Part shown: piece after piece, positions 1-64,000 of the stretch
Position numbering within the stretch: the stretch's first letter is position 1
Layout of the letters: each line of letters begins with the position of its first letter
Assembly (NCBI RefSeq): GCF_009914755.1
Contig: NC_060947.1
Reading direction: 5' to 3' (one strand)
Length of the DNA: 64,000 nt
From: the human T2T-CHM13v2.0 reference genome, Homo sapiens
Translations under genes and position numbers: made by a program
The notes under the pieces: generated by a model
What the model was told of the DNA's origin: nothing
Databases searched by the model: none
Seen by the model: the letters and a program-made list of their open reading frames with translations, nothing else

Positions 1-563
1 AGATTTCTATCAGTTAGGTTTATTTTAGATGTTTCAAGGTGTTCCCAACAAGGACACTTGGAAGGAATAAATACCAGACACCATAGGGACTCCCTGAGGA
101 CTTTGATCATCTGAGGCCTGGATCATCTCTGCTGCCTTGGTGGAACAAACCAGTTAGGCCAGTTCACGCATGACTTGCATGGTGGTCCAGTAACTGGAAA
201 AAGCACATACATGTTCTCTTTCTTGGAGGAAGTCCTTAAAGATGATGCCATTTGCCCTATCACTAAATGTTACTTTTTTGTGATTGAATCACATACTAGT
301 GTTAACTTAAAATGTGTTGCTTTTCAAGTGCAGACGAGCTCTGAGCGATGTCAGTAGTGTATGCAAGAAGATATGTGAGATTGTTTTCTGAAAGTGGTAC
401 TGGGACCCTAGCCGGCCACTCATGTTCTCTTGAGAGTTTGCCTGCTATGGCCAACCACATGTAGTAAATGGCCTTAGACATGCAGCCAAATTTCTTGAAG
501 CAGAAAAATGGGGTAATAAAGTAGCATTTCATAAGACACTCATATATGCCAAATCCTTTGTCT

Positions 564-864
564 TTTTTTCTTTTTTTTTTTTTTGAGACGGAGTCTCGCG
601 CTGTCTCCCAGGCTGGAGTGCAATGGCATGGTCTCGGCTCACTGCAACCTCCATCTGGTTCAAGCAATTCCCCTGCCTCAGCCTCCCAAGTAGCTGGTAT
701 TACAGGCACCTGCCACCACGTCCGGCTAATTTTTTTGTATTTTTAGTAGAGACGGGGTTTCACCATGTTGGCCAGACTGGTCTCGAACTCCTGATCTTGG
801 GCAATCCGCTCGCCTTGGCCTCCCAAAGTGCTGGGATTACAGGCGTGAACCACCACATCCGGCC
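564..864 (-). mobile_element. Alu (AluS-like), full length
   Basis: Poly-T then reverse-complement Alu dimer ending ...CATCCGGCC; flanked by TSD-like CAAATCCTTTGTCT / CAAACCCTTTGTCT. Confidence 0.95.
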
Positions 865-989
865 AAACCCTTTGTCTTCTAAATTTACTTTTAATTCTTC
901 CAACAATCTTATCAAATATGTTTGTGATGTTGCCATGCCTGAAATACTTGAATATTTCAAGCAAGTGCAGCTAGTATTCACTTTAAAAA

Positions 990-1275
990 GGTTTCTTTTT
1001 CTTAAGTTTTACAGGTTTAGGGGGTACAAGTGCAGTTATGGGACATGGAGTGATTGCATAGTGATGAAGTCTGGGCTGTTATTGTAGCCATCACCCGAAT
1101 AATGTACATTGAAACCATTAAGTAATTTCTCATCCCTCACCTTCCTCTCACTCTTCCACCCTTTTGAGTCTCCAACATCTATTATTCCACTCTCTATGTC
1201 CATTGTATACATTTTTTAACTCCCACTTTTGCGTAAGAACACGTGGTATTTGATCTTCTGTTTCTAAATTATTTC
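990..1275 (-). mobile_element. Old L1 (L1MA-like) 3' UTR fragment
   Basis: TTTAGGGGGTACAAGTGCAG...CATTAAGTAATTTCTCATCCCTC...CTCCCACT...GAACACGTGGTATTTG resembles an antisense L1 3' UTR; boundaries approximate. Confidence 0.75.
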
Positions 1276-1461
1276 AGGTAAGATAATACATATAACATAA
1301 TATGTAATTATATATAATGGAAATAGCTATAGAGATTCTAGGTGTACTTGAATTATGTAAAAGACAGTAATGCTGGTGTACATCTATATACATCAGGTTT
1401 AGGGTGTGATACCTGCATAAAATGCATATATATGTGTGCGTATATGGCCGAAATGGTGAAT

Positions 1462-2136
1462 TTAAAAACCTTGTACCTGGAGAAAAAATCTTAAACCAAG
1501 ATGTGTTTTGTATAGTTTGTGCCCAAAATGTGTAGGTTGAGCCTATATATAAATATGTATGTGTGTGTATACACACAAACACACAGTATATGTTATATAT
1601 AAAACGTACATAATGTATATATACACACATACATGTGAATATGTATATGTGTATATATGTATAATACATGTATATGAAATATATATATATGTATATTAAT
1701 ATATTTATATATATTTAATGTATACACACATTATATATTATATATATTTATTACATATATTATATATAATGTATAGATACATTATATATTATATAATATA
1801 TTAATATATTTATTACATATATTATATATAACGTATATATGCATTAAATATATATATTAAATATATTAATATATTATATATAATGTATATATTTCATATA
1901 CATGTATGATACATATATACACATATATTATATATACATATTCACATGTATGTGTGATTAATTAAATATATTAATATATTTAATATATTATATATAATGT
2001 GTATATATTATACACACATATATACACATATATACACATATATATTCATATATAGGCTCAACCTACACATTTTGGGCTCAAACTATACAAAAAGCATCTT
2101 GGTTTAAGATTTTTTCTCCAGGTACAAGGTTTTTAA
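1462..2136. repeat. AT-rich imperfect palindrome with 89-bp unique-sequence arms
   Basis: 1462-1550 is the reverse complement of 2048-2136 (86/89 by hand); inner arms ~1623-1680 vs ~1891-1956; (TA)n-rich core. Confidence 0.92.
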
Positions 2137-2502
2137 TATATGTATTTAATATTTAATGTATAAATATTATATATACATTATATTATATATAACATATATA
2201 CACATATACATTATATATAGTGAATATATTATAATATATAATATGAATACATTATATATATAATACGAATATATTATATACATAGTCCAAATATATATAT
2301 GTTGGACATTAAACAACCTAAACAATAATTGCCATGACAATTGTCAATTTATATTTTATAACACCTTTATGTTCAGCACACCCTTTAATTAATATGCTTT
2401 CTCACTTTGATATTTGTTTTCTAAGTATATTTCTAGAAGTAATAAGTTTTAGTGATTTACTGCACAATATGGTGACTATAGGTCTTAAAAATCTATTGCA
2501 TA

Positions 2503-3447
2503 CAGAGTGAACAGGCAACCTCCAGAATGGGAGAAAATTTTTGTGATCTACCCATCTGACAAAGGTCTGATATCCAGAATTTACAAGAAACTTAAACAAA
2601 TTTCCAAGAAAAAAACCAAACAACCCCATCAAAAAGTGGGCAAAGTATATGAACAGATACTTCTCAAAAGAAGATATTTATGCAGCCAACAAACATATGA
2701 AAAAAAGCTCAGCATTACAGATCTATCTGAGAAATGCAAATCAAAACCACAATGAGATAACATCTCATGCCAGTTAGAATGGCGATTATTAAAAAGTCAG
2801 GAAACAATAGATGCTGGTGAGTCTGGAGAAATAGGAACGCTTTTACACCGTTGGTGGGAACGTTAATTAGTTCAACCATTGTGGAAGACAGTATGGTGAT
2901 TCCTCAAGGAATCACCTAGAACCAGAAATACCATTTGACCCAGAAATCCCATTACTGGGTATATACCAAAAGGAATATAAATCATTCTACTATAAAGACA
3001 CATGTACACGTATGTTTATTGCAGCACTATTTGCAATGGCAAAGACATGGAACCAATCCAAATGCCCATCAATGATAGACTGGATACAGAAAACGTGATA
3101 CATATACACCATGGAATAGTATGCGGCCATAAAAAGGAATGAGATCATGTGCTTTGCAGGGACATGCATGAAGCTGGAAACCATCATCCTCAGCAAACTA
3201 ACACAGGAACAGAAAACCAAACACTGCATGTTCTCACTCATAAGTGGGAGGTGAACATTGAGAACACATGGACACAGGGAGGGGAACACCACACATCAGG
3301 ACCTGTTGGGGGATGAGGGGCGAGGGGAGGGAACTTAGAAGACCAGTCAATAAGTGCAGCAAACCACCATGGCACACGTATACCTATGTAACTAACCTGC
3401 ACATTCTGCACATATATCCCATTTTTTATAGAAGAAATTTTAAAAAG
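2503..3447 (+). mobile_element. 5'-truncated L1PA (about L1PA8-10-like) inserted into an older L1MA 3' UTR
   Basis: ORF2 C-terminal remnant ([26 protein letters not shown]) plus primate L1 3' UTR; TSD TATTGCATA at both ends; the older L1 continues on each side (~2440-2502 and ~3448-3990). Confidence 0.9.
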
Positions 3448-3535
3448 TATTGCATATTTCAAAATTGCTGAGAGTACATTTTAAATCTTTTGACCACAAA
3501 AATAAGTCTGTGAGAAGTTGGATATGTTAATTTGC

Positions 3536-3536
3536 T

Positions 3537-3575
<39 letters not shown>

Positions 3576-3725
3576 TTTTTGAGATAGAGTTTCACTTTGT
3601 CACCCAGGTTGGAGTGCAATGGCATGATCTCAGCTCACTGCAACCTCCGCTTCCTGGGTTCAAGTGATTCTCTTGTACCTCCCAAGTAGCTGGGATTACA
3701 TGGGCACACTACCACACGTGGCTAA

Positions 3726-3771
<46 letters not shown>

Positions 3772-3893
3772 TTTAGTAGAGACAAGTCTTCATCATGTTG
3801 GCCAGGCTGGTCTCGAACTCGACCTCAAGTGATCTGCTTGCCTCAGCCTTCCAAAATGCTGGGATTACAGGCATGAGCCACTGTGCCCAGCCT
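3536..3893 (-). mobile_element. Alu with (TTTA)n tail and (TG)n expansion in the middle A-rich linker
   Basis: Reverse Alu arms separated by a (TG)n run at ~3728-3770; TSD-like AATTTGCTTT / AAGTTGCTTT. Confidence 0.93.
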
Positions 3894-5424
3894 AAGTTGC
3901 TTTCTTTAATCATTTCACAACATATACAGATATCATTGTACCCCACAAATACTATATATTATTATTATATGCCAATTAAAAATTTTAAAAATGAGTTTAC
4001 ATGTTCCAAGTTAGTAAACTAACCTTATTTCTTACACGTAGTATTGTTTCAGATACTTGTAAGTTATTTACAACAGAGTTTCAGAAAACATTTCTTCATA
4101 ATCACAATTTGAAATATAATCACAGACATCAATTAGTCTCAACTCACTAAGAGCAGCTCTGAGCGATTTCCTAACCACCATCTCCTCCGTATAACATAAT
4201 TCTCATACGATTGTTTGTATCCACTTTGTTTTTTGGATATTTTAAAAAATAGTTCACATAGTTTCATCATATTTCATGTTTTACTCATAGAAATGCTCAC
4301 ATGACCTTCAGCTGTGAACTGCTTTAGATTAATGGCCCTGGTATTTCAGTTAAATAAAAAGTTCTTTAATTATGACATGTGTGTTTCTAATAATCTGGCT
4401 TAATTTTTGTAAAAAGGCAGTAAGTCGTCTCTCTTTCTGGTGTACGCTTTGCTCTTTTCTTAGAGGAAGGACATAGCAGAATCAGAGAATGCCCTGTAAC
4501 CCTGATTAAAATGTTATTGCACCAAGCACCAGTTCCCAACTACTGAGAAAGGAGCTTCACCCTGTTCAAAAAATCTTAGAATAGATTTGAGCTTTAATTA
4601 TGTTATTGGATCACGTGGCATTGTCATTTTTGACCTATAAAAATGGCGATTTCATGAATCAACCTTTTATCATCCTAGTACATATGAATAATATCATCTG
4701 TCAGAGAAAATGTATAACTAATCTTAGCTTATTAAAACAAACCATGGGTCCTAATGGCAACAAAATATCCTTTCAATAATATTTTTCCAGCATAAGTTTT
4801 ACAGGTGCTCCTAACACCCAATCCCATAGTTAATGAACAAAAATCTCTCTAGAATGCAGTTCTTTTTCCTATGCTTTATGAATGGTATGGCATGAAGAGG
4901 ATGTTCTAAATGGTTCCTTTATAAGCTTTTGTATAAGCACCTTTGCAATCTTTTGTTTTATCCTCCTGCGTGGAATACATGTAAAATTCACCTGCTAACT
5001 TGCAAGTTAAATATTTAAACTCTGAGCACACGTGGATCTGTTTGCGTTTTGTTACTTGCTATCATGCAGAACAAGAATGTTTTAGTTATTTATAAACAGC
5101 CCCGAGACACTTACAAAATAGCACTCCGATTATGTTGACAATGCGTGCAATATTTAATTTATGGCATGCACTCTGATTATTAAAGTTTATCCATGAATGT
5201 CCATAGTTATGCAAAGTATATTCATGCACATTTTTCTTACCTGTATGCAAGGCATCCTTACTAGATGTGATTAGAAATATTATTTTAATACCTTACATTT
5301 TGGATATTTAATTAGACTCTGTGGTTACGAGAGTGAACAGCAAGCATAATAGAAATGTATTTTGGTACAAAGTCAATTTAATTATATTCTAAAAATAAAG
5401 AAACAATGCTATCTACTACCTCCA

Positions 5425-6385
<961 letters not shown>

Positions 6386-7312
6386 ATTTAATTATAAAAT
6401 AGCCTCCTGGCTGCACTGTCTTGGCATTGTGTCTCACTGATAGATTCACCTGGACATCCACGGTTTGCAGGCTTCCAGATATGTATATGTGTGTCTGTGC
6501 TTATCTTCGCCCCATGATTCTAAATCACAAACATGAATAAAGCAAAATGAAATCTACTCATGTCGATGAAATATGGAGGAAGACCCCCCATAATAACTTT
6601 TTAGAATGCTAAGCCAGAGCTCAATACCACCTTTTGTTTTTTTCTATGTTGGAAGATGTGGTTCTTTGACAGGAATGGCAAGGTTTCTCTTCGCAGAATG
6701 AGAAGAAAAATAGGTTTGTCCTTTTGGTTTCAGGACTTGTAAATGAAGCTGAGGTGCAGGAGACAGATGAACAGACTTGATATTTTTGTTTTAATCAAAT
6801 AACTTCGGATTTTTTTTTGTTTTCATTAAACCAAGTCCCCAAAGATACAGAGTTTTGTCCATATTTCATTAAGACACTGGTTTGATTTATCACATTCTCA
6901 GGGGACATGTAGAGTAATTATAGCAGACCGACACTGGAGATTTTGGTATTTAGATTTGCTCCTCAAGGTAATGAGAGATGAGGGTTTCTTAAAGGACTCC
7001 TATTTGTAAATGCTGCTCTACTATTTTCATTTCTTAGGACCAGTACTGTGCCTAATATAAAACCAGTGTCTCCTGTGTGTGTGCACATCAGGTGCTTATT
7101 TTTTTCTACAGAAGCTAGCTTATTGGTTGTTTTATTTATTTGACTCTTAATATTCCCACGTGGTATTGCCATTCTGTGACCCTGGCCTTTGGTTTCAGTT
7201 CTACTTGTATGATAACCAGTGATTTAAGATCATGTTATTCTGTAAATAATTCAGTAATAGTCAAGGGGCAATACTGGTATTATAAAATATAACTGAGACT
7301 GTATAACTAAAT

Positions 7313-8192
7313 GTAGCCACTCTGTTACATGCTTTTCTAGGAAGTATTGATTCTCATTTGTATTGAAGCTGTAGACTATATATAGAGAGAGCCTAGAAAT
7401 ATGTATATACACACAGACACTATAGTATTGTACATATATATGCAATAAACATATATAACTACTATAATACATATATGTATGTAAATATATGTATATAATA
7501 TGTAAAAGTATATATGTCCATATATAAATATATGAATATATAAATTTATATGTTCATATATAAATATATGAACATATAAATTTATATATGTTCATATATA
7601 AATATATGAATATATAAATTTATATATGTTCATATATACACACATATGTATATGAATATATTTATATATACAAATAGATAAAGCATACATATTTACATAT
7701 ATCATACATAAATATATATACATGTACATATATAAGCATATACATGTATATGAATATATGAATTTATTTATACAAATAGATAAACATATGCATATATAAA
7801 TATATGAACATAAATATGTGTAAATATATACAAATATACAAATATAAATGTATAATAAACATAAACATATATTAAATATAAATATATAGAATTAAACCTG
7901 TACATATATGAACATACATTTATATATGTATGTATGTACAGATATGTTTATTACATATATACTATACTATAGTACATCTATATAGTCTGGGACTATATGT
8001 GTATATAGGCTGGGTTATAGATGTAACATATATATAGGTTTATATATATTTATATAAATATAGGTTATATATATTTATATAAATATAGGTTATATATATT
8101 TATATATAGATTATGCATATATTTGTATATATAGAACTTTAATGCAAATGAAAATCTATACAACCTAGAAAACAGTGTGACAGAATGGTTAT
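7313..8192. repeat. Older, diverged AT-rich palindrome
   Basis: 7313-7370 vs reverse complement of 8135-8192: 44/58 ungapped; inner arms ~7419-7454 vs ~7942-7973; (TA)n-rich core. Confidence 0.75.
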
Positions 8193-9402
8193 CTCGATTA
8201 TATATACATTTATAAAATATAGTAATATATGGAATAAACCTGTCTATACATATACATACATATTAGTATATGTCCACATATGTGCATATTCATATATATA
8301 TTCATCTATATGCATATACAATCATAAGTATATACATAAATTATGCATAATCAAATGATGCACTTTTGCATGTGTGTCTAATGTCTCTGTCTATAAAGAT
8401 AGTCATGTGCAGTGAGAAGAGAGAGCTCTTTTTAGTGGTGTGTAAGTAATACTTGTTCATCCTTGGAGAAAATGACTTTACAGATCCATAATTTACACTG
8501 AGCTCATTTATTAACATGAGTGTGGCTAATGGCTCCAGTTTGTCACTTGGAAGCATTGAATGCCATAAGGTAAAGTATTTTTTCCTGTAGAAAACAGATG
8601 CAAGGTAATTTTGATTAATGCCTGAACATCAGAGGCAGTCTTAAAATCCAAATGCAATTGAAGACAAACTTCACATCCTTTTTATTTGTTCTAACTTTGT
8701 AAATCAATTAGCATATGTGTAAAATGAAAAACTAAGACAAAAGAATTTCCAAATGGCTAACATATTTCCACATACCATGTTCTGCAGGCAGTGATGCCAG
8801 TTCTACAAAGACAGCACCCTGCCTATATCTAGAACTGGCATACTGGTATCTAACTATGTGGCCTTATTTTTGTACTTTTTGGAGCTGCCTTCTCCAAATT
8901 TATTTTCTTTCATTTGTGTGTTTCTAATACATGAAATTCTATTATGTGTACAGGAACTCACCTGATGATTTCCAAAAATTTATCCTTAAAAATATGAAAA
9001 TGAATTTCTTATATCTTTATGCATCTAGTTTTACACATTCCTCTCCATTGAGCTGAATATTTCTGTCATAAAGCTTCATTTTTACACTCTGGTAGTTACA
9101 TAGGTCATGGGATATTCTCCAGAAATCCATGTGCTATAAATCCATTGTTTCTAAGTATTTACTATAAGCCATCGTCACCAGCCCAGGTATACTTTGCCCA
9201 TATTATTCCATAGATAAGGGATTTTGCACTAGCAAATGGCATTAGTATGTTTTCCAGAAGCTCTGTCTTTAGTGTGTTTACAAGAAAGAAGGAAAATGGA
9301 TTGTTGGTTAGCAGGTGGCTCTTCTCACCCACTCTCTTGAGATGCTTTATATTTATCCTATTTATATTTGCCCTATTCCCCTGGCCAGTTGATGAGGTTA
9401 AG

Positions 9403-9712
9403 GTTTGTTTTGTTTTGTTTTGTTTTGAGACAGAGTCTCACTTCATCAACCAGGCTGGAGAGCAATGGCGCGATCTCGGCCCCCTGCAACCTCCGCCTCT
9501 TGGGTTTCAGCAATTCTCCTGTCTTAGCCTCCCAAGTAGCGGGGATTGCAGATGTGCACCACCACACCCGGCTAATTTTTTTGTATTTTTTAGCAGAGAC
9601 AGGGTTTCATCACGTTGGCCAGGCTGGCCTGGAACTCCTGGCCCCAAGTGATCCACCCATCTCGGCCTCTCAAAGTGCTGGGATTACAGGCAGAAGCTAC
9701 TGTGCCCAGCCT
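9403..9712 (-). mobile_element. Alu
   Basis: (GTTTT)n tail plus reverse Alu dimer; TSD-like GATGAGGTTAAG / GATAAGGTTAAG. Confidence 0.93.
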
Positions 9713-10044
9713 GATAAGGTTAAGTCTTTGAAGTAGCAATTTATTAGACAAATATTTTTTTAAAATAACCAAGTAAAATGATCCATGAAAGAAAAAGAAA
9801 TAATTGTTATAATTGTTAAGAAAATGAATAGAGAAGCCACAGATTGGGAGAAGACATATGTAAACCACGTTTATGATAAAAGAGACTTATATTCTGAACT
9901 CCTCAGAACACCCAAAACTCAAAAAAAAAAAATGAAGACAAACCACCCAATCAATAATAACAAATGGATACATGATTTGAACGACATATAACCATTGAGA
10001 ATTTACCAATGCATGGCAAATAAGCACATGAAAAGATGCTGAAA

Positions 10045-10578
<534 letters not shown>

Positions 10579-13155
10579 TGACTGATTTTGAATATATATT
10601 CAAAATCATTAGTAACTGAAACATGCAAAATAAAATGAGATACCAGTACACAGATATCCGAATGCTTCAAAGCAACAGCAACAATAAAAAAATCCCTTCA
10701 ATCTGACTATATTAAGTGCTGGCACAGATGAGAACTGAAGCTCTCATACATGGCTATGAGAATTGGAATAATAACCTGACAGGCTTTTTTAATAAATGTA
10801 AAGTTGAGCATATTCTTAGCATTTGAGCTGCCAATCCCAGTCTTAGATGTTTAACTTAAAGAAATAATGGTTTATGCTCAAACAAAAATGATTGTTTACG
10901 TGAATACAGGTTTATTCATAACTGCAAAACTGAAAGCAATGTAAATTTTCAACTGGCAAACATACAATTAGGTTGTGGCACAATCATACATTGAGATATT
11001 TCTCAACAATTTAAAAACAAACAAAGAAAACACTGACACTTAACTAGTGGTTTACCAGCAGTGCAATAACTAGTGCACGCAGAGACCTAGACAAATCACC
11101 AGTGCTTTATTCAGGGTAATGGAAGTCAGACTCCAATGTCTACATATACTTTAATTCCCTCTACATGACTTTCTGGAACAGCCAATGCTGTAGGGATAAA
11201 AATTTGTTTCATGTTTGCCAGGGAATGTGGGTTGGGAGAAAGTTTGAGTACAAAGAGGCACAGGGGAACATTTTGGGATGATAAAACTGTTTCCATATCA
11301 TGACTATGGTAATAGTTACCATCAAAGAGTACAAACCCCAGAAGCATGCACCAAAAAAATAAATGTAACTACATAGAAAATATACGGATATATAAAAATA
11401 TACAAAACATACACTGATAAACCTAACTTAAAGAAATAAGAATAACCAAAAATAGAGAATTCTGCTTGCAAATTAATCCTTATTTTCCCCAAATGCCTTT
11501 TATCAAAATAGCAATTACTTAAGAAATAGCAATGTTTCTAACTTCCCAACAATCTCTGATGATCATGTTTCAGCAAAACAATTTTTGGGGTAATAAATGA
11601 GGCATCTAATTATACTATAGATTAAGATTCTATTAATAATAACAGGCGCATTATTCTACCTGTTTACTTTTTCTAAACTGGCTTAAAGAAATCAAGGATC
11701 AGAAGCTGTTATGATCCTTATAACAGTGAGGTGGAGGAACTGTTCGAAGTGGGATGGACTACAATGAAATATAGGGCTTAGCAAAAACTTTTCTAAGGTA
11801 TATTATTAAGTTTTGGTTTTCACACCACATAAACATTCTATATGTTAATAAAATTAAATCAAACAGGTTACAAAACTACACTTATAAACAATACCAACAA
11901 TAAAAGAAGTCTAACTTTACATCAAATTGATAGCAATATTGAGTATTATGTTAGTAAGAAAATAAGTTGCTAAAGTTAACACAAATAGATATAATGATGT
12001 TATTAGAAACTAAGGTTTTTGGTATAAGAAAAAACAGATTCAAATACAAAATAGTAAAATAATTTGATTGTGAGAATCCTTAAACAGTGTATAAATATAT
12101 CAAATTATATTTTACACCTTGAATATTTCCAATATTTGTCAATCACATATTTTAAAATGAAAAATTTTTAAAATACAATGCTGAAATTTAAGTAACAATA
12201 TGAATATAAACTCACAATTTCTTAAAGAAAAGGTGTACTATAACTCAGTGCAGTAGTAAGGTCTATAACCTATGACGTCAGTGCCGGAATGAAACAATTC
12301 TCAGATCCTGATTTCTAATTATTGGTGTTATTAAAAAGGAATCAAGGCTCCTTGGGAACATAGCTGATTTCATGGGGTTGAGAGACTGTGAGTTGAGCTA
12401 AGAATATCCTATTGTGTGCCCCAAAGAAAGGAAGAGCTGAACAATGAATTTAGAATGTGTCAAAAGGACCCAGTAATACATTTGTTTTTCTCCTTCCTTT
12501 TTGATGCAAATGTTAACTGCTGTGGTAATAGATCAGTTTCACAACAGATGGTAATGATGCTATGGTGAAAATATATCACTTTCACATATGTATATATATT
12601 GAGTATAAGGTGTTTCAACATTTGATACAGTAAGTGATACACGGGGAACTTCCTTCGTGTAACCAACACTATGATCTTGTTAGATACTTTGTATCTGCGC
12701 TATTCTGCCATAGGATTATACCTATTATTCATGAGTACAATTCATATTATGGGGAAAGAGGGAAGTCTGAAATGAGAAATGGCCCATTTGTCTAGATGTC
12801 TGAGTCTTAGTGGATTTTAATAATTCTTGCACCGCCAACTAGTCTCTCCTTTGCCTTCTCAACTGCCTTCTCAATCAGTATCACTGGGATTCATTTTGCC
12901 TTCTGCATAAAGTAAACAAGAGTAACCTGCAAGAATGCATTTGATAAAAGGAAAATTTTATCCACGGTTTGAGTTTCACCTGTAGCACACAATTCAAGTG
13001 TGAAAGAAGTGATATTCAGACCCTGAGATCTTTAGTTTTAGTAAAGTTTATTTGTTTTTTAAAGTGGATCTCCTGCTTGGAAAAGTACAGTAGATGTTCA
13101 GCAAGATAGTTTTTACTTAAATAAAAATCATAGCAATGTTTTGAAAATATTGTAG

Positions 13156-13467
<312 letters not shown>

Positions 13468-14787
13468 TACACAGTTTAAATAAGCAATTATATGTTTTTT
13501 GTGCTTATAATAATTGTATAATTTAGGTATAATTATAAGGAGTCATTCATTTTCTAATATTTTCTGCTTCAAATTCAGTGTATTAACTTAGGTAAAAAAT
13601 GTTCAATGATGCATGAACATTTTGGGAAATGTGGCCAAGAAAATGACCATACACTACCATATGATCCAGCAATCTTACTTTTGGCTCTGTATCCGAAGAA
13701 TATGAAATTGGTATGTCAAATTGTGCAATAACCCCAAATTTAAATATCCTTTCCTGGTTACTACATAACACATTAAAACAATATAATATTAATAATATTT
13801 GTAATATAATGTTTCATGTTGAATATTATCACAGTTCCCCAATTTTTATGGTTTATAATTTTACAAAACAACTCAGTTTTCCAATCATTTCTTTTCCATG
13901 TGGAAAACTATGTCTAATTAACTATTATCTTTTTAATACCACCTATCACTTACATTTCAGAATTGCATCCACATTTTCAGGCAATGTCTTTGTCTTTGGT
14001 AGAGAAGAAGATTGTTTGTCCCCTGTTTGAGTGGCTATGTGAAGTGTTTTGAGGTTAGCAAACCTGTCTTCCCTTAGAACCATTTCACACATTTGAGAAA
14101 TATCATTATAACATGTCTTCAAAACTGGGAAAGAAAACTCAGCTGTGTTCAACAAATATTTACTTTCTTCTTTCCAAAAATCAGACTGCAGAAATCGTAC
14201 ATAGTATAGGGGATATTTGATCACTTCATCTTGGAGGTCTATCACAAATATAAATGTTTCTATCATAGCATTATTTATGTTTATATAAGAAAAATATTTA
14301 TTTCTAATTTTTATTTTCTGGTATATAATGCAGAATATGAAATTTGGAAATATAGAAGGGAGGGAACAAAATTTAAATCACGTATATTTTGTTTTATTTC
14401 TTTTAGCATTTTTTTATATTTGTGTGTTTTATAAAATTAAGAATAAGATACACAAGCATATGCATTCATATAGTGTATTTCATTCAAGATAATATTGAAA
14501 TTATTTTTCATTTCATTATTTTTATTGTTTTTTTGAATTAATAGGCCAATATAACAGAATAGAATATTAATCATTTTTAAAGGGTTATTGTATACCTGCC
14601 TAGATTCCTTACTGAGAATATTGTATCTTTAATGATGTATCTCATATTGGAAAAGCCATATTTCCTTTTTCCTATTTGACCTTTTCATGTGATAATCTTT
14701 GCATACACATCTTTCTAGATAATTTTGATAGTTCTTTACAATAGATTCCAGTAAATGAAATTATTGTGAGAAAATGTAGGATTGTGA

Positions 14788-15517
<730 letters not shown>

Positions 15518-16102
15518 ATTGTGTTGTCTTTAAAAAACAATAATGTTATGATAAAGACTTCTATCTAATTATTAATAGTGCATTTATGACTAGATGTAAA
15601 GATAAACATCGTTTTTGGTATGTGTATTTTTAGCCCTGCATAAAATATTTATCTCCATTAAAACAATCAGGACAAGGATTTTGCTCTATATTTAAAATTT
15701 AATTTTTGTCATATTTTTATGTTGATAAGTACGTCTCTTTGTTCCACCACGAGCTTCAGCTACATACGAAACCTCTCGTGAATATCCTTGTCAGAACTCT
15801 CCCATGCTCTTTAACTTAAGAGTACTGAAAGCCACATTTTTTTCAATGCTGCCTATCTGGGAATATCTAATACTCTAATCTAGGCCGGGCACTTTTTGCA
15901 TGCCTCAAAATCTCCCTTGAATGGAGTGTAATGAACTGAACAATTTTATATAGCAGTGTTGAGTCAGGCATTGATGAGTGAAGCTGACATCCTCTCTCCC
16001 CTAATTTTCAATTCCACATCTTTTGGATATTCTTCACCACGCTCAGGTTTGCTATAGGTGGATGGAGTGATGGTTCAGCCCCGCTTTGTCCCAGTCAAAT
16101 AG

Positions 16103-16576
<474 letters not shown>

Positions 16577-17064
16577 AAGCTTTTCTACTTTCATGGCACT
16601 GCCTGGACCCCAGCCTCCTGCCCCAGAAGCCCTTTCCTATCCTGCATATTATCTCTATTTCTACGCAATCCCCCTCTGCCATCACAAATATTAGATAAGC
16701 TATCAGCTCTCTTTGACACTGAGCTAAAATCTTTGAATTTTATCTCAAAGATTTGGAGGTAACATGGAAGAGTTTCAATCAGAGAATGACATGAGGGGGT
16801 TTTGGCCTTAGAACATTCATTCTGGCTGCGGAGTGTCAAATAAATTGAAGATGAGCAAAGAGACAAAGAAATCAGTGAGACGTCTACTTAGGAAAACTCT
16901 GAAGAAAAAAGAGTTATGAAAATGATGAAGGAAAAAATATGGATAGACTATAATGTGCTGGAGGAGGTATCACTAAAAGGCACTGAGAAGAGATTAGGGA
17001 GAGAAGAAGATCGTCTCTGATTACAACCAATTGTGTAGCTGAAGTGGTGGTTGGCGATAAAATT

Positions 17065-17279
17065 GTTTATTTGCTTACTTATTTATTCAGCTTTCTTGAG
17101 AGAGAATTGACAAATTGAACGTGCATGTATTTAGGATGGACAACATGATGTTTTGATATAAGGATACCTTGTATAATGGTTTCCACAATCACACTAATTA
17201 ACATATGCATCATCCCAAATAGTTACCACTGTATATCTGTGCGTGTGTGTGTGTGTGTGTTTGAACACTTAAGATCTAC
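17065..17279 (-). mobile_element. L1MA/MB 3'-terminal segment (non-inverted part of a 5'-inverted L1)
   Basis: Reverse complement reads GTAGATCTTAAGTGTTC...ATGTTAATTAG...CAAAACATCATGTTGTCC...AAGCTGAATAAATAA. Confidence 0.75.
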
Positions 17280-17280
17280 A

Positions 17281-18158
17281 CTACCATGTGATCCAGCAAT
17301 CTTACTTCTGGCTCTATATCCAAAGAATATGAAATTGGTATGTCAAAGAGATGCCTGCACTCTCATATGTATTATAGCATTATTCACACTAGCCAAAATA
17401 TGGAAACAAACTAAATGCCTCTAAATGGATGAATGGATAAAGAAAACGTGGTCTATAAAAACACATTGGCATCACACATCTCGGGGTTTTGCATCCTAAC
17501 CAACTGCAGATGGAAAATATTTTTAAAAAAAATTAAAAATAAAAATACAACAATTAAAATAATACAAATTAAAAAATATAGTAGAACAAGTATTTCTGTC
17601 GAATTTACATTATATTAAGTAGTATAAATAATCCAGAATTGGTATAAAATATACAGGAGGATGTGCGTAGGTTACATACAAATACTACAGTATTTTATTT
17701 ATATCAGGGACCTGAGCTTCTGCAGATTTTGGTATCCGTGGTGGGTTGTGGTGGGAGGAAGTCCTGCAACCAATCACCTGTGGTTACTAATGGACAACTG
17801 TATATGTGTGTGTGTGTGTAACAGAATATTATTTTTAAAAAGAAGGAAATTCTGCCATTTGTGACTGTATGAATGGAGGTGGAGGGCATTATGCTAAGCA
17901 AAATAAGCAACATCCAGAAAGAGAAATACCACATGATTTCACTTGTATGTGGAATTTTAATAAGTGAAAGCTATTGCTTTAGAAGAATAGAATGGTCATT
18001 ACCGTGGGCTGGGGGAAGAGGAAATGGGTGATGTTTGTCAAGGGTACAAACTTTTAGTTACACGAGATGATTACATTCAGATCCAATGTACAGCATGGCG
18101 ACTACAGTTAATAATACTGCATTATGTACTTGATTTTACTAAGACAGTAGATCTTAAG
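17281..18158 (+). mobile_element. L1MA/MB inverted upstream segment, interrupted by MER2
   Basis: CTACCATGTGATCCAGCAATC...GGATGAATGGATAAAGAAAACGTGG...GTACAGCATGGCGACTACAGTTAATAATAC...GTAGATCTTAAG. Confidence 0.8.
17464..17800 (-). mobile_element. MER2 (Tigger-derived non-autonomous DNA transposon)
   Basis: Reverse complement CAGTTGTCC...GGATACCAAAATCTGC...GTAACCTACGCACATCCTCC matches recalled MER2 consensus. Confidence 0.8.
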
Positions 18159-18490
18159 AGGTGAGGGTATTAATTAAAACAGGGAACACTGGCTGGCTGT
18201 AGAACAAATGATGGACCATGTGGATGATAAACTCAGCTTTAGACATATGAGGTTAACGTCTCTTGTGATATACCACAAGATTGTCCTGATGGGTTAGGAC
18301 AGGAATTGAATTTTATAATCATGGGCTTGGGAGACAGATCTGCCAGTGATATCAGCTGAGGAGCCACCACCAGCATGGAGATGAGAAATGAAAAAAACTC
18401 ATTGGCAAGAAGACTAAGACAAGACACACTCCAAACTTCCTGATCAAAATAGAAATGTGGATGTGAGTTCCCTCCTTCTGGCATGCTCAT

Positions 18491-19040
18491 TGTGATGGTT
18501 AATATTGACTATCAACTTGATTGGATTGAAGGAGGCAAAGCATTCTTCCTGGGTGTGTCTGTGAGGGTGTTGCCAAAGGAGATTAACATTTGAGTCAGTG
18601 GACTGGGAAAGGCAGACCCACACTCAAGCTGGGTGGGCCCCATCTAATCAGCTGCTAGCCTGGCTAGGATAAAAACAGACAGAAGAATATGGAAGGATTA
18701 GACTGGCTGAGTCTTCCAGCCTCCATCTTTCTCCCTTGCTGGATGCTTCCTGCCCGTGAACATCAGACTTCAAGTTCTTCAGCTGTCAGACTCTCGGACT
18801 TACACCAGTGGTTTGCCAGGGGCTCTTGGGCCTTCGGCAATAGACAGAAGGCTGCACTGTCAAATTCCCTACTTTTGAGGTTTTGGGACTCAGACTGGCT
18901 TCCTTGCTTCTCAGCTTGCAGACGGCCTATTATGAGACTTCAGCTTGTGATCATGTGAATCAGTACTTCTTAATAAACTCCCCTTCATATATACATCTGT
19001 CTGATTAGTTCTGGCCCTCTGGAAAACCCTGACTAATACG
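18491..19040 (+). mobile_element. MLT2A solo LTR (HERV-L family)
   Basis: TGTGATGGTTAATA...TCAACTTGATTGGATTGAAGGA...CCCTGACTAATAC; TSD-like CTCAT / TTCAT. Confidence 0.9.
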
Positions 19041-19114
19041 TTCATCTTATGTTAACACTGCCGTCACCATTTCTTTTCTATCTCTCCGCTGTCCCCTCTC
19101 TTCTCTTGATCAAC

Positions 19115-19378
19115 CCCTTCTCTCCCTCCCTTTCCCACCTGTATCCTCTCTCTCCTCTCTCTCCCCCTCCTCTCTCTCCCCCTCCTCTCTCCCCCCCTCC
19201 TCTCTCCCCCCCTCCTCTCTCCCCCTCCTCTCTCTCCCCCTCCTCTCTTCCCCCCTCCTCTCTCCCCCTCCTCTCTCTCCCCCTCCTCTCCCTCCCCTTC
19301 CTCTCTCCCCCTCCTCTATCTCCGACTCTCTCCTCTCTCTACCCTCTCTCTCTCTCCTCTTTCTCCTCTTTTTTCTGT
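19115..19378. repeat. Polypyrimidine tract with (CCTCTCTCCCCC)n-like units
   Basis: About 260 bp of almost pure C/T with ~15-nt periodicity. Confidence 0.9.
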
Positions 19379-20865
19379 CTCATATATATATATTTTATAT
19401 ATATATATTTTTTATGTACATACACAAATATATATGTGTGTGTATATATATGTGTGTGTATGCCATATTGACACATTCTATTTGTTTTTTTAACAGAAGG
19501 AGGGTGTAACTTAGTAGGAACAACAGAGCCTTTAGAGACAAACACATTTGGATCAAAATCTCTGATCAAAACCCAAGACTACACAGGATGTTAAACAACC
19601 AGGAACAGTACAAAGTGTCCTCTTCCTTTTCTCAATCATTGAACAAATTCAGTGGAAAGAGGAAGAGGGTGGAGTCAGGGTGTTGTGGATTTGTTTCCCA
19701 CTGGTACAATTGCTTGCATGACCTTGGGCGTGTCATTCTATTATTTAACAGATTCCCATTTCCTATCTGTAAAAAGGGAAGAATAAGATTTTCAAATGGT
19801 ATTTACGAAAAATAAATTAGATTACTTACATGAGCAGAAAGGAGAGGACGAATACTGCCTAATGCTTCAACTGATGCTACAACAGGGAGGAGAGGACAGC
19901 TCCTTTCAAAGAAAAAAATAATAATTTGATGATATATTTAGATAGTACCATGGACTTGGTCTGCAGTGCAATGGAAAAGGAAAATAGCTAAAATGCAGAG
20001 TATAACTTTCCACTCATAGATGTAATCAATATTAATACCCTTGTTGTGTGGATATGTTATATAAAGCCAAGCCCTTCCCAATATCCCCCAAAAAGTCTTG
20101 GGTCAACCATATTTATGGCAAGGAAAGACACATGACTTGTTGAAAAGAAACAATTTTGGCAAGTGATAAAATGGTTTAATCAAGACGAGACACAAAGAAT
20201 TAGATAATATTTATAAATGAGGTAGTAAAAGAGGTAGAAAACAACCCAAAATTCCAAATACATGTCACTTTTTCTGACTAGAGAATCCCTGAGACATTGC
20301 AGGACATAGTGGGTATTTGAGACAAATTTAATTAGTGTAATTTTACATCTCAAAGGCAATAGTATTCCAGGCTGGATGAGATGGGCGATCTCTAGTAATT
20401 TATACATCTGAGATGATCTGGCATATTCTAGATCCTCAATTAATAACATCACTGCTGTTTTAATAGTGGTAAGACTAGTCATTGATGTTATTGTAAATAC
20501 TATTAGAATACCATTCACACATAGTCTATAAAGGGGGAACTCTTCAGTTTTTTCAATTTTGCTTTCTTACGTTGTTTTTCTGTTGTATTGTCTGTTTCTG
20601 ACTTTCTGGCACTTTCAGAAGAATTACCAGCCAATCTCAACTTATAATAAGGATACAGTATATGTGTTCCAGTATATGTGATACAGTTACCTCTGGCCTA
20701 AAAAATTTCAATCAGAAACATATGTTATGCATAAAGTAATTGGTGCCATCTGAACACCCTTCTAAGCAAACTTATTTGACTTTTTGTAGTGTTGATGTCT
20801 CCTGGTACTTAACCATTTCATTTTGAGATGTTAGTTATAATGGTATTCTATAGAGAGTTCAGCAT

Positions 20866-21712
20866 TGCAATGGTTAATTTTATGCATCAACTTGACTGGA
20901 CTACGGGTGCCCAGATAGCTGGTTAAATATTATCTCTGGGTGTGCCTGTGAGGGTGAGGGTGTTTCCACAAGGAATCCACATTTAAATTAGTCAACTCAA
21001 AAAATATTTTTCCCTCCCCAGTGTCAGTGTGCCTCATTTAATTCCTTAAAGGACTGAATAGAACACAAAGTGGAAGAAGTTTGAATTAACTCTGCCTGAC
21101 TATTTGAGCTGGAACATTTATCTTCTGTCCTCTGTGCTCCTGGTTCTCAGATCTTCAGAGGAGACTGGAATCTGCACCATCGTCCTCTGTTTCTTTGGTC
21201 TTTGGACTACACCACTGGCTTTCCTGGGTCTTTATCCTGGAGACAGGTGGTTATGGCACTTCTCAGCCTCCATAATCAAATGAGCCAATTCTTTATCATA
21301 AATATTTTTGAGAGAGAGAGTCTTGCTTTGTCACCCAGGCTGAAGTGCAGTTGTATGATCTTGGCTCACTGTAACCTCTGCCTCCTGGGCTCAGGCGATC
21401 CTCCACCTTAGCCCCCCAAGTAGCTGGGACCACAGGCATGCACCACCACACCTGGCTAAGTTTTGTATTTTTAGTAGAGACAGAGTTTCACCATGTTGGC
21501 CAGACTGGTCTCGAACTCCTGACCTCAGGTGATCTGCCCGCCTCAGCCTCCCAAAGTGCTGGGATTACAGGTGCGAGCCACTGCTCTTGGCCCCTTATAA
21601 TATATATGTTAATAGATAGATAAATATAGAGTTTTTTTAGTTATATCTATATGTATAGGTATATATCTGTATCTTATTGGTTCTGTTTCTCTAGAGAACA
21701 CTCACAAATACA
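20866..21712 (+). mobile_element. MLT2-type LTR interrupted by an Alu
   Basis: TGCAATGGTTAATTTTATGCATCAACTTGACTGG...TTGGTTCTGTTTCTCTAGAGAAC...AATACA. Confidence 0.85.
21305..21593 (-). mobile_element. Alu
   Basis: Reverse Alu dimer inside the MLT2 LTR. Confidence 0.92.
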
Positions 21713-23975
21713 AACATTTATACTGTAACCTTTGAGAAGTTACTTTATGTCTTTCAGCGTCAGTTTCCCAACATGCAGAATGGAAATCACAACTTTGTCA
21801 ACAACATAAAGTCACTGTAAACCTTAAAGTGATAACAAATGCAAAGCAAGATATTTCTATACGAAGGACGAAGATTCAGGATGATATTTGCATTACAGAA
21901 GGAAAAATGTCCTAAACCCTTAGAGATATATTTCAATGACTGCATTTTAAAGTAACACATTTCACGTCCTCCCACCTGCTCCAACTGGATGTGTTAAGTG
22001 GGGAATGTTTGAATAATTTTTGCTGATTCAGCAGGTAAAGTAGAACATTGGCTCTTTGACAACTTTGCTTATTATTAAGTAGAAAGGAGGAGTTTAAAAT
22101 ACTTGCCTGTAAAGCCTCTCTCAAGAAATCCCCAGGCCAGACTGATTAACTCAGAATCTCTAAGAATGGACCTGAGATGTCTGTATTTTGTAAAATTCCC
22201 TCAAGGGATTCTTATGTACAGGCAGGGTTGAGATTCACTAATTAGAGGTTTGGATATATGAAAATTAAAACCAAACTTAACTCTGGAGTTCGCTGGCATA
22301 AATCTGCTGTATAGAAAAAGTATTTGAATCCCTATTATGTACAAGTCAAATTTTCTGACTCAGATCAAACACTAAATTGGTGATGAAGAAAAAAAATGTC
22401 CTCAACACTAGAAAATAAAATTCACCCATCGGATGCTGTTGTAAATTCTGAAACTTTAGAATTATTGAACTGTCAAGAGACCCAGGAGGAAAGAAATATG
22501 ACATATGTTCAGCCCTAGAAGGGAAAAATTTGTGACATTTTCCAGGTTTAGGCCATTAAAAAAAATTGTGAGAGAAGGTTTCTAGAGTATAGTCCAGGTG
22601 GCACAGTGGTTGGTGGATTTATTAATGTGGCAGGAAATACTTTTCGAACATCATTACATTCCATAGGGTTGTCAGTGTTTATTAAGAGGAAAAAGTGTCT
22701 AGAAGTTCCTTTGACACTATTAATGGTTAAGTTCTTAGCAGCCATAATTAAATTCCAACATAAATCTTATGATTAATCTAAAAAACAGAAGATTTAAGGG
22801 GAAAAATCACCTAAAAATAATTTTGATATATCGCACAAAGTGAGATATATTTTAATAACTCACAAAGTGAGTTCCAACATAATATTTTAGGGCTCTAGAG
22901 CATGCATTTCCAAATCAGATTTCCATTAAATTAGCATGCTCTTTGTGAAAATACTTCACATGTATCATCTAAAATTGACCAAAGTCTGTTGAAATTACTT
23001 TTAGTATTCTGAGTTCATGAAGAGAATGCAGAACTAAGTCAATTCTTTTTTTATCAAGATTATAATGCTGGTCACATCCAACATGAGTTTATATGCTTAG
23101 GAAGGGTGGTTGAGGGAGATTTTCTTCCTCAGCCACGGAAAGTAAGTAATTTCATTTAATCCAATTAGATTTTGTAGGTTTTATCATTTTTTCTCAAATC
23201 TTAGATCTGGAAAGAAATAAATGCTTTAAGAAATTGATATTCTGCATGGAATTGATAGCAAATGCATATACGCAAGGCAATCCACAGTGTGCACCCCATT
23301 CTTGTTCCTGGCTACCTAAGGGTTCAAAGTTCAACAACCAATACCTGGCATACAGTTTTGCTTATTTATGTGTGTCCTGTTTTATTCCAAAAGTGTTGAA
23401 AGTAATGGGCTAATATAACAAGTCAAGCATTATCGTAGTGTTGGAAAACAAGTGTAGAAAAAAGTAGATTCTGTCCTTGTCCCAAACTTGATAAAAAATG
23501 TACTCCCCATAAAATAGCAAGTAGAAAAGAACTCTACTGAAAGTTGGGGGAATCTGGGAGCCACTCTGACTTAGCTTTTACAGTTTTCATTTCTATTTGG
23601 TCTTATTTTAACTAAGCGAAGGGAAGCCTTAACAGCCTTCACTTTTTGCACCTCTAATTAAGAAAATACTTTAGAAGTATAATGAACAAAGTGGGTCTAG
23701 CATCAGTAAGTCTTCAGTGTAAATTTCAGATCCACTGTTCAGGATCTGAAAAGAAAAATGAGCATGGCTACGCTTCCTAAGTATGTATGCGTTGTGTATA
23801 AAATGGGGGATTTGAGTAATAACTTTTGCTTTAGATTTTATTTCAGGTTTTATGTAGCAGGATAATGTCAAATGTTTACTTTATCTCTAATGCATAGCAG
23901 ACATTTTTTTAAATGGCTGGTTTAAAAAATCTAACTATACTCCTCTTTTTAAAATTTAGTAGCAGCTGCAATTAG

Positions 23976-24452
<477 letters not shown>

Positions 24453-25606
24453 TAGTGAGCAGTAGAGTTTAAAGCATTTATAAACCAGACTGATTCAAAT
24501 GTTGCAGAGACAGGTTGTCAACTGCTTTAAATAACCCATGGTGTTACCTAAGAAAAGAGCAGAAGTGTGCACAAAGATATATGGATGCCTAGGAACTGGA
24601 CACCAAGAAGGAATCTGCTACTTCTGCAAAGATAAATATTTGGGTTGGTAAAGGATTGAGTCCAGCTGGCGTTCTCCAGGCTCCCTTCTCTCCTGCTGTC
24701 TGACCCAACTGCTGTCTGAGCCAACTGTGGCTCCTCCAGCATTCACGCTGTTGCTGCTTCTAGTCTGTGTACTGAACAAATTGAAAGATAAATGACATAT
24801 GAAGAAACCAGGAGCTGCTGAACCACTGGCATCCTTTCAGAGTTCTGGGACCATCCAAGGCTTTGGATAAGACCAGCACAGTTTGATCTTGACTCTTCTC
24901 AGTGTGTTTTAGTTGTCTGCCGTAACCTGAGTCAGGATGGAGGACTTCTGGGAGAACAGATAATGTCCTTGACCAATATCTTCGAAGAGAACTGTGGACG
25001 CATTTGCAGCACGTATCTTAGAGGGGCAATTTGGCAACACTGAGTCCAGAACAGGTTTGTGCAGGAATCACTGAAATTAGTAATAGGCTCTTAAATATTA
25101 ACAACCCCTGAAAACAACTCCAGGTGGGAGAAAAGAGAGAGGCACTTCTGAGACCAATTTTCTACTTCGGAAGAGGCCAGGCTTGCAAAATGGAATTCTG
25201 GTTTCATAACAGAAGACATCTTATTAAAGTACATGAGGGTGAGTCTGTTGTGGTCTGCAGGTGTTGCCTGGCAGGGTTTCCAATACCTACCGTAGCTGCA
25301 CATGTTTTGATGAAAAATCAGCCAACATTTTCAGGCAAGTGGCACAGATGTCTCACCTCCGAAAGGTCTAGGAGGAATTGTCAATCACAATCCCCCGTCT
25401 TCATTGCGTCTTTCTAATAATAGCTATAAAGAAATCTTCCAAAAAGTCATCTTTGTTAGAAATCTATGGTATGCATTTAAAGAAAAAGGGTCAGATTAAG
25501 ATATTTAAATATAAATGCATATGGAATTTGCTGAAAGGCAGACTTGTGATTTGTTGCCTCTTTGATGCTCATCTTCAAGGTGGAGACAAGAGTTGGAGGC
25601 AGCTCG

Positions 25607-25727
25607 TTTTTTTTTTTTTTTGTATTATACTTTAAGTTTTAGGGTACATGTGCACAACGTGCAGGTTAGTTACATATGTATACATGTGCCATGTTGGTGA
25701 GCTGCACCCATTAACTCGTCGTTTAAC
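25607..25727 (-). mobile_element. Very short young L1PA 3' end (~120 bp)
   Basis: T14 then ATTATACTTTAAGTTTTAGGGTACATGTGCACAACGTGCAGGTTAGTTACATATG..., close to the young L1PA 3' terminus. Confidence 0.92.
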
Positions 25728-26534
25728 TTTTCCTTGATTAAAACCATTAGCACTGCCTCACATGACGGTCTTCACCCTCTCTGAGGCTGACCTGCTCTCA
25801 CGCTGACAACACCCAGTTCCTTTGCAGATCTGGTGATCAAACCCAGCCTTCCTTCTTGCTTTCAGAGATGAAGGGCACATTTCACTTCTAAAATTTCTCA
25901 TTATTATTTGGAGATATTAAAAGGCAAGGGGCACATTTGAACAGAGCTTGGATAATGTGATCTTTATCATTTAATCTAGGATGTTTTACAGACTTAACTA
26001 GCATCTGAAGCTCAAAATAGACACTCAATGGCAAAAGAAATGGAGTCCAAGAAAGAGATTTGTTGGTGACCTTAAATAATTAAAAATAAATAAATAAATT
26101 GGCCTTTGGCTTTGGTTGGAGATGATTTATTCATGAATGATGTTTTTACACCCAGCCTTAAATGCGAACAATACAAATATGAGATGACTTCGATGTCGTT
26201 TTGGGGAATTTCCATTTGAAGTTCAGCTGTGGGTCATTGAGAGTTCAGACAACCTCCTCAAAATTGAATTCCAGGCTAATGCAGGGGTCCAAACCCATTT
26301 TCCATTTCAGGAGATAAATATTTGATGGATAAATTCCTTCAAAGCTCTTTGGGTCAGGAAAAAAGTGCACGTAGAGCAGAATAAATTGGCAAAGCAGGCC
26401 TGGTTCAGATGAAGAAAGCATGTTCCACACTAAGTCTGCCTCTGATTACAACTCAAAGCTTGAACAGAACATACAAGACAATTACAAGTAGATTCCAAGA
26501 AGTAGAGTAACCAGCAGATTAGAGAGGAAAATCA

Positions 26535-27283
26535 GAACTCAAAGAATGACCAAAGAGCAGTGGGCTCTGCATAGAGTGCCCTTGACATAAGTGACTCCAT
26601 CTTAGAGAAAGGCTCAATCTTACATTTCAAAAGTTGCCTTGCCAACGGGGACCAGATGTCTTGCCTAATCAATAAAGACTGCACCCAACCAGATAAGGAC
26701 ATAACCAAGCACACTCTTCCACTATCAGTCTTCACCAGAGGACTCTGTGGCCATAAAAACAGCAGTACTTCAGCACTGAAGTACTTGAAATGGTTGTCTT
26801 AACAGGCACCATCTTGCTGTCACTTGTAATAAGCACCTGACGTCTGCTAGCAAAGGCTCTGGCCATATTAAAATTTCTTCCTTGCAAGACAGATGGACTG
26901 AGCAGGCCATACCAGGATCTTCTTTTTGTCTATATTATTCTCCCTGGACTGGTTTGCTTAACTATTTTTCCTATCTCTTTACTCTTGATGTTGAATGTTA
27001 CATTGTTTGTTGTGGAGTGCTTAATCTATAATATTTTATGTATTGGTTAAGTATGATACTATGTATGGTTTTACAGTATTGACTGACTTGTGGAGTGACT
27101 TGAGCCTCTGTGCCTGCAGCTCTGACCACTGAGTGAACAAGAAATACTAAGGAGAATTCCCTCCTTGGAAACTCCATGTGGCTTGTGGCTTTTGCATTGA
27201 AATAGCATCAATACATGTGACCTTATAGAAAGACACAAACATGCATGGACTGGGTTATCTCTGACCTTGCATTGCTCATGATA
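26535..27283 (+). mobile_element. Probable old ERV LTR, family not assigned
   Basis: LTR-like composition ending ...GGTTATCTCTGACCTTGCATTGCTCATGATA; recalled similarity only. Confidence 0.5.
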
Positions 27284-28650
27284 GTCCCTCTCTTTTTTTC
27301 CCTCCCGTCTCTCCTGACTCAGACCTGTGGCAAACTTGACCTTTAAAACTCTGCTGCAGACATGGACAGACAAAGAACCAAGAAAAAACCTCTCTATAAA
27401 CCTCTTTATTGAGTTGGAATTCCAGAAAGTGGGTACCCTGCAGGGAATAGCCTATTGATCTCTCCTATCCTCCTTCCACAGGATGTTTTACATCTATGTG
27501 GTGGCTGAATTAATATTAGACAAAATACTTTCAGAATAAAATTACCATGGATGAAAGTGGACATTACATAATGATAAAATGAATAATTTGTAACTTATTT
27601 TTTTAATAAAGACAGATGGATTAGATCATATTTCCACAATAAAATGGAACAGAGCCTCATGATATTTCCCTCTATAAACTTAATGTTTTAAAAGATTTTT
27701 ACAAATATTTTATATTGAAACAACATTTTCCTATTTTACATCTATAAAAGAAAATTGCTTATCAGTTTCTGATCGGCATGAAATAATGATTGTTATAACA
27801 GTGAAATGATGTAATTCATAGTCTAAAGAAATTTTCCATTTTATTTGGTCTGCAAATTTGTTTTCCATGTAAAATGTGATTCCTGCTAGACTTTTGTAAT
27901 TTAATAAGAAACCATGGCTTTCTAATACTAATTTCAGAGACTTTATGAGATGTGTGACCCAAAGGTGCAAAACACTGGGCATTTTTTGTCTTAAGGTTCC
28001 TGTATTACAGACTAGCAGATTTCATGTAAGTCAGTCAAATTTTGATAACGATACGAGTGCTAGGTTATTAATAATTATTATTCTAAAATTCATCTCAAAT
28101 TCTCCACCACCTTTAAAAGGTGGTGGCAGAAGAGACAAGTGATCATCATTTCTTTCAAGCAAATTCTCAAGAATGACCAGACCGGGTCTGTAATGTCTGA
28201 AAAACACAGTGAGAACATAAAAATCAATGTTCTCAAAAGAAACTAAATGAGAAACTTACACGTCTATATGGAAATGATAAAAATGAGTTTTCCATTAAGA
28301 ACTCTTAGCTTACAGTGAACTAAATGCAAATTCAAGAAAACAGGAGTTGCCTTTATTCTAATACTATGTTTTGTTAACAAGGCTATTCTCTCTTGAATTT
28401 TAGTAAAAATATTTGCATTATGAAATTCTAACAAAGAAGACCATATGGGCATTTTTTATGTACTGAATAAGGAAAACAGAAGTCTATTTCTTTGTCTTAT
28501 TTCTGATTTTTAATAATTATACTTTTCTGCATAATCAAAAATTTGAATAAATATTGCCTTAATCACAAATGGAATTCACTAGGTTCAAAGTATCTTTGCT
28601 TCTGTAATAAAAACCATTCATATTTTGTCTGCAGAATTGCTTTATATTAT

Positions 28651-29109
28651 AAATGGTCCCTGACTTAATGATGGTTTGACTTATGATGACTTTACGGTGG
28701 TGCAAAAGTGATATGCATTTACTAGAAAACCTACTGCCAATTTTGAATTTTGCTCTTTTTTCTGGGCTAATGATACGCAATGCAATGCTCTCTTGTGACA
28801 CTGTGCAGCAGTGGTGATCTGCAGCTCTCAGTGTGCCATGCGATCGGAGGGTGAACAACCAACACTGTCTCTGCAGTGTTCCATATCCAATAAATTATGT
28901 AAGATAGTCAACATCTTCTTGCAAAAAATTCTTTGCATTAGATGATTTCACATAACTGTAGCCCAAAGTAAGTGTTCTGAGCACATTTAAGGTAGGCTAA
29001 GCTAAGCTATGATAGATTGGTTGTATTAAATGCATTTTTGAATTATGATATTTTCAAACTACAATGGATTTATTGGGACATAACCCCATTTTAAGTTAAG
29101 GAGCATGTG
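28651..29109 (-). mobile_element. MER47/Tigger5-like DNA transposon
   Basis: Reverse complement ATGCTCCTTAACTTAAAATGGGGTTATGTCCCAATAAA...AGCTTAGCCTACCTTAAATGTGCTCAGAACACTTAC; degenerate TIR at the other end. Confidence 0.75.
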
Positions 29110-29454
29110 TGATTGAAGATCCTCTCTTGCTCAGAACTCTACATTCCCATAATAACGTTGGTCAAGCCAGGGATGTGTTGTGTGTGTGTGTGTGTGTGTG
29201 TGTTTCTGTCTGTATGTTGTTGGTGAAAGATTAATAAATCAAATTTATTTAAATGTATTATACTAGAGGCTTTGTATAAAATTGTGTAATTTAAATATTT
29301 AAATATCTCATATATCATTAACTTAAATTTGTATAAAAATATACTCATTTTTAAAATTTGACCTTAATATAACTGAATCTTGTTTTTCTTTTTGACATCT
29401 TTCTTAAAATAAACTTGCTATTGATGTAATTTTAGTCTAATAGCGTGATCTCTT

Positions 29455-29885
29455 AGAAATCAGCCAGGCACAGAACGACAAACACCATATGTTTTCATTT
29501 ATATATGAGAGTTAAAAAAGTGGATCTCATGAAGATGATGAAGGTAGGTAGTAGTATGGTGGTTACCAGAAGCTGTGAAGAGAAGTTGCGTAAGAGATAT
29601 GAAAATACAGTTAGAAGAAATAACTTCTTATAATTGACAGTACAGTAGGGAAATTATAGTTAACAATAATTTATTGTAAGTTTCAAAATAACTATGGGGG
29701 AAATTATAATGCTTCCAATACAAAGAAAAAAGAAATGCTTAAGGTAATGGATATCCCAATTTCCCTGATTTGATCATTACACCTTGCATATAGGTATCAA
29801 AACAACATTTTATGTACCACCACAATATGTACAACTATTGTATACAATACAAAAGCAAAAGTAAAAAATAAGAAAGAAAACATCA
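29455..29885 (+). mobile_element. L1MA-like 3' UTR fragment
   Basis: GAAATCAGCCAGGCACAGAACGACAAAC...ATACAGTTAGAAGAAATAA...CCCTGATTTGATCATTACAC...A-rich tail. Confidence 0.8.
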
Positions 29886-30384
29886 GATAAAATTGACAAA
29901 TGAAATGCATGCTTTTTTCAACTTGAGAATACATTTACAAATGTTTTTATATTTTAAATTATAAAAATTAGTATTATTAATTTATATTTTAAGTAATTAA
30001 TATGTAATCTCACTTAGAATAAATGTTGGCAGTAGTTCCCTAGCTGGAATGTAGCACTGTGATTTTGGTTGTTTGAGAAGAAACATGAAGCAGATGTGTT
30101 AACTTAATTCTGGGTCATGTCTTTGGGTCACACAGCTGCACCATGCTTTAATAAATAAGAAACAAGTGCTCACCTATTAACCTTTCAGCTGAAAGAGATG
30201 ACTGATAGTGGGCTCATGGAACAGATTTTAGAGACTATAAAAAAATACAAATATCCCTGTGAAAATTATCCTTTCATAGGATCATCTTAGCTGGATTTTA
30301 CGTAGTAGAAGAGATGTTATAATTTGTGATTTTTATCTCTGGCTCAAATGCATGCCTTCATTCTCAGTAATCCACTGTGGGGGC

Positions 30385-30575
30385 TTTGGAGAAGGACAGA
30401 TCTGGGCTTGAAACCAGGCTCAGCCACTTACTAGCTACGTGACTTTGGACAAATGACTTAATTCTGTAAAGCCTCTACAAGATATCTAAAGATTAGAATC
30501 TAAAGAATCTACAAGATTCTACAAGATGAGTGCTAAGTTCCTGGTACAAGGTAGCACTGATCACTAATAATAATT
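30385..30575 (+). mobile_element. MIR fragment
   Basis: CAGATCTGGGCTTGAAACCAGGCTCAGCCACTTACTAGCTACGTGACTTTGGACAAATGACTTAA resembles the MIR core. Confidence 0.7.
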
Positions 30576-30581
30576 AGTTAT

Positions 30582-30895
30582 ATTATTTTTATTTTTATTT
30601 ATTTATTTTTTTTGAGACAAAGTCTCACTTTGCAACCCAGGCTGGGCTGCAGTGGCACGATCTTGGCTCACTGCAACCTCCACCTCCCGGGTCAAGTGAT
30701 TCTCCTGCCTCAGCCTTCCAAGTAGCTGGGATTACAGGCACATGCAACCACGCCCGGCTAATTTATATGTTTTTAGTAGAGATGGTATTTTTGCCATGCT
30801 GGCCAGGCTGATCTCCAACTCTTGACCTCAAGTGATCTGTCTGCCTCAGCCTCCCAAAGTGCTGGGATTACAGGTGTGAGCCACCGGCCCCGGCC
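30582..30895 (-). mobile_element. Alu
   Basis: Reverse dimer; TSD-like ATAATTAGT on both sides. Confidence 0.94.
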
Positions 30896-32464
30896 ATAAT
30901 TAGTATTCTTGTTGTCATTATTTCACAAACGATATCCAGCTCTTCTTACTCCCTCATCACAAAGCTATGCGGACACATATAAAGGTACTTTGGGACCCCG
31001 GGGCATCATCAGAAAATATATTAAAAATAAACCAATTAATCATTCATGCATTGTTTCAATAACAACAAAAATTTTGTAAAACTCCTTCACTATTTTCCCT
31101 ACTAATGTAAGCTCCATCACTTTGTCTTCTATCCAAATAGTATAACCCATTTCTCTCTCTCAGAAGATCATTTTCCCTTTTGGTAATTTTCTGGCATGGC
31201 TTTATATTCATGATAGCAATATCTGCTTTATTTAAACCCCCACTTTCCTTGATTTTATATCATTGGAATGCACTATTCAGCAAAGCCTGAAGAACTTTGA
31301 CTATCTCTTTCACGTTGCCAGTGGCATACAGACAGTATGTATTTCCAATCACCTTGTTGAATAGGCCCTAAAGTAGGCTCTCTATGCTTGTGTGTAGATC
31401 AGCTGGAAATACTAAAAAAGAATTGATGCAAATACAATCTCTTGCATTATACCTCTCCAGGGTGAGTGTAAACATGCAACTCCTACAGATTTCAGTATTA
31501 ACGAAGGCCACAAAAACACTTAGAAATAGTCATAATGATAGCAGAAATAATGTTGTATGCTTTATTTTTACGCTTTACAAATAGTCTCAAATTTGGTAAC
31601 CTATTTGATTTCCATCTATTTATTTGAATTAGGATTATTATGACATTTTCTTCTGATGAGAAAGATAAGGCACAGAGTTTGACTATTTGCTAGAGGTAAC
31701 TCAACAAATAAAGGTAGGATTGGAAATGACAACTTTGTCCTTAACTTCAAAACCCACAAGATGCACTTCACAGCAAGTGGAATCTCAAGCAATTAAAAGC
31801 AGGAAGTTAAGAAATAACATGGGTTGTCCTTTTCTTTTAATCACCAATAAGTAGGGCTACATACCCAGCCTAAGAATGATTTTGTTTTCTTCCTCTTTAA
31901 GCTGATGAAGCCCTATTACATTTATCAGCAGCAATAGCATCCCAGATCTTACTGCATAAATTCTGCACGACTGTAAAACTGAAGAAATTCACAGTCACCT
32001 AGTTAGTTGCTACTTTTGCTTCCTTTCATTGATTAGTTTGCTTTTGAGTTTGCTTCCATGCTTATTAGTTAATGAATTGACTTCTGTGCCACATCATTCA
32101 CATGTATAGAATACCAATCCTACTGTATAAGGAACTGGGAACCTGCCTCCCACTGGATATTTTAGGCTATGTAATTTTATTTAAAGAAGCAGTTTTTGAA
32201 AAATTCTGGGCACCAGCGACGGCTTTACTTCAGAGCACTGACCTACGCTCACTGGCTAATGGATATCACTGGCCTTGAGAACAAGCTTCAGCCTCTAATA
32301 TGGCTTAACTGAAATTTGGGGCATAAAATAAGAAAAATACAACTTCCAAATGCAGCTGCCTTCGAGATTCAGTTGCTCCCAGGGCCCAGATATCCTGGGC
32401 TCAAGCTGTCTCCTATGGGGCTGCCATTTCTTGCAGACTCATCTCAGGCTGAGGCATTGCCAGG

Positions 32465-33037
32465 TGTGATGGTTAATACGAAGTGTCAACTTGATTGGAT
32501 TAAAGGATGCAAAGTGTTGTTTCTGGGTGTATCTGGGTGTTTCTGGGTGTTGCCAGAAGAGATTTGAGTCAGATGACCAGGAAAGGAAAACCCACCCTCA
32601 GGAAGACCCACCCACAATGTGGGTGGGCACAATCCAGTTGGATACCCGCACGGCTAGAAAAAACAGGCAGAAGGTGGAAGAAGCTGACTTGCTGAATCTT
32701 CCAGCCTTCATCTTTCTCCCATCCTGGATGCTTGCTGCCCTTGAATATCAGACTCCAAGTTTGGCTTTTGGACTGTTGGACTTACACCAGTGGTTTGCCA
32801 GGGGCTCTCGGGCCTTTGGCCACAGACTGAAGGCTGCACTGTCTATCGGCTTCCCTACTTTGGAGGTTTTGCGACTGGGACGGAGCCACTACTGGCTTCC
32901 TTGCTCCTCAGCTTGCAGACTACCTGTTGTGGGACTTGGCCTTGTGATCATGTGAGTCAATTCTCCCTAGTAAACTCCCTTTCATATATACATATATCCC
33001 ATTAGTTTCTTCCCTCTAGAGAACATTTACTAATACA
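32465..33037 (+). mobile_element. MLT2A2-like solo LTR
   Basis: TG...CA ends; perfect 5-bp TSD CCAGG (32460-32464 / 33038-33042). Confidence 0.92.
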
Positions 33038-33045
33038 CCAGGTAT

Positions 33046-33752
33046 AGTTATGAGTTGAATTGTGTCTCCCTCAAATTTATACATTGTAGTGGGGGTTAGG
33101 ACTGAAGAGGAAGACCCACCCTCAGGAAGACCCAGCCACAATGTTCTAATGCCCTTTGGTATCTGTTTCTGTGTTAGTTTGCTAAGGATAACAGCTTCCA
33201 ACTCCATCCATGTTTCTGCAAAGGACATGATCTCATTCCTTTTTATGGCTGCATAGTATTCCATGGTGTATATGTACCACATTTTCTTTATCCAGTCTAT
33301 CATTGATGGGCATTTAGGTTGATTCCATGTCTTTGCTATGTGAACTGTGTGTCAATGAACATATGTGTGCATGTATCTTTATAATAGAATGATTTACATA
33401 TATGTCAAAAGGGGACTTTGCAGATGTGTTTAATTGAATATGTTGAGGTGGAGAGACTATCTTGAATTATCCAGGTAAACTCAATGTAATCATGAAAGCC
33501 CTTACAGGAGTCAGAGAGAAATCTGAATTGGCTATGCTGCTGGCTTTAAATGCAAGCAGTCTCTAGAAGTTGAAAAAGAAAATGAATTCCTTCCTAGAGC
33601 CTCCAGAAGGAACAAGTCCTACCAAATCTTTGAGTATAGCCCAAAAAGACTGGCTTTAGACTTCTAGCCTCAAGCACTGTAAGATAAAACAATGTTCTTT
33701 TGAGCTACCAAATTTATGATTATTTGTTACTTCAGCAACAGGAAACATATTA
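33046..33752 (+). mobile_element. MLT1(C/D)-like MaLR LTR broken by a complex insertion
   Basis: GTTATGAGTTGAATTGTGTCTCCC start; resumes at ~33400 GGGGACTTTGCAGATG...CTAGAGCCTCCAGAAGGAAC...TTTGTTAC..CAGCAACAGGAAAC. Confidence 0.75.
33155..33400 (-). mobile_element. Internal L1 fragment (ORF2 end / 3' UTR start) with no poly-A
   Basis: Translates as IDWIKKMWYIYTMEYYAAIKRNEIMSFAETWMELEAVILSKLTQKQ (L1 ORF2 C-terminus). Confidence 0.9.
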
Positions 33753-33932
33753 ATTTACATGACAGCAACTGAACTACGTCTTTCCCTCCACAGGGGGAAG
33801 AACCTCTTTTCCTTTCCCCATGATATATTTTTCAATGTAAAACAGAAATGAATCAAAGCCACTTCTGTTTATGAAAAATCTACTCTGCTCCTTTCTGCAC
33901 ATTTCACTGGTGATTATTCTGAGAGTTAAAAG

Positions 33933-34552
33933 TTTGAACCCAAAAGTATCTGAGACAGGACTCAATCAATTTAGAAAGTTTATTTTCCAAGGTTAAGCAC
34001 GTGCCTGTGACATAGCTTCAGGAGGTCTCGATGACGTGTGCCCAAGGTGATCAGAGTAAACCCTCCATTTATATATTTTATGGAGATATAATATATCTAC
34101 CAAGACATGTAAGGTGTATGTTGGTTCGATCTGGAAAGGTGGGAGTGCTTGAAGCAGAGGCTTTCAGGTCATAGGTAGATTTAAAGATTTTCTGATTGTC
34201 AATTGGTTGCAACAGTTATTATCTAAAGACCTGAAATCAATAGAAAGGAATATCTGAGTTATGATAAGGGGTTGTGGAGCAAGGTTTTACCATGCAGATG
34301 AAGCCTCCGGGTAGCAGGCTTCAGAGAGAATACATTGTAAATGTTTCTTATCAGACTTACCATCCGTGTTTAAGTGAATGCTGGTTGGCTTTTCCAGAAT
34401 TCCAAAAGGAAGGAGGATATAATGAGCCATGTTTGATCCCACTCCCCATAATGACCTGAACTAGTTCTTCAGGTTAATTTTGGAATGCCCTTGCTGAGAG
34501 GAGGGGTCTGTTCAGATGACCGAGGGGCTCAGAATTTTATTTTTGCTCTACA
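33933..34552 (-). mobile_element. MER4-family ERV1 solo LTR
   Basis: Reverse complement begins TGTAGAGCAAAAATAAAATTCTGAGCCCC...CAAGGGCATTCCAAAATTAACCTGAAGAACTAGTTCAGG; other end ...CCTGTCTCAGATACTTTTGGGTTC. Confidence 0.75.
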
Positions 34553-34801
34553 ATGGATTAATAAATAGTGACTGGTGCATATAAATTCAGAAATGTGCAT
34601 TAATTATTATTCAGTGGTGATGCAATTATCTCATGTTCATGGGACCACTAAGTGGTGGAATCAGGGGTCAAATTTAGGCATGGGTTCCAGTGTCACATGC
34701 TTTCTATTGGCCATATGGCTTCTCTGGTTGGAAGGTTTCAACACTACCATAGTTATCCCTTTCCTACTGTATCCTTCTACTGCCTCAGCCGTCTTTCTCA
34801 G
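34118..34801 (+). repeat. Copy 1 of the 684-bp direct duplication flanking the HERV-H provirus
   Basis: Matches 40517-41200 except 9 substitutions and no indels (hand count); abuts the first base of the 5' LTR. Confidence 0.97.
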
Positions 34802-35254
34802 TGTCAGGCCTCTGAGCCCAAGCCAAGCCATCGCATCCCCTGTGACTTGCACATATATGCCCAGATGGCCTGAAGTAACTGAAGAATCACAAAAGAAGTG
34901 AATATGCCCTGCCCCACCTTAACTGATGACATTCCACCACAAAAGAAGTGTAAATGGCCGGTCCTTGCCTTAACTGATGACATTACCTTGTGAAAGTCCT
35001 TTTCCTGGCTCATCCTGGCTCAAAAAGCACCCCCACTGAGCACCTTGCAACCCCCACTCCTGCCCGCCAGGGAACAAACCCCCTTTGACTGTAATTTTCC
35101 TTTACCTACCCAAATCCTATAAAACGGCCCCACCCTTATCTTCCTTCGCTGACTCTCTTTTCGGACTCAGCCCGCCTGCACCCAGGTGAAATAAACAGCC
35201 ATGTTGCTCACACAAAGCCTGTTTGGTGGTCTCTTCACACGGACGCGCATGAAA
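34802..35254 (+). promoter_or_regulatory. 5' LTR7 (probably LTR7up-like) promoter/enhancer
   Basis: TGTCAGGCCTCTGAGCCCAAG...GGACGCGCATGAAA; TATAAAA 35118-35124; AATAAA 35190-35195; two U3 repeat units each containing ACAAAAGA (34889-34896, 34939-34946). Confidence 0.93.
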
Positions 35255-35256
35255 TT

Positions 35257-35274
35257 TGGTGCCGTAACTCGGAT
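35257..35274 (+). other. Primer-binding site complementary to tRNA-His
   Basis: TGGTGCCGTAACTCGGAT immediately after the 5' LTR, one mismatch to TGGTGCCGTGACTCGGAT. Confidence 0.93.
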
Positions 35275-35397
35275 CGGGGAACCTCTCTTGGGAGATCAAT
35301 CCCCTGTACTCCTGTTCTTTGCTCCATGAGAAAGATCCACCTATGACCTCAGGTCCTCAGACCGACCAGCCCAAGGAACATCTCACCAATTTCAAAT

Positions 35398-35406
35398 CAG
35401 GTAAGT
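35398..35406 (+). promoter_or_regulatory. HERV-H major splice donor (CAG/GTAAGT)
   Basis: Exact consensus 5' splice site ~145 nt downstream of the 5' LTR, where HERV-H chimeric transcripts typically splice. Confidence 0.7.
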
Positions 35407-36039
35407 GGCCTCTTCTTACTCTCTTCTCCAACCTCTCTGTCCCTCAACCACTTTCTCCTTTCCACTCTTCAATCTCTCCCTTCTCTTAATTTCAATTCCT
35501 TTCATTTTCTGGGAGAGACAAAGGAGAAACGTTTTATCCGTGGACCCAAAACTCCGGCGCCGGTCACAGACTGGGAAGGCAGCCTTCCCTTAGTGTTTAA
35601 TCACTGCAGGAATGCCTCTCTGATTATACACCCACGTTTCAAGGGTGTCAGACCACGCAGGGACGCCTGCCTTGGTCCTTCACCCTTAGTGGCAAGTCCC
35701 GCTTTTCTAGGGAAGGGGCAAGTACCTCAAACCCTTCTCTCCTTGTCTCTACCCCTTCTCTGCTTTTCTGGGATAGGGGCAAGTACCCCTCAACCCCTTC
35801 TCCTTCACCCTTAGCGGCAAGTCCCGCTTTTCTACGGGACAAGAACCCCCAATCCCTTATTTCCACACCCCAACCTCTTATCTCTGTGCCCCAATCCCTT
35901 ATTTACGTGCCCCAACCTCTTATCTCTGTGCCCCAATTCCTTATTTCCATGCCCCAACCCTTTCTCTGCTTTTCTGGAGGGCAAGAACCCCCAACCCCTT
36001 CTCCGTGTCTCTACTCTTTTCTCTGGCCTTGCCTCCTTC

Positions 36040-37232
36040 ACTATGGGCAAGCTTCCACCTTCCATTCCTCCTTCTTCTCCCTTAGCCTATATTCTTAAGA
36101 ACTTAAAACCTCTTCAACTCTCACCTGACCTAAAATCTAAGCATCTTATTTTCTTCTGCAATGCCGCTTGAGGCCAATACAAACTCGACAGTAGTTCCAA
36201 ATAGCCGGAAAATGGCACTTTCAATTTTTCCATCCTACAAGATCTAAATAATTCTTGTCGTAAAATGGGCAAATATGGTCTGAGGTGCCTGACGTCCAGG
36301 CATTCTTTTACACATCAGTCCCTTCCTAGTCTCTGTGCCCAGTGCAACTCGTCCCAAATCTTCCTTCTTTCCCTCCCGCCTGTCCCCTCAGTCCCAACCC
36401 CAAGCGTCGCTGAGTCTTTCTAATCTTCCTTTTCTACAGACCCATCTGACCTCTCCCCTCCTCGCCAGGCCAAGCTAGGTCCCAATTCTTCCTCAGCCTC
36501 CGCTCCTCCACCCTGTAATCTTTTTATCGCCTCCCCTCCTCACACCTGGTCCGGCTTACAGTTTCGTTCAGTGACTAGCCCTCCCCCACCTGCCCAGCAA
36601 TTTACTCTTAAAAAGGTGGCTGGAGCCAAAGGCATAGTCAAGGTTAATGCTCCTTTTTCTTTATCCCAAATCAGAAGCGTTTAGGTTCTTTTTCATCAAA
36701 TATAAAAACCCAGCCCAGTTCATGGCTCATTCGGCAGCAACCCTGAGACGCTTTACAGCCCTAGACCCTAAAAGGTCAAAAGGCCATCTTATTCTCAATA
36801 TACATTTTATTACCCAATCTGCTCCCGACATTAAATAAAACTCCAAAAATTAGAATCTGGCCCTCAAACCCCACAACAGGACTTAATTAACCTCACCTTC
36901 AAGGTGTACAATAATAAAAAAAAAAGTTGCAATTCCTTCCCTCCACTGTGAGACAAACCCCAGCCACATCTCCAGCACACAAGAACTTCCAAACGCCTGA
37001 ACCGCAGCGGCCAGGCGTTCCTCCAGAACCTCCTCCCCCAGGAGCTTGCTACAAGTGCCAGAAATCTGGCCACCAGGCCAAAGAATGCCTGCAGCCCAGG
37101 ATTCCTCCTAAGCCGTGTCCCATCTGTGCGGGACCCCACTGGAAATCGGACTGTTCAACTCACCTGGCAGCCACTCCCAGAGCCCCTGGAACTCTGGCCC
37201 AAGGCTCTCTGACTGACTCCTTCTCGGCTTAG
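36040..37232 (+). pseudogene. gag: HERV-H gag remnant with two nucleocapsid zinc knuckles
   Basis: ORF 36927-37232 contains CYKCQKSGHQAKEC and CPICAGPHWKSDC; upstream part disrupted; start approximate. Confidence 0.85.
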
Positions 37233-37282
37233 CGGCTGAAGACTGACGCTGCCTGATCGCCTTGGAAGCCCCGTAGACCATC

Positions 37283-37620
37283 ATGGACGCCGAGCTTCAG
37301 GTAACTCTCACAGTGGAAGGTAAGTCCGTCCCCTTCTTAATCAATATGGAGGCTACCCACTCCGCATTACCTTCCTTTCAAAGGCCTGTTTCCCTTGCCT
37401 CCATAACTGTTGTAGGTATTGACAGCCAGGCTTCTAAACCTCTTAAAACTCCCCCACTCTGGTGCCAACTTAGACAATACTCTTTTACGCACTCCTTTTT
37501 AGTTATCCCCACCTGCCCAGTTCCCTTATTAGGCCGAGACACTTTAACTAAATTATCTGCTTCCCTGACTACTCCTGGATTACACCTGCATCTCATTGCT
37601 GCCCTTCTTCCCAATCCAGA
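37283..37620 (+). pseudogene. pro: HERV-H protease remnant, catalytic motif lost
   Basis: VEGKSVPFLINMEATHS (DTG position degenerate) ...PTCPVPLLGRDTLTKL. Confidence 0.85.
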
Positions 37621-37689
37621 GCCTCCTTTGCGTCCTCCTCTTGTATCCCCCACCTTAACCCACAAGTATAAGATACCTCTACTCCCTCC

Positions 37690-39470
37690 TTGGCGACCGA
37701 TCAAGCACGCCTTACCATCTCATTAAAACCTAATCACCCTTACGCCGCTCAACGCCAATATCTCATCCCACAGCATGCTTTGAAAGGATTAAAGCCTGTT
37801 ATCACTCGCCTGCTACAGCATGGGCTTTTAAAACCTATAAACTCTCCTTACCATTCCCCCATTTTACCTGTCCTAAAACCAGACAAGCCTTACAAGTTAG
37901 TTCAGAATCTGCGCCTTATCAACCAAATGTTTTGCCTATCCACCCCGTGGTGCCAAACCCATATACTCTTCTATCCTCAATACCTCCCTCTACTACCCAT
38001 TATTCTGTTCTGGATCTCAAACATGCTTTCTTTACTATTCCTTTGCACCCTTCATCCCAGCCTCCCTTTGCTTTCACTTAGACTGACCCTGACACCCATT
38101 AGGCTCAGCAAATTACCTGGGCTGTACTGCCGCAAGGCTTCACAGACAGCCCCCATTACTTCAGTCAAGCCCAAATTTCATCCTCATCTGTTACCTATCT
38201 GGGCATAATTCTCATAAAAACACAGGTGCTCTCCCTGCTGATCATGTCCGAATAATCTCCCAAACCTCAATCCCTTACAAAACAACAACTCCTTTCCTTC
38301 CTAGGCATGGTTAGCGTGGTCGGAATTCTTACACAATAGCCAGGACCACACCGTGTAGCCTTTCTGTCCAAACAACTTGACCTTACTGTTTTAGCCTAGC
38401 CCTCATGTCTGCCTGCAGCAGCTGCCACTGCTTTAATATTTTTAGAGGCCCTCAAAATCACAAACTATGCTCAACTCACTCTCTACATTTCTCATAACTT
38501 CCAAAATCTATTTTCTTCCTCATACCTGACGCATATACTTTCTGCTTCCCGGCTCCTTCAGCTGTACTCACTCTTTGTTAAGTCCCACAATTACCATTGT
38601 TCCTGGCCCGGACTTCAATCCGGCCTCCCACATTATTCCTGATACCACACCTGACCCCCATGACTGTATCTCTCTGATCCACCTGACATTCACCCCATTT
38701 CCCCAAATTTCCGTCTTTCCTGTTCCTCACCCTGATCACGCTTGATTTATTGATGGTGGTTCCACCAGGCCTAATCACCACACACCAGCAAAGGCAGGCT
38801 ATGCTATAGTACAAGCCACTAGCCCGCCTCTTAGAACCTCTCGTTTCCTTTCCATCGTGGAAATCTATCCTCAAGGAAATAACTTCTCAGTGTTCCATCT
38901 GCTATTCTACTACTCCTCAGGGATTATTCAGGCCCCGTCCCTTCCCTACACATCAGGCTCGAGGATTTGCCCCCACCCAGGACTGGCAAATTAGCTTTAC
39001 TCAACATGCCCAGAGTCAGGAAACTAAAATACCTCTTAGTCTAGGTAGACACTTTCACTGGATAGGTACAGGCCTTTCCTACAGGGTCTGAGAAGGCCAC
39101 CGCAGTCATTTCTTCCCTTCTGTCAGACATAATTCCTCAGTTTAGCCTTCCCACCTCTATACCGTCTGATAACAGACCAGCCTTTATTAGTCAAATCAGC
39201 CAAGCAGTTTTTCAGGCTCTTAGTATTCAGTGAAACCTTTATATCCCTTATAGTCCTCCATCTTCAAGAAAAGTAGAACGGACTAAAGGTCTTTTAAAAA
39301 CACACCTCACCAAGCTCAGCCACCAACTTAAAAAGGACTGGACAATACTTTTACCACTTTCCCTTCTCAGAAATCAGGCCTGTCCTCAGAATGCTACAGG
39401 GTACAGCCCATTTGAGCTCCTGTATAGATGCTCCTTTTTATTAGGCCCCAGTCTCATTCCAGACACCAGA
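37690..39470 (+). pseudogene. pol: HERV-H pol remnant (RT, RNase H, integrase; frameshifted and deleted)
   Basis: [26 protein letters not shown], then [12 protein letters not shown] and LPQGFTDSP in a shifted frame; integrase-like sequence with stops; end approximate. Confidence 0.88.
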
Positions 39471-40057
39471 CCAACTTAGACTGTGCCCCCCACCAAAAAA
39501 AAACTTGTCATCCCTACTATCTTCTGTCTAGTCATACTCCTATTCACCGTTCTCAACTACTCATACATGCCCTGCTCTTGTTTACACTGCCGGTTTACAC
39601 TGTTTCTCCAAGCCATCACAGCTGATATCTCCTGGTGCTATCCCCAAACTGCCACTCTTAACTCTTGAAGTAAATAAATAATCTTTGCTGGCAGGACTAT
39701 GCCGAATCTCCTTAGGCACTCTCTAATCAGATGTCCTAGGTCCTCCCAATTCTTAGACCTTTTATACCTGTTTTTCTCCTTCTCTTATTCCATTTAGTTT
39801 TTCAATTCATACAAAACCGTATCCAGGCCATCACCAATCATTCTATACGACAAATGTTTCTTCTAACATCCCCACAATATCACCCCTTACCACAAGACCT
39901 CCCTTCAGCTTAATCTCTCCCACTCTAGGCTCCCACGCCGCCCCTAATCCCACTCGAAGCAGCCCTGAGAAACATCGCCCATTCTCTCTCCATACCACCC
40001 CCCAAAAATTTTCACCACCCCAACACTTCAACACTATTTTGTTTTATTTTTCTTATT

Positions 40058-40070
40058 AAGAAGGCAGGAA
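40058..40070 (+). other. Polypurine tract
   Basis: AAGAAGGCAGGAA directly before the TG of the 3' LTR. Confidence 0.85.
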
Positions 40071-40519
40071 TGTCAGGCCTCTGAGCCCAAGCCAAGCCAT
40101 CGCATCCCCTGTGACTTGCACATATATGCCCAGATGGCCTGAAGTAACTGAAGAATCACAAAAGAAGTGAAAATGCCCTGCCCCACCTTAACTGATGACA
40201 TTCCACCACAAAAGAAGTGTAAATGGCCGGTCCTTGCCTTAACTGATGACATTACCTTGTGAAAGTCCTTTTCCTGGCTCATCTTGGCTCAAAAACACCC
40301 CCACTGAGCACCTCGCAACCCCCACTCCTGCCCGCCAGAGAACAAACCCCCTTTGACTGTAATTTTCCTTTACCTACCCAAATCCTATAAAACGGCCCCA
40401 CCGTTATCTCCCTTCGCTGACTCTCTTTTCGGACTCAGCCCGCCTGCACCCAGGTGAAATAAACAGCCATGTTGCTCACACAAAGCCTGTTTGGTGGTCT
40501 CTTCACACGGACGCGCATG
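40071..40519 (+). promoter_or_regulatory. 3' LTR7 lacking the terminal AAA
   Basis: 6 substitutions and one 1-bp indel vs the 5' LTR; AATAAA 40458-40463; ends GGACGCGCATG then host sequence. Confidence 0.95.
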
Positions 40520-41200
40520 TTGGCTCAATCTGGAAAGGTGGGAGTGCTTGAAGCAGAGGCTTTCAGGTCATAGGTAGATTTAAAGATTTTGTGATTGTCA
40601 ATTGGTTGCAACAGTTATTATCTAAAGACCTGAAATCAATAGAAAGGAATATCTGGGTTATGATAAGGGGTTGTGGAGCAAGGTTTTACCATGCAGATGA
40701 AGCCTCCGGGTAGCAGGCTTCAGAGAGAATACATTGTAAATGTTTCTTATCAGACTTACCATCCGTGTTTAAGTGAATGCTGGTTGGCTTTTCCAGAATT
40801 CCAAAAGGAAGGAGGATATAATGAGCCATGTTTGATCCCACTCCCCATAATGACCTGAACTAGTTCTTCAGGTTAATTTTGGAATGCCCTTGCTGAGAGG
40901 AGGGGTCTGTTCAGATGACCGAGGGGCTCAGAATTTTATTTTTGCTCTACAATGGATTAGTAAGTAGTGACTGGTGCATATAAATTCAGAAATGTGCATT
41001 AATTATTATTCAGTGGTGATGCAATTATCTCATGTTCATGGGACCATTAAATGGTGGAATCAGGGGTCAAATTTAGGCATGGGTTCCAGTGTCACATGCT
41101 TTCTATTGGCCATATGGCTTCTCTGGTTGGAAGGTTTCAACACTACCATAGTTATCCCTTTCCTACTGTATCCTTCTACTGCCTCAGCCTTCTTTCTCAG
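40517..41200 (+). repeat. Copy 2 of the 684-bp duplication (includes a partial MER4-family LTR, 40517-40951)
   Basis: Offset 6399 from copy 1; its first 3 bases (ATG) are shared with the LTR end. Confidence 0.97.
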
Positions 41201-42147
41201 AGTGTGCCCCATAAGTTTCTGAATGAGACTGATTCTCACTACCATTAAGTTAGAAGGGTCTCTCCTACAAACGTGCTTACCCCAAAGAGGGTCCCTTTTC
41301 AGCAGAGTAGCTCTAGAGGGAATCATCACAATGCTTGGTTAGCGTGTTCTGCCCTTTGCTTTTTTGCATGGAAAATTTTAAATGTGAGTGATCCTGGAGC
41401 TTGCAGTCTTGACTGGTTCACTCGTTAGTATCCGAGAGAGATCAGATACTCTGCCCTCCATTCTAAGGCCTAGGGCTATGTTTGACGAAACCAAAATAAT
41501 AGTCCAACGTTTCTTGATTGTCAATTTTCTCCCAGTAATAGTGTTTAAAAAGTAGTGACTAAGTAATCCAAATAATGAGGACAAGATTATTAATAGTTGG
41601 TATTGTTAATGTAAAATGTTAATGATCTTAGAAGTTCTGCAAATTCTCTTATGGAGATGTGTCAATGTACATTTGAAGATGGTGAAATTCAGTAAGGCCA
41701 AGATATCAGAGCTGGGAAATGGAAAGTGTTCATCAAAGGTCTGGGGGTGGCAGTTATTCGCATCCTGTTCTTTATTCTTTCGAGTTAAAATTCAGGCACT
41801 GACAATTCCAGGATAAAAATCTATTTCTCCTTACATATAAATCAGCCATGATTATTCTTAACTAGGAACAGCCAGGGTGTGTGCATAATCATTTAAATTG
41901 AGAGCTGAATAATGGATCTTGATTAGCAATACATTGAAGCAAATGTGGGGGAGAAATTAGAGTGCTTCTCTGTTTGTTTCATGCCTAGAATATATTAACT
42001 TTGGGGAAATGGCCCATTTTTACAGATGAGCTCAGGAAATACTCCATATGATTCAGGATTCTTTTTCCCAAAGTATTATTTCGCAATGCAGACATCAATA
42101 GTGGTGTATTAGCTGAGGTTTAGAAAGGACAAAGATAGATTATTGAA

Positions 42148-42282
42148 ATTTTCTTTTTGTAGGTACAGAGTAGGTTTATATATTTATGGACTGCATGAGA
42201 TATGTTGATACAGGCATGCCATGCATTATAAACACATCATGGAAAATGGAGTATCCATCCCCTCAAGCATGTATCCTTTTTA
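42148..42282 (-). mobile_element. Short L1MA 3' end
   Basis: TTTTTGTAGGTACAGAGTAGG...GATACAGGCATG...ATGGAGTATCCATCCCCTCAAGCAT. Confidence 0.75.
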
Positions 42283-42391
42283 ATTCAGGATACCATTTTC
42301 CTAATATTCTGTAATACTTTATTGTTGGGTTATTTTCAAAGGCTTATTAAGATCTTAACTTACACTCCCATCTTTTGTTTAAATTGATGGC

Positions 42392-42739
42392 TGTATTAGT
42401 CGGTTTTCAAACTGCTATAAAGATATATCTGGGACTGGGTAATTTATAAAGGAAAGAGGCTTAATTGAATCACAGCTCTGCATGGCTGGAGAGGCTGCAG
42501 GAAACTTACAATCATGGTGCAAGGGGAAGCAAGCACATCTTCCATGGTGGCAGGAGAGAGAGGAGCAACAGTAGGGAAACCTGCCTTATAAAACCATCAG
42601 ATCTCATGAAAACTCACTCACTGTCACACTACAGCATGGAGGAAACTGGCCCCATGATCCAATCACCTCCCTCCCTTAACACGTGGGGATTACAATTCGA
42701 GGTGAGATTTGGGTGGGGACACAGAGCCAAGCCATATCC
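42392..42739 (-). mobile_element. MST-type MaLR solo LTR (MSTA-like)
   Basis: TGTATTAGTC...GACTGGGTAATTTATAAAGGAAAGAGG...GAGATTTGGGTGGGGACACAGAGCCAAGCCATATC. Confidence 0.88.
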
Positions 42740-43906
42740 ATGAACGATGGAATAACGTAATTATTTAGAAACAGCAAATTGTGTGGTGTAATGGTATTAC
42801 TTTGCATTGGTTCATTTGGAAAGAACCATCAATGTATGCACTTCAATGAAGATATTAATTGTTCATATATTAATAGTTTCTGGATGCATTTCGTTCATAT
42901 AAATCTTTAGTAGAACTCTATTTGTGGATGAATGTATTTTTTATGGAGTTTAAAGTATATTTATTTTTATATTTAAACTTTATTAGCAACATCCCCCAGA
43001 AAACAGAATATTTCCTACAAATCTGTCCCAGCAGCAGAAAATATGGAGTGTCTTTGTACACATAGAAAGTATGTAAATGTTATGGTGAGATCTTACTAAT
43101 GAAGAATGATGTTTTTATGGCATGACAAGGCAAATATGTAAGAAAAGATAAGAAGATGTTATATGTTTTGTGCCAAATGTGTTAATAATCCTGATGTTAG
43201 ACCACAGAGGAAGAAGATGTCATATGACAGGGTATAGAGAGTTGATAGATATACCTCACTAGAAAAGAAAGGAAGGTTTATTTAGGGGTAGAATAAAGGA
43301 AAGTCTAGGATGCTGCAGAATGAAATCAGCTATTGATGGATGTACTTTAAGGATAGTAGATGATTGTATAGGCATGGGGAAAAAGAGGGAATTAATGATG
43401 CATTAAAGAAAAGTTAAAAATTTTTAAAAATATGAATTAATTTATAGAGTCCCTACTATGTGCTATAAAGAATATTTTTCATTTAAGAGAAACAAATAAG
43501 AAAAATATGAAAAGGAAAATCTATACCCCATGGCTGTAAGAATGCATTAAATTTCACTGATATAGTTCTCCCTTGGGTTTTATGCTGAGAATTCTTAAGG
43601 GAAAAAATCTCATTAATACATTTTGAAAATCTTGCATTATCTATAGTAACTCCTTATAGATTAAATGTTCATGTTTTCTCTTCCTTTTTCACTCTTCTCA
43701 CATCCCAAATTTCTCTCTTTTTTCTGTTAGATGCTATCTCTTCCTGATTGTTGATTTCCGCCTTCATATCCCAAAAGCCCTGCTTCAATCTTCCATTTGA
43801 ATCTTAATTGAATTCACATAAGACTAAGTGAATCTCACATTCACCTTAAGAAACGTCAAAACACTAAAATGTAAAAATGCTAATTACCATGTGATTGTAT
43901 GAGTCA

Positions 43907-44899
<993 letters not shown>

Positions 44900-44950
44900 G
44901 GCCAAATAATATGTGGAATGAGGAGAAAATACATAAGGTATAATTTTTTA

Positions 44951-45252
44951 GGCCAGATGCAGTGGTTCATGTCTGTAATCCCAGTCCTTTGGGAGATGAA
45001 GGTGGGTGGATCGCTTGAGGTAAGGAGTTTGAGACCAACCTGGCCAACATGGTGAAACCCCATCTCTACTAAAAATACAAAAATTAGCTGGGTCTGGTGG
45101 CACATGCCAGTAATCCCAGCTACTCAAGAGGCTGAGGCAGAAGAATCACTTGAACCCAGGAGGCAGATGTTGCAGTGAGCCAAGATTGTGCCACTGCACT
45201 CCAGCCTGGGCAACACAGAGGGACTGTCTCAAAAAAAAAAAAAAAAAAAAAG
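44951..45252 (+). mobile_element. Alu
   Basis: Full dimer with long poly-A; TSD-like AATTTTTTA / AATTTTTTTA. Confidence 0.94.
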
Positions 45253-45949
45253 AATTTTTTTAAGCTAACAAAAAGAACAAGGGAGATAAATTGTCAACAA
45301 ATGAGGATCTCTTCATATGAACTAAATGCAGTAACAAGGCAATTTTCTGTTCCTCATGTTCAAGCAGATGTCTATGACAGGTGGATGTATACACTGACTT
45401 TTCTCCTTGCATAGGTGAAATATAGATGAACTATTGCATAGAGCTGGCTCCCTAGGTGTGTTCAACATTACATGGCATTAATAGTGTTAGGATGTACAGA
45501 TGCCTGTTCTGTGTTGCAATCCTTACATGGGGCTCTGTTTTCTCTTGAAGAAACAACCCTGAGAGCCAGTTAAAAACAGAGCAGCTTTGCCCCAAAAGCA
45601 GCCAGGAAAGCTCTTTGATTTGAGAAAGTCCCACATAAGGTGCACACACACACACTCATACACATTCACTAAAGGAAATTCATGCATCTAAACATTCGCT
45701 GTCCCAGCTAACACCATTATGGCCCTAAATAAACCTTTTTCCATGTCTCCTTCCCCAGGTCCCTGAAACAAAAGGTGAATGACCCCATATAGTTCCCATA
45801 TTTAGGGATGTGCTTTGGTCAATATCAGCATAAATCACTGATTAGCAGAGAGGGATTTGCTTAGAACAAAAGATACATATATTAATTTTAGTTATCTTTT
45901 TGCTTTGAAACATCCTGAGTCCTCCTAAAAATGCATATATAATGAAACC

Positions 45950-46390
45950 CCACTTGTCTATTTTTGCTTTTGTTGCCTGTATTTTTGGTGTCGTATCAAA
46001 GAAATCATTGCCAAGACCAAGGAGCTTTTTTCCCCATGATTTTGTATAGGAGTTTTATAGTTTCAGGTTTTAACGTTTAAGTCTTTAGTCTATTTTTACT
46101 TACTTTTTATGTATGCTGTAAGGTAGGGGTCGAATTCACAATGGCTAAGATATGGAAACTATGCAAATATCCATTTACAGAGAAATGGATAAAGAAAATG
46201 TGACACATACATACAATGTAATGTTATTCAGCCTTAAAAAGGAAGGAAATTCTGACACACGCTGCAACATGGATGAAGCTTGAAGACATTGTGCTAAGTG
46301 CTAAGTGAAATAAGCCAATCACAAAAGAACTAATACTGTATCATTGCACTTATATGAGGTCCTTAGAGTAGTCAAATTCATAGAGACAAT
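45950..46390. mobile_element. L1MB-like element with inverted 5' part (minus strand ~45950-46135, plus strand ~46136-46390)
   Basis: Antisense ORF2 sequence joined to sense 3' UTR (GAAATGGATAAAGAAAATGTG...GAGTAGTCAAATTCATAGAGACA). Confidence 0.7.
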
Positions 46391-46479
46391 TAGGAAGACA
46401 TTGTCCTAAGTGTGAATAATGTCTTATAATTACAATTTTGAATTGGTCGTGGAAAATTCACCAGGGACTCAGATCAGTG

Positions 46480-46936
46480 CTGAAATTCATGGAGTTTTAT
46501 AGATGAGCCTGGGGAGGCAGTGTCTCATTTACATAAAGCCCAAAACATTGGTTGGACAAGGTGTGCCATTTCCATAGCACACAAGAAGCTGGCTGCCCCA
46601 CCCTAACCTTTTATTATGCAGATGAGTTATCTACCTGGCTGGTGCCATGTTGGCTATTCCTTTACTGTACATGTGGTTGACAAAGAAAAGGGAAGATAGA
46701 GCCTCCATATTGAACATGCCTGGCCCTCAGGTAGCTTTTTCCTATTGGCACAGCTTTGGCATTCACCTATGCAAGCTTCCAGCTTGCTTATCTATGTCTG
46801 CAGCTCGATTTTACAGGCTGCTCTTTGTTAGAAAAGAAATGATTTGGGGGTTGCTTTTTGTTAAAAGGGAAGCCTTTATGAGGACTCTCTTACCCTCACT
46901 AACTACCTAAATAATTTCTTTTTAGCTCCTGTATCA
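46480..46936 (-). mobile_element. Truncated ERV1-class LTR, family not assigned
   Basis: Reverse complement begins TGATACAGGAGCTAAAAAGAAATTATTTAGGTAG; other end missing. Confidence 0.65.
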
Positions 46937-47046
46937 ACTTGATCCCAGTAGTTGGAGTCTGCAGTGAGCTATGATCACACCACTGCACTCCAGCCTGAAT
47001 AACAGAGCAAGACTCTATCTCAAAAAATAAATAAAATAAGATAAAA
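46937..47046 (+). mobile_element. Alu right-arm 3' fragment
   Basis: TGCAGTGAGCTATGATCACACCACTGCACTCCAGCCTG...tail. Confidence 0.85.
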
Positions 47047-47726
47047 TATTTTTGGGAGGCACTATTCAGTGCAGCTCACCACCTTTCCTCCTTATTTTGA
47101 TATTAGAAGGGCAAATCTCACCAGCAACCTAAAACAGGTTCCTTGGAAACAGATGCTGGAATAGCAGTGGGCATACATGAGCTTTATGAAGGAGGGCTTG
47201 CAGGAAGGATGCTTAGAACCAAATGCAAGAGGCAGGATTGGGCAGGGCAATAAATGTGATGTAGTTGCATCAGAGGATTCAACTGATACGCACTGAAGTG
47301 TGCTCACAAGAAAGGTTTTCACTTCAAGGTGTGACAAGATGAGGCGAGGGGCCAGATCTTTGAACCACAGCATTGAGCAACTGAGCACTCTTTGGGAGTG
47401 CAAGGAGGCATGAACTTGTTCAAGGCGTCTCCTGGAGAAGAATGCTGTTGTGAGCCATGAGAACCAACACTCCCAGCAGCTGGAGAACTGGATGCTGTAA
47501 TTGAAAAGATGCCTGCAAACCACATTGTTTTGAAATTCAGAGACCCCCAGATCAAGTGCTGGAGAAGTCCAAATATTGAGAATGATATTCATCAATAAAA
47601 CAATAGTGTTCAAAGAAAGTGACATCTTACCTCCAAAATGTAGCCATTGGTAGGAACCACCAAGAGGACATGAAAATTCAGCCAGAAATAGACCATGGGA
47701 AGTTACAGCATTTTATGAAAATCTGA

Positions 47727-48059
<333 letters not shown>

Positions 48060-49906
48060 TAGTTTTAAAATAACATATAAATACCATAAAATACACTCTT
48101 AATATAAGAACAGCACTTTCCTAAGGCAGGCAGATATTGTTTTCATCAGAGTCCTGAAACCTGGTTCTTTTCTACCTGAGAATGCAGAGCTCACTCTTGC
48201 AGTAGGACTCTGTCAAAATAATTTTGCGAAGGCCAAATTTTCCTCCGTTGTCCCTGAATCTGCACTGTGTAGCCAAGCAGAAAATGACATTCCTCTTAGT
48301 TATGAAAATTATTTATCACTATTGCCCAACTCTGGCCCACCAAATTCTTTTCTACTTTAACATTAAGATATGACTTAGGCTCTCTCAAAAATATGTTATT
48401 TCTTTCACTCAATTCCTCCTATAACAGAGTTTATAAACCCATCTCTTATTTCTGAGAAAATGACATATTGTTTTGGTAAGGTCTCAATTGTAATGTATTA
48501 CTCAAAGAAAATCTGGTAACAAAGATACGTTGTAATTTTTAAAAATAAATTTTTGTTATTTACTATTTCCCACCATTAAATATCTAATCATAATTGTGTG
48601 TATGTGTGTATAATTGCGTTCATATATAAAATTATGTATACACAATTTTATATATGTGTATATAAACATATATGTATATATATTACATATATACATTTAT
48701 AAAAAGGTAGTACATAATATACACACAATGATATATGTGGGCATATTTGTTACGTATATAGATAATATGTATATATTTATAATATGTGTGTTTATGATTT
48801 GATAGAATGACTAACGTATCAACTAAAATTTAAATCATAAGAGTTTGACAATGTAAATTAAAAGCTATTATATAACTATGTTTAAAGAAAACACTGGAGA
48901 TGAAATATTACCAAGCAAAACACAAGTTGCATCATCTAAAATTTAGGGGAGGAAATGGAAACCACTTTCAGAGGTTTTAAGTACCACAAAATGTAATGCA
49001 AGAAACTTAGTGCTTAGCTGGAGGGATTAGAGGAAGGAGGCATCAGGAAGTTACCACTAAAACCTCTGGGATTTTGGATTGGGATAGATGACCAGCCAAT
49101 GCGGCTACCTTACCTTAGCTGCCGACCTTCAGCCACCACCGCCGAGCTGGGGACTGGACCCCGACACTCTTAGTCTGGCAGACACAACTGCTTGGAAGTT
49201 GTAGATGGGCCATAAACCACAGAAAATGTCTGGAGAAGGTCTCGTTCATATTTCACACTCCAAGTCTCGAAGGAGTGCAAGAAACTGGGTGGACCTATTT
49301 TTCACTCAGCACCATATCTGGAAAGAATGCAGGTGGAGGTAATGACTAGCTCTTCAGCCTTCACAGTACAGAAAAGCAGCCCAAATGGAGAGAAGAACAA
49401 CCAGTCCATGAACTGTGAGAGGCACAAAAAGGGTGTTCACCTTTTCCTTATAAAGGGAGCCGTCATCAACAGTGCTTTGCACCCATCGTAGGTTGAATCT
49501 TCCATCTCTCTTCTGAACCCCATTATGATGGATTGTAACTCAAGTATAAGTTGAGAAATGAGTACAACATGCTCTCTATAAAATAAATAAGGCAAGGGAC
49601 TAACACAGGCACACACACAAAACACCAAATGAGAAAGAACACACGCGCAATGACTCTAGCGCTAACATTTGCAATTGCTTCCCTACACCATGCCACCACT
49701 GCTGCCATGGCTCCTGCCCTCAGGGTCTTCCGCTGGTGGTCTGACCTCAGGTGGAATGCCTGAGCAATCACAAGCCCTGGAGGATCTGCTTGCATTGTGT
49801 CGTTCTAAGCTTTCATTTGCTTTTTCACTAGGTGTGGCAGCATCAGGGGTTTCTGTAGTAGCAGCTGTGCTTCTTTGGAATAATTAGTGCAGGGTGCTCC
49901 TGCCTG

Positions 49907-50598
49907 TATCGCTCTACCAGTCAGGGTTCTCCAGAGAAAAAGAATCTATAGGATATATCTATGGATATGTCATCTATCTGTATCTATCTCTCCATCTCTA
50001 TCTATCTATATCTATCTTTCTATCTAATCAATCTATCATCTATCTTATCTATCCATCCATCAATCTATCTATCCATTTATCTATCTCTCTATACGTTTAT
50101 CTAGGTATCTATGAATCTATGTATCCATCTATTCATCTATCTATCTATCATCTATCTGTCTATCTATCTATCATCTGTCTACTTAACCTATGTATCTGTC
50201 CATGTATTCATCCATCCATCCATCCATCCATTGATCTTTCTGTTATTTATCTATCTCTATAAAATTTCATGGAGTACATGATACAACTTCTGTGGCTGGC
50301 AAGTCTCAAAGATGCAGGGCAAGCTGCCAGCTCTTGGGCTGGAGCTGCTATTACAGTCTTGGACCAGAATTTCTCCATTCTCAGGGAAACATTAGTGTGT
50401 CCTTCTAAGCTGTTTTAACTGACTAGATGAGGCCCACTCACATTACCTAGGATAATTTGCTTGACCTTGACTTAAAGTCAGCTGATTGTGGGTGCAAACC
50501 ACACACAAAATAACGTCAGTGCAAAACTTATATCAGTGTTTGATGGGATAGTGTGTGTATAAAACCTAGGCAAGTGGACGCAGAAAACTAACCATGCA
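49907..50598 (-). mobile_element. MLT2-type LTR containing a (TCTA/TCCA)n expansion (~49965-50260)
   Basis: AGTCAGGGTTCTCCAGAGAAA start; ends ...GGCAAGTGGACGCAGAAAACTAACCATGCA. Confidence 0.7.
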
Positions 50599-51538
50599 AT
50601 GACCCAACGCAGTAACCTTTCTCCCTTTATTACATTTGGCCAATAACGTGAGCAACTTGAAATCATGGAGACTTCCAGTTTAATATGACTGTTTCGGTGC
50701 CCATGGTGGAGAAATTTTTTAAGTTCTACATACTTGTTTTTATTTTCAAACCTGCTTCTACTTATTCTATTTTATACCACCAGCATTATAGATACACATT
50801 TTCAAACAGAAATTATGTTGTTACAGCTAGGTATGGTTGTATGATATTTTAATTGGTTCACATAAGAATCACCTAGTATAAAAAGAAAATTACTCATTTA
50901 AAAAAACTTCATTTTGCCAAATCTTTCACTATGTTAATTCTGAATAAGTAAGATAAGCAAAAGCTTCACTCAAAAAAGAAAAAAAATCTTTAGCAGATTG
51001 TCCAGCTGCTAGTTGATGTTTATTGATAAAACATAATCATCAATAATAGCAAAACATTTATTTTAATCTTTAATTTCTTAAAGAGAAAAAAATGACATTC
51101 TACAAAATTCTTGCAGGTATAGACATTCTAAAACACTAAAAGATATATTGTGTGTATTTTTATTTGTTCTAGAAAATAGTCAATCATTTTCACATTTTCA
51201 CCTTTTCCTTTTAAAAAAAATAAGTCCTCATTTCTTTCCATCAAACTGAATCATTTTTTCATGAGACCCAGCTTGAAAATTGTAGGGGAAGGACCCGTTT
51301 TAGTGGATTTAGAAGAACATTCTATTGCACTCAAAAAATAATTTATACCTTGCTGAGAAATAGCTGTGGGATGAAAATACTATCCATTAAATTTTTGTAC
51401 TATTACAAGTCCAAATAAATGGAAAAAATAAATGCTTCACTTGTATTTCATGAAACGTGTGCAAGTACCTTTGCCTAAGTTAGAACATCAGTCTGATACT
51501 GGAGGCAGTAAAGTAAAACATTGCCAAACAAAAGTTCA

Positions 51539-51850
<312 letters not shown>

Positions 51851-52481
51851 GTAGTTATGTGAAAGTACAAAATGTCTATATAAAATTATGAAATACACAA
51901 TGCCCAATCAATACTGTTACCTCACGAACCCTACTAAACATTAATCATGTTATTTCAGTCATTTTAGCATCAGTAAATAAAATTCTAAAACTGCTTTTAT
52001 TCATCTACATGTTATCCAGCAAGTTAAAAACAAAGCCTTGAATTATTTATTTAACAATTAGATGAGAAAACTAACATGACATGTTTACAGTCCAGAATAA
52101 CTAAACAAATCAGCACAATTCTAAAAATATTTTGATTGAAATTTGTGCATTTTATTTCTTTAAAAAGTAAAACTGTTATTTCAAATTGTAAAAAAATTAA
52201 TTCACTGATTCTCAGCCTGCTTTAAGTTAGCAATACCTATTTCTATGAATATTACATGTTTTTTCCAAATTTACCTAGCTGTTATTTTAAGACCAGTTTC
52301 TCCTACGTATAAATATTTTTCTACTCGTCTCTACCAGATGATTCCTCAATTTAAGTTTAGGATTTATACCATTAAAAATATTATAAATAACACAGCAATA
52401 GAACATACCAATCTAAGTATTCAGAAATGTTTGTGGAAGTTAAAGGAAAAGTTAGCCAAAAAATACTAAGACTTCCTTCTG

Positions 52482-52513
<32 letters not shown>

Positions 52514-53073
52514 GTTTGTTTGTTTGTTTGTTTTACCAGCAGTTGTTTCCCCTCGGCTTAATCAAGGTTATATTTGAATTGGTTCTAACCACCGCCACCA
52601 GAGCCAGAACAATAACAAGAAACTACTTCCAACTGAACAGAAAGTAAAAGCTCAATTTATTTAGCAAGGCTTTCTCTCTACTTCTCTTTTTGTTCTGCTT
52701 CTCTCTCCTTCTTCTTTCTCTTTCTTCCTCTGTGTTTCTGCTTCTCTCTTTAACTATTCCTTCCCTTCTCTAATTTTTGGTCAAATATATTTGTGAACAC
52801 TTCCCCCTTCAAAATCTTCTCCGATTGAAAACCCTGAAGTGGCTCTCCCATGTTGAAATGGCTGCAAGATACTGGCACATAAAAGGAGAAGTTACGATCT
52901 TCCTAAAATAGGTAATGACACTTCGCACTTCATTTGATACATAAACATTGCTGAAACTTGGTATTGTAAACACTGTAGTTAATATATTATAAAATAGAGA
53001 GTGTTAAAATGACACTCAAGATCTCCAGTTATTTGAACAAATGACCACAAATGTTGTCCTGGTTTTAATGTAA

Positions 53074-53291
53074 CAGCACATCTCGACTGGTGTAAAATCT
53101 GTCCCACAGGGGATGTTTGGCAATGTCTTCAGGCATTTTTGGGTGTCACAATTGGGGAAATTAGGTGCTATTGGCATCTGGTAGGTTGAGTCCAGGGATG
53201 CCACAAAACATCCTGCAATACACAAGACAGCCCCCACCACAAAGATGTATCAAATCCCAAATGTCAACAGTGCTAAGATTGGCAAACCTTC
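53074..53291. mobile_element. MER20 (hAT-Charlie) DNA transposon
   Basis: TTTGGCAATGTC...GTCACAATTGGGG...GCTATTGGCATCTGGTAGGTTGAG..CAGGGATGC...AAATGTCAACAGTGCTAAGATTG. Confidence 0.8.
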
Positions 53292-53514
53292 ATCCAAATA
53301 AAGGATTAGAACGAGTTATACCAATCTGTATCACTTAATGTGAACATTTTAACGTGACTTCATAATACCTTTTCATTATCCATCGATTACTTGACATTTA
53401 TAGGCTTTTAAGCATGTTCATTTTATTTCATTAAATGTTCATTTTCTAGGGCCTCTCCTTCTACAAAGAAGACATTGACACTTCCAAGGAAAGTCTGAAG
53501 GTGCCTAAGGGAAG

Positions 53515-53965
53515 TTTCGATCGTTAATTTTATGTGTCAACATGACTAGGCAAGGGGAGACCCAGGTAGATGGTGAGACATTATTTCTGAGTGTTTCTGT
53601 GAGTGAGTTTCAGGAAGCGATTAGCATTGGAATCTGTAGACTGAGTAGAGAAGATCCAATGTCACCAATGTGGGTGGGTATGATTTAATTCATTGAGGTC
53701 CAGAATAGAAGAAAAAGCTGGAGAAACAGTGAATTTGCTCTCTCTTCTTGAGCTAGGACATTCATCCTTTCCTGACCATGGACATGTGAGCTCTTGGTTT
53801 GCAGGCCTCCAGACTCAGGCTAAATGACATCGATGGCTTCCTTTCAGCTCACAGATGGGAGATTGTGGGACGTCTTGGTCATCATAATAGTGTGAGCCAA
53901 TTCCCATAGTAAATCTCCTCTTATATGTCTCTACATATCCTGTTACTTCTGTTTCTCTGGAGACA
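53515..53965 (+). mobile_element. MLT2-type LTR
   Basis: GTTAATTTTATGTGTCAAC...GAAGATCC...TGTGAGCCAATTCCC...TTCTGTTTCTCTGGAGA. Confidence 0.8.
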
Positions 53966-53968
53966 TCA

Positions 53969-54355
<387 letters not shown>

Positions 54356-54917
54356 CTATTCATCTTCACTCTGGGTCTTGTTCTTTCTCCCATGTTATAA
54401 AACTGTGTAGAAGGGATGTGCTTTAGTATGGTTTGTAATGAGAGGGACCTCCCTCTACAGCTTATCCATATTTCTAACTTTGTTCCAGCCCCCAGGAAAA
54501 AATTGACTGGAGTCTCTTCATTCGTCTCCATCTGAAGTGATGAATTTTGTTAAAAACCATGAAACCGAAGAACAACCCAAATCAAATCTAGAACTGCTGG
54601 TCTAGGCTTTGCTTGAAGTGTCCAACATTTTCTCATTCTTCTTGGGACCAACTCTCTCATGTGAGAGGCTGCCCAGGATTTTCAAGAGGATGTGTTCATT
54701 GACAATCAATGGTTTTTATTTTTTATATGTCCCTAAGAAGTTAATTGGAAAACAATTTCTGACATTTTTGTCCACAGTGAGAGATTCAAGGTTTTAGCCA
54801 GTTTTCGTATGTCAAAAAAGGAGTGTTTGTGATTTTTGAGTGTGTTTACACATCTCTTTGTAAAATATAAAACTAAAAAAAACCTACCATTAGCAACAAT
54901 ACAATTACCATTTATAA

Positions 54918-55229
<312 letters not shown>

Positions 55230-55471
55230 CTATGACTGCTGTAACAAATTACCACAAATAAGGTAGCCTAAAATGACATAATTCTATTATCTTCCAGTTC
55301 TGAAAGTCCAAGTCCAACTTGGGTTTCTCTAGGCTAAAAGCTAGATGCAACAGGGCTGTGTTTTCTTCTGTAGTCTGTAGAAGTCAATCGATTCTCTGAC
55401 CTTTTCCACAGAGGCCAGTTTCTCTCTGGTCCTTGGACGTAGCCTCCTATTCTCAGAACCAGTGCAGGGAC

Positions 55472-55848
55472 TGATACGGCTTCACTGTGTTGCCACCCAA
55501 ATCTCATCTTGAATTGTCGTTCCCATAATCCCCATGTGGTGGCAGGAGCCTGGTGGTAGGTAATTGAATCATAGGGGCAATTACCCCCATGCTGCTGTTC
55601 TGGAGAAAGTGAGTGAGTTCTCATGAGATCTGATGGCTTTCTAGGGGGCCTTTCCCCCTTTTGCTCAACACTTCTCCTTGCTGCCTCCATGTGAAAAAGG
55701 ACTTATTTGCTTCCCCTTCCACCATGACTGTAAGTTTCCTGAGGCCTCCCCAGCCATGGGGAACTGTGAGTCAATTAAACCTCTTTCCTTTATAAATTAC
55801 CCAGTCTCAGGTATGTCTTTATTAGCAGCCTGAGAACAGACTAATACA
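55472..55848 (+). mobile_element. THE1 (C/D-like) solo LTR
   Basis: TGATACGG...CACCCAAATCTCATCTTGAATTG...GACTAATACA; perfect TSD GGGAC (55467-55471 / 55849-55853). Confidence 0.92.
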
Positions 55849-55930
55849 GGGACATGGAGTTCTTCTTCAAATGCCATCTCACACACTCTTTTCTGCCTCC
55901 CTTTTCTGCTTTTAAGAACTCATGTGATTA

Positions 55931-56257
<327 letters not shown>

Positions 56258-56564
56258 TCACCCCAATAATTCCACGAAAACCAGTCCACCTCAAAATCCT
56301 TAATCTAATTCCATTTGCAAAATCCCTTCTGCCGTGTAAATTTACACATCCATAGGTTCCAGGGATTGGGATGTGCACATGTTTTTTTCTTTCTTTTTTT
56401 TTTTTTGTAGAGTGGTTTTATTCTACCTACCACATCACCCAAAATATATTTTATGCTAAACAAGAACATACATATAACACATTGGTTAAAATTAAAGAAC
56501 ACATTGTTTGTTCTGGGGAGGTGAACGCAGGGAGAAAAATTGTAAAATATAATTTTAAAATACT

Positions 56565-57230
56565 CTTCTATTTATTCAGCAATTTTCTTTTATTATTAAC
56601 AATGAGCTAGATCATTTTTAGGGTACTTGAGATACAGTAGTGCCTAAAAGAGGCCAGCATTCCTGCCTTGACAGAGATTTTATTCTATTGTGGAAACTGA
56701 CAGGACATTAAATAAATGAGTAATGTGTGTAGTTCTTTAGATGTGGGAAAATGCAATGGGGAAGTGTGTGGTAGGAGATGGAGCTGCACACAGTGTGTGT
56801 GTGTGGTTCACTTTTTAAAAATCATGGGCGACAGATTACTGTCCAGGTGATAATTGCACAAAAATTAGAATAACCAAACCCCCTGGGAAGACAGAGTACC
56901 ATGAAAATGAAATTGCAAAAGAGAAACCATGCTTGGTAATTTTCTGGAAGAGCAATAAGATCAGTATAACAACAGCTGAATTAAATAAGTGGGAAATTGG
57001 TAGGGTCAGCTATTGGATAAGCAAGGGGGATACCAGATCATGGTGGGCTACGTCATTTTCAGCATTTTGACCTTTATTCTGAGTAGGAGGTAGAAACTGG
57101 ATAATTTCAGCAGAGGAGTCACATGAAGTCACATATTTTATTAGGAATCTTCTGGGTGCTATGTTAGGACTAAAGTGTTGAGAAGTAGAAAGACCAGTTG
57201 GAAAGTGGCTTTCAAGTTCCAGGTGAGAAG
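56565..57230 (-). mobile_element. L2 fragment
   Basis: TTTATTCAGCAA...GGTACTTGAGATACAGTAGTG...CCAGATCATG...CAGCAGAGGAGTCACATGA...TCCAGGTGAGA degenerate L2 motifs. Confidence 0.55.
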
Positions 57231-57360
57231 ATATGCTTATTTTGAATTCAAAAGAAGAGATTCACATAATTAATTTCTATTACAGGTAATTATTATTATT
57301 ATTACTATTCAAAATATAATTAAAGCTCATTTTAAGAACATACTCAAGAAGTCTGAAAAT

Positions 57361-57640
57361 TGTAATTCCAGTATTTGGGGAGGCTGAGGCAGGAGGATAG
57401 CTTGAGGCCAGGAGTTTGATAGCAACCTGGGCAAAATAACAAAACCCCATCTCTATAAAAAATACAACAATTAGCCAGGCGTGGTGGTACATGCCTGTAG
57501 ACCCAGCTATTTGGGAGGCTGAGCTGGAAGGATGGCTTGAGCCCCAGGAGGCTGAGGCTGCAGTGAGCTAGAATTGTACCTCTGCACTCCAGTCTGGGTG
57601 ACAGAGCAAGATCCCATCTCTTAAGAAACAACAAAAAAAG
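57361..57640 (+). mobile_element. AluJ-like, 5'-truncated
   Basis: TGTAATTCCAG... through A-rich tail. Confidence 0.88.
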
Positions 57641-57849
57641 AAGTCTGCAATTATCTGCTACTCATGAGAAAAAAGAGGACAACATTGAAGTGAAAAGGAT
57701 TGAAATGGGAGATTCAACTGGACTTGGACAAGAAGATGTAGAAAAGCAACTGTTCTTGATATTTTAAAATATATTGTTTCATGCGCTGATGAAATCATTG
57801 GCTCGGCTGTGGATACTCATCAAAATTTCACATAAAAATTTGGGTTGGA

Positions 57850-59177
<1,328 letters not shown>

Positions 59178-59575
59178 CTAAAAACCAAATTGACATCACT
59201 ATAAAAGGCACCTGGCCAAGCCTGCCCATGGAAGGTGTCATTTAGCATCTAAATGAAATAACAATAAGCTAAGAGACAGAGAAGCAGGATCTTGGTGTTG
59301 GGAGACTGGACATCAAGCATCAAAGGTAAAGGCTGATATCTGCCCTGGATGGGACATGATGACTGAGTTTCTCAGGTGAAGGGTCTCAGAGAATTGTAGA
59401 AAGAGCAAAATCATGGGAAATCTATGGAGACAACCAACATTTTAGTGTAACCAGCTTCAAGATTCGTGGCCTAGGGGCAAGCCTCCAAACACATGACTAC
59501 TAAACTTTTCTCTACCTAGGGATAGGCATGGTCTTAAGTAGTGGAAAACTAAAGTCTACAATAAATGGATAATCA

Positions 59576-59890
59576 GGCCAGGCACTGTGGCTCATGCCCG
59601 TGATACCAGCACTTAGGAAGCTGAGGTGGGTGGATCGCTTGAGCCCAGGAGTTTCAGACCAGCTTGGCCAAAATAGCAAGATTTCGGTTCTACAAAAAAT
59701 ACAAAAGCACATTAGCTGGGTGTGGTAGTGGCATGCCTCTGTTTCCAGATACTCAGGAGGCTGAGGCAGGAGAATCTCTTGAGCCTGGAGGTTGAAGCTG
59801 CAGTGAGCTGTGATCGCGCCACTGCACTCCAGGCTGGGCAATGGAGTGAGATGCTGTCTCAAAAACAAAACAAAGCAAACAAACAAAAAT
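59576..59890 (+). mobile_element. AluJ-like
   Basis: Dimer; TSD-like ATAATCA. Confidence 0.9.
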
Positions 59891-59964
59891 ATAATCAGCC
59901 ATAAGGCTGAGGATTTGAATGTCTAAGAAAACAAAAGAAACTTATTTGCACCTTAACTATAGAC

Positions 59965-60172
59965 CAGCGGTCTGCAAACCATAGCTGGTGGGTTATGTCT
60001 GTCTCAACGCTTATTTTTGCAGATGGAATTTCATAAAAGCACAATCATACCCATTGGTTTACATTTCTGGCTGCTTTTGTGCTACAACTACAGCCTTAGG
60101 TAGCTGTAACAGAGACCTGGAAAGCCTAACATGACTACCTTCTACATTCTGCCCCTACATTACTGACCCCTG
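59965..60172. mobile_element. MER58-like hAT element
   Basis: CAGCGGTCTGCAAAC...TGGCTGCTTTTGTGCTACAAC...GTAGCTGTAACAGAGACC...CTGACCCCTG. Confidence 0.6.
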
Positions 60173-60477
60173 ATAGAATCTCTTCTCTCACAGTTTCCTT
60201 TAAATCTACCTGTGTTCTCTTCACTTCTTTCCCACCCCTTTCAGGGTTACCGCAGGTGAATGCAACTTATTCCTAACCCATAATAAAAAATCACCCCTGC
60301 TTTAACATAGGTCTTCTTTCACTCCGTATAAAGAGAACAATGTATTCTATTGTCTCTTGGTATTGCCTCTGTAGTAATTGTATTTTAATGCTGTTCCTAT
60401 GAAAACTTTCTATGTTTGAGCAACAGTTTATGTTGGACTAAAATGCACAAGCTACAGTTAGTAAAGGAGTCCCTCAT

Positions 60478-60683
60478 TCACACACACACACACACAGACA
60501 CACACACGCACACTCACACAGACACACACATAGACACACACAAACAGACACACACAGGCACACACACTCACACAGACACACACACAAGACACACAAACAC
60601 ACACAGACACACAGACACACACACAGACACACGCACATTCACACTCACAGAGACACATACACGCACACACACACATACACGCA
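60478..60683. repeat. Compound (CA)n/(CAGACA)n microsatellite
   Basis: Directly visible. Confidence 0.95.
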
Positions 60684-61558
60684 TTATATAAAAAATAAGA
60701 AAGAAAAAACTGTATAGCATTTGGTGTCGGTTTCTTAGAATGCATACTGTTTTATATCCCATGAGTTTCAATTAGGAGTAATTTATTACTGCTATTAAAG
60801 AAAAATATGTCTATTTTGGTACAAAAGTGCAACCTTTTTAGGGTGTGATTGTACTACTAGTACACCCCTAGGAAGGGATCATCTATTCCTTTTAATGTCT
60901 TTAGTACCAACACGATTTAAGTTGAAAAACGCTAGAAACAGCTCTTCCATGTCAGGTTTACCTCAGGCTTTAATAGACTCTCAAACTCAAGACATTTCTG
61001 AGCATATTGATGCATTAATTATGGAGAAGGCAATTAATTATATAGATCATAATGAGACCTTCATCGTTGCTTAATTTAACACAAAAATTCAATTTCCTTC
61101 ACAAGAATCAGATAAATGTGGGCTATCATCAATGTTTTTAATCATGGGGCATTTCTTGATGGCAGTCTTGGAAAACCATGAGCTGAGTCATTTTGTTCCC
61201 AGAGGAACTGATACCACTGACCTGAAGCTGGTCCTATCTCTTTCTTTCCATACAGACTATTGCAATTGTAGCAGGTTTAATTCCTGCATTAACATACTTC
61301 CCAATTTGAGTTCAATTAAAAGTTCCTCATAAGGAAAAACAATCTCATTTTATTGATATTCATTTCCTATAAAATATTATTGAATGACGACGGGTGTTGC
61401 ATGTTCTATTTAACAAGAGAAACAGAATAAAATGAAATGGGCTCCTGGGTATACTGTCTTCTTGCAAAAATCAAACACATTGATTACATTTCTTAAATAA
61501 TTGAAGACAGTTGGAGTATCTTTCCGCAACTAAAGTTTAGCATGAGAAGCTCACACTA

Positions 61559-61893
<335 letters not shown>

Positions 61894-62594
61894 CTAGTGA
61901 GACCGACCCTTAGAAGATGTATTTTAACTTTTTTTTTTTTTTATCTTTCAAGTTCATGTAAGGAGATGTATTTTTAGAAAAGATAATTTGGTTTTAAGTA
62001 ATATATTTTTGAATTATTAACAGAATGTGTTTTCCATCAAACTAAACTGTATTTAAGTATTATCAATTTTAGGTAAGAAATTTTACAAGTGTGTGTCAGT
62101 ACTAACTTCAAGCTATTGATTTTTCCTTCCCTGGCTCTGTCTCTCTTTCTCTCATAAACCCAATTCTTCAAAAAAATGGCTGAGATTCTTGATTGCATTT
62201 AAAATTTGAATGCTAGAATTTTTCTCTTTCTTCCATCAGTTCTGATTTGGCAATTATGCTTAAAATATTCTTGTAAAGTCAGAGACTAACCTTCCGATAA
62301 CCTTACAAATGTGTATCCTGCCATTAATAGTCATGTTCTCTCAAATTACAAAGTGTTTTTTCTTTATTCTCTTATTTTATACGCCAGTCATCAGAATGCC
62401 CATTGCAAGCCAAATGTATACACATTGTGCTGCTGAATTAAGGTACAATGTATTCCTCAAGATATTTAGTAAGACTATGCAAAACACGATCTGAAATGGA
62501 GTTAAGCAAAGCACACACACACAAACCGTCAATAAAATTTACAGGCCTCTTCCTTATCTTACATGTTATGACCCAAATAATCAGATACAAACCC

Positions 62595-63080
62595 TGTGGT
62601 GGGCAGGATAATGGCCCTCCCAAAATGCCTGCATCCTCTGCAAACTCTGAATGTGTCACCTTACATGGAAAAAGAAGCTTGGAAGGTGTGATCAACTGTG
62701 CAGATTTTGTAATGGGGAGATGATCCTGAATTATTCAAGTGGACCCAATTTCAACTCATGAGAACTTAAAATCAGAGATCATTTTCCAGCTGTGACCATA
62801 GGGAGATATAACTATGGAAAAATTCTCAAAAAGAGATGCAGCACTACTGGCATTGAAAATCGTGGATAGGACCATGTACAAATGAATGCAGATCACCTCT
62901 AGAAATTGGGAAAAGGTAAGGAAACAGTTTCTCCCCCTGAGGCTGCAGAAACAAATGCAGTCCCACTGACACCTTAATTTTGATCGCCAGCCCTTCTGCA
63001 GAACTGTAAGACAAACACTTTCATTGTTTTAGATGCTGAGTTTGTAGCAATTTGTTACAGAAACTGTAGACAACAAATGC
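62595..63080 (+). mobile_element. MLT1D-like MaLR LTR
   Basis: TGTGGTGGGCAGGATAATGGCCCTCCCAAAATG...TGTCACCTTACATGG...GCAATTTGTTACAG. Confidence 0.8.
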
Positions 63081-64000
63081 AAGCCCTACTTTTGTTGTAT
63101 GTTAGTTCTCTTGAACTACAGTGGATACCATGCATTTAACTCCAGAATTCTGCCAACAATCACTGGCAGTGTAGATGGAATGGTCTTCCTAAATGATACA
63201 TTTCAGTACATTCCTTTCTTTTTGAAATGTCAGCAATGCTAGAGCACTCAGTCTTCTGAACATGTTTCGTCAAGCCCTAGTGATGCAGTCTTCTCCTTAG
63301 TACCCACACCTCTGAGACCCCTAGGCAGAAACCATGGTGACTTGCTCATAAGAATCCCTTTGTTAATTATTTTCCTCTCTTCTGGATTGATTTCCGTGCC
63401 CATCTATGTTGCCATAACACTGTATTTTCTTGGACTATAACTCAGCTGAGTTAAATCAAGTCTTATTATTTAAGTCTCATTAATTGGGTCTTTCCTGATC
63501 TTTCTTGTCACCAGTAGAACTGGCTACACCATCATTTGTGAGCCACTTATGAACTCTGCGTGTATTGTACACAACATCATGCATGATGCTTTATTCACTG
63601 GTTTTGTTTGCAGGTTTCCCTCCATCATAATTCCCAATAAAAGGACTTATATGAACTCCCATATTTCCCATAATTACAAATAAAAGCAAAACTTGCATGA
63701 TTATAATCATGCAAGGCTCTGAGAAATAGAGTATATATCAGCACATCAGTCTATGGGATTGGTGGACAACAACCTAGGAGATAAAAGGTGAGTACTATAG
63801 ACACTCTTTTGCCTTCATGAAGCTTATAATCTAGTAGTGTGGCAAACACTAGTCCATAAATGAATAACATTGCAACTTTTACAGACAATCTGAAGGAAAG
63901 ATAAGATATTGTGAGTGTGAATGGCGAGATGAAAGGATTGCTCACATAAAGACAGTCAGGAGATGTTCTGCTGAAAATATTATTCATACATCTCTTTTAT

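What the first reader, a model, noticed from the sequence alone, without database searches (positions are those of the whole stretch)
34118..41200. Nested direct repeats predict alternative alleles, including scarless loss of the provirus
Seen: nested direct repeats, 684-bp outer and ~450-bp inner (LTRs). Inference: recombination between the outer repeats would delete 6399 bp and regenerate a pre-integration-like allele, which ordinary proviruses essentially cannot do because they leave a solo LTR. LTR-LTR recombination would delete about 5269 bp and leave a solo LTR still flanked by the duplication. The outer repeat is the longer substrate. A reverted allele could be misread as a recent insertion polymorphism or incomplete lineage sorting.
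Basis: inference. Interest (0 to 1): 0.72.

Follow-up and report, generated by a model that had tools for sequence, protein, structure and literature searches.

The report
Old provirus with giant target duplication
A defective HERV-H retrovirus on the human X chromosome sits between two copies of a 684-base piece of host DNA instead of the usual 5-base duplication, likely because one viral end was joined by cell repair rather than by the viral enzyme; this could let the whole insertion drop out again, but no such allele has been seen, and the idea is already published for other retroviruses.

Summary
Outer repeats of 684 bp (34118-34801, 40517-41200; 9 substitutions) enclose an LTR7up1 HERV-H provirus (34802-40519). 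A chrY paralogue carries left flank, one unit and right flank contiguously, so the unit is a target-site duplication. The left end is a normal TG junction. The right LTR lacks its last 3 bases and overlaps copy 2 by a 3-bp microhomology. Outer copies and LTRs are equally diverged (1.3%). Of 34 sister proviruses, 34 have complete right ends, 33 a 5-bp duplication and none a long one. This anatomy matches one-ended integration described for ASLV and HIV (about 85%).

But it is unobserved and not new as an idea (PMC5488345). It would not be scarless today (1-6 derived bases kept), and a copy1/copy2 hybrid is not diagnostic, because the outgroup allele is itself a mosaic. The one published variant here (1 of 279 people) fits a solo LTR. 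Verdict: new member of a known kind, modest interest.

The parts
33932..34553 (.). Old interspersed LTR-like repeat (about 620 bp; resembles the MER4 group, name recalled, not tested). It is whole on the left; copy 2 holds only its last ~435 bases, so copy 2 is the new, partial duplicate
   Evidence: 5 of 5 dispersed paralogues align over about 33930-34550 at 80-81%; 37 dispersed hits cover at most query 1-438
34118..34801 (+). Outer repeat copy 1 (long target-site duplication, 684 bp)
   Evidence: single contiguous copy on chrY
34258..34560 (+). Longest perfectly identical tract between the outer copies (303 bp; partner 40657-40959)
34802..35254 (+). 5' LTR, LTR7up1; begins TG exactly at the end of copy 1 (normal junction); carries the 8-bp 7up motif twice (34891, 34941)
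   Evidence: listed as LTR7up1_chrX_4891614_4897331 in PMC8912925 supplements
35257..35274 (+). Primer-binding site (tRNA-His type by family name; recalled, not tested against a tRNA)
   Evidence: same position in 30 of 30 loci
35255..40070 (+). Defective internal region: fragments of gag (zinc knuckle), protease and reverse transcriptase; longest stop-free frame 178 codons; no env-sized stretch
   Evidence: PF00098 E 1e-6, PF00077 E 5e-8, PF00078 E 1e-3 below its curated cut-off; 7 of 10 frames had no Pfam hit
40058..40070 (+). Purine-rich tract just before the 3' LTR (likely polypurine tract)
   Evidence: sequence
40071..40519 (+). 3' LTR, 449 bp, lacking the last 3 bases found at the end of the 5' LTR
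   Evidence: 61 of 61 sister 3' ends are complete
40517..40519 (+). 3-bp microhomology (ATG) shared by the trimmed viral end and the host at 34118-34120; 4 of 5 bases match
   Evidence: chance of 3 or more about 1.8%
40517..41200 (+). Outer repeat copy 2, continuing into the original right flank
34613..35119 (.). RefSeq enhancer: 189 bp in host copy 1 and 318 bp in the 5' LTR
   Evidence: hub annotation; split computed

Best explanation
This is a defective LTR7up1 HERV-H provirus flanked by a 684-bp duplication of its host target, most likely made at insertion by one-ended integration: integrase likely joined the left (U3) end normally, while the right (U5) end lost 3 bases and likely primed host repair synthesis from a 3-bp match 684 bp upstream, copying the target once more. 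Shown: the repeat, the single-copy outgroup on chrY, the normal left end, the trimmed right end with microhomology, equal divergence of both repeat pairs, and that sister proviruses lack these features. Inferred: the enzymology, by match to ASLV and HIV experiments. Predicted, not observed: recombination between the outer copies would delete 6399 bp and leave one hybrid unit; LTR-LTR recombination would delete 5269 bp, and a second step of about 1130 bp would reach the same near-empty state.
For: chrY locus L003 (G000:C24:17602313-17605940) runs left flank, one unit, right flank without a break and without the provirus, at 10-14% substitution divergence. Only the two X copies and chrY cover the unique 3' third of the unit among 40 scored hits. 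Copy 2 starts inside an older repeat that is whole on the left. Divergence is 9/684 for the outer copies and 6/449 for the LTRs, Fisher p=1.0, so both date from about the same time. Controls: 34 of the 39 sisters were tried and all 34 resolved. Complete right end 34 of 34; 5-bp TSD 33 of 34 (29 exact, 4 with one mismatch); long TSD 0 of 34, upper 95% bound 8.4%. 27 of 27 further 3' ends are complete. PMC5041404 reports aberrant proviruses with one normal end, one often truncated end, a short homology at the junction and host duplications of hundreds to thousands of bp, and gives this priming model. The direction fits: priming upstream of the first joint gives a duplication.
Against: One locus, no direct view of the event. 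Equal divergence rests on 9 and 6 differences (combined 1.3%, 95% CI 0.7-2.2%), so a gap of a few million years between insertion and duplication is not excluded. Three of the outer differences come as close pairs (p about 0.005, noticed after the fact), so they may be fewer than 9 events. Ape orthologues could not be examined. The model comes from other retroviruses in cell culture.
Confidence: 0.85

Rival explanations
1. Normal integration with a 5-bp TSD, then a later template switch or recombination with an empty chromosome rebuilt the right flank (the 'pseudo-TSD' route of PMC5488345).
For: Microhomology junctions are also typical of replication-based duplications (established knowledge). 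PMC5488345 offers such models for HML-2. The dating interval is wide.
Against: The breakpoint would have to fall within 3 bases of the LTR end by chance, on a template lacking the provirus. No segmental-duplication partner was found among 40 scored hits. The two repeat pairs are equally diverged.
Confidence: 0.1
2. A 684-bp tandem duplication existed first and the virus inserted exactly at its junction.
For: It would give the same overall layout.
Against: Needs insertion at one exact base, loss of the 5-bp TSD seen in 33 of 34 sisters, and separate loss of 3 LTR bases. chrY has one copy, though the X-Y split is much older than the insertion.
Confidence: 0.03
3. One reading: outer-repeat recombination already produces segregating, provirus-free alleles at this locus more often than solo LTRs form.
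For: 684 vs 450 bp of homology; perfect tract 303 vs 111 bp, against a quoted efficient minimum of 134-232 bp in cell culture and 300-500 bp in human meiosis (PMC2583991). The published screen normalised to 250-bp flanks, which here lie inside the duplication, so it would likely miss this allele (inference, not simulated).
Against: No DGV entry was listed for the locus in 2018, although deletions reaching beyond the LTRs were listed for others. The one variant seen fits a solo LTR (11% depth vs 7.9% expected). The same review notes events on tracts under 50 bp when repeats are about 5 kb apart, which removes much of the outer pair's advantage. A break inside the provirus would expose the inner LTRs first (inference). 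No PRDM9-type 13-mer in 34118-41200 (motif recalled).
Confidence: 0.25
4. Assembly artefact.
For: None.
Against: The copies differ at 9 sites; hg38-based tables give the same 5718-bp element, ending at the trimmed position.
Confidence: 0.01

Closest known systems
HML-2 (HERV-K) loci with long target-site duplications (PMC5488345; Mamedov 2004 as cited there)
   Same: Germline ERV flanked by a long near-identical host duplication (61-450 bp in their Table 2, beside two of 13 and 18 bp); recombination between long TSDs proposed as the source of an empty allele at 6p25.2.
   Different: Different family (HERV-H). 684 bp exceeds their longest, but they searched only 4-500 bp. Here a chrY outgroup, a trimmed end and microhomology give a mechanism; no empty allele is known here.
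Aberrant one-ended integrations of ASLV and HIV-1 (PMC5041404)
   Same: One normal end, one truncated end with short homology, host duplication of hundreds of bp.
   Different: Those were induced in culture by drugs, mutant integrase or a mutated viral end; this one is a natural germline insertion present in reference genomes.
LTR7up1 HERV-H provirus Xp22.32_H2, hg38 chrX:4,891,614-4,897,331 (PMC8912925, PMC6298018)
   Same: Same locus: same 5718-bp length and strand; the roughly 170 LTR bases printed in the supplement match 34803 onward (compared by eye), and the first 135 occur exactly in 0 of 29 sisters.
   Different: The passages and tables I saw do not mention the 684-bp duplication.
ERVH-2 / HERV-HX / HERVH Xp22.32a (cancer-expressed)
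   Same: HERV-H in the same band.
   Different: A different provirus: hg38 4,540,474-4,546,320, LTR7Y, minus strand, 5847 bp. Its cancer literature does not apply here.
Precise removal of transposable elements by short identical segments (van de Lagemaat 2005)
   Same: Loss of an element through its flanking repeats.
   Different: Seen only as a title in a reference list; the paper is not held.

Membership tests
HERV-H provirus, LTR7up1 | Two LTRs around gag/pro/pol remnants | tested here: met
HERV-H provirus, LTR7up1 | 8-bp SOX2/3-type motif of 7up/7u1 in the duplicated LTR block | tested here: met
   motif from PMC8912925 present twice in each LTR; 50-bp tandem block
HERV-H provirus, LTR7up1 | Published assignment of this locus | tested here: met
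   supplement rows label it 7up1; identity by length, strand and printed LTR sequence
HERV-H provirus, LTR7up1 | tRNA-His primer-binding site | not tested
   position and sequence agree with sisters, not compared with a tRNA
Canonical HERV-H integration | 5-bp TSD and both LTR ends complete | tested here: not met
   absent here; 33 of 34 and 34 of 34 in sisters
Long target-site duplication | Empty outgroup allele holds one copy contiguous with both flanks | tested here: met
   chrY paralogue
Long target-site duplication | Duplication as old as the insertion | tested here: met
   1.32% vs 1.34%, wide intervals
One-ended (aberrant) integration | One end joined normally | tested here: met
   U3 starts TG flush with copy 1, as in sisters
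One-ended (aberrant) integration | Other end truncated with short homology to the appended DNA | tested here: met
   3 bases missing, 3-bp overlap
One-ended (aberrant) integration | Second end joined by host polymerase and recombination | not testable with these tools
   inferred from PMC5041404
ERV locus with reverted empty allele | A provirus-free allele exists in a population or ape lineage | not testable with these tools
   no population or ape genomes held; published table shows only a solo-LTR-like call
ERV locus with reverted empty allele | Product indistinguishable from the never-inserted allele | tested here: not met
   present-day product keeps 1-6 derived bases; true only for excision soon after insertion

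The most novel reading that the evidence does not exclude
The locus is a natural germline fossil of one-ended retroviral integration with the longest ERV target duplication I found reported, and it recurrently reverts: rare human chromosomes, or a whole ape lineage, have lost the complete provirus through the outer repeats, unseen by depth-ratio screens. This would make it a clean in-cis test of outer versus inner repeat recombination and a proven case of ERV presence/absence homoplasy.
Probability: 0.25. Interest if true: 0.55.

Novelty: new member of a known kind. Interest (0 to 1): 0.3.

Why it matters
It extends long target-site duplications from HERV-K to HERV-H and ties one to a mechanism known from culture, with the Y chromosome as a built-in empty-site control. 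Two nested repeat pairs of the same age on one chromosome allow a direct comparison of solo-LTR formation with full loss. It warns that presence/absence of such an insertion is not free of homoplasy and that flank-normalised genotyping can fail here. Biological effect is probably small: no gene within 100 kb (hub annotation), and RNA scored 0 in one stem-cell table and 'moderately active' in another.

Tried and rejected
1) That the family's atypical right LTR end (AA where retroviruses usually have CA) makes aberrant joins common: rejected. 59 of 61 sister 3' ends end in AAA, yet 33 of 34 have normal 5-bp TSDs.
2) A second long TSD at sister L010, which has no 5-bp match: neither flank has a second nearby copy, and repeat paralogues show the flanks contiguous within a few bases.
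3) That the two differences at positions 8 and 11 of copy 2 were templated from the 3' LTR: a 9-mer match exists at 40284, but one of its bases is absent from the 5' LTR; probably chance, not tested formally.
4) Link to the cancer-expressed HERVH Xp22.32: different locus.
5) Ape presence of this locus: PMC6629862 supplements use identifiers without coordinates; the PMC8912925 supplement rows found gave no per-species data. Unresolved.
6) Print check: 'long target site duplications'+'endogenous retrovirus' 17 papers; 'Xp22.32'+'HERV' 8; 'HERV-H'+'long TSD'+'provirus' 0; 'HERV-H'+'terminal dinucleotide'+'LTR' 0; a five-term aberrant-integration search 0. None of the listings, nor the passages I read, describes this duplication; most listed papers were seen only as listings, and subscription papers are not searched.
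7) Five of the 39 sisters were not tried.
Full report
Observation. Self-comparison shows two nested direct repeats. The outer pair is 34118-34801 and 40517-41200: 684 bp, offset 6399, nine substitutions, no indels. The inner pair is 34802-35251 and 40071-40519: six substitutions and one 1-bp indel, offset 5269. They are the only pairs of at least 80 bp at 92% identity or more in the window.

The element. Between the LTRs lie stop-riddled remnants: the longest stop-free frame is 178 codons. Of 10 frames scanned, three hit Pfam: a zinc knuckle, a retroviral protease and a sub-threshold reverse-transcriptase piece. The supplements of PMC8912925 list LTR7up1_chrX_4891614_4897331, and Additional file 9 of PMC6298018 lists Xp22.32_H2 at the same place. 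That interval is 5718 bp, exactly 34802-40519, on the same strand. The LTR bases printed there match the window by eye, and the first 135 occur in none of 29 sisters. It is scored as bound by NANOG and KLF4, with H3K27ac and H3K4me3, RNA 0. It is not the cancer-expressed HERVH Xp22.32a, which lies at hg38 4.54 Mb.

The outer repeat is a target-site duplication. A search of the window's own genome found a paralogue on contig 24 (chrY by length; recalled) that, alone among 38 non-self hits, covers the unique last third of the unit. It reads left flank, one unit, right flank with no break and no provirus. The unit starts about 185 bases inside an older dispersed repeat that is whole on the left and cut in copy 2. 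Outer divergence (1.32%) equals LTR divergence (1.34%), p=1.0; combined 1.3% (0.7-2.2%), about 7-13 million years at assumed rates of 1.0-0.5 x 10^-9 per site per year. PMC8912925 finds 85.6% of 7up1 copies in gorilla and 6.7% in orangutan. I could not check this locus in apes.

The two ends differ. The left end begins TG directly after copy 1. The right LTR lacks the last three bases seen in the 5' LTR, and its final ATG is also the first three bases of copy 2; no 5-bp duplication follows. A match of three or more bases arises by chance about 1.8% of the time. For controls I took the 39 closest sisters by 5' LTR and tried 34; five were not tried, and for 12 the 3' position came from a second search, which favours near-complete ends. 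All 34 were resolved: 34 have complete right ends, 33 a 5-bp TSD (29 exact, 4 with one mismatch), none a long one (upper 95% bound 8.4%). All 27 further 3' ends are complete; one is probably an X/Y twin of another control. So the trimmed end and the long duplication are both exceptional and occur together.

Mechanism. The Discussion of PMC5041404 describes what happens when integrase inserts only one end: a host polymerase extends the free 3' end, often trimmed, from a short homology, and recombination gives a deletion or a duplication depending on the side; duplications run to hundreds or thousands of bases. Here the free U5 end, paired 684 bp upstream of the U3 joint and extended rightwards, would give the layout seen. 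The anatomy is shown; the enzymology is inferred (0.85). A later template switch to an empty chromosome (0.10) needs a breakpoint within three bases of the LTR end by luck. Insertion into a prior tandem junction (0.03) needs three coincidences. The family's AA right end is not a general cause, since sisters with it integrated normally.

Outer recombination would delete 6399 bp, LTR recombination 5269 bp; a solo LTR left between the outer copies could be lost in a second step of about 1130 bp. The outer pair keeps a 303-bp perfect tract against 111 bp for the LTRs. PMC2583991 quotes a 20-fold drop from 232 to 134 bp and 300-500 bp for human meiosis, but also events on tracts under 50 bp between repeats 5 kb apart, so the advantage is uncertain. 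The only population evidence I found is one of 279 genomes with 11% depth over the provirus and no DGV entry; a solo LTR predicts 7.9%. The authors did not validate this locus by PCR and note that rare calls may be false. Their ratio uses 250-bp flanks, which here lie inside the duplication, so an outer deletion would probably lower flanks and provirus together and be missed (inference, not simulated). Excision is neither shown nor excluded; a common excision allele is unlikely given the empty DGV cell.

The proposed test needs correcting. chrY matches copy 1 at 34125, 34192 and 34561 and copy 2 at the other six sites; 34128 is a CpG where two of five repeat paralogues side with copy 1 and three with neither. 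The never-inserted allele is therefore expected to look like a mosaic itself. A present-day deletion keeps 2-6 derived bases by Y polarity, or 1-5 with the other reading of 34128; a crossover in the 303-bp tract (45% of the length) keeps 34257 and 34561 in the state opposite to chrY. So the product is nearly, not fully, scarless; only a loss soon after insertion would be invisible, which matters for ape phylogeny rather than for human polymorphism. Polarity rests on one outgroup 10-14% diverged.

Prior art. PMC5488345 reports HML-2 TSDs up to 450 bp (search range 4-500 bp), an empty allele at a 111-bp-TSD locus shared with chimpanzee and orangutan, and proposes recombination between the long TSDs while noting the ambiguity with ancestral polymorphism. 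I found no description of this 684-bp duplication or of long TSDs in HERV-H, within an open-access library only.

What I read. PMC5488345: parts 2-4 of 4, no supplements. PMC6298018: passages, section 8, Additional file 9 whole, other supplements not opened. PMC5041404: passages and Discussion. PMC8912925: passages and supplement search hits. PMC6629862: supplement searches only. PMC2583991, PMC10370457, PMC3253121, PMC12145686, PMC3113919, PMC7102983: passages. van de Lagemaat 2005 and Mamedov 2004: titles and PMC5488345's account only. Unopened supplements could hold ape or variant data for this locus.

Verdict. A real, well-supported long target-site duplication on a catalogued, defective HERV-H provirus, best explained by one-ended integration. 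New member of a known kind; interest 0.3, or 0.55 if reverted alleles are found (probability about 0.25).

Noticed in passing
window 35249-35256 and sister loci L010-L111: The right LTR end of this subfamily is AA rather than the textbook CA (textbook form recalled): 30 of 30 5' LTRs and 59 of 61 sister 3' ends (one GAA, one ACA), yet integration left normal 5-bp TSDs. One paper search found nothing on it.
   Followed up: partly
L087 (G000:C6:115605365-115605631): A sister's 3' end carries the last stretch of U5 plus the start of the primer-binding site repeated in tandem (68-bp unit, two extra copies) before a complete end and an exact 5-bp TSD: another odd right end.
   Followed up: partly
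L010/L039 (G000:C23 near 123.70 Mb): Sister provirus with complete ends but no recognisable 5-bp TSD; no long duplication either.
   Followed up: yes
L111 (G000:C2:188046700-188047000): A T-rich tail and SVA-like sequence (family recalled) begin right at the TSD of a sister's 3' LTR.
   Followed up: no
L027/L109 (C24, 5.62 Mb) and L085 (C23, 91.28 Mb): Same flank after the 3' LTR on X and Y: probably one insertion copied with the X-transposed region, so these two controls are not independent.
   Followed up: partly
window 34648/34652 and 34561/34565: Paired differences: one pair keeps a short hairpin perfect in both copies, the other turns an imperfect 4-bp tandem into a perfect one in each copy; possibly templated changes.
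   Followed up: partly
window 33155-34804 and 40564-42743 vs L003: An 84-85% identical X-Y paralogous block spans the site; useful as an outgroup for this gene-free region.
   Followed up: yes
window 18491-19039 and 32465-33036: Two 74% identical copies of an older LTR-like repeat (MaLR-like, name recalled).
   Followed up: no
window 35847-35968: 21/42-bp tandem repeat in the proviral leader, with length differences among sisters.
   Followed up: no

What the first reader, a model, noticed from the sequence alone, without database searches (positions are those of the whole stretch)
34118..41200. HERV-H provirus flanked by a 684-bp target-site duplication, suggesting a fossil aberrant (one-ended) integration
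Seen: host DNA 34118-34801 ends exactly at the TG of the 5' LTR. It is repeated in direct orientation at 40517-41200, starting within the last bases of the 3' LTR, with 9 substitutions and no indels (hand count). Sequence after 41200 is not part of the repeat. Established: gamma-like retroviral integrases make 4-6 bp TSDs, and integrations where only one viral end is joined by integrase can give large host duplications with microhomology at the other end. Inference: the U3 end was joined normally after ...CTCAG, and host repair joined the U5 end 684 bp upstream. Long TSDs have been reported for some HERV-K LTRs; I do not know whether this locus has been described.
Basis: partly seen in the sequence, partly recalled or inferred. 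Interest (0 to 1): 0.9.

Follow-up and report, generated by a model that had tools for sequence, protein, structure and literature searches.

The report
HERV-H provirus with 684-bp flanking duplication
A defective human endogenous retrovirus on Xp22.3 is bracketed by two copies of the same 684 bases of host DNA, most likely a scar of a botched integration a few million years ago; such scars are already known from cell culture and from another human retrovirus family.

Summary
Window 34118-34801 and 40517-41200 are 684-bp direct repeats with 9 substitutions and no indels. They abut a 5,718-bp deleted HERV-H provirus (34802-40519).

- **Ends.** The 5' LTR starts with an intact TG. The 3' LTR lacks its last 3 bases and overlaps the repeat by a 3-base microhomology. 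There is no 5-bp target-site duplication.
- **Controls.** In 19 comparison HERV-H proviruses, every 3' LTR was complete. Fourteen had a perfect 5-bp duplication and none had a long flank repeat.
- **Timing.** LTR-LTR divergence (6/449, 1.34%) equals repeat-repeat divergence (9/684, 1.32%).
- **Empty site.** The chrY gametolog has one copy of the segment, running straight into the downstream sequence, and no provirus.

The best reading (about 0.8) is aberrant integration: integrase joined the U3 end and host end-joining attached a damaged U5 end 684 bp upstream.

The same signature is published for XMRV (273 bp), ASLV and HIV-1, and long duplications are known for HERV-K(HML-2) (250 bp proven, 450 bp putative). 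I found no HERV-H case in print. This is a new member of a known kind, of moderate interest. Primate orthologues could not be examined.

The parts
33932..34552 (.). Old interspersed repeat (~620 bp, begins TG, ends CA, LTR-like; family not named). Its last ~435 bp form the left part of the duplicated segment.
   Evidence: blastn to five unrelated loci L004-L008 at 80-81% identity spanning window ~33926-34554. 2988 first-look candidates in the genome.
34118..34801 (+). Copy A of the duplicated host segment (684 bp), ending exactly at the first base of the 5' LTR.
   Evidence: 6 of the 9 differences are derived in this copy, by the chrY outgroup.
34802..35254 (+). 5' LTR (453 bp), complete: begins TGTCAGG, ends ...TGAAA.
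   Evidence: Aligns end to end (query positions 1-453) with both LTRs of 17 of the 20 fetched comparison loci; 2 more start at position 2-3, and L017 has only one full LTR. Overlapped by the RefSeq enhancer 34613-35119 (hub annotation).
35257..35274 (+). Primer-binding site, tRNA-His type. It has 1 mismatch to the published 18-nt PBS primer and is preceded by TT.
   Evidence: Primer printed in PMC3253121. 596 genome matches at up to 1 mismatch against 3 for the control pattern.
35255..40070 (+). Internal region of a deleted, non-coding HERV-H. Broken gag (zinc knuckle 36918-37232; weak p30 36638-36838), protease (37277-37726), weak RT fragment (37734-38081). No integrase or env domain detected. 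Many stops; longest stop-to-stop frame is 178 aa.
   Evidence: Pfam: zf-CCHC 1.2e-6, RVP 5.4e-8, RVT_1 1.3e-3 below cut-off, Gag_p30 3.8e-3 below cut-off; 15 of 19 frames gave nothing.
40058..40070 (+). Polypurine tract directly before the 3' LTR.
   Evidence: Read. The label is from general retrovirus knowledge.
40071..40519 (+). 3' LTR, truncated. It matches the 5' LTR up to that LTR's fourth-last base and lacks the last 3 bases (or 6, if the shared ATG is host-derived).
   Evidence: 6 substitutions and 1 one-base indel over 449 aligned bases; 19 of 19 comparison 3' LTRs are complete.
40517..40519 (+). Junction microhomology (ATG), shared by the 3' LTR end and the start of the duplicated segment. 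The 4 bases before it match at 2 further positions.
40517..41200 (+). Copy A' of the duplicated host segment (684 bp), continuing without a scar into downstream host DNA at 41201.
   Evidence: 3 of the 9 differences are derived in this copy.

Best explanation
The 684-bp duplication was made during the integration of this provirus, by an aberrant (one-ended) integration.

Integrase joined the processed U3 end to the target just after ...CTCAG. The U5 end was damaged or unusable and was not joined by integrase 5 bp away. Host repair attached it 684 bp upstream, using a 3-base microhomology and losing the last 3 bases of the LTR. Fill-in or strand-displacement synthesis across the 684-base interval left one copy of the host segment on each side.

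Shown: the structure, the end states, the equal divergence, and the single-copy ancestral state.

Inferred: who joined the U5 end and in what order. The provirus has no integrase of its own, so the enzyme came in trans (inference).

Age: roughly 3-13 Myr depending on the assumed rate; 6.6 Myr at 1e-9 per site per year. The rates are my assumption.
For: 1. Both repeat boundaries coincide with the provirus ends, exactly at U3 and within 3 bases at U5. There is no other scar against the chrY sequence at the upstream/A or A'/downstream junctions.
2. The normal signature is absent. The 5 bases before the 5' LTR (CTCAG) do not follow the 3' LTR. Of 19 comparison proviruses, 14 had a perfect 5-bp duplication, 1 had 4 of 5, 2 had none and 2 were not evaluable. 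None of the 19 had a long flank repeat within ~700 bp upstream and at least 2.4 kb downstream.
3. The aberrant end is truncated. 19 of 19 comparison 3' LTRs end in ...TGAAA, and this one stops 3 bases short.
4. The clocks agree: LTR pair 6/449 = 1.34%, repeat pair 9/684 = 1.32%, Fisher p = 1, rate ratio 1.02.
5. The chrY gametolog (L003, ~85% identical) has one copy, contiguous on both sides, and no provirus. All 9 differences are private derived changes, 6 in one copy and 3 in the other, with none ambiguous.
6. There is published precedent with the same signature. XMRV: 1 of 15 sites had a 273-bp duplication together with a 5-bp deletion of one LTR end (PMC2857682, passages). ASLV and HIV-1: one normal end, the other often truncated, and host duplications of hundreds to thousands of bp (PMC5041404, passages).
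Against: - No orthologous primate locus and no second human assembly could be examined, so the order of events rests on parsimony and on the clock.
- The clock is weak. With 6 and 9 substitutions, the 95% interval of the rate ratio is 0.30-3.19.
- LTRs carry more CpG than the flank (10-12 against 3-5 sites), and gene conversion could have altered either pair.
- The chrY copy diverged ~12% ago. It shows the old state but does not exclude a duplication arising shortly before integration.
- A later double template switch could give the same final sequence.
- The control set is 19 proviruses, drawn from the 20 top-ranked of the 39 closest relatives found. It is not the whole family of several hundred.
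Confidence: 0.8

Rival explanations
1. Uncoordinated integration in which integrase itself joined both ends, 684 bp apart on opposite strands, with the 3 terminal bases of U5 lost then or later.
For: The geometry is that of an enlarged stagger. Kim et al. read their 273-bp XMRV case this way (PMC2857682).
Against: Integrase joins the processed terminal base. Here the terminus is missing and the junction sits on a 3-base microhomology, which is typical of host end-joining. The comparison proviruses keep the full terminus in 19 of 19.
Confidence: 0.08
2. Normal integration with a 5-bp duplication, followed later by a replication error with two template switches. The nascent strand left the 3' LTR near its end, re-annealed 6.4 kb upstream at ATG, copied the 684 bases, and returned through the 5-bp target duplication.
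For: It gives exactly the observed sequence, and both switches would have microhomology (ATG; CTCAG). The clock cannot exclude a later date (ratio interval 0.30-3.19).
Against: It needs two independent breakpoints to fall by chance within a few bases of the two provirus ends. The point estimates of divergence are equal. None of 19 comparison proviruses shows anything similar.
Confidence: 0.06
3. A tandem duplication of the 684-bp segment existed first, and the provirus then integrated at its junction (the 'pseudo-TSD' idea discussed for HERV-K in PMC5488345).
For: Kahyo et al. raise such models for long flanking repeats (Discussion).
Against: It requires integration exactly at the junction, plus loss of the 5-bp duplication and of 3 LTR bases. 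chrY has one copy. The repeat is no older than the LTR pair.
Confidence: 0.03
4. Assembly artefact: one flank was placed twice.
For: Only one assembly was available here.
Against: The copies differ at 9 sites, each polarised by chrY as a real derived change. The junctions are clean, there are no N, and the window is from a telomere-to-telomere assembly (hub note).
Confidence: 0.02

Closest known systems
Long target-site duplications at HERV-K(HML-2) loci: 7p21.2 solo LTR 250 bp, 6p25.2 truncated provirus 111 bp, 21q21.1 provirus 450 bp putative (Kahyo et al. 2017, PMC5488345; Mamedov et al. as cited there)
   Same: An endogenous human retrovirus flanked by direct host repeats of hundreds of bp, with a single copy at the empty site where that is known. 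Macfarlane and Badge attribute such repeats to inefficient integration (PMC4422153).
   Different: A different genus-level group (gamma-like HERV-H, 5-bp norm) and a longer repeat (684 bp). Their scan covered only 4-500 bp. Here the provirus is full-length for its type, with one visibly truncated end and microhomology. The empty site is inferred from a chrY gametolog, not from an allele.
XMRV clone C-3: 273-bp duplication with a 5-bp deletion of one LTR end (Kim et al. 2010, PMC2857682)
   Same: A gammaretrovirus-type element with one end truncated including its terminal dinucleotide and a duplication of hundreds of bp in place of the short one.
   Different: That was an experimental infection of cultured cells with the U3 end affected. 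Here it is a germline fossil with the U5 end affected.
Aberrant one-ended integrations of ASLV vectors and HIV-1 (Hughes laboratory; Varadarajan et al. 2016, PMC5041404; Oh et al. 2006 seen only in reference lists)
   Same: One junction normal, the other end often truncated, and the host DNA most commonly duplicated by hundreds to thousands of bp.
   Different: Those were provoked by mutant ends, integrase inhibitors or mutant integrase. The cause here is unknown.

Membership tests
HERV-H (LTR7-type) provirus | Two LTRs of the HERV-H type, beginning TGTCAGG and ending ...TGAAA | tested here: met
   The 5' LTR aligns 1-453 at 85-98% with both LTRs of the 19 comparison proviruses that have two. 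The 3' LTR matches but is 3 bases short.
HERV-H (LTR7-type) provirus | tRNA-His primer-binding site after the 5' LTR | tested here: met
   35257-35274, with 1 mismatch to the published PBS primer.
HERV-H (LTR7-type) provirus | gag-pro-pol remnants; the common ~5.7-6 kb deleted form lacking env | tested here: met
   zf-CCHC and RVP above the Pfam cut-off, weak Gag_p30 and RVT_1, no integrase or env. Length 5,718 bp against 5,199-6,839 bp in the 19 comparison copies.
HERV-H (LTR7-type) provirus | 5-bp target-site duplication abutting both LTRs | tested here: not met
   CTCAG before the 5' LTR is not repeated after the 3' LTR. 15 of 17 evaluable comparison copies have it. This concerns the integration event, not family membership of the element.
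Aberrant (one-ended or uncoordinated) retroviral integration with a long host duplication | One viral end normal and precisely joined | tested here: met
   The 5' LTR starts at TG directly after copy A.
Aberrant (one-ended or uncoordinated) retroviral integration with a long host duplication | Other viral end truncated or otherwise abnormal | tested here: met
   The 3' LTR lacks its last 3 bases and has a 3-base microhomology at the junction.
Aberrant (one-ended or uncoordinated) retroviral integration with a long host duplication | Direct host duplication abutting both ends, single-copy in the unoccupied site | tested here: met
   684-bp repeats. One copy in the chrY gametolog, contiguous on both sides. 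A true orthologous or allelic empty site was not available.
Aberrant (one-ended or uncoordinated) retroviral integration with a long host duplication | Duplication of the same age as the integration | tested here: inconclusive
   1.32% against 1.34%, ratio 1.02, but the 95% interval is 0.30-3.19.
Aberrant (one-ended or uncoordinated) retroviral integration with a long host duplication | All carriers share both copies and the same junctions; non-carriers have one copy | not testable with these tools
   No primate genomes or human pangenome are held.
Pre-existing tandem or segmental duplication ('pseudo-TSD') | Duplication present without the provirus, or older than the LTR pair | tested here: not met
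   chrY has one copy. Only 3 genome matches for the unique part. The repeat is not older than the LTRs. A recent pre-integration duplication is not strictly excluded.

The most novel reading that the evidence does not exclude
This may be the longest natural retroviral target duplication yet noted in the human genome and the first for HERV-H, and it may not be an accident. In all 20 5' LTRs and all 19 complete 3' LTRs seen here, the HERV-H U5 terminus ends in AA, not the near-universal CA. It is that end which failed here. If the non-canonical U5 end is a poorer integrase substrate, HERV-H as a family may carry an excess of one-ended integrations, seen as long duplications or flank deletions. 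The 2 of 17 evaluable comparison proviruses without any 5-bp duplication would be candidates.
Probability: 0.12. Interest if true: 0.55.

Novelty: new member of a known kind. Interest (0 to 1): 0.4.

Why it matters
- It is a clean germline fossil of an integration failure that is otherwise known mainly from cell culture. It extends long flanking duplications from HERV-K to a gamma-like family.
- Methods that use matching short duplications to call proviruses intact or recombinant would misfile this one.
- Scans capped at 500 bp, as in PMC5488345, would miss it.
- Recombination between the two 684-bp copies would delete the provirus and restore a perfect-looking empty site. That could be mistaken for a pre-integration allele, a concern raised for HERV-K.
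- The duplication also copies the 189 host bases that lie inside an annotated enhancer (34613-34801, copied at 41012-41200).

Tried and rejected
1. **Boundary at an old repeat edge.** I suspected that the duplication's left boundary coincided with the start of an old LTR-like repeat, because hits began at query positions 1-4. That was an artefact of the query's edge. With upstream sequence included, the repeat extends 186 bp further. Idea dropped.

2. **The 684-bp copies as 'LTRs' of a composite element.** Rejected. There are no matching flanking short repeats (read), and chrY has the segment as ordinary single-copy DNA.

3. **Tying the provirus to the colon-cancer-expressed HERV-HX/ERVH-2 at Xp22.32.** Not established. 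Liang et al. give hg19 chrX 4458515-4464361, minus strand, 5,847 bp (PMC3253121; PMC3113919). That is another assembly, the opposite strand as printed, and 129 bp longer. From my recollection of assembly offsets it may be a different provirus about 0.3 Mb away. A PBS pattern search listed only the first 100 of 596 matches and never reached the X.

6. **Print searches for a HERV-H case**. None was found. Of the 6 papers holding both 'HERV-H' and 'long target site', I opened one (PMC6298018), where the phrase is only in the reference list. The others were seen as listings only.
Full report
**What is there**

The window (T2T-CHM13 chrX:4402001-4466000 by the hub's note) holds one HERV-H provirus at 34802-40519 (5,718 bp).

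- The 5' LTR is 34802-35254 (453 bp). It begins TGTCAGG and ends ...TGAAA. It is followed by TT and a tRNA-His-type primer-binding site at 35257-35274 (primer in PMC3253121).
- The interior carries only broken remnants. A gag zinc knuckle and a protease domain score above the Pfam cut-off. p30 and reverse-transcriptase fragments are weak. No integrase or env was detected, and 15 of 19 stop-to-stop frames gave nothing. It is the common deleted, non-autonomous form.
- A polypurine tract (40058-40070) precedes the 3' LTR (40071-40519).

**The observation**

Window 34118-34801 and 40517-41200 are direct repeats of 684 bp with 9 substitutions and no indel.

- The first copy ends at the base before the TG of the 5' LTR.
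- The second copy begins with ATG, which is at the same time the last three bases retained by the 3' LTR.
- Similarity ends at both outer boundaries.

The segment is partly repetitive. Its first ~435 bp belong to an old ~620-bp interspersed repeat (33932-34552; ~80% identity to many loci). That repeat starts 186 bp upstream of the duplication boundary, so the boundary is not a repeat edge. The right-hand 246 bp has only three matches in the genome: the two copies and one place on chrY.

**The canonical ends and the normal signature**

A search with the LTR-end, PBS and leader stretch found 39 other close HERV-H 5' ends. I fetched the 20 best-ranked as 10-kb stretches.

Nineteen of the 20 held two full LTRs; L017 did not. 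Results:

| Feature | Result |
|---|---|
| 3' LTR ends in ...TGAAA | 19 of 19 |
| Perfect 5-bp direct repeat abutting both LTRs | 14 |
| 4 of 5 bases matching | 1 (L021) |
| No short repeat | 2 (L009, L028) |
| Second LTR followed by another PBS, not evaluable | 2 (L012, L019) |

None of the 19 had a long direct repeat between its ~700-bp upstream and at least 2.4-kb downstream flanks. The only hit was a 69% interspersed-repeat match far from the ends of L011.

Against this norm, the provirus here has an intact U3 end, a U5 end short by 3 bases (6 if the shared ATG is host-derived), no 5-bp repeat, and a 684-bp repeat in its place.

**Timing**

- The two LTRs differ by 6 substitutions and one 1-base indel over 449 aligned bases (1.34%). 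The two host copies differ by 9 of 684 (1.32%). Fisher p = 1.
- The rate ratio is 1.02, but with so few events its 95% interval is 0.30-3.19.
- Pooled, 15 of 1,133 (1.32%) gives about 6.6 Myr at an assumed 1e-9 per site per year, and 3.0 to 13.2 Myr at 2.2e-9 and 0.5e-9. The rates are my assumption.
- Among the 20 proviruses compared, this LTR pair is the second least diverged (range 1.10-6.67%).

**The ancestral state**

No primate genome is held, but the assembly's chrY carries a gametolog (L003, G000:C24:17602313-17605940, minus strand, ~85% identical over more than 3 kb).

- It aligns continuously from upstream of the segment, through one copy of it, into the downstream sequence. There is no provirus.
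- At base level the chrY sequence runs ...GGTGTATGTTGG... across the left boundary and ...TTTCTCAG/GGTGTGCCCC... across the right boundary.
- Using chrY as outgroup, all 9 differences are private derived changes, 6 in the upstream copy and 3 in the downstream copy, with none ambiguous (binomial p = 0.51).
- X-Y divergence is ~12%, about nine times the divergence between the copies.

**Mechanism**

The geometry is that of a normal integration with the stagger stretched from 5 to 684 bases. The U3 end is joined where a normal event would put it, and the U5 end is joined 684 bp to the left.

My preferred reading is as follows. Only the U3 end was joined by integrase, supplied in trans. The free 3' hydroxyl in the nicked target primed synthesis back across the segment. 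The unjoined U5 end, lacking its terminus, was then ligated by host microhomology-mediated end-joining at ATG. All of this is inference from the end states.

This is the pattern published for experimental systems:

- In XMRV, 1 of 15 sites had a 273-bp duplication together with a 5-bp deletion of one LTR end (PMC2857682, passages).

**Rivals**

- Integrase joining both ends far apart fits the geometry but not the missing terminus and the microhomology.
- A later double template switch reproduces the sequence, but it needs two breakpoints to fall by chance at the two provirus ends.
- A pre-existing tandem duplication needs integration exactly at its junction plus extra deletions. It has no support from chrY or from the clock.
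- An assembly artefact is unlikely given 9 polarised differences.

I put these at 0.08, 0.06, 0.03 and 0.02, and the best explanation at about 0.8.

**What is known**

- Long flanking duplications are described for HERV-K(HML-2): 250 bp at 7p21.2 and 111 bp at 6p25.2 with sequenced empty sites, and 450 bp putative at 21q21.1. They came from a scan limited to 4-500 bp (PMC5488345; abstract, Results section with Table 2, and Discussion).
- Macfarlane and Badge ascribe such repeats to inefficient integration (PMC4422153, passage).
- I found no HERV-H example. Four full-text searches gave none. Most hits were seen only as listings, and subscription journals are not in the library.
- Whether this provirus is the colon-cancer-expressed HERV-HX/ERVH-2 of Xp22.32 could not be settled.

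**Verdict**

It is a new member of a known kind: a HERV-H fossil of aberrant integration with an unusually long (684-bp) duplication. Interest is moderate. The decisive test, primate orthologues and human long-read haplotypes, remains to be done.

Noticed in passing
window 35250-35254; L009-L028 LTR ends: The integrated U5 terminus of HERV-H LTRs ends in ...TGAAA (AA, not the usual CA) in 20 of 20 5' LTRs and 19 of 19 complete 3' LTRs, with the 5-bp duplication directly abutting it. The U3 end is canonical TG in 18 of 20.
   Followed up: partly
window 33932-34552: An old ~620-bp LTR-like interspersed repeat (begins TG, ends CA) with thousands of first-look candidates at ~80% identity. It is not in the hub's list of masked stretches. 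Family not named here.
   Followed up: partly
L003 = G000:C24:17602313-17605940 (minus strand): A chrY gametolog of window ~33155-34804 and 40564-42743 at 84-85% identity (~12% divergence over the duplicated segment). It is useful as an outgroup for this gene-poor Xp22.3 stretch.
   Followed up: partly
L012 and L019: In these two comparison loci the second LTR is followed by another PBS, so the structure is a tandem LTR-internal-LTR-internal arrangement. L019 also has two extra 53-bp copies of the LTR end.
   Followed up: no
L009 and L028: Two comparison proviruses with complete LTR ends but no matching 5-bp flanking repeat. They are candidates for inter-provirus recombination or for aberrant integration with a flank deletion.
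   Followed up: no
window 34888-34984, 40157-40253, 35847-35968: A 50-bp unit is present 1.9 times in U3 of both LTRs. A 21/42-bp tandem array lies in the leader/gag region.
   Followed up: no
window 34613-35119: The RefSeq-annotated enhancer straddles the junction of host copy A and the 5' LTR. Its 189 host bases are duplicated at 41012-41200.
   Followed up: no
window 34802-40519: A HERV-H at Xp22.32 (HERV-HX, ERVH-2) is repeatedly reported as expressed in colorectal cancer (PMC4741882, PMC3253121, PMC3113919). Whether it is this provirus or a neighbour could not be decided from the printed hg19 coordinates.
   Followed up: partly

What the first reader, a model, noticed from the sequence alone, without database searches (positions are those of the whole stretch)
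40509..40530. 3' LTR is clipped by 3 nt, joins host DNA by ATG microhomology, and its U5 end lacked the canonical CA
Seen: the 5' LTR ends ...GGACGCGCATGAAA followed by TT and the PBS. The 3' LTR ends ...GGACGCGCATG and runs into TTGGCTCAATC. The host copy reads GTGTATGTTGG (ATG at 34118-34120), so ATG is shared. Established: integrase 3'-processing depends on a subterminal CA. Inference: the GAAA end was a poor substrate and was resolved by microhomology-mediated joining. Caveat: GAAA ends are common in HERV-H as I recall, so they can at most predispose to this outcome.
Basis: partly seen in the sequence, partly recalled or inferred. Interest (0 to 1): 0.7.

Follow-up and report, generated by a model that had tools for sequence, protein, structure and literature searches.

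The report
One-ended HERV-H insertion, 681-base duplication
This ancient human retrovirus copy has one clean end and one end shortened by 3 bases, and sits between two copies of 681 bases of host DNA, likely because the viral enzyme inserted only one end and host repair joined the other; its odd "AA" end is the normal end for this family, so it is likely not the cause.

Summary
The HERV-H provirus (34802-40519) has a 5' LTR ending GAAA-TT-PBS and a 3' LTR clipped by 3 nt, joined through a shared ATG. The finding omits the main feature: host 34121-34801 is duplicated at 40520-41200 (681 bp). The chrY homologue shows a single-copy empty site, and the duplication is as old as the LTR pair (1.32% vs 1.34%). 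This is the anatomy of known one-ended aberrant retroviral integration.

The GAAA explanation is not supported. GAAA is the family norm (898 vs 85 GACA), and 20 of 25 GAAA-ended elements have perfect 5-bp duplications. Clipped ends are rare and show no significant U5 excess (9/1621 vs 4/1428, p=0.28; low power, so a modest bias is not excluded).

Four more HERV-H proviruses have a clipped end and a 301-850 bp duplication. In one, the GAAA end is clean and the canonical U3 end is the clipped one. Verdict: a new natural example of a known process. The side results are a small class of long-duplication HERV-H fossils and routine integration of non-CA ends.

The parts
34118..34120 (+). Host ATG, the 3-nt homology shared with the clipped U5 end
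   Evidence: continuous with upstream host DNA in the chrY homologue
34121..34801 (+). Left (original-position) copy of the 681-bp host duplication
34121..34552 (.). Part of an older interspersed repeat in which the repair joint lies (MER4-like by recall; family name not tested)
   Evidence: 37 other genomic matches at 77-83% over about query 1-432; one search shows paralogues running through the joint
34802..35254 (+). 5' LTR (LTR7 type, 453 nt); clean TG start with no homology to the host continuation; ends TGAAA
35255..35274 (+). TT dinucleotide and primer-binding site (tRNA-His type by recall)
   Evidence: the same context follows 5' LTRs elsewhere
35275..40070 (+). HERV-H internal region ending in the polypurine tract (40058-40070); coding content not analysed
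40071..40519 (+). 3' LTR (449 nt), lacking the last 3 nt seen in the 5' LTR; 6 substitutions and 1 gap against the 5' LTR
40517..40519 (+). ATG shared by the LTR end and the host: the aberrant joint
40520..41200 (+). Right (new) copy of the 681-bp duplication, continuing seamlessly into downstream host DNA

Best explanation
This HERV-H provirus has one clean end, one end clipped by 3 nt and a 681-bp host duplication, and it likely arose by one-ended integration in which integrase joined the U3 end and host repair joined the U5 end. Inferred steps: the free U5 3' end lost 3 nt, paired through ATG with host DNA 681 bp upstream of the integrase joint, primed host synthesis across that stretch, and was resolved into the chromosome, leaving A-B-provirus-B-C. 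The template could have been the same chromatid, the sister or the empty homologue. The failure was likely a sporadic loss of concerted joining, which can hit either end, and not a consequence of the GAAA terminus, which this family integrates routinely.
For: Shown: 681-bp duplication with both breakpoints at the provirus ends. Single-copy empty site in the chrY homologue, 87-88% identical and continuous with both flanks. Equal divergence of the LTR pair (6/449) and the duplication (9/681), p=1. Clean U3 joint. Four more HERV-H loci with this anatomy: C3:173.6 Mb 301 bp, C19:38.8 Mb ~850 bp, C18:35.4 Mb ~650 bp, C8:105.4 Mb ~840 bp; duplication and LTR divergences did not differ significantly in the three tested, though C3 gave p=0.08. 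Literature: PMC5041404 (Discussion read; passage) describes truncated ends, short homology and duplications of hundreds to thousands of bp. PMC2857682 (passages) reports 1 of 15 XMRV proviruses with a 273-bp duplication and a 5-bp clipped U3 end. GAAA integrates normally: 20 of 25 perfect TSDs, and one provirus with GAAG in both LTRs has a perfect 5-bp TSD.
Against: A 3-nt homology occurs by chance at about 5% of joints, and the C3 joint shows none. All 5 long-duplication proviruses are GAAA type, though this is expected at p=0.31-0.64. Irregular U5 ends outnumber U3 ends about 2:1 in rate (0.56% vs 0.28%, not significant). The C8 locus is clipped at both ends, which a simple one-ended model does not explain. 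No ape orthologues could be examined. The TSD samples were selected on an intact end, so they cannot themselves measure failure rate.
Confidence: 0.75

Rival explanations
1. One reading: the same one-ended route, but the GAAA end is a somewhat poorer integrase substrate and predisposes U5 to fail.
For: 4 of 5 long-duplication loci have a clipped U5 end and 2 of 5 a clipped U3 end. Irregular ends are 9/1621 at U5 vs 4/1428 at U3. CA loss lowers concerted integration in other retroviruses (PMC2857682 passage).
Against: Differences are not significant (p=0.19-1.0). GAAA is 79-91% of ends. 20 of 25 have perfect TSDs. At C18 the GAAA end is clean and U3 is clipped. A CA-ended virus shows the same anatomy.
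Confidence: 0.12
2. Normal integration followed soon after by a microhomology-mediated rearrangement: a template switch at the 3' LTR end or a crossover with the still-segregating empty allele duplicated B.
For: It gives the same final structure. The ATG, and the 5-bp TSD as a return point, would supply homology. Equal ages resolve only millions of years. Kahyo et al. raise 'pseudo-TSD' models (PMC5488345 Discussion).
Against: It needs a breakpoint within 3-21 nt of a provirus end at 5 independent loci, which is unlikely unless tied to integration.
Confidence: 0.09
3. Insertion between pre-existing tandem duplicates, or joining of the unprocessed TT end to host TT followed by a later 3-nt deletion.
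For: The unprocessed viral end would carry TT, and the host copy begins TT.
Against: The chrY empty site has one copy. Duplicate and LTR ages match. The upstream ATG match would have to be a coincidence.
Confidence: 0.04

Closest known systems
Aberrant one-ended retroviral integration (ASLV/RSV end mutants; HIV-1 with integrase inhibitors or weakened integrase; PMC5041404, Discussion read in full plus passages)
   Same: One normal end, one truncated end with short homology, host duplication of hundreds of bp.
   Different: A germline fossil fixed in the human reference, with no drug or engineered defect; the end sequence is the family norm.
XMRV clone C-3 (PMC2857682, passages read)
   Same: Gammaretrovirus provirus with a few-nt clipped end and a 273-bp duplication among otherwise normal sites.
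   Different: Clipped end is U3; somatic infection in culture; the virus has CA ends.
HERV-K (HML-2) long TSDs (PMC5488345; abstract, Background, part of Methods and Discussion read)
   Same: Human ERVs flanked by long host duplications (111 and 250 bp shown, 450 bp putative).
   Different: Here HERV-H and up to ~850 bp. That paper's search was limited to 500 bp, and its main text has no occurrence of 'integrase', 'microhomolog' or 'aberrant'. Its supplements were not read.
TARE1 tomato LTR retrotransposon (PMC3701649, abstract only)
   Same: A family that amplified with a non-canonical terminal dinucleotide.
   Different: Copia element, altered 5' end (TA); here a retrovirus-derived family with an altered 3' end (AA).

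Membership tests
HERV-H / LTR7 provirus | Paired LTR7-type LTRs of about 450 nt | tested here: met
   by eye the 5' LTR matches the LTR7up-type sequence printed in PMC8912925
HERV-H / LTR7 provirus | tRNA-His PBS after the 5' LTR and PPT before the 3' LTR | tested here: met
   same motifs at other loci; the His assignment is recalled, not aligned to a tRNA
HERV-H / LTR7 provirus | gag-pol(-env) remnants in the internal region | not tested
   internal region not analysed
Normal concerted integration | Both LTR ends intact with a 4-6 bp TSD | tested here: not met
   3-nt clip and 681-bp duplication; family norm is 5 bp
One-ended aberrant integration | One clean integrase-type joint | tested here: met
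   U3 joint at 34801/34802 starts at TG with no homology to the host continuation
One-ended aberrant integration | Other end truncated with short homology to the appended DNA | tested here: met
   3-nt clip, shared ATG; chance about 5%
One-ended aberrant integration | Host duplication or deletion created at the time of integration | tested here: inconclusive
   Single-copy empty site on chrY and equal divergences fit, but the resolution is millions of years; no ape orthologues available
Bad-end (non-CA) driven aberrant integration | The aberrant end carries a sequence that integrase handles poorly | tested here: not met
   GAAA is the majority end with normal TSDs; no significant U5 excess; C18 counterexample
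Bad-end (non-CA) driven aberrant integration | Reduced processing or strand transfer in vitro | not testable with these tools
   needs a bench assay

The most novel reading that the evidence does not exclude
HERV-H is a large retroviral family whose integrase routinely joined a non-CA (AA-3') U5 end with exact 5-bp duplications. At least about 0.5% of its insertions are fossils of one-ended integration with 300-850 bp host duplications, longer than those I found reported for human ERVs, and biased about two-fold to the non-canonical end. The human genome would then hold a natural, countable assay of how much the 'invariant' CA matters in the germline.
Probability: 0.25. Interest if true: 0.55.

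Novelty: new member of a known kind. Interest (0 to 1): 0.33.

Why it matters
The mechanism is known from experimental retroviruses, and long duplications are known for HERV-K. What this adds is five HERV-H germline examples reaching about 850 bp, and direct counts showing that most LTR7-type ends are AA rather than CA yet integrate precisely. Long flanking duplicates can recombine out a provirus and mimic a pre-integration allele (raised in PMC5488345), so these loci matter for calls of ERV polymorphism. TG...CA and short-TSD filters would miss them.

Tried and rejected
1. GAAA as a rare or defective end: rejected.
2. Integrase cutting at the internal CA 5 nt upstream: rejected as the norm, because TSDs abut the GAAA.
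3. Pre-existing tandem duplication or assembly artefact: rejected. chrY has one copy, and substitutions fall on both copies (by chrY and paralogue states, about 5 left and 4 right).
4. Templated joint: two of the right-copy changes lie within 8 nt of the joint and create an 8-mer present in the LTR. Chance is about 3% (18 of 594). This is post hoc, and one change is a CpG transition shared with chrY, so it is left unexplained.
5. Clipped or irregular ends where no long duplication was found in the DNA fetched: L073, L081, L083, L133, L136. No partner LTR was found for L075 or L138. L079 (inversion) was not followed.
6. Candidates that proved to be indels, internal deletions or had a normal TSD: L074, L078, L080, L084, L131, L132, L134, L135, L137, L139.
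7. Four primary papers (three on RSV, one on HIV with raltegravir: PMC1317513, PMC2573277, PMC2224354, PMC3767498) were not held; only their titles were seen in a reference list.
8. Nine completed paper searches showed no listing on this locus, on HERV-H long duplications or on the AA end. Word finds in PMC6298018, PMC8912925, PMC2664473, PMC12228294 and bioRxiv 10.64898/2026.06.24.734183 also showed none. Older subscription papers and repeat-database consensus records were not searchable, and no supplements were read.

Full report
Observation. The 5' LTR (34802-35254) ends GAAA, then TT and the PBS. The 3' LTR (40071-40519) stops 3 nt earlier, and its last three bases, ATG, equal host 34118-34120. 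What the finding leaves out is that the DNA after the joint (40520-41200) is a second copy of the 681 bp lying immediately before the 5' LTR (34121-34801), with 9 substitutions and no gaps. The U3 joint is clean: host ...CTCAG then TG, with no homology to the host continuation.

Empty site and age. A chrY homologue (L033, 87-88% identical) aligns continuously with window 33155-34804 and with 40517-42743, holds one copy of the segment and has no provirus at the site. The original order was therefore A-B-C, and it is now A-B-provirus-B-C. The joint lies inside an older interspersed repeat whose paralogues run through it. The LTRs differ at 6 of 449 sites and the duplicates at 9 of 681, p=1. Pooled, that is 5-11 Myr under mutation rates I assumed. 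This fits the African-ape expansion of the youngest LTR7 subfamilies (PMC8912925 passage); the subfamily was judged by eye only.

Is GAAA a poor end? With one 24-nt anchor tolerant of CpG decay, the genome holds 898 GAAA and 85 GACA ends. With a second anchor, the first 100 of 1621 rows were 79 GAAA and 21 GACA by my count. Among solo LTRs, 10 GAAA loci are 7 independent insertions (four are copies of one); 6 of 7 have a perfect 5-bp TSD and one has 4 of 5. Of 12 loci the script called GACA solos, I dropped 3 as misclassified proviral LTRs; 6 of the 9 left are perfect and 3 match 3 of 5. On C1, 23 automatic pairings were cut to 20 by removing one mispaired solo and merging a tandem cluster. 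Of 18 GAAA two-LTR elements, 14 are perfect, one matches 4 of 5, one has a 4-bp TSD, one matches after a 10-nt extra stretch, and one (the tandem cluster) is unresolved; the 2 GACA elements match 3 and 4 of 5. In total 20 of 25 GAAA and 6 of 11 GACA are perfect, p=0.22; the GACA copies look older. A C4 provirus with GAAG in both LTRs also has a perfect TSD, although gene conversion could explain that single case. These samples were chosen on an intact end, so they show that AA ends integrate precisely, not how often they fail.

How often, and at which end, do joints fail? Mirror-image patterns pulled out ends departing from the terminus: U5, 18 and 54 rows; U3, 29 and 51 rows; against 1621 and 1428 intact ends. 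Apart from this locus I fetched 8 of 18, 11 of 54, 4 of 29 and 1 of 51 rows. The rest were judged by eye from the 43-45 nt match as indels or one- or two-base variants. That includes 30 last-base variants (21 GAA-, 9 GAC-, not skewed to GAAA, p=0.33), 28 of them not followed. Four more proviruses with a clipped end and a long duplication emerged, all with a GAAA 5' LTR. C3:173.6 Mb has U5 clipped by about 14 nt, 301 bp and no homology. C19:38.8 Mb has U5 clipped by 5 nt, about 850 bp and a 3-nt homology. C18:35.4 Mb has U3 clipped by about 20 nt, a clean GAAA end and about 650 bp. C8:105.4 Mb has both ends clipped and about 840 bp. Pattern-found ends with a long duplication number 3/1621 at U5 and 2/1428 at U3 (p=1). 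All irregular host-side ends number 9 vs 4 (p=0.28), or 10 vs 4 with the C8 U5 end found through its partner (p=0.19). Five of five being GAAA is expected at p=0.31-0.64. The census is incomplete. It misses mutated anchors, clips beyond about 25 nt, clips whose last host base mimics the terminus (the C8 U5 end was missed this way), unclipped long duplications, and duplications beyond the 0.8-1.7 kb examined. Five in roughly 1000-1200 proviruses (count from the PMC12228294 passage) gives a lower bound near 0.5%.

Mechanism. Shown: the anatomy, the single-copy empty site, equal ages and recurrence. Inferred: integrase joined U3; the free U5 3' end was trimmed, primed host synthesis at the ATG 681 bp upstream, and was resolved into the chromosome. 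This is the model set out for ASLV and HIV in PMC5041404 (Discussion read). A CA-ended gammaretrovirus gave the same outcome in 1 of 15 sites (PMC2857682 passages), so no special end is needed. Rivals are a mild GAAA predisposition (0.12), rearrangement soon after a normal integration (0.09), and insertion into an older duplication or a later deletion (0.04).

Novelty. The process is known, and long flanking duplications are known for HML-2: 111 and 250 bp shown, 450 bp putative, in a search limited to 500 bp (PMC5488345). My nine completed searches showed nothing on this locus, on HERV-H long duplications or on the AA end. The primary RSV papers were not held; one title states that CA is not required at the U3 end. 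Repeat databases were not searchable, and I recall the AA end being in the LTR7 consensus. Supplements were not read.

Noticed in passing
L076/L085 (C3:173.6 Mb), L151/L086 (C19:38.8 Mb), L152/L149 (C18:35.4 Mb), L150/L090 (C8:105.4 Mb): Four more HERV-H proviruses flanked by 301, ~850, ~650 and ~840 bp host duplications with clipped LTR ends; C8 is clipped at both ends.
   Followed up: yes
L143/L144 (C4:24.48 Mb): Provirus whose two LTRs both end GAAG and which has a perfect 5-bp TSD, hinting that even the terminal A may be dispensable (or gene conversion).
   Followed up: partly
window 40524 and 40527: Two right-copy changes lie within 8 nt of the joint and create an 8-mer also present in the LTR (from 35016); possibly error-prone or templated repair, about 3% by chance, post hoc.
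   Followed up: partly
L141/L142 (C1:54.9 Mb): 3' LTR followed by a 10-nt PBS-like extra stretch ending again in the LTR terminus, then the normal 5-bp TSD.
   Followed up: partly
window 34613-35119: The RefSeq enhancer spans the end of the left duplicate and the 5' LTR U3; its host part is duplicated at 41012-41200.
   Followed up: no
L075 (C10:58.9 Mb), L079 (C2:185.2 Mb): One clipped LTR end runs into what looks like a different LTR family (LTR2-like by recall); another runs into inverted LTR sequence.
   Followed up: partly
G000:C1:72.81-72.83 Mb: Tandem cluster with four same-strand LTR starts within 13 kb; the outer flanks do not form a TSD.
   Followed up: no
window 35676-36000: Short 21-44 nt repeats in the HERV-H leader region.
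   Followed up: no
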